Made by a program: the position numbers and the translations under genes. A stretch of DNA of 64,000 nt, from NCBI RefSeq assembly GCF_902652985.1, contig NC_047017.1, forward strand, positions 17,174,001 through 17,238,000, read 5' to 3'. Position 1 is the first letter of the stretch. Every line of letters starts with the position of its first letter. This DNA is from Pecten maximus (lineage: Eukaryota). This document shows positions 1 to 64,000 of the stretch, in pieces. The notes beneath the pieces were generated by a model. It did no database searches, had not been told where the DNA came from, and saw nothing but the letters and a program-made list of their open reading frames with translations.

Positions 1-3000
1 AAAATACCCATATCGTTCAGTTCCACATGTGAAAGAGTATTTTTCTATCATATTTGTCTTTTCTATCACAACTTTCCCATATTCTGCATTTAAACATTCC
101 GCTGTTTTGGAAATTCTCAACTGTTAATGCTTTCAAGAAAACCGTGACTGGATTCTTCATGCTGGTAACGGAAAATGTTACAATTTTTTGAAACTTTTTG
201 TATTTTTTTTTTTCTGAAAACCAGCTGGAATTTAGAGAATGATATTCAAGTTTTGATGGAAAGATGGCCATTATGTTGTCGCCATTATGTCACATCATTG
301 TTCTTCATTATATCATCATAATTAAATAACAAGGAGTTATTACATGGATAGCCATGCAATGCAGCCTCAGAAAACGTGACGGACCAGTATTACATCTGTA
401 TGTATGAGAGAAAAGGGTATGGAATACCCGAGAACACGTCTGATATTCAAAAAGAAAAATTATTTTTTGAAAGAAATAGTTCCCCATTCTACAACTTTGA
501 TATTTGTTTGGATATTTCATTCACTAATCACCAAAAAAGCTTCATTAATAAATAGTTTGGGACAGCTAATGATATTACCAATTGAAGACTCACATGAAAT
601 AGTTAAATTAGCTAATGGATCAATTATGTCCTAAGACTTTTTTCGCTGCTTCAACTTGACGATGATTCTAGTGAAATCTCACTGTGAAAAGGAGGCTTTA
701 CAATTACAGCGCCCAAGTTACTCATTAGAAAAAGTGTAACTCTGTCAACATTTTAGAAGTGAAACATACAGTCAATAAATGAAGCACACAACAGTGTTAT
801 ATTGTGAGGATGAGGGATACAGTAGGTTCATTGTACTGTAAACCACAGGGTTAGGTACACGATATGCAAGTCCACATTAACCGATTTATTTAAGCCAACT
901 TAAAAAGACAGAATTGAAAGGAAAAAGAAATCCTGTTTGTCAGTTTCTTTCAGAGTTTTCATTATTAAGAGTCATCAATGAGCTGTTTAAAGTGTGTGGA
1001 TGGGCCTCAATGGAAGCTTAGTTGGGAAGCGTCAGACAATGTAATTTTCCATTCCTACTTGTGCGGTTTGTGGTTTTATTTTTTTATCAGGAAGTTGAGA
1101 TCACAGGAAATTCTTTGCTGTTGTGGTTATGTCCTACAGCAAGACATTTACTGTAAATCTCAAATAAGCCTCTTCCCTAGTGTAAACGTTTAGTATTAGT
1201 TTGGGAACGGCATATTTCTGAACCCCTTTCATCTTCCTGTTTTAAAATTGATGATTCTGTAAAAATGAAGAGGGCTTATTTGGGGGCATTGGCTTATTTG
1301 TGGGAAGTGGCTTATTTTTTGGACAGGGGCTTATTTGTTGACAGTGACTTATTTCCAATACAGTAATTTACTTCATTATTTAAATTGCTCTTGATAGCAT
1401 GTGAAAGTCTCTTGCATGTTGTTCAGTGAGGTAGCCACCAGCTGCTACAAGAAGAGACTGAAATGATCCTGGTTGTTCATGGGGTAAAAACCCCAACAAA
1501 CAAGCAAACAAACCCAAATGAATGTCTTTCCTTCCACAGCGACAAACATCAGAAAACAGGGCGTAAATGATGCTGAAGTAATCAGGATTGCTAGGGTCGA
1601 ACTGTTCTAAAGTTCATCATTGACAGGTCTAATGTATCGGCTGTTGGTGAATTAGAATAGGCAGTTGATGGTCGTTTATAGACAAATTATCTTAATATGA
1701 TGATGAGTCAAATTTCTGTTCAGCATGAGGATGTGGGTTTAGATTAGCTGAGGCCTATATATAATTATAGGTTATTTAGAATCAAATGATGAACTGTGTG
1801 ACTTATAAAATTGCCCTGGTATATTCTAACCTTCCAGCTGCCTCCTTTGGTAAGGCTGCTGATGCATCATTTATCATGTAATTGATTTCAAATTGAGATA
1901 TTTTTTTTTTACAAGTTTTCCCCTTTGGCTATATAGGGTAAAGCAAATTAGTGTTAAACTTGTCATTTAGTGGTCTGGCTTCACTGGCCAATCAAATCAG
2001 AACAAAAACAAAGATAAAATGTAAGACACAAGTTGATTACATATATATGTTTATAAATAGAAATGTTTTAAAATTGCGTGATAAGTTGAGTCAAGTGCAT
2101 ATAATGTATAGAACAGTCAGTGCAATATACAAACAGTTCCAATTTATTATAACGACTTCTAGCTAAATGTGTGATGTTTAAAAAGGCCTCTCTTTGATCC
2201 CTATGTGATATAAACTAAATGAGATAGAAGAAAATATGAAGTTTCTATAATATTGAAACCTTCATAGAAAGGTCCATATTGGTAATCAAGTTTTACTTCA
2301 TATATAGTTGCACGAATTTGCTAAGGACCTTCTTTATGACTAATCTGTGTCAGGAATAATTGTTTTTGAGAATTTATTTGAAATCTACACATCTCAAAAG
2401 GAAATACGTAAAGTGTGGAGAGAGGTTTGTTGGCTATGTATTTTGTGTTAAGGCATCCTTGAAGACAGTGTGCTCTTTAACAATGGTCCGTCAGTGTGTC
2501 CGCACCCTCAATATTTCTTTATGGGCTCTTAACTTTCAGAAAGATTTGTCTAAAATGGCTTCTTTGAAAAGGTTAGGGAGTTGATAATGCAAGCTCTTCA
2601 ATAATAAAATATCTCTCTTTAGTAATATTATATTCCGTGTTTTTATCAGTTGATACTTTGGCATTTAGATATCATTCCAAACTAGTTAAACCAATTGGCT
2701 TTTTCTCTAAGAGTCTAGAGATGTTATATATTATGAGACCTAACAAGTGCTGTTGGTATCAGTTTGTCTGCGCTACCATGCTGGCATTGTGAGGTTAGCT
2801 TGGAGTCGGGCCACCTCCTTCACCCCGTGTTGCTTTGGTACTTGCTGTCAGACATGGTGAAAAATGTTGAAACCTTTCACCAGACGACATGTTCTTTTCT
2901 GTACATGCCGGGTGATAGTTGGTAATAACCTTTACACGTTTCTCTGTGGAATCTATATCTATGCCGCGCTAATATTCGGAAATGTCTTAAAATCAATTGA

Positions 3001-3959
3001 TACAAAATGTCACATTTTTATTTTGAATTTCTAGTTTTGTAAACTGCATCAAAACATATTATTGTCTTATTGTGGAATTTTATTCCATAGATTTAATAAT
3101 TGGTAATTTTTTTGGTCGCCCTTAACCTATCCATCCATGCATTGTCTGTCTGTTAACAATCCTCGTTTCTGATATTTCTCAGAAAGTATTTGATGGATAT
3201 TTCTCAGAAAGTGTTTGATGGATCTTTCACAGATTTCATATGTAGTTTGTCTATGGTCCTCAGTTTAACATATGCATATTGAATTTAAAAAAGGGTTTAG
3301 ACTAAACAGAAAACAAAATGGCTGACAGGTGGCAATATTGAATTTTGACAAATTGAAGTTAGTTATTTATCGAAAACAAAATGGCCAACAGGTGGTCATG
3401 GGTATTGAGAGTTGAAGTTTCCTATTACTATTTCTTCTTAAGAACAAACTTCTTGTGTAGTTCCCATTGGTCTATTTTAGCAGTGTATCATGTATCAAAA
3501 GTGGGTCACTCTGACCTACATTTTTACCTTTAAACTACTTCATAAAAGAGATTGTCCATTCTTGACATGTAATTGCACATGTACATTCATTCAGGCACTG
3601 TAATTCACAGAATTGTCTTGTATGTCCTTTCTGAAGTAAATACACTCACTTCAATGAAGTGTAAAAGTTGGAAATAGAATTTATTATGATTGTTATGTTA
3701 CAGATTACCGGATCTTACTTCATTTTTATCGAAAGTTTATGGTCATTCAGAAATAATTAGTTACGTAATAGAGGAAGTGACTTTGTGCAGTTCATCAGTA
3801 GGAATGATGTCTTCTTAAAATTTGCTTGGTTTGTTTTGTTTCTCATTTTCATGTTGTGTTCAACTATTAAAGATGTAGGGTTAAGAAGTCTCTTTTGTTA
3901 GAATTTGTAGGAATTGCAGTACATCTTAATCAATTAGCTATGATGGATAATTATAAGAG

Positions 3960-4190
3960 TAATCTGTCCATTGATTATTCCTGTAAAATTTAAGTCCATA
4001 ATCTGTCGATTGTTTATGCCTGTAAAATTTAAGCCCATATTCTGTTCATTGTTTATTCTTGTAAAATTTAAGCCCATAATCTGTCCAATGTTTATTCCTG
4101 TAAATATTAAGCCCATAATCTGTCCGTTGTTTATGCCTGTAAAATTTAAGCCCATAATCTGTCCATTGTTTCGTCCTGTAAATTCTAAGC
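3960..4190. repeat. Minisatellite, 39-bp unit, ~6 copies
   Basis: tttaagcccataatctgtccattgtttattcctgtaaaa repeated. Confidence 0.9.
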
Positions 4191-5908
4191 TCATCGTAGC
4201 TTTAGTCCGTTGAAATAAAGCTGTGAATATTCATTCTCATTATTAGTAATTGTGTGTGTATGTAAGTGCGACAAATAAAAAATTGTTCCTTTTCACCCAT
4301 ATCTATATGTTGTTGTGATGAAGTTACTTGAATTTTATATCCCTGTTGTGTGTGCCATAATTTAAATGTACTAAAACCATGAGAACTTGGGTATAGTTTC
4401 TACCCAATAACGGCTGGCGAATCACGATATCAGTCTATGCATCCTTACCACTCCTGCTTGAAGATGGCCAACATTCACGCAAGAAAATATTGGAAATTTA
4501 TCATTTCATACAAGAAGAGTTTTTTCCTCTAGTTAAGCATATAGCTATATAGACAATTCAAATTTAATTTTGTATTTGTTCAATTTCATCAGCATTGATC
4601 AACCTTTAAATGACAAGAACAATTCATTAGCACTCAGCCACAAATAATCGCCATGTTGTTGCATTGTAGCCTGTTTGTGTCATGTATTTGAAATAGTTTT
4701 ATTGCAAGTGATGAAATGGATAATTTGTTATTATTTTTATTTATTTTTTTGTAAATATTTGTTGAGGTAATGATCTTCTGTCGCTGGTTAGTAACACTCT
4801 CAGAGGTCTAATGTGCTTCATATAGCAGCAGTCATGACGTATACCAGCAAAAACATCTTAACAGTGTTTCAATAGGGACTACAACTGTTATATGACAAAA
4901 TTATCTTCTATTTAATTGATTTATTCTACTTCCTGACACCAAGCAAAAGTATCCTGACAATGTTTCAACAGGATCTGTTTTGTAACAATATTATTTTGCA
5001 TTTAATTTATTTCTATTGTTTCCCATGCCAACACCATGTGATCATTCCATACCCTGGATTCCGTTGTAAATGAACCATTGATACAACAAGACAATTGCCG
5101 GTATCCATCTGATTGTGTCTGTATTCAGCTGTATATAGCTATCACAGAAGAATGTACAGGTCTGCAGAGATCTAGTGTTGCAGGAAATCTGATGGCATTA
5201 TGAATCAACAATTCTCTACGGAATTTGGCAAGGAGTAAAACCACAAAGTGCAAATGTCACCAAGCGTTGTCTGTGTGCTGGTGGTGACAATAACCGGTAT
5301 GTTGACTCTATCTGCCGTTTTGATACTAGTTTTTTCTGCCACATTGATGATAAATTGGGGAAATTTTATTAGGGAATACAACCACATCGTAGAAGTCCTA
5401 ATCTGATGTGTTTTTTGCTGCTTTATGAATGTGAATGTTGTGGTTTGATTTACCTTAGCAGCACAACTTTATATCTTTCAGCTTTATTTCCATAGGTTTT
5501 TAATCACTGGTTGACATCAAATTAAGTCGTTCTGACTTCTGTGATGCATCTTGGGTTTTGCGATGATCGTGTGGTGATACATGAGTTCCTTCCGGTTGCG
5601 CAATGTACTGAATATTATTGACACGTAATTAAGGTTCTAAAACACATTGTCTTAACATAGTTTTGACAAATATTTACAGGTTTGATAAGTCAATTGAGGT
5701 GATGCTGATGGGGGATAGTACTAGCTTGTGTCATCCATACCTCCAAAGTTTTAAAAGCACAGTTAAGTTTGTATATACATTATGTTTAAAGAGATGCTTA
5801 GATGGTGTTCATAGAAATGAAGATACAACTTACCTTGAGTATTCATCCAGCAGTAGGACCATGTAATGCCAGCAAATGTTATTTCATTTCCTGAATAGCG
5901 ACATCCTA

Positions 5909-6184
5909 TATTAGTCCCCTAACGGTGAAACTAGGGGGTTATAGGTTTATTTTCTGTCCGTCTTTGTACGTATACACGTAATACTAAAGTTTGTCAGTAC
6001 TCTAACAGCTTCATTACTTTAAGGATTTAGATCAAACTTCACACTATGATAAAGGATCATAATATCTTGAACAAGTTTGAGTGTCAGACTTTTTAGGTCA
6101 TGTTCAAGGTCACTGTTACTATTTTTAGCAGAGGCGAGTAGGGGACAATTAAGTATTGCTTTAGCAATACCCAATACACTTGTT
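5909..6184 (+). mobile_element. Short Helentron-type non-autonomous element (HINE/DINE-like)
   Basis: 5' ttagtcccct..., subterminal aggggac, 3' hairpin gtattgctttagcaatac, ends cttgtt; same family as 23484-24333 and 31224-31393. Confidence 0.65.
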
Positions 6185-6276
6185 TGAAGTCAAGAGATTT
6201 TATTACCAAATGAATACAATAAATTAAAATTGCTGTCATTTGATTATTATCTACCTGTCTCCACCTCAGATACTAA

Positions 6277-7716
6277 TACTGCTGCCATTTACCTGTCTGA
6301 GGGACTTCCTCAGATACTGCTGCCATTTACCTGTCTGAGGGACTTCCTCAGATACTACTGCCATTTACCTGTCTGTGGGACTTCCCAGATACTACTGCCA
6401 TTTACCTGTCTGTGGGACTTCCTCAAATACTATTACCATTTACCTGTCTGAGGGACTTCCTCAGATACTACTGCCATTAACCTGTCTGAGGGACTTCCTC
6501 AGATACTACTGCCATTTACCTGTCTGAGGGACTTCCTCAGATACTACTGCCATTTACCTGTCTGAGGGACTTCCCAGATACTACTGCCATTTACCTGTCT
6601 GTGGGACTTCCTCAAATACTATTACCATTTACCTGTCTGAGGGACTTCCCCAGATACTACTGCCATTTACCTGTCTGTGGGACTTCCTCAAATACTATTA
6701 CCATTTACCTGTCTGAGGGACTTCCTCAGATACTACTGCCATTTACCTGTCTGTGGGACTTCCACAGATACTATTACCATTTACCTGTCTGTGGGACTTC
6801 CTCAGATACTACTGCCATTTACCTGTCTGAGGGACTTCCTCAGATACTACTGCCATTTACCTGTCTGTGGGACTTTCTCAGATACTACTGCCATTTACCT
6901 GTCTATGGGACTTCCTCAAATACTATTACCATTTACCTGTCTGAGGGACTTCCTCAGATACTACTGCCATTTACCTGTCTGTGGGACTTTCTCAGATACT
7001 ACTGCCATTTACCTGTCTATGGGACTTCCTCAGATACTACTGCCATTTACCTGTCTGGGACTTCCTCAGATACTACCGCCATTTACCTGTCTGTGGGACT
7101 TCCTCAGATACTACTGCCATTTACCTGTCTGGGACTTCCTCAGATACTACCGCCATTTACCTGTCTGTGGGACTTCCTCAGATACTACTGCCATTTACCT
7201 GTCTGGGACTTCCTCAGATACTACCGCCATTTACCTGTCTGTGGGACTTCCTCAGATACTACTGCCATTTACCTGTCTGGGACTTCCTCAGATACTACCG
7301 CCATTTACCTGTCTGTGGGACTTCCTCAGATACTACTGCCATTTACCTGTCTGGGACTTCCTCAGATACTACCGCCATTTACCTGTCTGTGGGACTTCCT
7401 CAGATACTACTGCCATTTACCTGTCTGTGGGACTTCCCAGATACTACTGCCATTTACCTGTCTGTGGGACTTCCACAGATACTATTACCATTTACCTGTC
7501 TGTGGGACTTCCTCAGATACTACTGCCATTTACCTGTCTGAGGGACTTCCTCAGATACTACTGCCATTTACCTGTCTGAGGGACTTCCTCAGATACTACC
7601 GCCATTTACCTGTCTGTGGGACTTCCTCAGATACTACTGCCATTTACCTGTCTGTGGGACTTCCTCAGATACTACTGCCATTTACCTGTCTGTGGGACTT
7701 CCTCAGATACTACTAC
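6277..7716. repeat. Minisatellite, 38-bp unit (36-37-bp variants), ~38 copies, degenerate flanks 6250-7816
   Basis: ccatttacctgtctg(t/a)gggacttcctcagatactactg. Confidence 0.97.
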
Positions 7717-8720
7717 CATCCACCTGTATCTACCTTTGATACTACTGTTATCTACCTGTCTCCACCTCAGAAACTCCTGTCATTTATACCTATCTGAGGA
7801 ACTTCCTCAGATACTATTTGCCAGTCTGGTTGCTATTGAAGACATGTCATGATCAGTGTGCAGGTTTTATGTTATAGCTGTGATTTTGTACATAAATCAC
7901 TAATGGTAACATGGATGGTTTAGATATGAAAGATGGGTATAGCTCTGGTGTAGGATAAATACTGATTTAGATGACTGGCAGGCTTTCTGAAGATTATGTT
8001 CTGTTGTGCTCTGATTCCAATGGAATTATTGATCATATGTTATTTGATGTCTCGAATTTTCACCTACAGCTGCAAGAGTCTTGGAGTATACGATATTAGG
8101 ATTGTGTTATCATACAATTAATTGGGAGACTATCTTTAAGCCTAGGAGCTATGTCCTTGGATGACCTTGAACAGCTTAGAAGGTATCTTGTATGGTATAA
8201 CCCTTTTAAGATATAGGCACTTGCTGACTCCATCTCCAGAGAAATGAAAATCTGAGAGTTATTCTCATAAAATTGTGTCTCTGTAATGATCAGACTTAAG
8301 CTTAGCTGCATGTTATGTGATCATGTACAATTTGTTAATTTCTGCCAGAATCCAAGAATCCATTAGACAAGGGAATCCATTATAAAGGAATTATTTATTA
8401 AAGCATTCTCATGTGTGATCTGCTGTGACTAGGATTTTGGCCAATAAAATCTTACATTAGGATCGATTTCTGCCTGGAATTTGGTGACATCAGAAGTCTT
8501 GGTGTTAGGTGAAGATTTGATGCACTTTTTTTGGTTGGATATAAAGTTGTCAACATGTGAAATCAATATATATGACAGTGCATTCTCCTGAGGGGTTATA
8601 AATAGATATCTACTGCTGTAACATATTTTTCCAGCTGTTCTTTATAAATAATAGAATACTGCAGTGAAATGTTTTTCCATCTGTTCTTTTTAAATAACAA
8701 TATATACTGATGAAAAAATT

Positions 8721-11700
8721 ACAGTTTGTACTGCTGGGAGATGTTGCTCCAACTGTTCTTTATAAATAACAGTTTGTACTGCTGGGAGATGTTTCTCTAG
8801 TTCTTCTTTATAAATAACAGTTTGTACTGCAGGGAGATGTTTCTCCAGCTGTTCTTTATAAAAAAAACCAGTTTGTACTGCTGGGAGATGTTTCTGTAGC
8901 TGTTCTTTATAGATAACAGTTTGTACTGCTGGGAGATGTTTCTCTGGCGTTCTTTATAAATAACAGTTTGTACTGCTGGGAGATGTTTCTGTAGCTGTTC
9001 TTTATAGATAACAGTTTGTACTGCTGGGAGATGTTTCTCTGGCGTTCTTTATAAATAACAGTTTGTACTGCTGGGAGATGTTTCTGTAGCTGTTCTTTAT
9101 AAATAACAGTTTGTACTGCTGGGAGATGTTTCTCTAGTTGTTCTTTATAAATAACAGTTTGTACTGCTGGGAGATGTTTCTCTGGCGTTCTTTATAAATA
9201 ACAGTTTGTACTGCTGGGAGATGTTTCTCTGGCGTTCTTTATAAATAACAGTTTGTACTGCTGGGAGATGTTTCTCTGGCGTTCTTTATAAATAACAGTT
9301 TGTACTGCTGGGAGATGTTGCTCCAACTGTTCTTTATGAATAATAGTTTGTACTGCAGGGAGATGTTTCTCCAGCTGTTCTTTATAAAAAAAACAGTTTG
9401 TACTGCTGGGAGATGTTTCTCTAGTTGTTCTCTATAAATAACAGTTTGTACTGCTGGGAGATGTTTCTCTGGCGTTCTTTATAAATAACAGTTTGTACTG
9501 CTGGGAGATGTTTCTCTAGTTGTTCTCTATAAATAACAGTTTGTACTGCTGGGAGATGTTTCTCTAGCTGTTCTTTATAAATAACAGTTTGTACTGCTGG
9601 GAGATGTTTCTCTAGTTGTTCTTTATAAATAACAGTTTGTACTCCTGGGAGATGTTTCTCTAGTTGTTCTCTATAAATAACAGTTTGTACTCCTGGGAGA
9701 TGTTTCTCTAGCTGTTCTTTATAAATAACAGTTTGTACTGCTGGGAGATGTTTCTGTAGCTGTTCTTTATAAATAACAGTTTGTACTGCTGGGAGATGTT
9801 TCTCTAGCTGTTCTTTATAAATAACAGTTTGTACTGCTAGGAGATGTTTCTCTGGCGTTCTTTATAAATAACAGTTTGTTCTGCTGGGAGATGTTTCTTT
9901 AGCTGTTCTTTATAAATAACAGTTTGTACTGCTGGGAGATGTTTCTCTAGCTGTTCTTTATAGATAACAGTTTGTACTGCTGGGAGATGTTTCTCTGGCG
10001 TTCTTTATAAATAACAGTTTGTACTGCTAGGAGATGTTTCTCTGGCTGTTCTTTATAAATAACAGTTTGTACTGCTGGGAGATGTTTCTCTAGCTGTTCT
10101 TTATAAATAACAGTTTGTACTGCTGGGAGATGTTTCTGCAGCTGTTCTTTATAAATAACAGTTTGTACTGCTGGGAGATGTTTCTCCAGCTGTTCTTTAT
10201 AAATAACAGTTTGTACTGCTGGGAGATGTTTCTCCAGCTGTTCTTTATAAATAACAGTTTGTACAGCTGGGAGATGTTTCTGTAGCTGTTCTTTACAAAT
10301 AAGAGTTTGTACTGCTGGAGATGTTTCTCTAGCGTTCTTTATAAATAACAGTTTGTACTGCTGGGAGATGTTTCTCTGGCGTTCTTTATAAATAACAGTT
10401 TGTACTGCTGGGAGATGTTTCTCTGGCGTTCTTTATAAATAACAGTTTGTACTGCTGGGAGATGTTTCTCTGGCGTTCTTTATAAATAACAGTTTGTACT
10501 CCTGGGAGATGTTTCTCTGGCGTTCTTTATAAATAACAGTTTGTACTGCTGGGAGATGTTTCTCTGGCTGTTCTTTATAAATAACAGTTTGTACTGCTGG
10601 GAGATGTTTCTCTGGCGTTCTTTATAAATAACAGTTTGTACTGCTGGGAGATGTTTCTCTGGCGTTCTTTATAAATAACAGTTTGTACTACTGGGAGATG
10701 TTTCTCTGGCGTTCTTTATAAATAACAGTTTGTACTGCTGGGAGATGTTTCTCTAGCTGTTCTTTATAAATAACAGTTTGTACTGCTGGGAGATGTTTCT
10801 CTAGTTTTTCTCTATAAATAACAGTTTGTACAGCTGGGAGATGTTTCTTTAGCTGTTCTTTATAAATAACAGTTTGTACTGCTGGGAGATGTTTCTCTAG
10901 CTGTTCTTTATAAATAACAGTTTGTACTGCTGGGAGATGTTTCTCTAGTTGTTCTCTATAAATAACAGTTTGTACTGCTGGGAGATGTTTCTGTAGCTGT
11001 TCTTTATAAATAACAGTTTGTACTGCTGGGAGATGTTTCTCTAGTTGTTCTCTATAAATAACAGTTTGTACTGCTGGGAGATGTTTCTGTAGCTGTTCTT
11101 TATAAATAACAGTTTGTACTGCTGGGAGATGTTTCTCCAACTGTTCTTTATAAATAACAGTTTGTACTGCTGGGAGATGTTTCTCCAACTGTTCTTTATA
11201 AATAACAGTTTGTACTGCTGGGAGATGTTTCTCTAGTTGTTCTCTATAAATAACAGTTTGTACTGCTGGGAGATGTTTCTGTAGCTGTTCTTTATAAATA
11301 ACAGTTTGTACTGCTGGGAGATGTTTCTCTAGCTGTTCTTTATAAATAACAGTTTGTACTGCTGGGAGATGTTTCTGTAGCTGTTCTTTATAAATAACAG
11401 TTTGTACTGCTGGGAGATGTTTCTGTAGCTGTTCTTTATAAATAACAGTTTGTACTGCTGGGAGGTGTTTCTCTAGTTGTTCTTTATAAATAACAGTTTG
11501 TACTGCTGGGAGATGTTTCTCTAGTTGTTCTCTATAAATAACAGTTTGTACTGCTGGGAGATGTTTCTCCAGCTGTTCTTTATAAATAACAGTTTGTACT
11601 GCTGGGAGATGTTTCTCTAGCTGTTCTTTATAAATAACAGTTTGTACTGCTGGGAGATGTTTCTCTGGCGTTCTTTATAAATAACAGTTTGTACTGCTGG

Positions 11701-13283
11701 GAGATGTTTCTCTGGCTGTTCTTTATAAATAACAGTTTGTACTCCTGGGAGATGTTTCTGTAGCTGTTCTCTATAAATAACAGTTTGTACTGCTGGGAGA
11801 TGTTTCTCTAGCTGTTCTGTATAAATAACAGTTTGTACTGCTGGGAGATGTTTCTCTAGCTGTTCTTTATAAATAACAGTTTGTACAGCTGGGAGATGTT
11901 TCTCTAGTTCTCTATAAATAACAGTTTGTACTCCTGGGAGATGTTTCTGTAGCTGTTCTTTATAAATAACAGTTTGTACTGCTGGGAGGTGTTTCTCTAG
12001 CTGTTCTCTATAAATAACAGTTTGTACTGCTGGGAGATGTTTCTCTAGCTGTTCTTTATAAATAACAGTTTGTACTGCTGGGAGATGTTTCTCTAGTTGT
12101 TCTCTATAAATAACAGTTTGTACTGCTGGGAGATGTTTCTCTAGCTGTTCTTTATAAATAACAGTTTGTACTGCTGGGAGATGTTTCTCTAGCTGTTCTT
12201 TATAAATAACAGTTTGTACTGCTGGGAGATGTTTCTCTAGCTGTTCTCTATAAATAACAGTTTGTACTGCTGGGAGATGTTTCTCTAGCTGTTCTTTATA
12301 AATAACAGTTTGTACTGCTGGGAGATGTTTCTCTAGTTGTTCTCTATAAATAACAGTTTGTACTGCTGGGAGATGTTTCTCTAGTTGTTCTCTATAAATA
12401 ACAGTTTGTACTGCTGGGAGATGTTTCTCTAGTTGTTCTCTATAAATAACAGTTTGTACTGCTGGGAGATGTTTCTCTAGCTGTTCTTTATAAATAACAG
12501 TTTGTACTGCTGGGAGATGTTTCTCTGGCGTTCTTAATAAATAACAGTTTGTACTGCTGGGAGATGTTTCTCTGGCGTTCTTTATAAATAACAGTTTGTA
12601 CTGCTAGGAGATGTTTCTCTGGCGTTTTTTTATAAATAACAGTTTGTACTGCTGGGAGATGTTTCTGTAGCTGTTCTTTATAAATAACAGTTTGTACTGC
12701 TGGGAGATGTTTCTCTGGCTGTTCTCTATAAATAACAGTTTGTACTGCTGGGAGATGTTTCTCTGGCGTTCTTTATAAATAACAGTTTGTACTGCTGGGA
12801 GATGTTTCTCTGGCGTTCTTTATAAATAACAGTTTGTACTGCAGGGAGATGTTTCTCTAGCTGTTCTTTATAAATAACAGTTTGTACTGCTGGGAGATGT
12901 TTCTCTGGCGTTCTTTATAAATAACAGTTTGTACTGCTGGGAGATGTTTCTCTGGCGTTCTTTATAAATAACAGTTTGTACTGCAGGGAGATGTTTCTCT
13001 AGCTGTTCTTTATAAATAACAGTTTGTACTGCTAGGAGATGTTTCTCTAGCTGTTCTTTATAAATAACAGTTTGTACTGCTGGGAGATGTTTCTCTAGCT
13101 GTTCTTTATAAATAACAGTTTGTACTGCTGGGAGATGTTTCTCTGGCTGTTCTTTATAGATAACAGTTTGTACTGCTGGGAGATGTTTCTTCAGCTGTTC
13201 TTTATAAATAACAGTTTGTACTGCTGGGAGATGTTTCTCTAGCTGTTCTTTATAAATAACAGTTTGTTCTGCTGGGAGATGTT
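8721..13283. repeat. Minisatellite, 48-bp unit (47-bp variant), ~95 copies
   Basis: aaataacagtttgtactgctgggagatgtttctctagctgttctttat; degenerate copies from ~8610. Confidence 0.98.
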
Positions 13284-15315
13284 GTTTCACAGTGTCATGA
13301 ACTGATATAATGAAATGTTTCATAAAATCATTGCATCCTGATCAAACACCTTTGTAGTAGATCAAAAGATATTTTAAATTAAATGATGTTATATATGCTC
13401 TAAATATAAGATAATACCTTAAATAATTGATGAGAATTTCTAAAAACTTCTAAAACAATTTATAGATGAGAGCATGTGTTTTTGCTCTAATGGTAAATTG
13501 TGGCTCGGATCCATTGGAATACCCTATTCTTGGCCAATACCAAACTCATTAAAATACCGACAGGCCCAGGGCAGACAAAGCTGGTATTTGATTTGTGGAT
13601 GCGAAAGGTCATTTAGGTTATACACAGCGATACAGTATACCCAGGGGGCAGATGTAGTATTGACTGTAGGTCAAGTCAACATCAATAAAAATACACACAT
13701 AGATACAGATACTTAGTAGTCATTAAATTAACCCTATCTTTGACATTGATACTTTACCTGATGGAACACATGTCGGAACCCCCAATCACAGGAATCATTC
13801 TTACACAGACACCATGTGACCTTGACCTTGGACGACTAGCACATGTACACGTTACTGTCTGTCAGTTGTGAGTGTCGTTTAACTTTGCTTTAACACTTTT
13901 CTACGGAAAGGAAAGCCAGCACGAAACTTGTTACATGTTTCTTTCATTGTTGTTTGTCAGTGCGTGCATTGATATACATGTACTGATTGGCTAAATTGTG
14001 AAATGATAGATCTTGCTTCATTTTTGAAATGACAATACCGACGGTATATGGCATATAACATGTAACATTGCAAAGACATGAATCTACATGCCCAGGCACT
14101 TCATGAATGTCATCACTAGTCTGGAAATATTTTAAGTTGAGAATGAAATTAGAAAGAATAAAATAAAATAAAAATTGAGCAAAAACAAAAATCACCAATG
14201 AAAAAGGAACAGTTAAATACGAACATAGACAATGAATATTGGCTGTACCTCAAAATCTACAAATTCAGATGAGTTAAGTGTCTGTGACACTTGGCCAGAG
14301 CATATATCTCAAATTACTGTCAAATGTGTACGTAGTTTATGTACCTCTTTGGGTGACAGAAAGTAAGATACTTAAGTCAGGTTTTTCGGTCATCATTGAT
14401 TATTTTTTCTGCAAAGCGTATATGTTTGATGTATCCTTCTGTCCATCTGTCTGTCTTTCTGTCTGTGATCCATCTGAACGTAGATATTGGCCAGGAGAAA
14501 TGCTGCTTTCACTCTAAAGAGGTTTTTATGGGACACTTGATTATTACAAGGTATAGTTACACAGTACACATTTATCATTATTCTCTTTTTTTCTTTAGAG
14601 TTAAGTCCCTTTTATGATATCCTGTCTGTGGACAGAATATGGTCCTTCCATCATTTTCTTTTATACATGTTCTTTGGGGTAATATTTCTTACTCTTTGCA
14701 CATGATATATACAAACCTAGTTATAAATAAATTTTGTTTTATATTTTGATGATTTTGTTTAGAGTTATGTCCCTTGTTTTTGATATCCTGTCTTTGGTTG
14801 AAATTTGCCCAATACATTACTATTCATTGTCATAACCAAATTCATTAAAGCTCAGAACATATGTCATAGTCATAAGTTTAGATAGAATCTATGAATTATA
14901 CACATTATATTTAATTATTTCCAACTTCATTTTTTTCACAAAAATATTCAGACTAAAGTTTTAAGGATCAAACATTAAATGGGAGCTGGTGTATGTAATC
15001 AAGGTTTCTGATTACAGTGTGGATGTTTGGGTTTAGATTGGGCTGCTTACACTTCTAGTTATTCTCTGTTTATGTTTGCAGTTGCTGAGTATTATAAATA
15101 TAAAGGAGAACCTCCCACTACCCTGTATAAAGTAGTGATAATCACTTAATATTTTTGTGGATCATGATTGATGTCGGCGGATACTGGCATCAGCATGCAA
15201 CAGTATATAATATTGTAAATTATCCTAAATATGGCACGTAAATTCACATGAACATAGCTTAGGAAATAAGAAAAACTAGAAAATCTTTGTAGAACATGGC
15301 TTAGGAAATAAGAAA

Positions 15316-15797
15316 AACTAGAAAATCTTTGTGAGACATGCCCCCGCTGCCACTTGACACACTGAAACAGTTTGATGAGGATCGTATCATCAGTTCCTGA
15401 GATTAGCTAGTTGCATGGCATGGGGATGGGACGAGACACGACCCAATGGGGAGGACATGGGTTACTCTATATGCCCCTCCATTTCACGGCGGGGTCATAG
15501 ACATGTGCATGCATCCTCATGATCTATGTAAAAGAAAACGTAGGTAGCTCGCTTCAACAGATCAAGCCCCTTCAACAGATTACCTACAAATGCGTCATCT
15601 TATGTAAAACTAGAAAATGTCTGTAAGACATAAATGCCCCCACTGCCACTTGACACCTTGAAACTTAGCAGTTCCTAAGATTAGCTAATTACATATTGCA
15701 TCTATACGGGACGCGATATGCGACAGGACGCAACAGACATGGGTAACACTATATGCCCCCCCCCCTCCTCCCCCCCCATTTCATGGCGGGGGCATTA
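15316..15797 (-). mobile_element. Two short related HINE-like elements (15316-15499 and 15608-15797)
   Basis: Both begin aactagaaaat..gacat..gccccc.ctgccacttgacac and end tatatgcccc..catttca.ggcgggg.cat, with internal gacg/ggac microsatellite remnants. Confidence 0.55.
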
Positions 15798-17092
15798 TAT
15801 TTATATCGCCTGCAGGGTATATATATGCAGGAACCTAAATCAGTGTATGTTTATATTTATATGCAGATTGATGGCCTTTGTTCACTGTGTATATATTTTA
15901 TCAGGACATATCGGTTGGACTTGCCCACCTTTGTGACATCTGAGTGTCTCATGGGTAGAAGGTTGTGACATATATATATATATATGTATTGATGTATCTC
16001 CTACCTCATGTGTTTGTCGCCTTGTCTGGTCATATCCGATATACTGTCATCTACAGTTGTCAGGATTTATATGCAGTCATTATTGCCAACACCTCTTGGG
16101 ACAGAGGGTGTCACATATTAAAAATGGTTCTAAGGCACACCAGCTATACTCTCAGTTATGTCCCTTTGTTCATATTTTATTCCACAGATTGAACCAAGAT
16201 TTTATGATTATTGAAGAGTCATTGTTGACATTATTTATCAGATTAAAAAAAAAAATGATCATGCATGCTTATGATTTACTCCTTAAATATTTATGTATAT
16301 ATTATTACTGTTAAATATCCACTTTACTAGAATTAAAATGGGTCAAATGTCAAGTTTTCACAATTGTCACTTCATTATAATTCCATGTCTGTGGGTGGTA
16401 GATTATCCTTTGTACTTTCTCCTTACCTTTACAGCTAGCTTTTATGAAACAGGCTATACATAATCAATACCCTGAACTTGTGATTTGTTTTTAGTTTTGG
16501 AAAAGGTTATGATGGGTAGAATATATTCCTCTATAGCTTCCCTGTACTTGCAGAAGAGCTATTAATTACCCTTGGTATCCTTGACCAGATCTGGACTAAA
16601 TGATAGGGTCAAATGTAACAAATGATGATGATTTATTTTCAAATTGGGGGAAAAAATCTTATGTTTCAAAAATATTAAAATGAGTTTGATTTGGTTAACA
16701 TTATTATCATATGTGTGGTTGTGTTTTCTTGAGTTATTGCTGTTTATTTTCTTCAGAATTTTAATCTTGTCTGGAGATTTCTTCCCACAATTTTGATTGC
16801 AGGACAGCATGCAAATTTGTAAATCTGTTTGAATTCTACAAATATATAGTGGTCAACACTACAACAGATTTCGGGAGACCTTGAAAAACATTTCACCATT
16901 TCCAGAATTTTTTAGTCCTAAATGCAATGTATTTGCATTTACAGAATTTTTAAGTCCTAAATGCAATGTATTTGCATTTAAATGACATCAAGAAAATACT
17001 GAAATAACATGCATTCCAAGCATTTTTAATTCTATACCAATATATACTTCTACAATTAAGGTGGAATTTACTTGGGGATCTGGTCGTCGCAA

Positions 17093-18530
17093 TTTTTAGG
17101 TCATCTGACCCGAAGGGTCAGGATGACCTATAGTCATCATGTTTCGTCCGTCGTCGTGCGCCGTCCCCCGTTCGCCGTCCGCCGTGCGTAAACTTTTCAC
17201 ATTTCAAACTTCTTCTCAAGTTCCACCAGTGGGATTGAGCTGAAACTTGCCTGAAATGATGCTGGGATGGTCCCGACCAAGTGTTGTTATTTTTTGGGTC
17301 AGTCTGAAATCCAAGATGGCCGCCACAGCCGCCATTTTGAAAACACATTTGAAACTTCTTCTCAAGTTCCACCAGTGCTATTGAGCTGAAACTTGCCTGA
17401 AATGATCCTGAGATGATCCCGACCAAGTGTTGTTATTTTTCAGGTCGGTCAGATATTCAAGATGGCCGCCATGGCAACCATCTTGAAAAACACATTTTAA
17501 ACTTCTTCTCCAGTTCCACTGGTGCGATTGAGCTGGAAGTTGGTGAGGATATTAAGGAGGGAGAGTCAACAAAGTGTTGTTATTTTTTGGCTTTGTAAAA
17601 ACTTTGACATGGCAGCCACTTCGGCCATTTTGTAACATGATTGCGCAATCATGGTTCTTCTGAACTACACCTATTTGAAACTTCTTCTCAAATTCCGCCA
17701 ATGGGATTCAGTTCTTACTTACCAAAAATGATCCTGAGATGGTCCTGACCAAGAGTTGTTATTTTTCAGGTCAGTCAGTAATCCAAGATGGCCGCCATGG
17801 CAACCATCTTGAAAAACACATTTTAAACTTTTTCTCCAGTTCCAATGGTGCAATTGAGCTGGAAACTGGTGAGGATGTTAAGGAAAGATAGTCACCAAAG
17901 TGTTGTTATTTTTTGGCTTTGTAAAAACTGACATGGCAGCCATGTCGGCCATTTTGTAACATGATTGCGCAATCATGGTTCTTCTGAACAACACCTATTT
18001 GAAACTTCTTCTCAAATTCCGCCGATGGGATTCAGTTCTTACTTACCAAAAATGATCCTGAGATGGTCCTGACCAAGTGTTGTTATTTTTCAGGTCAGTC
18101 AGTAATCCAAGATGGCCGCCATGGCAACCATCTTGAAAAACACATTTTAAACTTTTTCTCCAGTTCCACTGGTGCGATTGAGCTTGAAATTGGTGAGGAT
18201 GTTAAGGAAGCAGAGCCAACAAAGTGTTGTTATTTTTTTGCCTCTGCCACGGCAGCCAATTTTGTAACATGATTGCGCAATCATGGTTTTCCTGAACAAC
18301 ACCTATTTCAAACTTTTTTTCAAATTCCACCAGTGGGATTCAGCTCTTACTTACCAGAAATGATCCTGAGATAGTCTTGATCAAGTGCTATTTTTCGTGT
18401 TTATCCAAATTCCAAAATGGCCATCATAGCCAACAGTGCCACTATACCTGCTACAGAGAATACATACTACAATAGTATAATGTTCTTTAATTTAGAGTCA
18501 GATGACCGTTAAGGCCCTTGGGCCTCTTGT
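17093..18530 (+). mobile_element. Helentron-associated non-autonomous element (HINE/DINE-1/pearl-like) with internal tandem repeats
   Basis: T-run start; subTIR ggtcatctgac (17099) / gtcagatgacc (18497); 5' hairpin; (cgtc)n microsatellite; ~147/~177-bp alternating core repeats; 3' palindrome aggcccttgggcct. Confidence 0.88.
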
Positions 18531-18913
18531 AATTTACATCATCACTTGCATCATTGCTACTGATGCTGTTTAATGAATATGATCTCTTCATTGTTAAAAT
18601 ATTCCGATGTATTTTAAGAGCTAACTGTATTTTTCTTTGATTTATCCAATAGTTGTAATTCGAGGAAAACTACATTTATGATAAAAGGCATTTTAAGTAC
18701 CTGGATACTGGTATGTCCTTCAGCTTCTCTAATAACAGCTAGAGTCAATAACATTCAAGGTGATATCAATAAAAATTTACTTCCTTCACAGGTCTGGAAT
18801 TCAATTTGTGTAAATTCAATTTTCCAATTTTGAGTGTAAATCATGAAAATTTAAGTATGTGAAAACGACATGCTCTACATCAACATATACTGAATGCCCA
18901 TGAAACCTAAAAC

Positions 18914-21053
18914 ATGTAACCTATACTGGATACCCTATACCTCCTGTAACAACCTACAACCCTAGTAAATACCCTATATATATTATGTAACCTATACTGG
19001 ATACCCTATACCTCCTCTAACACCCCACATCCCTAGTAAATACCCTATATATATTATGTAACCTATACTGGATACCCTATACCTCCTGTAACACCCTACA
19101 ACCCTAGTAAATACCCTATATATATTTTGTAACCTATACTGGATAGCCTATACCTCCTGTAACACCCTATCAACCCTAGTAAATACCCTATATATATTTT
19201 GTAACCTATACTGGATACTCTATACCTCCTGTAACACCCTATCAACCCTAGTAAATACCCTATATATATTTTAAACTTATATAATGTAACCTGTGGATAC
19301 CCTATACCTCCTGTAACACCCTACAACCCTAGTAAATACCCTATATATATTATGTAACCTATACTGGATATCCTATACCTCCTCTAACACCCCACATCCC
19401 TAGTAAATACCCTATATATATTTTAAGCTTATATTATGTAACCTATACTGGATACCCTATACCTCCTCTAACACCCCACAACCCTAGTAAATACCCTATA
19501 TATATCTTAAACTTATATTATGTAACCTATACTGGATACCCTATACCTCCTCTAACACCCTACAACCCTAGTAAATACCCTATATATATTATGTAACCTG
19601 TGGATTCCCTATACCTCCTGTAACACCCTACAACCCTAGTAAATACCCTATATATATTATGTAACCTATACTGGATATCCTATACCTCCTCTAACACCCC
19701 ACATCCCTAGTAAATACCCTATATATATTTTAAGCTTATATTATGTAACCTATACTGGATACCCTATACCTCCTCTAACACCCCACAACCCTAGTAAATA
19801 CCCTATATATATCTTAAACTTATATTATGTAACCTATACTGGATACCCTATACCTCCTCTAACACCCTACAACCCTAGTAAATACCCTATATATATTATG
19901 TAACCTATACTGGATACCCTATACCTCCTCTAACACCCCACAACCCTAGTAAATACCCTATATATATTTTTAACTTATTATGTAACCTGTGGATACCCTA
20001 TACCTCCTGTAACACCCTACAACCCTAGTAAATACCCTATATATATTATGCAACCTATACTGGATACCCTATACCTCCTCTAACACCCCACAACCCTAGT
20101 AAATACCCTATATATATTTTAAGGTTATATTATGTAACCTGTGGATACCCTATACCTCCTGTAACATCCTACAACCCTAGTAAATACCCTATATATATTA
20201 TGCAACCTATACTGGATACCCTATACCTCCTCTAACACCCCACAACCCTAGTAAATACCCTATATATATTTTAAGGTTATATTATGTAACCTATACTGGA
20301 TACCCTATACCTCCTCTAACACTCTACAACCCTAGTAAATACCCTATAGATATATCTTAAACTTATATTATGTAACCTGTGGATACCCTATACCTCCTGT
20401 AACATCCTACAACCCTAGTAAATACCCTATATATATTATGTAACCTATACTGGATACCCTATACCTCCTCTAACACCCCACAACCCTAGTAAATACCCTA
20501 TATATATTTTAAACTTATTATGTAACCTGTGGATGCCCTATACCTCCTGTAACACCCTACAACCCTAGTAAATACCCTATATATATTATGTAACCTATAC
20601 TGGATACTCTATACCTCCTGTAACACCCTACAACCCTAGTAAATACCCTATATATATTATGTAACCTATACTGGATACCCTATACCTCCTGTAACACCCC
20701 ACAACCCTAGTAAATACCCTATATATATTATGTAACCTATACTGGATACCCTATACCTCCTCTAACACCCCACAACCCTAATAAATACCCTATATATATA
20801 TTTTAAACTTATATTATGTAACCTGTGGATACCCTATACCTCCTGTAACACCCTACAACCCTAGTAAATACCCTATATATATTATGTAACCTATACTGGA
20901 TACCCTATACCTCCTCTAACACCCCACAACCCTAGTAAATACCCTATATATATATATCTTAAACTTATATTATGTTACTTATACTGGATACCCTATACCT
21001 CCTCTAACACCCCACAACCCTAGTAAATACCCTATATATATATTATGTAACCT
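18914..21053. repeat. Minisatellite, ~71-bp unit (68-86-bp variants), ~28 copies
   Basis: atgtaacctatactggataccctatacctcctgtaacaccctacaaccctagtaaataccctatatatatt. Confidence 0.97.
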
Positions 21054-23483
21054 AAACTAGACATTCTTTTCACACTAGATACCCTGTACTTCGTACTGAA
21101 CCACCTTGGTCTCCCCAGCATTGTGTTACGCCTTCTGCTTTTTCATAATATGGTACACTCCAGACAGTGTTACACTTAACAGCACTACAGTTTACATTGC
21201 TACCACAAGCACTTCTGCGTAGGTTATTTTAACCGCAAAACATTATATATATATTTTTACAGCCTTGACGCTATGCCATTTAATGTTTACGGTAATAGTA
21301 AGTTACGACTATAGTGATGACGTTTGATTGTGACATGGGTACAAATTGCTAGGACTTGTTTGTGACGCTGTGCGATGAATGAACACGTATAATTAGGTTG
21401 TGTGATGACGTTTGGTCCTGATAAAGGTACCGCGCGACTCTGTGACGTGAGCGGTGAAGCTGTATGATAACCATTCTGACATTTCCCTAACTGTCTGAGG
21501 AGACACAAACGATGCTGAGCCAAATTCCTATTAAATTGATAGGTTGTTCCACACCTTAACACTATATACCTTGTTAGGTTCCAGGCTATAATTAAACATC
21601 TGCTTATGTTATACAATTTCTGAGCAGGATTTTTTGATTCCTTCACTTGGGTACATAATGACGTCATTCCGCTAGTTGCCTCAGGAAGGACCATTCTGTT
21701 TGTAGTTGTACGGATTCCCTATTCTGCATGTGTGTATGGCTTTCAGTGATTGATTTTCGGTGAGGTATATATATATATATATATAGACACTGGCTACGTC
21801 TCCCTATCTCCATACTGTTAGATACAACACGACACTTGAGAGATACCTGTGCTCGCTGAAGATATTGATGTTTAAGACAGTACAGCTTCTGTTTGCTATA
21901 GACTGTGTTGTTCTGTCAAATGCAATGACATTTTACTGGATTTGTCTCCCTTGATGTGTGAATTCTTATGCTGCAACATTGACATGTTTCCAGGTAAAAT
22001 TTGATATATTAATTATTGAGCTGATGTGTTGAAACTTATTCAGTGTGCAGAGTCATCCCTGTCTATAAAGACCACATAAGACAACGGACAAAAATGGCCT
22101 TTATAGACAGGTTGGAAAATCTTCCAAAACTAGAAACTGTATATACAGAATCTACATGTAATATCTTGCTTCGTATTCTTTTGAAGATTTTGTTTGTTTT
22201 TTGTTTGTTTTTGTTTTAAACAACTTAGTTGAATGTTATTCCATCAGTGCAGACATAGAAAATGTGGAAGGCATTTTAAGCTCACCTATTCAAAGAATTT
22301 ACCCTAGCATTGATGTCAGCATGTTGCCAGGTTATCTTCAAGTATTGAAGTGCTCCAGTAATTTTATGACATCTTTTGGGACTTAAACTTTTGTTTGGTT
22401 AAACTTTTGTTTGGTTAAGTTTTGCTGTAAGTTTTTAATGCTCATATTAAATGACTAGATATGTATACTCAGATGTGGACATTGTTATAAAGGTACTTTT
22501 AAATTTTAATAAATTTTAATAATTTTTAATTGATTTTTAATAACTTTTTGAACTTCATCAGGAATACAGTGTGTTTTCAGTGGATGTGAATCTTTGAATA
22601 TTAATTGGTATTTGTATGAAATTGTAAGATATGTCCTCTTTTATTTCTTAATTTTGAATATCGTTTATAAAATCAATACATGTACTTTGAAAGAAAAAAA
22701 AAGAGAATAATTATCAATTTGAGATAATTTAGGCCTTTTTGTCTATCCATACATTCATAAAAATCCATTCTATTTTCTCAAGCAAGACCAATATCAAATA
22801 CTGTTTTAAACATTTTGCAATGAAATACTGCAATCATTAAGGCCCAGTGTAGTGAGTACCCTGTAGTAATTATAGTGTCCACCCATTCTCCCATCTCTCT
22901 GTCTGTACATTAGCAATTTTGTTTCCAGAGTTTTGAAAATCGAGATTACTGTGTTATTTTCTTTACTTACTTTACTTTGTAAGTTTTACGTTTAGATCTG
23001 TTGCTCAAAAAGTTCAAGTCCAACTTTAACCAAACTTTTGGTATATAGTTTGATGACATAGACGACCTCTCAACACAGCATTCATTTACAGAATATCATT
23101 GACTCTGGAAATGGGGGATGTTGGGAATCTGGACTACCAGATATTTATTTATAGTTCAGTTTCTCAAAAAACCTGGAGTATATTTGCATTGTAGTATGGA
23201 CCAAACCCTACAGATTATGTGAATTTTAATTTTTTGCCTTATTTTTTGTTTAAAAAACCTTAGATTTTCAGAAAATAATAGAAGGCTTTATTTCTTTTGT
23301 GATTAACTTAACAAATTACTTTATGGTCAAATTGCAAAATGTGCTGTAATATGTCAGATATTTCTTCTCATTTTCAGGAATAGTGATTTTTTTGGTAAAA
23401 CATATTTGAGTAAATTTCAGTTATTTTACAAAATTTGTTATCTTTTGTTAAATTAATAAAAAAAGATAAAATAAAATAATAAA

Positions 23484-24333
23484 AACAAGGATGGATAGTA
23501 TTGCAACAGCAATACAAAGTCCCCTGCCTGACCCAGGAGTGCAACTATTTATTTCCCATTTTTTAAACTACGTGTTATACTGATCACGTATACCAAATTT
23601 CGTTAAAATCAGAGTAGTACTTTAGGATTGTCCGGACACGCCTCAACCAATGAGAAGCCGGCGGCCATTTTGTAAAATGTTTTTTTTTTCAAAAAGAAAA
23701 ATTGGGATGCACAACTACATGTGATACTGATCATGTATACCAAGTTTTCGTTAAAATCAAAGTAGTACTTTAGGAGGAGTTGTCCGGACAAGTCTCAACC
23801 AATGAGAAGTTGGTGGCCATTTTGAAAATTGGTTTTTCGGAAAAAAAATGTAGGATGCACAACTTCATGTTATACTGATCATGAATACCAAATTTCGTTA
23901 AAATCGGAGTAGTACTTTAGGAGGAGTTGTCCGGACAAGCCTCAACCAATGAGAAGCTGGCAGCCATTTTGAAAAATGAATTTTGAGAAAAAAAAATGTG
24001 GGATGCACAACTACATGTTATACTGATCATGTATACCAAGTTTCGTTAAAATCGGAGTAGTACTTGAGGAGGAGTTGTCCGGACAAGTCTCAACCAATGA
24101 GAAGTCGGCAGCCATTTTGAAAATTGGTTTTTGGAAAAAAAAAATGTGGGATGCACAACTACATGTTATACTGATCATGTATACCAAGTTTCATTAAAAT
24201 CGGAGTAGTACTTTTGAAGGAGTTGTCCGGACAACTATTGCATGACAGACAGACAGACAGACAGACGGACGGACGGACGGACGGAGGGTAAACCTATAGT
24301 CCCCCCGTTTTTCAAACGGCAGGGGACTAATAA
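23484..24333 (-). mobile_element. HINE-like element with ~5 x ~149-bp core repeats
   Basis: subTIR agtcccctgc (23518) / gcaggggact (24319); hairpin gtattgcaacagcaatac; (gaca)n(ggac)n microsatellite; ttgtccggaca recurs every ~149 bp. Confidence 0.87.
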
Positions 24334-24769
24334 ACATCTCTGTAACATATAGAGGGAACTCCCATATACACTATCAATTTATTAATATGGTGGCGGTTTC
24401 TTGGATGTAATTGCAGAAAATTTAGTGAGTTTACGTAATTTGCTTCAAGCTTTCTATGCTGCCGAAGTTGGAGAGGCAAGACATATGATTATATGCATTT
24501 ATTAGCAGTCTACAACAATATATTCTCATTGATGTCCCCAGAGTTCTTAATTCAAACTGGTAATTCTTCAGATAGTACTCCCATTCCCAAACATACAGTG
24601 TGGGGATAAAGAATAGATGTTAATTGAATTTGTTCATGCTATATGGTTGTAGGTAATGTAAGCTGTGGGTCCACAATGTCACAGAACAAGCATGAGGTTG
24701 TTGACCTCAGCACTGCTAGTGCAATGATTTGGCAAAGATAGGAATGTGAGAGAGGTCCACTAAAGGACA

Positions 24770-24774
24770 ATGAG
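24770..24774 (+). CDS. DISP1: Dispatched coding exon 1 (ATG AG; end of a mostly 5'-UTR exon)
   Basis: acaATGAG|GTAAGT is a perfect donor with A at -3. There is an in-frame TAA at 24761. Phase 2 joins the C of exon 2 to give Met-Ser. Confidence 0.75.
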
Positions 24775-27700
24775 GTAAGTCTCAGAACAGTATTTAGTCT
24801 TAAAACATGGTTACAGGCCTGTCCATTGTGGATAATATAGAGCTACTCTGCAATGTGAGGGTACTGGCCCACTGTGTGGTACTACTGTTGTATATTTATA
24901 CATTACAGCTATGTGAGGGTACTGGCCCCACTGTGTGGTACTACTGTTGTATATTTATACATTACAGCTATGTGAGGGTACTGGCCCCACTGTGTGGTAC
25001 TACTGTTGTATATTTATACATTACAGCTATGTGAGGGTACTGCCCCACTGTGTGGTACTACTGTTGTATATTTATACAGCTATGTGAGGGTACTGACCCC
25101 ACTGTGTGGTACTACTGTTGTATATTTATACATTACAGCTATGTGAGGGTACTGGCCAACTGTGTGGTACTACTGTTGTATATTTATACATTACAGCTAT
25201 GTGAGGGTACTGGCCCACTGTGTGGTACTACTGTTGTATATTTATACAGCTATGTGAGGGTACTGGCCCACTGTGTGGTACTACTGTTGTATATTTATAC
25301 AGCTATGTTAGGGTACTGGCCCCACTGTGTGGTACTACTGTTGTATATTTATACATTACAGCTATGTGAGGGTACTGGCCCAAGGTGTGGTACTACTGTT
25401 GTATATTTATACATTACAGCTATGTGAGGGTACTGGCCCCACTGTGTGGTACTACTGTTTTATATTTATATATTACAGCTATGTGAGGGTACTGGCCCCA
25501 CTGTGTGGTACTACTGTTTTATATTTATATATTACAGCTATGTGAGGGTACTGGCCCACTGTGTGGTACTACTGTTTTATATTTATATATTACAGCTATG
25601 TGAGGGTACTGGCCCCCACTGTGTGGTACTACTGTTGTATATTTATACATTACAGCTATGTGAGGGTACTGGCCCACTGTGTGGTACTACTGTTGTATAT
25701 TTATACAGCTATGTGAGGGTACTGGCCCACTGTGTGGTACTACTGTTGTATATTTATACATTACAGCTATGTGAGGGTACTGGCCCCACTGTGTGGTATT
25801 ACTGTTGTATATTTATACAGCTATGTGAGGGTACTGGCCCACTGTGTGGTACTACTGTTGTATATTGATACATTACAGCTATGTGAGGGTACTGACCCAC
25901 TGTGTGGTACTACTGTTGTATATTTATATATTACAGCTATGTGAGGGTACTGGCCCCACTGTGTGGTACTACTGTTGTATATTTATATATTACAGCTATG
26001 TGAGGGTACTGGCCCCACTGTGTGGTACTACTGTTGTATATTTATACAGCTATGTAAGGGTACTGGTCCCACTGTGTGGTACTACTGTTGTATATTTATA
26101 CATTACAGCTATGTGAGGGTACTGGCCCCACTGTGTGGTATTACTGTTGTATATTTATACAGCTATGTGAGGGTACTGGCCCACTGTGTGGTACTACTGT
26201 TGTATATTTATACATTACAGCTATGTGAGGGTACTGGCCCACTGTGTGGTACTACTGTTGTATATTTATACATTACAGCTATGTGAGGGTACTGACCCCA
26301 CTGTGTGGTACTACTGTTGTATATTTATACATTACAGCTATGTGAGGGTACTGACCCCACTGTGTGGTACTACTGTTGTATATTTATACATTACAGCTAT
26401 GTGAGGGTACTGACCCCACTGTGTGGTACTACTGTTGTATATTTATACAGCTATGTGAGGGTACTGGCCCACTGTGTGGTACTACTGTTGTATATTTATA
26501 CATTACAGCTATGTGAGGGTACTGACCCACTGTGTGGTACTACTGTTGTATATTTATACAGCTATGTGAGGGTACTGACCCCACTGTGTGGTACTACTGT
26601 TGTATATTTATACAGCTATGTGAGGGTACTGGCCCCACTGTGTGGTACTACTGTTGTATATTTATATATTACAGCTATGTGAGGGTACTGGCCCCCACTG
26701 TGTGGTACTACTGTTGTATATTTATACATTACAGCTATGTGAGGGTACTGGCCCACTGTGTGGTACTACTGTTGTATATTTATATATTACAGCTATGTGA
26801 GGGTACTGGCCCACTGTGTGGTACTACTGTTGTATATTTATATATTACAGCTATGTGAGGGTACTGGCCCACTGTGTGGTACTACTGTTGTATATTTATA
26901 CATTATAGCTATGTGAGGGTACTGACCCCACTGTGTGGTACTACTGTTGTATATTTATACATTACAGCTATGTGAGGGTACTGACCCCACTGTGTGGTAC
27001 TACTGTTGTATATTTATACATTACAGCTATGTGAGGGTACTGGCCCACTGTGTGGTACTACTGTTGTATATTTATACATTATAGCTATGTGAGGGTACTG
27101 GCCCCACTGTGTGGTACTACTGTTGTATATTTATACATTACAGCTATGTGAGGGTACTGACCCACTGTGTGGTACTACTGTTGTATATTTATACATTATA
27201 GCTATGTGAGGGTACTGGCCCCACTGTGTGGTACTACTGTTGTATATTTATACATTACAACTATGTGAGGGTACGGGCCCACTGTGTGGTACTACTGTTG
27301 TATATTGATACAGCTATGTGAGGGTACTGACCCCACTGTGTGATACTACTGTTGTATATTTATACATTACAGCTATGTGAGGGTACTGGCCCCACTGTGT
27401 GGTACTACTGTTGTATATTTATACAGCTATGTGAGGGTACTGAACCCACTGTGTGATACTACTGTTGTATATTTATACATTACAGCTATGTGAGGGTACT
27501 GACCCACTGTGTGGTACTACTGTTGTATATTTATACATTACAGCTATGTGAGGGTACTGACCCCACTGTGTGGTACTACTGTTGTATATTTATACATTAC
27601 AGCTGTGTGAGGGTACTGGCCCCACTGTGTGGTACTACTGTTGTATATTTATACAGCTATGTGAGGGTACTGGCCCCACTGTGTGGTACTACTGTTGTAT

Positions 27701-30700
27701 ATTTATACATTACAGCTATGTGAGGGTACTGACCCACTGTGTGGTACTACTGTTGTATATTTATACATTACAGCTATGTGAGGGTACTGACCCCACTGTG
27801 TGGTACTACTGTTGTATATTTATACATTACAGCTATGTGAGGGTACTGGCCCACTGTGTGGTACTTCTAGTACTGTTGTATATTTATACATTACAGCTAT
27901 GTGAGGGTACTGGCCCCACTGTGTGGTACTACTGTTGTATATTTATACATTACAGCTATGTGAGGGTACTGACCCACTGTGTGGTACTACTGTTGTATAT
28001 TTATACATTACAGCTATGTGAGGGTACTGGCCCCACTATGTGGTACTACTGTTGTATATTTATACAGCTATGTGAGGGTACTGGCCCCACTGTGTGGTAC
28101 TACTGTTGTATATTGATACATTACAGCTATGTTAGGGTACTGGCCCACTGTGTGGTACTACTGTTGTATATTCATACATTACAGCTATGTGAGGGTACTG
28201 GCCCACTGTGTGGTACTACTGTTGTATATTCATACATTACAGCTATGTGAGGGTACTGGCCCACTGTGTGGTACTACTGTTGTATATTTATACATTACAG
28301 CTATGTGAGGGTACTGGCCCACTGTGTGGTATTACTGTTTTATATTTATATATTACAGCTATGTGAGGGTACTGGCCCACTGTGTGGTACTACTGTTGTA
28401 TATTTATACATTACAGCTATGTGAGGGTACTGGCCCACTGTGTGGTATTACTGTTTTATATTTATATATTACAGCTATGTGAGGGTACTGGCCCCACTGT
28501 GTGGTACTACTGTTGTATATTTATACATTACAGCTATGTGAGGGTACTGACCCACTGTGTGGTACTACTGTTGTATATTTATACATTACAGCTATGTGAG
28601 GGTACTGGCCCACTGTGTGGTACTACTGTTGTATATTTATACAGCTATGTGAGGGTACTGGCCCACTGTGTGGTACTACTGTTGTATATTTATATATTAC
28701 AGCTATGTGAGGGTACTGGCCCCACTGTGTGGTACTACTGTTGTATATTTATACATTACAGCTATGTGAGGGTACTGGCCCCACTGTGTGGTACTACTGT
28801 TGTATATTTATACATTACAGCTACGTGAGGGTACTGACCCACTGTGTGGTACTACTGTTGTATATTTATACATTACAGCTATGTGAGGGTACTGACCCCA
28901 CTGTGTGGTACTACTGTTGTATATTTTTACATTACAGCTATGTGAGGGTACTGGCCCCACTGTGTGGTACTACTGTTGTATATTTTTACATTACAGCTAT
29001 GTGAGGGTACTGGCCCACTGTGTGGTACTACTGTTGTATATTTATACAGCTATGTGAGGGTACTGGCCCACTGTGTGGTACTACTGTTGTATATTTATAC
29101 ATTACAGCTATGTGAGGGTACTGGCCCCACTGTGTGGTATTACTGTTGTATATTTATACAGCTATGTGAGGGTACTGGCCCACTGTGTGGTACTACTGTT
29201 GTATATTTATACATTACAGCTATGTGAGGGTACTGGCCCACTGTGTGGTACTACTGTTGTATATTTATACATTACAGCTATGTGAGGGTACTGGCCCCAC
29301 TGTGTGGTACTACTGTTGTATATTTATACATTACAGCTATGTGAGGGTACTGGCCCACTGTGTGGTACTTCTAGTACTGTTGTATATTTATACATTACAG
29401 CTATGTGAGGGTACTGACCCACTGTGTGGTACTACTGTTGTATATTTTTACATTACAGCTATGTGAGGGTACTGGCCCACTGTGTGGTACTACTGTTGTA
29501 TATTTATACATTACAGCTATGTGAGGGTACTGGCCCACTGTGTGGTACTACTGTTGTATATTTATACATTACAGCTATGTGAGGGTACTGGCCCCACTGT
29601 GTGGTACTACTGTTGTATATTTATACATTACAGCTATGTGAGGGTACTGGCCCCACTGTGTGGTACTACTGTTGTATATTTATACATTACAGCTATGTGA
29701 GGGTACTGGCCCACTGTGTGGTACTTCTAGTACTGTTGTATATTTATACATTACAGCTATGTGAGGGTACTGGCCCACTACCCCTATGTGGTACTACTGG
29801 CAGTGTTTGTGGTGGTGGCCACCTGCCTCATTCTCTCCACAACAGTCATTCAGCTCCCAGATTTTGGAGACCCTATGGCAGTAAGTACATTAGATTTTCT
29901 ATAAAAAAAAAACCTACTGTTACTGATCTGTTCAGCAAATTAGAAATGGATTTCATATGGTTGATCCCTAGGACCATTATTTGTTTATAACTGAATGTGT
30001 TAACTTCATGTCATGAATAGGGAAGGATCTTAAAAAAAATAGAATCCAAAGGAAGGTTGAACAATTTGAAATAATTATGAACTTCTTGATCAAGGGGATG
30101 TAGTTTTGTATCTGTAAAAGTGAGCTTTTCTTAAACAAAAATATGTGGCCCAGTAAAAAAATAGTGATTTGTTTTGAAAAGACTGATTCTTGAAAAAATC
30201 TTGTTTGAAATTCCCTTTTTCATATTTAATGAATAAATTAAATTTGCTTTTAGCATCCTTAATCCGAGAATTACTGAACTGTTTGATTTGTGGCATGTCC
30301 TTAACTGATGTATTTAATTTCTTCATAAAAAAAGATATTTTCCAGTTAAAAAGGGAAGCAATAATGCATTCAGCCTGTTGGGCGTACTGAGTTAACAGTC
30401 TTAGAATACAATTCTAAAGTTTCTCTGTAGAAAAAATATATCCTTTCTAAATCACTTGCTCGGGAATATATACTCACATTGGTACTATGACAGGGGTTTG
30501 AGCCACGTGGTACAGACCTAGGAGAGCGGCTGGTTACCTTCCACAATGTCATGTACAACCCTAACAACAAGCTCAGCCTGCTGCCATTTGGAGCCGGATT
30601 TGAGGACCAGATTGAGGACCAGATCACGGATAAGACTGACAATGACACTGAGCTCTGGGACGAGCAGGGATATGTCAAACGTAGCACAAAAAGAACCACT

Positions 30701-33700
30701 CTTTGTAACCTGCCAGGTAAATACATGTACTAACATAATTCAGGTAAAAATGTAGTAATACGATAATTCTACAGGTCTCGGCTTCATGCATGTTCCCTGC
30801 ATTCAAAAATTAATTCGCTTAAAATTTTCCATTTGAAAACGTTATTTGATTGACAGAAGAAATCTTAAATAAAAAAAACTTTCCATTAATTATTCAAAGC
30901 TTTCCTTTTGAAAATTTTAGGTCAAAGAATTTCCTTCAGTTAATGTGCCTGTAGTTCATATATTACACCACTGGTGAATATATGTACCCTCAGATATGCC
31001 CACTCAATACATACCATATTTATCCTCAAATATGCCCACTCAATACATACCATATTTATCCTCAAATATGCCCACTCAATACATACCATATTTAGCCTCA
31101 AATATGATCCCTCAATACATACCATATTTAGCCTCAAACAACCCCCCTCCCCTAGTGTTTAAGTTTGGTGAGGGCTTATTTGTAAAGTATTTTAAGCTGC
31201 TTATTTTTAGATGATTCTGAAAGAACAAGCATACTTGGTATTGCTAAAGCAATATATGTACCCTACTGGCTTCCGCTGAAAATATTAACAGTGATCTTGA
31301 CCTTGACCTTGACCCTGCTACTCACACTGAAGTTACATACAAACTTTCACCAACATTACCTTGAATCATGGCTGAGAAAAAGGGGACTAATAATTTTTTT
31401 TTTTTTGTGGGAAGGGGCTGAATTGCAGATAATTGCAATAAACCCACAGATACAACCACTCCTTGTAAAAATCCAGGTAAATGTAAATACAGTGTACAGG
31501 TAAGACACTGTTAAAGAAGCCAACACACCCGCACATAAAAGAAACACACTTATAAAGAATAAGACGTTCTGATCCATATTTGTTATATTCTTTCAGTAAA
31601 GATATTATTTAAGCTGCTTATAATTATTTGTGAACTTTTCCGTCTCTGTTATAGATAAGGACTACCGTGGATTGGCAAGAATTGTGTTCAGGAGTAAAGA
31701 TGGCAGCAATCTTTTCTCAGCAGACAAGATTCGACATATGTGTCGTGTCGAGGAGGAACGCATTCACACACACCCTACATACCCAGGTATGTGTCTGAGA
31801 GCCAACGATGACAGCTGCTGTCGAAGCTGGTCTTTAGGGAACTATATTGCTTTCCTGACGGGTCACGAGAATTGCTCTGAGATAAGAGATGAGGATGTGA
31901 GCAAGGTGGGACGTTTGTTGCAGAGTTGTGCTCCATTCTATCACAACTACACTCTGAAACACAACTGTGACACACTTAAACGGGGAGCCAAGCGATATAT
32001 CTGCCAAAACATGCCTAAGAAATGTATGAGACTTAACACTGTGTATGACATATTCCACTACATAGCAGATGTTGAGTTCCTACCAGCTAACAACAAGGTG
32101 TCGCGGCCAGTGCTGAGTTGGGCAGTGACTTTTCTGCCTGTGTATGCAAAAGAGAACACTGTGGAGCTTTATAAACATATGGAGGAATGGACAGAATCTC
32201 TAGAGGAAGTTCAGATTGTTGGGGTGAACTTTGGCATCAAGTACGTGCTATTTAGCGAGTATTTGATGTCAGATACTGTATGGCTGGTGTCGGCTGCCTG
32301 TGTGATCTTCCTCATCATCTGGCTGTATTGTGCTTCTCTGTTTATCACTATAATGACTTTCCTCATGATGTTCTGGTCATTAGAGCTGGCCTACTTCATT
32401 TACATGCTTGTGTTCGAGATCAAGTTCTTTCCTTACATGAACCTGGTCACAGTAATCATTGTGATTGCGATCGGTGCTGATGATGTCTTCATATATAGTA
32501 AAGTGTGGCATTTGGCAAAGTCGGAGCCAAACAATGGGACACTGGAAAAAATTGTATCCAACACACTCAAGCACGCGACTTTATCGATGTTTGTGACAAG
32601 TTTTACGACTGCGGCAGCTTTGTTTACAACCACAATAAGCTCCATCACGGCCATCAAGTGTTTCAGTATCTACGCTGGTCTGACTGTCGTCTGCAACTTT
32701 GTTTTGGTGGTGACATGGCTGCCTGCTTCTATCATCATCCATGACAAGTGGTGCAACTGTGAAGCCTGGTACAACCCCGAGTTCCTCACCAACAAAGGAA
32801 TCTGCTACTACATGTGTATAGTTCCGTATAAAGTACACGACCAGTTCTCGGAATGGTCAAAGATACTCTTTGAAAAAGTAGTACCCTTCATCATGATAAA
32901 ATTACGAATCCTTTGGATTGTGTTATTGGGAGGAATAGGAATTGGTGGCATAATTGTGATATTTTTTTACCCAAAATTAAAACTGCCGTCTTCTGAAAAA
33001 TTCCAAGTGTTTTCCTCTGATCATCTGTTTGAACATTACGATTTTGTGCTGAACAGTAAATTTTGGTTTGAGCGAGAACACACCGAGCACAGATCATTGT
33101 TGCCATTGACGATAGTGTGGGGTGTCCTACCCATAGACAATGGTAACAGTCTCGATCCTTATGACAAAGGAGACTTGAAGTTCGATTACAGTTTTAATCC
33201 TTTAACATCTAATGCACAAAAATGGTTTCTAAATTTTTGTAAGAAAATAAGACAGACAGATTTTTACTTTGACCTACCTGGCTTCCAGTTCACAAACTGT
33301 ATGTTTGAGGATTTTCAGGCCCTGATGAAAAGACCCTGTATTGACTACATGCAGGGTATAGACCACAGCCCCTGTTGTAATGCGACTGAAAGCCAGCCGC
33401 TGTCTTCCACATCAATGCTCCAGTGTCTGACTGAGTACATTCCAGTTCTGAGGACAACTCCTGGTGTCCGCTACAACTTCTACACCCCAGGCCTCAGATT
33501 TTACAATGGTAGAATATGTGCCTTCATTGTACAGTTCTTGAGTAACGAAACTTTTTCATTTGCTTATGACAGAATCAATGTTTTTTATAAGAAAGTCAAC
33601 AGTTGGGTGAAACAGGAACTATCGACAGCCCCACCTGAAATAAAAAATGGCTGGTTCATCAGTGACTTTGAATTTTATGACCTTCAAAACAGTCTACTTG

Positions 33701-34611
33701 GGGAGACCCCACTGGCGTTTGGTGTGTCACTGGCTGTCGTGTCTGTTGTTGCATTTCTAACAACGTTAAACTTGTTGATAAGTTTCCTGGCCATTTTGAG
33801 TATTGCGTTTGTGATGTTTACTACTGTGGCAGCCCTGGTGCTGCTGGGATGGGACCTTAACATTCTAGAGTCAGTGGTTGTCACCGTGGCCATTGGCATG
33901 TCAATAGACTACACACTCCATTATGGTGTATCCTACCAACTGTGCCCCGACTTCGACCGAAAGACACGAGTTTCCACTTCTGTAGCAAGACTCGGAAATG
34001 TTATCTCCATGGCTGCTTTGACAACATTCCTCGCAGGTGCCATGATGATGCCATCCACAGTGCTTGTTTACCAGAAGTTTGGCATTTTCCTTATGCTCAT
34101 CATATCAATCAGTTGGACCTACTCCACATTTTTTTTCCAAGGCCTGCTGTGCGTTTGTGGGCCTACCAAGGGTTTCACCCAGTTACACTGGCCTTCCAGT
34201 GAATGTTGCTCAAATTCTGTACCAGATCGTCGAGACAAGACTCGTTATTCCACATCAGAGTCCACCATGTCAACTTCAAGCAGCTATCACCACACAACGA
34301 GTAGTGAGAGTCATGAGATGGAACCACTGACAGATGATTACAGACGTCGATACTCCAGTCGCTCACGTCCAAGCTACAGTCGCACAATTATGGCCGCTGA
34401 TTACAGCCCGGAACATCCGCGGCGTGGCAGCCATGTTCGTTTCTCCATCGATAGTGTGGACAAATCTGTATCCGTGTTTGATCCAGAAGATGAGCTGGCT
34501 CATGCACAACGCTGTCGATCAAGAGCGGAATCAGAGGTGTTTTTAGAAGACGAAGAATTAGAATCTCCAACAAATGAAACAAACGATAAACATAAGGACT
34601 CAGGGTCTTGA
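24770..34611 (+). CDS. DISP1: Dispatched homolog (RND/SSD family Hedgehog exporter), 4 coding exons: join(24770..24774,29757..29880,30494..30716,31655..34611), ~1102 aa
   Basis: Manual splicing with GT-AG and consistent phases (2,0,1) gives MSYVRVLAHYPYVVLLAVFVVVATCLILSTTVIQLPDFGDPMA|GFEPRGTDLGERLVTF...LCNLP|DKDYRGLARIVF...CCRSWSLGNYIA. This matches the Dispatched signatures LPDFxDP/GFEPRGT and CCxSWxLGNYIA. TM4 GADDVF (32473-) and TM10 GMSIDY (33895-) carry the conserved acidic residues. Confidence 0.93.
24853..29799 (+). repeat. Intronic minisatellite, 58-bp unit (53-64-bp variants), ~85 copies, derived from the Dispatched intron1/exon2 junction
   Basis: ctatgtgagggtactggcccactgtgtggtactactg + ttgtatatttatacattacag; the last copy runs directly into coding exon 2. 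Confidence 0.97.
29757..29880 (+). CDS. DISP1: Dispatched exon 2 (TM1 and LPDFGDP motif)
   Basis: ttacag|C TAT GTG...ATG GCA|gtaagt; encodes YVRVLAHYPYVVLLAVFVVVATCLILSTTVIQLPDFGDPMA. Confidence 0.92.
30494..30716 (+). CDS. DISP1: Dispatched exon 3 (start of extracellular domain 1)
   Basis: cag|GGG TTT GAG CCA CGT GGT (GFEPRGT)...CTG CCA G|gtaaat. Confidence 0.93.
30988..31138. repeat. Minisatellite, 36-bp unit, ~4 copies (Dispatched intron 3)
   Basis: cctcaaatatgcccactcaatacataccatatttat. Confidence 0.9.
31224..31393 (-). mobile_element. Internally deleted HINE-like element in Dispatched intron 3
   Basis: aacaag..gtattgctaaagcaata hairpin at one end and aggggactaataa at the other; related to 5909-6184. 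Confidence 0.55.
31655..34611 (+). CDS. DISP1: Dispatched terminal exon (ECD1, sterol-sensing domain TM2-6, ECD2, TM7-12, C-tail)
   Basis: The 993-aa ORF 31630..34611 is entered at tctctgttatag|AT (phase 1). It has multiple TM helices plus GADD and GxxIDY motifs. Confidence 0.96.
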
Positions 34612-34933
34612 TGCTGATTATATAACCATATAGCACACATCGACGTGTGTCTTACCTCAATCTGTTCCAATACCAAACATAGAATCTCAGGTCACTCTGT
34701 ATACCGCTACTCTATTGTATCAGCATTATATATCACAAATATATATATTTAAATCTTTTCTTCAAACTGAACTCATTGTGAGAGATATTTGAACATTTTT
34801 TTTACTGTTTATCATAAAAAAAATTCCCGTTGAAGTTTTTGTAGATCAAAGTGCTGCGTCTTCCTTAGATATGTGCTCAAAATGGAAACAAGACATATTG
34901 CAAAAAGGCTTTTTGTGTTAGTATGAACAGCAA

Positions 34934-37486
34934 AGGGAATGTTGTGTTAGGACATACTGTGAGGGGTTTGTGTTAAAACATACTGTGAGGGGTTTGACTG
35001 TGAGGGGTTTGTTGTGTTAGGACATACTGTGAGGGGTTTGACTGTGAGGGGTTTGTTGTGTTAGGACATACTGTGAGGGGTTTGTTGTGTTAGGACATAC
35101 TGTGAGGGGTTTGTTGTGTTAGGAATACTGTGAGGGGTTTGTGTTAGGACATACTGTGAGGGGTTTGTTGTGTTAGGACATACTGTGAGGGGTTTGTTGT
35201 GTTAGGACATACTGTGAGGGTTTGTTGTGTTAGGAATACTGTGAGGGGTTTGTCTTAGGACATACTGTGAGAGGTTTGTTGTGTTAGGACATACTGTGAG
35301 GGGTTTGTGTTAGGACATACTGTGATGGGCATGTTGTATAAGGACATACTAAGAGGTGTTGTGTTAGGACATACTGTGATGAGTTTGTTGTGTTAGGACA
35401 TACTGTGAGGGGAATGTTGTGTTAGGACAAACTGTGAGGGGTTTGTTGTGTTAGGAATACTGTGAGGGGTTTGTTGTGTTAGGACATACTGTGAGGGGTT
35501 TGTTGTGTTAGGAATACTGTGAGGGGTTTGTTGTGTTAGGAATACTGGGAGGGGTTTGTTGTGTTAGGACATACTGTGAGGGGTTTGTGTTAGGACAAAC
35601 TGTGAGGGGTTTGTTGTGTTAGGAATACTGTGAGGGGTTTGTTGTGTTAGGACATACTGTGAGGGGTTTGTTGTGTTAGGACATACTGAGGGGCATGTTG
35701 TGTTAGGACATACTGTGAGGGGTTTGACTGTGAGGGGTTTGTTGTGTTAGGAATATTGTGAGGGGTTTGTTGTGTTAGGACATACTGAGGGGCATGTTGT
35801 GTTAGGACATACTGTGAGGGGTTTGACTGTGAGGGGTTTGTTGTGTTAGGACATGCTGTGAGGGGTTTGTGTTAGGACATATTGTGAGGGGTTTGACTGT
35901 GAGGGGCATGTTGTGTTAGGACATACTGTGAGGGGTTTGACTGTGAGGGGTTTGTTGTGTTAGGACATACTGTGGGGGGTTTGTTGTGTTAGGACATACT
36001 GTGAGGGGCATATTGTGTTAGGAATACTGTGATGGGCATGTTGTGTTAGGACATACTATGAGGGGCATATTGTGTTAGGACATACTGTGAGTGGCATGTT
36101 GTGTTAGGACATACTGTGAGGGGCATGTTGTGTTAGGAATACTGTGAGGGGCATGTTGTGTTGGGACATACTGTGAGGGGTATGTTGTGTTAGGACATAC
36201 TGTGAGGGGCATGTTGTGTTAGGACATACTGTGAGGGGCATGTTGTGTTAGGACATACTGTGAGGGGCATGTTGTGTTAGGACATACTGTGAGGGGCATG
36301 TTGTGTTAGGGTGTTAGGACATACTGTGAAAGGTTTGTTGTGTTAGGACATACTGTGAGGGGCATGTTGTGTTAGGACATACTGTGAGGGGCATGTTGTG
36401 TTGGGACATACTGTGAGGGGCATGTTGTGTTAGGGGTGTTAGGACATACTGTGAGGGGCATGTTGTGTTAGGACATACTGTGAGGGGCATGTTTGTGTTA
36501 GGAATACTGTGAGGGGTTTGTTGTGTTAGAAATACTGTGAGGGGCATGTTGTGTTAGGACATACTGTGAGGGGCATGTTGTGTTAGGACATACTGTGAGG
36601 GGCATGTTGTGTTAGGGTGTTAGGACATACTGTGAGGGGCATGTTGTGTTAGGACATACTGTGAGGGGCATGTTGTGTTAGGGTGTTAGGACATACTGTG
36701 AAAGGTTTGTTGTGTTAGGACATACTGTGAGGGGCATGTTGTGTTAGGACATACTGTGAGGGGCATGTTGTGTTAGGACATACTGTGAGGGGCATGTTGT
36801 GTTAGGGTGTTAGGACATACTGTGAGGGGCATGTTGTGTTAGGACATACTGTGAGGGGCATGTTGTGTTAGGAATACTGTGAGGGGTTTGTTGTGTTAGA
36901 AATACTGTGAGGGGCATGTTGTGTTAGGACATACTGTGAGGGGCATGTTGTGTTAGGACATACTGTGAGGGGCATGTTGTGTTAGGACATACTGTGAGGA
37001 ACATGTTGTGTTGGGACATGCTGTGAGGGGTTTGTTGTGTTAGGACATACTGTGAGGGGTTTGTTGTGTTAGGACATACTGTGAGGGGTTTGTTGTGTTA
37101 GGAATACTGTGAGGGGCATGTTGTGTTAGGAATACTGTGAGGGGCATGTTGTGTTAGGAAATAATGTAAGGGGCATGTTGTGTTAGGAATACTGTGAGGG
37201 GCATGTTGTGTTAGGACACACTGTGAGGGGTTTGTTGTGTTAGGAATACTGTGAGGGGCATGTTGTGTTAGGACATACTGTGAGGGGCATGTTGTGTTAG
37301 GACATACGGTGAGCTGCATGTTGTGTTAGGACATACTGTGAGGGGCATGTTGTGTTAGGACATACTGTGAGAGGTTTGTTGTGTTAGGACAGACTGTGAG
37401 GGGTTTGTTGTGTTAGGACATACTGTGAGGGGTTTGTTGTGTTAGGACATACTGTGAGGGGTTTGTTGTGTTAGGACATACTGTGA
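34934..37486 (+). repeat. Minisatellite, 29-bp unit, ~88 copies, probably within the Dispatched 3' UTR
   Basis: gttgtgttaggacatactgtgagggg(ttt/cat). Confidence 0.97.
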
Positions 37487-39740
37487 AGCATTTAGTAGTA
37501 GGACACTTGTTGTAGATTCTATTTTTACCTGTGATAAGTCCGGGGTGTGTTGGTAGAAAGGGGGTCATATATATTGTTCTGTCTATCGCTGAATTCAAAC
37601 AGGGGTGGGGTTTGAAATAGATTGAACACATGTAAATATATTAATTTTAGTGTTTTATAATTCTCATTCCATATGTACATAGATCCTATTAAAATATTCT
37701 ACATCTTTTATGACTCACTATATACAGATCTTCAAAGAACATCATTTTATTTCATTTTAAGTGATATGATATTTTTGTAGATCCTATTGTTGATGTACAT
37801 GTATATACATTCGTATCTGGATATACAAAGTGTACATATATATGTGGTCGGAGTATCGGTATATACATATATATATGGCCGGTAATTTATTTGCATATTT
37901 TTGGAATTTATAAAACCGGTCTAGTAAAAATCTACATATTATATAGAAATTGGACTATAATATTACATTAATATACAGTATTACTAACAGACTAAAAGAG
38001 ATGTCACTTGGCCCAGAATATCTGGCCCGATTAGTATTAGTTAATAGATCTCAATTTTTGAAATACAAATGTATACATATTTTTTAATCCACATATTAAA
38101 TAAATGTGCAAATGTCTGTTTCACATTCTGTTGTATAATCATATACTGAAATTAAACAATTAAGAACGGATCTCTTGAAACACTTAGGTGTAACTTATTT
38201 TAAATTGAGAATTACAATCATGTGTTCAATTACCCAATGAAAACTTGCAATCAACATTTACCTAAAATTTTCATTAAGTGTTTAGGTCAATGTGATTGGT
38301 TGTAACCTTGTTGAATTATAAGTTGTTTTAAGAAAAATTTACATTTTAGGTATGATGTTTGGGGTAGGAAAGTCAAATTTGGAATAAATATGGTCTTGAT
38401 TCGACAGGTTTACATGCTAGAACAAAGTTGGTTTAGGCAGGTGTCCGTATTAGGGAGTAGTAATCTACAAGAATCTGATACCTCCAGAATTGAAATTGAG
38501 ATGTAATACAGAGATTAAAAATAAATTAAAAATTACATAAAACATTGAAGAGGTTTGATACCCTCAGAAACGTCAATCTCTGCATGGATGGTAATTAAGG
38601 ACAGCTCAAAATAACCAACAAGTGATATATATATATATTCTATATAGATAACCCATTTTTGGTTTGAGTTAAAGAATTTTGACTCTTTGATTATCAAAAA
38701 GAATTTTGACCTTTTGATCGTCAATATTCATGGTAAAAGAAGATATTTTCATGACAGTTTTTTTATATTTATATTGAAGGTACTAAATCATACAGTGGAA
38801 AAATAATGTATATGTAAACTTAATCACATAAAATTTTAAGTGCAAATATGTGTGTTTTGCTGTAATAGTTTAAACTATCGTGGCAGGTATTTCATTTGTC
38901 AAGGACTCAATTATTTATACAACAAAACTGTACTGACTTTAATGGTACAGTAAAGAATGATTAAATCCTTGATAGGCCTATTTCAGTAATTTTCTATGTG
39001 AGGCTTTCCTGTATGCAAGTTTGTTGAAAGAAAGGTGCTTACCCTCTGAGGTATATAATGATAGTATTTAATGATAATTATTATTTTTAATTACAAAAAA
39101 AGTGTGAGATACAATAGTGCCAAGTGTTAATTTTGTTTGTCCCCGATGAAGCTATAGTCTATATGTTAATATCTTGATACCCAGAAAATTCTCTTAATTA
39201 TATTTCTGTGCTTAAAGTTCATGGTTCTTATTTTTACCGTGGTATATGTGCAATTTTTGAAATATTCGGACAATTTATGTCTTTTAATTATGTCGTTTGT
39301 CTTTGTAGTCATTGTGCACTTTTTACATGCTTCTTTGTAATGTAATGTTTAAAGACACTTCATGGCTTTTAACTTTTATAATAATTTGAATGCGAGTCTT
39401 ACTGACAGATAAAACATGACTGTGCTTGCTTACCTAAGATGAGAAGACACAATTTGAGAATATAATACATTGTTATAGGTAATAGGCAGAGTTTTTATAT
39501 ATATATAAATATGACATACTCCAGACAATATGTACAATTTATGAGTTTGTAGTATTTGATTGGTATTCATTACATAAAGGTGCAAAATGGCATCAGATTC
39601 TTTACTTGCTATTAATACACATTTATCATAGATAGTTAGTTAGAAATGCTTTATAGATTTTTATAATAATTATATTTGATTAACACTGATGAAGATTACA
39701 TACAAACTGAGCGAAGATTGTTATGACACTTGTGTTCCAA

Positions 39741-40085
39741 GAATGTGAGGTCACATTAGGCCAAACCTAAGTAATGTTTAGTTTCACTCTGTCATCTAAA
39801 CAAGAAGTGTTGGGTTGCATTAGTCCATTTGGCCTAACCTATATAATGTTTAGTTCACTATGTCATCTGAATAAGAATGTGGTGTCACATTAGGCCAAAC
39901 CCTAAATAATGTTTAGTTTTACTCTGTCATCTAAATGAAAATGTGGGTTCACACTAGGCCAAACATAAATAATTCATAGTTTCACTCTGTCATCTGAATA
40001 AGAAATGTGGGGTTGCATTAGGCCAAACCCAAATAATGTTTAGTTTCACTCGTTAGACAAAACCAAAATAATGTTAAGTGTCACT
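39741..40085. repeat. Degenerate tandem repeat, ~62-bp unit, ~5 copies
   Basis: tgtggggtcacattaggccaaacctaaataatgtttagtttcactctgtcatct.. Confidence 0.8.
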
Positions 40086-52700: not shown

Positions 52701-54506
52701 GAAATGCAGTATGGGAGCTTACTGAAAATTAAAAAAAAAATATTGAATTACTTCGCCTTCTAGACTGGCATTTCTTTTGAGCTATTTCGAGTTTTGTTTT
52801 GGTCGCCTCCAGCCATCATCGCATCTGATTTGTGCAATATACTGGTGATTCATTGCTCTACTCAATCTAGCTTTCAAATTGTTTTAAAAAGTGTTGATAT
52901 TTTAAGTGTCTTTGTACAATAATTTTCTGGTGTCCGCTTTTCAGGTAAGACTGTGTAAGTAATTCACTGCAATTTAAAATATCATTCTCAAACTGATTTG
53001 CCAAATAATGAATAAAATATTTGTTCGATGATCCAATTTAGCTAGTCATACTGTCACCTTAAACATTGAAATTTACTTTCGTCTCACTTTATTCCTGGTA
53101 TATCATATCTGGTAACATACCATAAGCACATACTTTTCCATCACAATCCATTAGAGCCTACAAGTTTTGCGACTGTCAACCTGCTGTCACCATTAAATGA
53201 CAGTTTTGTGTCAATATGACCTAAAACAAAGCGAAACCGAGACAAGCTGTTAACATGAAGGTTCAGAATATGACATTTCAGAACCTGCTGTTGAAGCTAA
53301 TGATTAATTGTAATACATTTCTCCTGGAATGTTTTAAGGGGTCGCGAGTGTACATGATCCAGGTTATTGCCCGCGATGCTTCGGGGTTCAAAGTTCTCAG
53401 GGTAGATATCTTTATGCAATAAAATGTTCGGCTAAAGTGATGATTTATAAAAAAAAAATTGCCGTTACAGGTGTGATTCGGGACAACAGAAAAGCTATTA
53501 GATTCAGCACATACCAATGTTGACTTTGATAGAGAATATATAATTTGTATAATTTTTATAATATGTTTTTATTATTTCAATAAGGTCTATATTTCCGTTT
53601 TACATGGAGTGTCAACTTAAACTTTTCTATTTGTTATTCTCATAACTTCTAGTAATTACAGTATAATAGTACTATCACAACAAGGAAAACTACAGTATAC
53701 TCTCAATCAAAAGGCTATATTTTTTCAACAAACTATGATCTTTTATCCGTATTGTTGTTTCTCGTAATCCTTAATGTCACAGTTATGATTCAATGTTCAC
53801 AAATAAATCGAACTGTTCTGATTGACACAAGACCTTTGTTTTCTAAAAGTTTTGTTGTTTCAACATAACATAAAAATAGCGCCGTCGCTCGGTTACGTAC
53901 ATAAATGCGTAATAATTGTTCAAAGGAACGTTAAATAAACATCACAATTGTTACTTTTGAATTATATTTATTAATAGACAATAAAATAGAACTATTGTTG
54001 ATGTAATAGAGCCATAACACAAAATTCCTACATTTTCATATTTTCCAGTTTATTTGTAAAACGCTCCATTTTCTTTTTGTGTTGTGGCTCCATAACACGA
54101 ATAATACTTTAAAGGTATTCTTTGAATAAATAACAGTGTACATATATCATTACATAATCCCTCTTCTATATTACAATACATTGATAGAACGTTGTGTGGT
54201 GTAGTGGTGTAGGCTGCAGGTATTTCTGTCCAGGCGATTAGGTGCCGTAAATTCAAAGCCCGATCAGGGGCACGAGCCATAAAAGGGTATTTCTTCGTCA
54301 TTTGGGTTGCTATATATATATATATTTACATGTTCCATTCTCAGTACACATGTACCAGGTATCACAATCCATGTTCACTGCACCTAAATATCACAAATTA
54401 AAATGACTGAATTGTTGTGTAACTTTCCGCCGTAAAGAAGAGTCAAGTGCCTTGTTTGGTCCCCTTTATATGTTATCCCGACTTTCACATGGAACTTGTA
54501 TCACAG

Positions 54507-54532
54507 TTACATTGCTGACAAAAACTTCTGGC
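54507..54532 (-). CDS. Minus gene last coding exon (GQKFLSAM*)
   Basis: tttttcag acceptor, TAA at 54509-54507; AATAAA on the minus strand near 54049 and 53967. Confidence 0.72.
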
Positions 54533-57500
54533 CTGAAAAATAAAATGGTTCAAATTTTTAAAATGTGGAGGTAAGTATGTAACTGTTTGTCATTCCAATG
54601 AATCAACCATGATTCATTCTAGACATTGATACGAACAATCTGAATTTAAATGTAACTTTCTTTCATTTACTTATTTATCAAAGACGTAACTATGATTACC
54701 TGTCATAGTCTCCGGTTTGATGAAATCATTCATTGCCGTTGTTTGGTAATTGTTACCTATAAATAAAAAATGATAATTAGTATTTTCATCATCCTCAGGT
54801 TAAAAAAATCAATATATCCGCCTCATCACTTCAGTTATTGTTAAACATCTCGATTTGTCAGATAACTTATCTCCAGAGTTGTTAGATGTTTTAAAATAAG
54901 ATATGGTGTTATACTAGTAAAAGTTCTAGACAATAAATCCAGAGTTGTCAACGGTTTCAGTATCCCATCTATATCTTATTCTCAGCTTTACTGAAATGTG
55001 CTGACCGTGATTGTGGACGACACATTTAATTCACTGGAATAGCGACATGATTCAGGAGTTACACATGAGCTTGACGCTATTTTGAAATCCAATATTGAAC
55101 ATTATGACATTTATTGTATATGGGGATACTGCAACTCTCCATCCAGATCTTAAGATTTCTTTTGAACAGTTTTAGTTTCCGCTTTCATCTCAGTATATCA
55201 GAACTTTAGGCAATAGCATCACTGACGAGTCCTAGGAGCACGAAACAGTTTTATGGTATACCTTAAGGCTCTACAGTATCTAACCCCCAATTTGTATAGA
55301 AATGTATTATTATCTTGGGTGTCTTTTGTTCCATCCTTGTAGACTGTTATACTTACGTCCGGAGTTGTCCGTGTGGAAAAGATGTGTCGAGGCGATCTCC
55401 TTGCTTACTTTCTTGTTCATATCACTCATCGTCCGAAGTTGAGCATCAGTAAATCTACAACGCGTTTCCCAAATGAGACAACCTTTACATTAATATCTAC
55501 ATAGATATACTTGTACATTATCATATATCATTTCATATATAAATGCTATAGACTGCAAATCATGAAAGTTTTTTGGCTTCATTTCATTTACACGGGTTAG
55601 TTCCCATGTCATTTCTAGGTTTCATACCTTCAGAATTTATTTACGGATATTGATAAACAGTAATAAAATTACTAAGAAATCTTACATAGTCTTCACAGAC
55701 AGGTAGCTTACCTGTAATTAGCTTTAGTTTGAAATTATATACATATAGTAACCTGGCTAACCCCAACACGAAACCTGTAGTACATCAAACATATACTAGA
55801 ACTGACCTTCTATCCGGGAGAGGTTTGAAGTCTGCCTTCATCACGGATGTCCTCATCACATGTTCGGGCTGTGGATTGGTGTAGGCTGCTCGTGCCATCA
55901 GACTTTCATTGTTGCTTACCATTTTGGGATCAGCAGCTTTAAGATCTTGTGTGTTTTCACTAATAGTCAGAGATGTAAACTTAACAGGAGCTACATTCTC
56001 CGTTTTGCCAGCAGGTTTAAGACCTTGGTCATTCTTCTTTTCACCTAGATATTTTATCTGTGTTTCCGTTGTAAAGTCCGTTGGGTTGTAACCCACCACA
56101 AAGTGTGTACTTTTGCCATCACTTAGTCTCGATTTCGTTTGTGTGTTCTTTTGAAGGCGTCTTCCAGTGGCATGGCCGCCTGTCATGAATGTACCTATGA
56201 AGTTGTTCTGCAATGGATAATTAAAAGACTAATATACTAATTGTACTTTTGAATAAGGTGACTCATTATCATCAACCTACGATGACCAGATTTGCCATTA
56301 GAAAACAACCAAGAAACGATTTTCGTCATATTTCCTAAAAGTACAAGACTAGAATAAAGCAATTAGGACGTCATTGGTTTATGGTTTGTTTTTTGATGTT
56401 ATGACAAAAAACTGTTGCCCTTTAACTCCTTGTCACTTCGAATCTTGCACTTAGTCTGAAATTTCTCTACTTTGAGATTTACTCTCTCATCTTTATCTCA
56501 TGAGAATTGACCCCTTAACTATGGGTTATTGTGATTGGTCCCACTTTTGTATCTTGTCTACGTCCATCGGTTTACTTAATCTGTAAGGATCCCGTACAAT
56601 GTCGAGAGTGGATTAATATGCCTCGTGTCAGCACTAACCTTTGCTTCCGATTGCATCTTGTTGAGGCCTGGGTACGGAAGTGCATCGTCAGGTGTAAGGT
56701 AATCATAACTAACTCCAGCATCTGCTAGCTGTCCCGCACCCTTGAAGCCTGGAGGAGGGCGCTGGTAGTCTGTGTGGGCCACTGTAACAAACAGGTTCTT
56801 TAGTCAGGTTCAAATCTTGTTCAAACAATGAAGGGCGAAAATAACCAATGAGGAACGAAAATGTGGATGTGATAAAAAAAATCTTGGAATCTTAAAATTC
56901 AAGTATTTTGACTCGGCGTGGAAGTGACGAGGTTTTGGGTTTAATAACAAGCAAACAAAGAAAAGCCTAAGCTAAGAAGGTACATGAGACATAATTATAA
57001 AATGTAGTTTCACGAACAAGATTTCTTTTTTATATGCAAAGTGCTTGTACGGAGTTACATAATGATGAATCAGTTTTGCCGTTTTGTCGTAGTTATAGGC
57101 AACCACACCTTGGAAGGTGCCAATGACGTGTTTCCATGAAAATTAAATATAAGAATCACATTTTATGCGTGAAAATGATACAACGTTTTAACAGAAGAAT
57201 TGGAAAACATTTTATAATCGTCGTGCTCATGTGCTATTCCAGCAACAAGTTTAGGTAAATTGATAGAAAATTACATTTGCCATTAGTTATGTTTTGTTAT
57301 CTTGTTATTAAAATTAACTTATTTTTAAAACAATTTTATTTTCCCATGCAGATTGGCATTCAGTTGGACCAGTATTAAAATCTAATCATTATACAAGTTT
57401 CTTTTACCATTATGTCCTTGGCCGGGATTTGTTTCTTTTACAATTACCCAGATGGTTGTGTAGTCCCCATATTAGGTCAGGTCGGCAGTAGCGCCCAAAT

Positions 57501-60500
57501 GACATGAGCATTATGGGTATTGTACTTACGAGACCGCTGTCTGTCCTGGGCGTGTCTGTTGAGGTCCCAACTCATAATGATATTATCATGATCTCTCTTA
57601 TCCAAATTAACCTCCATTAAGGTTTTCCCTTCTTTATTCTGAAGTAAAAACAACATAAACCATATCATGATTCATCATAATATTGTTAGTACCAAACATA
57701 TAACCTTTGACACGATGTAGATTACATATAAAAACGGCCTTAGATACTAAAGTGTATCTTACTTTAAACATGGCCTTTGATATTAAAGTGTTCGTATCTT
57801 AACATATAAAAAACGGCCTTGAATACTTAAGTGTATATTATTCATCATATAAAAACGACCTTAGATAATAAAAGTGTATCTAACTTAACATATAAATACG
57901 ACTAACAACATAAATTTTTACATTACAACACATCGCACAACACGTCAAATATTTGTGTTATTAAAAACAAAAAGAAAGATTAGTACCCTATAAGGCTGTG
58001 CAGGCTGGTAACTGTAATCCACGTTGTTACTGGTACTACCAAATGCCGAGTATGCGGGATCGTTTTGTAAAATCTGTGAAAATAAATAGAGGCGAATATA
58101 TAAAACTCCAAGGGTAAGTATTGTTTCATTAACAAAAATTATTTCAAACGCTGCGTTAGCAGTACTTTTACAGCAGAAATCATAGTTCTGACGTCAAAAA
58201 GCAATTTCAATTTAGGATCAAAATATTTATTTATGGGAAGAAGTAAAAGAAAACAAAGGAGTTGTTATCTACAGTGGTGTTTTTTTGTTTTGTTTTTGTT
58301 GTTTTTTTGTTTGTTTTTTTTTGTTTGTTTTTTTTTTGTATTTTTTTTTTCTTTTCTGTTTTTTTAGTTCTCTTAAATATGATGTTTGATAAAAATGTCT
58401 GGATCTTGTAGTTACATTGCCTGCAGCCTTTGTTGGGGTCTGTTGAGGTGGTCCTCTCTTTGCCATGGCCGCTAGAGCATAGTCCTTCCCATACATACTG
58501 TGTACTGTTGATGGGTCATGTCCAAACTGGAAAATCATTTAATCAGAAATCTCTAGAAAAAACACTACAGGCATGATACGGGCTAGTGATTATTAATCAA
58601 TTACTTCAATGTCATCATATATACTAGAAACCTCTAGTAACAAAAATTTGGAAAAAACGAATTTAAGGTTCCGTAATCACCATATTTTTTTCATAATACA
58701 TTAAACATAATCAATAACGGTAAACTTGGAAAATTAAAAGTTACCATACTTTAATTTTGACCAATACGATGCCATCATCGCGCTTTTCAACGTAGCCCGG
58801 AACAATTCAAGTCCGCAATACAATAAACCAATATACTTACTGACAGATTTTCACAGTAATGTAAACAGGTAGTTTATGTGTAGTACCAAAGTACACAAGG
58901 TATCCATTATCATTGTTTTATGGTTCTTACCTTAAAATGAGCAGATGTCTGGTAGTCTTTGCCGTCCGCAGCACCTGAAAACATGGTGTACATATTTCAG
59001 GATCATACAGTGTCTTCTAATAATGGTTTATGTAAAGCAACTGTGCTTATGTCATTAACAGTATGTGTTTCCAAGCACGGAGTCATATTCCCTAGTTTGA
59101 AGTCTAGAATATATGAAAACCTGAATAATTTATCACGATTTCCCAGGAGAAAGTCTGTTTTACTTTCAAATCAATAATAGCAATTTAAATATATTGTCTA
59201 GAAATCTAAAAGAGCGTTGCACCACGCTTAGTTTGTTTTATAATGGATTCCAGGCATATAATGTAGCATTAGCTGAAGACAACATGGACTTTGACGCCAT
59301 TATCTAGCGCATAATATCAATTTCAGCATACAACTAAAGACAGCAGGGACAATGTCATCATAATCCGTCACTGTTTATACAATTATGCATTTAACATATT
59401 TGTAAAGACAACATATTTAACAAATATATAGACAACAGGGACTATGACGTCACAAGCTAACACTGTAGCTGGCATACCCTTAAAGACAACAGGAACGGTG
59501 ACATCTCTAGCGTACGCTGCGAGGTGGCTGGTCCTCGTGTTGTCATCAGGAAGAGTTACTCCTCGTCCTGATGGCGGGACCTCGACACCACTGAGCTCTG
59601 CTTGTTCTCTGGCTTTGCTATCAACAACAATAACAACAAAAACATAACTAATGGAATTTTATCCTACCTTTAGGGTGTGACAAAGAAGTCTCCAATCCGA
59701 GGGGTGAAGGGTTAAATATCAAGAGGGAGCGATTATTGTTCTCCAAGATTATTATTATATTTATGCAGGGTCCAGTTATTTAAAAGATTTTTTTTGTAAT
59801 GAATAATAAAATTAGTAAAACACGATGTTGACGTTACGTGATTGAATTGTTGCCTTCATTATACTGATGTTGTGACATCATTGCATTGTTGCAAGCACGT
59901 GCTATCTGTCATGTCCTATGGGTTGACAGAGAAATTACACCCTAAAGGGAGACAGAGAAACCTCTTACAGGTAAAACGGGAGACAAATATGTGAATGATA
60001 TGAGAAACGGTTATAAAACCACCAATATATATTTAGAACAACAGTAAAAGTAGTCCATAACTATTCCAAAAACAACAGAGAATTAAAAAACGAGGGGAAA
60101 TGTTGGCAAAATATATATTTGAATTGAGACCCTTGAACACATAAACAGGGAGTAAAAAACCATGTGATTCGGAAGCGTAAGCGTCTTGTGGTCTTTTGCC
60201 ACCCGTCATGCAGAACAAGGCTACCGACCACCAATATCGATTTCCGTTTTGAACAATAGTGAAGGTAGTTGATAACCATTTTAAGCAACAGTAAAATAGT
60301 CGATAATCGCTTGTGGTTGGAAATCTGTGTAACGTCGACCCAAATATCACTTACTATTTTGTAAAAGACAACGTGAACTACTAAACAGAGAAACCAGCAG
60401 TATATATTTGCATTGAGACCCTTGAACACATGTACAGGGAGGAAAAGCCATGTGTTTCAGAAGGGTAAACGTCTTATGGTCTTTTGTCACCCGTCATGCA

Positions 60501-63500
60501 GAGCAAGGCTACCAACCACCAATATCGATTTCCGTTTTGAAACCATCAGTCTGATCAATGTTGAAAACAACAACAATAATAAAAATCCACCTTTAAACAT
60601 GATACATTGAATCCCCAATAACGAAGAAAATATCACCATGCATGCGACATAAGACTCTTTGATAATATTTTGAGCGTAATTTAAAGTATTGCACTTCATA
60701 AGGAAATTTAAGATTATTCAAAATTTGCCGAAAACATAGTGAAGCACAATGAGGTCCAAGCAAAAATGTATTTTGGTAGGAGGCAGTATTTAGGGAAAAA
60801 AATCCTTTGTAAACATAAATCTATTGCCAAATTGACGTCATGTTCATAAAATTCTGGGATACTTCAACACTAATCTGATCAAATAAAATAGATATATCCA
60901 CTTTATTTACAATAACAGCCTTTCACGAACATCTGTACCTGGGGAATCTCGAGTAGAGGAATTAGAAGGAAACATGGCTGACAAAGAAATCATATAGAAT
61001 CTTCTCCCATGAGTGAGGTTCGGTGATATAATGAGGTCAACGTTTGCTGAGATCAATGCTAGCTTGACAAAGCTCATCGTCATCTAAGTGTTTATACTTA
61101 CTCAGCAGCTTTGAGGGCACGCGCAGCTGTCTCCGCCGGGGGTAATGTCCGCGGTCCAAACTCGTCGTTTACTGTCGTATCATAGTTACCCTCTGTAAGA
61201 AAACTGACCACACTCAGACACCTGACCACAATTATACGCTGATTATGATTATAGATGTTAACTACCTAAGTCTAACACCATTAGTGTGATGTAGTGGAAA
61301 CCAGATGACAGTCAATATCTAGCTGAATTGATAGTCTTTAATTTCAACATTTGGTCAATGAATGACCAAAAATACTAAAATTGTCTCAAACATGTTAGTT
61401 AACATAACAAGTGTTAAACAATTATCATAATCTAACCCATCCTGGAAACTCAAACTTCTAAGGGTTACGACCACTTTCTCTCTGGACGTAACAACTAGAG
61501 TATCGAGGATGACTCTAACTGGACCACATTATGTAAATTATTGTGACATTTTACAAAATTGTAACATAAGTTTGAGTTCCTCTAATGTCTTACTGATTCC
61601 ATTGTAGTCCCCGTATCTAAACACGTGAGATGTCCGGCCGAGGTCCTTCATGGCTTTGCTGACCTGTGCCGTGGCCTGGTCTTCTGCGGAAAATGCGAGA
61701 GAGGGAACTTTGTTGGCCTCTCCCACTCCAAACACACGTTGGCTCTCACTGAATATGCTACAGACAGAAAATATAGTTAATTATGAAATGCAATGTAAAC
61801 AACATGTATTGATAATGGAATGAAAATATTATATTTTATTATTATATTATCAAACATGTAAAATACTCGATTTTGGATATTTGGACAATAATTCGCCACC
61901 ATAGAATGCCTATAGAAGAAGGTTTTGGTTACTAAGAGGTGACCTTTATAGACAGTTGTTGGTCGCTAAGGGGCGACATTTACAGATAGGTGTTGGTCGC
62001 GAAGAATTGACCTTTATAGATAGGTGTTGGTCGCTAAGAGGTGACCTTTATAGACAAGTGTTAGTAGAGAAGAGATGAACTTTTTGCAAAGGTGTTAGTC
62101 ACTTAGCGGAGAACTTTATGGACAAGTGTTGGTCGCTAGAAGGTGTCCTCTATAGACAGGTGTTGGAAGTGAAGAGGTAAACTATTGCAAAGGTGTTGGG
62201 CACTAAGCGGTGAATTTTATAGACAGATGCTGGTCGCTAAGAGAGGGATTTTATAGGCAGACATTGGCAGCGAAGAGGGAAATGTATGTTTTATTATACA
62301 GCAACAAAGAGGTGGCCAGTATAGGCAGGGATTGAAGACGTGCATTGTTGATAACTGTTGGTCATCAAAATGTGGTCTAAATAGACATTGCTGGGTTAGT
62401 AAGGGCTTTTCTATACCGACATATTCTTTCTTCCAAAATTCTTATGCAATGACAGTTTTCAATGGTCAGGTTTCTGTGATTACGGGTGTGGATATATGTG
62501 ATGAAACGAACTCACAATTTTCTATGACTAGGAGGCAACCAATGTGTATGTAACTTATAGTTACCTGGGGTTATCACTACCAAAAGTGATATTGGTTCCG
62601 CGATGTCGCTTAAAGCGTGACTGGTCTATGGGTAGCTGCATCTTAGAGGTGTTCAGCCTGGGAAACATCGCTGATTCTGCTGCTGACTTCTCTAGCTTTA
62701 ATTAAAGAGAAATAAACGCCATGACATCATATCATAAATATATGGCCTCTATTGATGTTCAGATTCAAATAATATTTTATTGAACGAGATCTGATCTTGG
62801 TTTTATAGCCGTCATTAAATTTGAAATGTCACCATTTTTCCTAAACCAATTCTTCACACATAATTTGTAGCTCTGCTAAGAATATGGAACCTTTCTAAGG
62901 CGGAACAATGCATCTTTGATTTGACTTTTATGCTAAGTCAAACGTGTTTCACTTAAAAAAAGAATGCATTGAGAACATCCTTAACTTAGATTGTGAAATC
63001 ATAGTTAACACAATAGATACCTTCCAGTGCTTTCAATTGAGTCTTTAAAGATAAAAAAATCGCTCAAAAATTGCCAAAGGTCAAAAGACACCTCTTTATC
63101 ACAATATGATGCGTTTCTATGGCTTTCTGGTATTTATAAAAAATATCTTACTATGCAGTTATTATTAACACTGCGATTTTTGAATTAAAAAATGATTATT
63201 GAATGTTCGTTCCGTATATGACTTATTTGATTGCCCATTAACATTGTATAGCACATTTTTTTCGCTAATATGATTACGTCATAATATCATACAGTTTATG
63301 TGTTTTCGCTTTGAGTCCATCAATGTCATTAGCCTATGACCTTTGACCTATGGCATTACTATGAAATACAATGTTTTTCACTTCCCCATTACATTTCTTG
63401 TGAATTGTTGGTATAACCTATTTTAAGTGGATCAAACATTGAATGCAATTTGAAATGAACAATTATTTACTGAGAAAAATTATTAAAAAACAAAACTATA

Positions 63501-63748
63501 ACTCAAAATCTAAAAGGCATAAAACAATCAAAATATAGCTTATCATAGAGACCCTTGATACAGCACAGGTACAATGCTCGACCAGGTGTTCTGGAAGAGC
63601 TAGCGCCTTCTAAGATATGTCATGAAGCCATTGTCTTCCTTTCGCGATTAAGACGGCATTGTCCTATCGTACCTACCCCGGGATTGTAATTAGAAGCGTA
63701 TTCGGAATCCTCCATTTTCCTACTGGTCATATATCTAGGCGCCATGTC
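54507..63748 (-). CDS. Multi-exon gene (14 coding exons in window, 557 aa), putative axonemal microtubule-inner/stabiliser protein, TEX45/SAXO5-like; 5' end may lie beyond the window
   Basis: Exons 63677-63748, 62565-62695, 61594-61757, 61102-61192, 59478-59617, 58931-58974, 58416-58526, 57987-58073, 57530-57638, 56639-56781, 55807-56207, 55357-55454, 54700-54756, 54507-54532. All are GT-AG and phase-compatible, giving 1674 nt open to TAA. Repeated motifs include TSHVFRYGDY..YDTTVNDEF, SAHFKFGHD..SMYGKDY, STHFVVGYNPTDFTTETQIKY and STHLFHTD..NYQTTAMNDF. The family assignment is by motif only. Confidence 0.8.
54700..54756 (-). CDS. Minus gene exon (NNYQTTAMNDFIKPETMT)
   Basis: ttatag acceptor, gtaatc donor, phase 1/1. 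Confidence 0.8.
55357..55454 (-). CDS. Minus gene exon (FTDAQLR...STHLFHTDNSG)
   Basis: ttgtag acceptor, gtaagt donor, phase 2/1. Confidence 0.82.
55807..56207 (-). CDS. Minus gene exon (NNFIGTF...TSVMKADFKPLPDR)
   Basis: ttgcag acceptor, gtcagt donor, phase 0/2; lies inside ORF 55785..56213. Confidence 0.88.
56639..56781 (-). CDS. Minus gene exon (AHTDYQRPPPG...QSEAK)
   Basis: ttacag acceptor, gttagt donor, phase 1/0. Confidence 0.85.
57530..57638 (-). CDS. Minus gene exon (NKEGKTL...DRQRS)
   Basis: cttcag acceptor, gtaagt donor, phase 0/1. Confidence 0.82.
57987..58073 (-). CDS. Minus gene exon (ILQNDPAY...NNVDYSYQP)
   Basis: tcacag acceptor, gtacta donor, phase 0/0. Confidence 0.78.
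58416..58526 (-). CDS. Minus gene exon (FGHDPSTVHSMYGKDY...)
   Basis: ttccag acceptor, gtaact donor, phase 0/0. Confidence 0.82.
58931..58974 (-). CDS. Minus gene exon (AADGKDYQTSAHFK)
   Basis: tttcag acceptor, gtaaga donor, phase 1/0. Confidence 0.8.
59478..59617 (-). CDS. Minus gene exon (KAREQAEL...PVVFK)
   Basis: gatag acceptor, gtatgc donor, phase 2/1. Confidence 0.8.
59645..60015. mobile_element. Possible MITE-like element in a minus-gene intron
   Basis: 12-bp inverted repeat cctttagggtgt (59667) / acaccctaaagg (59937); boundaries uncertain. Confidence 0.35.
60112..60541. repeat. Diverged ~140-bp direct duplication (60112-60253; 60401-60541)
   Basis: ttgagacccttgaacaca...ccaccaatatcgatttccgttttgaa occurs twice. 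Confidence 0.85.
61102..61192 (-). CDS. Minus gene exon (GNYDTTVNDEFGPR...)
   Basis: ttacag acceptor, gtaagt donor, phase 1/2. Confidence 0.85.
61594..61757 (-). CDS. Minus gene exon (IFSESQRVF...TSHVFRYGDYNGI)
   Basis: tgtag acceptor, gtaaga donor, phase 2/1. Confidence 0.85.
61915..62280. repeat. Degenerate 34-bp tandem repeat, ~11 copies
   Basis: gaggtgacctttatagacaggtgttggtcgctaa; ggtcgc at 61961, 61995 and 62029. Confidence 0.85.
62565..62695 (-). CDS. Minus gene exon (LEKSAAE...GTNITFGSDNP)
   Basis: aaag acceptor, gtaact donor, phase 0/2. Confidence 0.8.
63677..63748 (-). CDS. Minus gene exon (DMAPRYMTSRKMEDSEYASNYNPG)
   Basis: ttcag acceptor, gtaggt donor, phase 0/0. Confidence 0.65.
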
Positions 63749-63848
63749 CTGAAAGCAGAAGACACAATTTCCTATTTCATACCAATTGTTTCAACTGTCT
63801 TTCGACCTTGTGGTCGTGAATAAATGAGTCAGTGTTTGGGATATTGAG

Positions 63849-63968
63849 GATATCTAACAGTGTCTTCAGTAATACCAAATATATTTCACTTAGTGCGCAG
63901 TGAAAGATATCAAAAATTTGCCCCCACTCGTGAAATAGTTGGTATTACTGAAGAAAATGCTAGATATT
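63849..63968. mobile_element. Palindromic MITE-like repeat (may run past the window end)
   Basis: tcttcagtaataccaaatatatttcac (63863) / gtgaaatagttggtattactgaaga (63929). Confidence 0.6.
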
Positions 63969-64000
63969 CTGTTTTTTACACTTTTAAAGCAAAATGTATC

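What the first reader, a model, noticed from the sequence alone, without database searches (positions are those of the whole stretch)
24775..29880. Dispatched intron 1 is ~85 tandem copies of its own 3' splice junction; only the last acceptor leads into the intact exon
Seen: the 58-bp unit is the last 21 nt of the intron (ttgtatatttatacattacAG) plus the first ~43 nt of exon 2 with a 6-nt deletion (encoding YVRVLAH-CVVLL versus the true YVRVLAHYPYVVLL). Only ~78 nt of the 4982-nt intron are unique. The first identical acceptor is at 24908, only 134 nt from the donor, yet the correct one is at 29756. I checked the nearest alternatives. 29692 adds 64 nt and frameshifts to a stop in exon 3. 29633 adds 123 nt in frame but contains GCT ATG TGA. 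29574 frameshifts. Inference: the gene must ignore dozens of decoy 3' splice sites with near-identical upstream context, presumably through exon definition with the GTAAGT at 29881. Array length could act as a heritable rheostat on Dispatched dosage (and so Hedgehog release) via mis-splicing and NMD. I know of no described class of 'splice-junction satellites' like this.
Basis: partly seen in the sequence, partly recalled or inferred. Interest (0 to 1): 0.92.

Follow-up and report, generated by a model that had tools for sequence, protein, structure and literature searches.

The report
Splice-acceptor "mirage" minisatellite in scallop Dispatched
Intron 1 of the king scallop's only Dispatched-1-like gene is almost entirely about 84 tandem copies of its own intron-end/exon-start junction, and the one mRNA contig across the junction joins at the copy next to the real exon. 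This repeat type is already described ("mirages" in amphioxus, the human F7 VNTR) and is common in this genome, so it is most likely tolerated rather than regulatory.

Summary
A 58-bp unit is repeated 85.3 times at 24853-29776. It fills all but 78 nt of the 4982-nt intron 1 of the Pecten maximus "protein dispatched homolog 1-like" gene. Each unit is the last 21 nt of the intron plus the start of exon 2, with a 6-nt deletion and one substitution.

There are 82 in-register decoy acceptors. 43 match the real one across the whole -20..+3 splice-site window. Every decoy would give a premature stop.

The unit occurs nowhere else in the genome, and the gene has no close paralogue.

Use of the exon-proximal site fits exon definition or proximity, but this was not tested. 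Nothing supports a dosage "rheostat". The claim that no such class is described is wrong. Minisatellites that span exon-intron boundaries are known as "mirages" in amphioxus, including a 3'-junction case, and as the human F7 IVS7 VNTR.

About a third of this window is minisatellite. The scan has already noted many similar arrays at other loci of this genome (unchecked notes).

Verdict: a real, large new member of a known kind, probably a tolerated by-product of a very repeat-prone genome.

The parts
24581..24774 (+). Exon 1 (5' UTR plus start codon ATG at 24770-24772, then AG). The 5' limit is only inferred.
   Evidence: The RNA contig in run X11 has a 192-nt loose end before 29755. Its last 30 letters equal window 24743-24772 with one SNP at 24761 (sequence). 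The 5' limit assumes the contig is colinear with the genome. The NCBI model P0001 starts MS|YVRV.
24775..24852 (+). Unique 5' part of intron 1, starting with donor GTAAGT (24775-24780)
   Evidence: No significant similarity to the repeat unit (p about 0.37).
24853..29756 (+). 58-bp minisatellite ('mirage' array), about 84 units. Each unit is an exon-2-like 37 nt plus the 21-nt intron end with AG. It holds 82 in-register decoy 3' splice sites.
   Evidence: TRF; unit map and alignment; decoy analysis; the only locus with this unit in the genome.
29736..29756 (+). Authentic 3' splice site (21-mer ending in ...CATTACAG), which is the intron part of the last unit
   Evidence: RNA contig junction; sequence.
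29757..29880 (+). Exon 2 (codons 2-43, first transmembrane helix). Its first 43 nt are the source of the exon-like part of the unit. TRF extends the array to 29776.
   Evidence: Joint 29880>30494 GT..AG in RNA run X10.
30494..30716 (+). Exon 3
   Evidence: Joints 29880>30494 and 30714>31653 (cut +2) in RNA contigs; sequence; P0001.
31655..34611 (+). Exon 4, coding part with the sterol-sensing domain, up to the stop codon at 34609-34611
   Evidence: Open frame; Pfam PF12349 and PF02460; 100% identity to P0001.

Best explanation
This is a locus-specific 'mirage' minisatellite. A roughly 64-bp piece straddling the intron-1/exon-2 border of the single-copy Pecten maximus dispatched-1-like gene was duplicated in tandem. 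One copy lost 6 nt, and that variant was amplified by unequal exchange or replication slippage to about 84 copies. This swelled an intron that was probably around 100 nt to 4982 nt.

The spliceosome joins exon 1 to the acceptor that abuts the real exon. The 82 look-alike acceptors are silent or used too rarely to matter, and any such product would carry a premature stop.

The most likely selection rule is an inference. The acceptor is weak and AT-rich, and is recognised only together with the rest of exon 2 and its strong GTAAGT donor 124 nt downstream. This is exon definition plus preference for the exon-proximal copy, mirroring the exclusive use of the exon-proximal donor in the human F7 IVS7 VNTR.

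The array itself is most likely a tolerated by-product of a genome region that makes minisatellites very often, not a regulatory device.
For: Shown:
- Array structure and its register with the junction.
- The unit is found only at this locus in the 918-Mb genome.
- The exon version is ancestral, because HYPY is conserved in mussel and oyster orthologues.
- An RNA contig in run X11 joins ...GGACAATG(AG) to 29757. Three RNA-like runs show no contig in the last 550 nt of the array or in intron 2, and they show GT..AG joints for introns 2 and 3.
- An independent DNA sample (X4) has array contigs at 13-40 times single-copy word depth, plus a contig across 29750-29887.
- The assembly was built from 66x PacBio reads (PMC7191990).
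- About 34% of the window is minisatellite arrays. These include a 48-bp x 96 and a 29-bp x 85 array next to the gene.
- AG is kept in every one of the 81 aligned units. Variation consists of a few shared variants, as expected for recent amplification or homogenisation without selection against the decoys.

Precedents:
- Amphioxus mirages do not disturb splicing (PMC3087553).
- F7 pseudo-sites are functional but silent, and the exon-proximal one wins (PMC1557585).
Against: - The RNA evidence is one contig at depth about 3.5 in one run. Contigs drop rare isoforms and NMD removes mis-spliced RNA, so decoy use of tens of percent cannot be excluded.
- The first decoy gives a 134-nt intron. Under intron definition it would be expected to win, and why it does not is unexplained.
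- The three nearest decoys give exons still short enough for exon definition.
- The array's 5' edge starts with an exon-like part, which a single simple duplication does not predict.
Confidence: 0.75

Rival explanations
1. Dosage rheostat. A meaningful fraction of transcripts splice to decoys and are destroyed by NMD, so heritable array length sets Dispatched output and hence Hedgehog release.
For: - All 82 decoys lead to premature stops upstream of two further exon junctions.
- 43 decoys are indistinguishable from the true site over the 23-nt splice-site window.
- The gene is single copy, so dosage could matter.
- Minisatellites of this kind are length-unstable in amphioxus (PMC3087553).
Against: - No decoy junction and no array-containing RNA contig was seen in three RNA-like runs, though sensitivity was low.
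- The amphioxus and F7 precedents show the copies are silent.
- Earlier notes of this scan (unchecked) report the same structure at many unrelated genes of this genome, which argues for a mutational by-product.
- There is no sign of selection on the decoys, either to keep or to kill them.
Confidence: 0.08
2. Active silencing. The decoys are repressed by a factor that coats the array. For example, a GU-rich-binding protein could bind the UGUGUGG motif that the 6-nt deletion created in every unit but which is absent from the real exon.
For: - The only consistent difference between decoy and true contexts starts 24 nt downstream of the AG, where the unit reads CACUGUGUGG and the exon CACUACCCCUAUGUGG.
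- Multivalent repeats are good platforms for RNA-binding proteins (general knowledge, not tested here).
Against: - The motif is short.
- No binding data exist.
- The F7 study found no autonomous intronic silencer and explained silence by position alone.
- RNA structure does not mask the sites: fold z-score 0.34.
Confidence: 0.07
3. Assembly artefact. The array is absent, or its length is grossly wrong, in the real chromosome.
For: Long tandem arrays are error-prone in wtdbg2/CLR assemblies. Copy number was not measured directly here.
Against: - The array is a mosaic of at least 19 unit variants rather than a collapsed or stuttered block.
- At 4.9 kb it lies within PacBio read length, at 66x coverage.
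- An independent individual's DNA contigs carry the unit at tens-fold depth and cross the array/exon border.
Confidence: 0.04

Closest known systems
Amphioxus 'mirage' minisatellites (Adh3, Canestro et al. 2002 NAR, cited through PMC3087553; globin genes BflGb6/BflGb9, Ebner et al. 2010, PMC3087553)
   Same: - Both are tandem repeats whose unit spans an exon-intron boundary, lying in the intron and abutting the real junction.
- BflGb6 repeats the 3' end of an intron plus the 5' part of exon 2, exactly as here.
- Many units keep the AG/GT signals.
- Normal splicing is not disturbed.
   Different: - The scale differs: about 84 units of 58 bp (4.9 kb) here, against 3-6 units of 150-160 bp (globin) or 10-72-bp units (Adh3).
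- The phylum differs (mollusc).
- Length or somatic instability was not tested here.
Human F7 intron 7 37-bp VNTR (Borensztajn et al. 2006, PMC1557585)
   Same: - A minisatellite whose terminal unit spans the exon/intron border gives a row of splice sites identical to the authentic one.
- Only the exon-proximal copy is used.
   Different: - F7 concerns the donor (5') side with 5-9 copies. Here it is the acceptor (3') side with 82 decoys.
- In F7 the pseudo-sites were proven functional by mutagenesis. Nothing comparable has been done here.
Introns and alternative splicing born from tandem arrays or internal tandem repeats (Zhuo et al. 2007 PNAS, cited in PMC3488318; De Grassi & Ciccarelli 2009, PMC2812944; UBC dual-specific sites, PMC10809524)
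   Same: - Repeat units carry splice signals.
- Each unit here also has a donor-like GTGAGG 4 nt after the AG, so a unit looks like a 4-nt exon plus a 54-nt intron.
   Different: In those cases the repeated sites are actually used and create new introns or isoforms. Here the RNA contig shows a clean exon 1-exon 2 join without any CTAT insert.
Other splice-junction minisatellites noted by this scan in the same genome (e.g. s1-783128, s1-789105, s1-783130, s1-783937)
   Same: Same species and same architecture: an intron end plus exon start, amplified 16 to 240 times and ending at the real exon.
   Different: They are at other genes with unrelated unit sequences. These are unchecked notes apart from their own follow-ups, and I did not re-examine those loci.

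Membership tests
'Mirage' (exon-intron-boundary) minisatellite | Head-to-tail array with a minisatellite-sized unit | tested here: met
   58 bp x 85.3 copies, 93% matches.
'Mirage' (exon-intron-boundary) minisatellite | The unit spans an exon-intron boundary and the array abuts the authentic junction | tested here: met
   The unit is 21 nt of intron end plus 37 nt matching exon 2 positions 1-43 (6-nt deletion, one substitution). The last unit is the real junction.
'Mirage' (exon-intron-boundary) minisatellite | Derived from the host gene, not a dispersed repeat | tested here: met
   All 43 genome hits lie at window 24850-29799. The exon peptide is conserved in other bivalves.
'Mirage' (exon-intron-boundary) minisatellite | Regular splicing is maintained, using the authentic copy | tested here: met
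   One RNA contig joins exon 1 to 29757. No array contigs were seen in three RNA-like runs, at low depth.
'Mirage' (exon-intron-boundary) minisatellite | Length instability or polymorphism | not testable with these tools
F7-type silent pseudo-splice-site array | [quoted passage not shown] | tested here: met
   43 decoys are identical over -20..+3. 42 are identical for 26 nt upstream, and up to 23 nt downstream.
F7-type silent pseudo-splice-site array | Pseudo-sites are functional when the authentic site is removed, and selection is by position | not testable with these tools
   This needs minigene mutagenesis.
Recursive-splicing ratchet points | Juxtaposed AG|GT that regenerates a 5' splice site after the first step | tested here: not met
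   AG and the donor-like GTGAGG are separated by CTAT. The RNA contig shows no CTAT insertion at the junction.
Dispatched (RND/SSD transporter for Hedgehog release) | Sterol-sensing domain and full-length homology to Dispatched 1 | tested here: met
   PF12349 at 1.3e-13 and PF02460 at 6.5e-10. 100% identity to the P. maximus 'protein dispatched homolog 1-like' and 40-60% to mollusc and vertebrate DISP1. No close paralogue in the genome.

The most novel reading that the evidence does not exclude
The array is not neutral. With 82 decoy acceptors ahead of the real one, a length-dependent share of pre-mRNAs is lost to decoy splicing and NMD. Alternatively, the decoys are held silent by a factor bound to the repeat-specific UGUGUGG motif. 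Either way, copy-number alleles would tune the output of the scallop's only Dispatched-1-like gene.
Probability: 0.08. Interest if true: 0.7.

Novelty: new member of a known kind. Interest (0 to 1): 0.3.

Why it matters
This is a clean natural experiment on 3' splice-site choice. Dozens of acceptors match the real one over at least 49 nt of context, in a single-copy developmental gene, and the one mRNA contig across the junction uses the last one. Together with the many sister arrays noted in this genome, it could be used to test acceptor-side position and exon-definition rules, as the F7 VNTR was for donors. It also shows how minisatellite growth inflates short introns. It does not establish a new class of element or any regulatory role.

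Tried and rejected
Only the last 10 or so units plus exons 2-4 could be laid. The exon 1-exon 2 join is therefore shown by a loose end, not by a listed joint, and use of the first decoys could not be examined.
Orthologous introns of other scallops, oyster and mussel could not be fetched, so the array's age and the predicted roughly 100-nt ancestral intron are untested.
- Masking of decoys by RNA secondary structure is rejected. A 384-nt fold gives z-score 0.34, and 61 of 100 shuffles fold as well.
- The unit as a dispersed satellite or transposon part is rejected. It has a single locus in the genome.
- Relatedness of the unit to the unique intron part, to exon 1 (shared ATGTGAG) or to the 29-bp array after the gene (shared TGTGAGGG) is not above chance, with p between 0.17 and 0.67.
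- Recursive or stepwise splicing through the donor-like GTGAGG in each unit would leave CTAT inserts, which the contig does not show.
- A compensating paralogue is absent. The next hits are at most 35% identical over short SSD stretches.
- The Zhuo 2007 and Canestro 2002 papers are not held and are cited only through papers that cite them.
Exons were handled by reference, and decoy consequences were read from contiguous genomic sequence.
Full report
**What is there**

The window is part of chromosome-scale scaffold C3 of the Pecten maximus assembly. The assembly has 918,306,378 bp in 3,983 scaffolds. This is the same size and scaffold count as the published PacBio/10X/Hi-C assembly (PMC7191990).

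Tandem Repeats Finder reports a 58-bp unit, 85.3 copies, 93% matches, at 24853-29776. The flanks, read directly, show four things:
- A donor ...CAATGAG|GTAAGT after 24774.
- 78 unique nucleotides (24775-24852).
- The array.
- The acceptor ...CATTACAG| ending at 29756, followed by a 124-nt exon (29757-29880) and GTAAGT.

**The gene**

- The 995-codon open frame at 31624-34608 carries a sterol-sensing domain (PF12349, PF02460).
- It is 100% identical to the NCBI model 'protein dispatched homolog 1-like [Pecten maximus]' (P0001, 1102 aa).
- That model begins MSYVRVLAHYPYVVLL.
- Mussel (..MASYTRVVVHYPYMVFL) and oyster (MTRYARLIAHYPYVIIL) orthologues keep HYPY. The exon version is therefore ancestral and the repeat is the derived copy.
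- No close paralogue exists in the genome. The next hits are at most 35% identical over short SSD stretches.

**Anatomy of the array**

- Cutting at in-register AG|CTATGT gives 83 acceptors, of which 82 are decoys.
- Unit lengths are 58 (32 units), 59 (28), 53-54 (16), 60 (2) and 64 (3).
- Two double-length pieces arise where the in-register AG|CTATGT was not matched. In one the AG is mutated to AA. In the other the AG is intact but the following motif reads CTACGTG.
- The unit consensus equals the last 21 nt of the intron plus exon 2 positions 1-43. The exceptions are a 6-nt deletion and one A-to-G change.
- Variation sits in a few shared variants: G/A in 20 units, an extra C in 37, a 5-nt deletion in 16 and a 6-nt insertion in 3. 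These are arranged as a mosaic, not a strict higher-order repeat. This is the usual look of a minisatellite evolving by unequal exchange.
- AG is retained in all 81 aligned units.
- 43 decoys are identical to the true site over -20..+3, and 42 for 26 nt upstream. Identity downstream runs for up to 23 nt.
- Each unit also has a donor-like GTGAGG 4 nt after the AG.
- The array starts with an exon-like part rather than an intron-like part. The 5' edge is therefore not what one simple duplication would leave.
- The 78-nt unique segment, exon 1 and the neighbouring 29-bp array are not significantly similar to the unit.
- The unit occurs only here in the genome: 43 hits, all at window 24850-29799.

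**Consequences of decoy use**

These were read from contiguous genomic sequence only. The two letters before every acceptor are AG, as at the end of exon 1.
- 81 decoys meet a stop before 29880, at a median of 40 codons.
- The nearest decoy, at 29692, adds 64 nt and stops at the second codon of exon 3.
- None of the 32 in-frame decoys is open.

**RNA and DNA evidence**

The stretch 29200-34700 could be laid. Three runs behave as RNA. Their contigs skip introns 2 and 3 at GT..AG (29880>30494; 30714>31653, cut +2) and have no depth in intron 2.

One contig of run X11 ends its match at 29755. It carries 192 further letters upstream, and the last 30 equal window 24743-24772 with one SNP. Since positions 24773-24774 and 29755-29756 are both AG, this is the exon 1 (24774) to exon 2 (29757) junction.

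No RNA contig lies on the last 550 nt of the array. Depth on exon 2 is only 1-3.5, and contigs drop rare forms. This shows which junction the assembled mRNA uses. It does not show that decoy use is absent.

In an independent DNA sample (X4), array bins have summed word depth of 438-1330 against about 33.6 for single-copy sequence. One contig crosses 29750-29887. The array therefore exists at tens of copies in another individual. Exact length was not measured.

**How it most likely works**

Inference. The acceptor is AT-rich with a poor pyrimidine tract. It is probably recognised only in the context of the rest of exon 2 and its strong donor 124 nt downstream, with the exon-proximal copy preferred.

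Exon definition alone does not separate the three nearest decoys, whose exons would be 188-306 nt. A proximity or position rule is therefore also required. The F7 study demonstrated such a rule experimentally for identical donors (PMC1557585).

RNA structure does not distinguish the sites (z-score 0.34).

One point remains unexplained. The first decoy lies only 134 nt from the donor and is transcribed minutes before the true site, yet the assembled junction contig does not use it.

**Comparison with what is known**

- Ebner et al. [quoted passage not shown] One of them, BflGb6, comprises the 3' end of an intron plus the 5' part of exon 2.
- They cite the Adh3 mirages of Canestro et al. [quoted passage not shown]
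- The human F7 IVS7 37-bp VNTR is the donor-side equivalent.
- Internal tandem repeats at exon-intron boundaries are also catalogued in human segmental duplications (PMC2812944).

What is different here is the scale (82 decoys, 4.9 kb), the phylum and the host gene.

**Base rate**

About 21.6 kb of this 64-kb window (34%) is minisatellite. This includes a 48-bp x 96 array at 8716-13283 and a 29-bp x 85 array at 35041-37486, just downstream of the gene. With arrays this dense, seeding across a splice junction by chance is expected many times per genome. This is a rough inference, not a computed figure.

The scan's earlier notes list the same architecture at many other genes of this genome, such as a GPCR (35 bp x about 240), DAGLA (46 bp x about 159), FAM114A2, HERC1 and CDK14. 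I treated these as leads only. The 'mirage' name came from them, and I verified it in the paper.

**Verdict**

- The exon-definition idea is plausible but incomplete.
- The rheostat idea is unsupported.
- The novelty claim is refuted.
- This is a large new member of a known kind and a useful natural model for acceptor choice, most likely a tolerated by-product of minisatellite proliferation.

**Limits**

Noticed in passing
window 8716-13283, 6276-7727, 18914-21043, 35041-37486, 42902-43744, 45405-47376: About a third of the window is long minisatellite arrays: 48 bp x 96, 38 bp x 39, 71/84 bp, 29 bp x 85, 35 bp x 25 and 321 bp x 6. The 29-bp array starts about 430 nt after the Dispatched stop codon. 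I did not check whether any of these is anchored on another gene's splice junction.
   Followed up: partly
window 24909-29760 (every unit) and 29761-29766: Each unit, and exon 2 itself, carries a donor-like GTGAGG 4 nt after the AG. A unit therefore looks like a 4-nt exon plus a 54-nt intron. The RNA contig shows no CTAT inserts, so these sites are not visibly used.
   Followed up: partly
window 30856-31407 (intron 3): This stretch draws very high contig depth in both DNA (up to about 3100 against 34 for single copy) and RNA-like runs, with many loose ends and odd joints. It looks like a dispersed, expressed repeat or transposon fragment, and it includes the 36-bp x 4.4 array at 30980-31138.
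   Followed up: no
window 43796-45066, minus strand: Open frames with reverse-transcriptase-like wording (for example ...ITILSVPCKVF...EEQAGFRR...) suggest a retroelement fragment next to the 35-bp and 321-bp arrays.
   Followed up: no
window 24761, 29850, 30661; 30726 and 31618: Transcribed SNPs were seen in the contigs: T>C at 24761 in RNA run X11, T>A at 29850 in X10 and in DNA run X4, and C>T at 30661 in X10, X11 and X4. The independent DNA sample X4 also has 6-nt intronic deletions. These could serve as allele markers for allele-specific expression tests.
   Followed up: no
window 24853: The array begins with an exon-like part (ATGTGAGGG...) directly after unique intron sequence, not with the intron-like 21-mer. 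The 5' edge has therefore been remodelled, or the founding event was not a simple junction duplication.
   Followed up: partly
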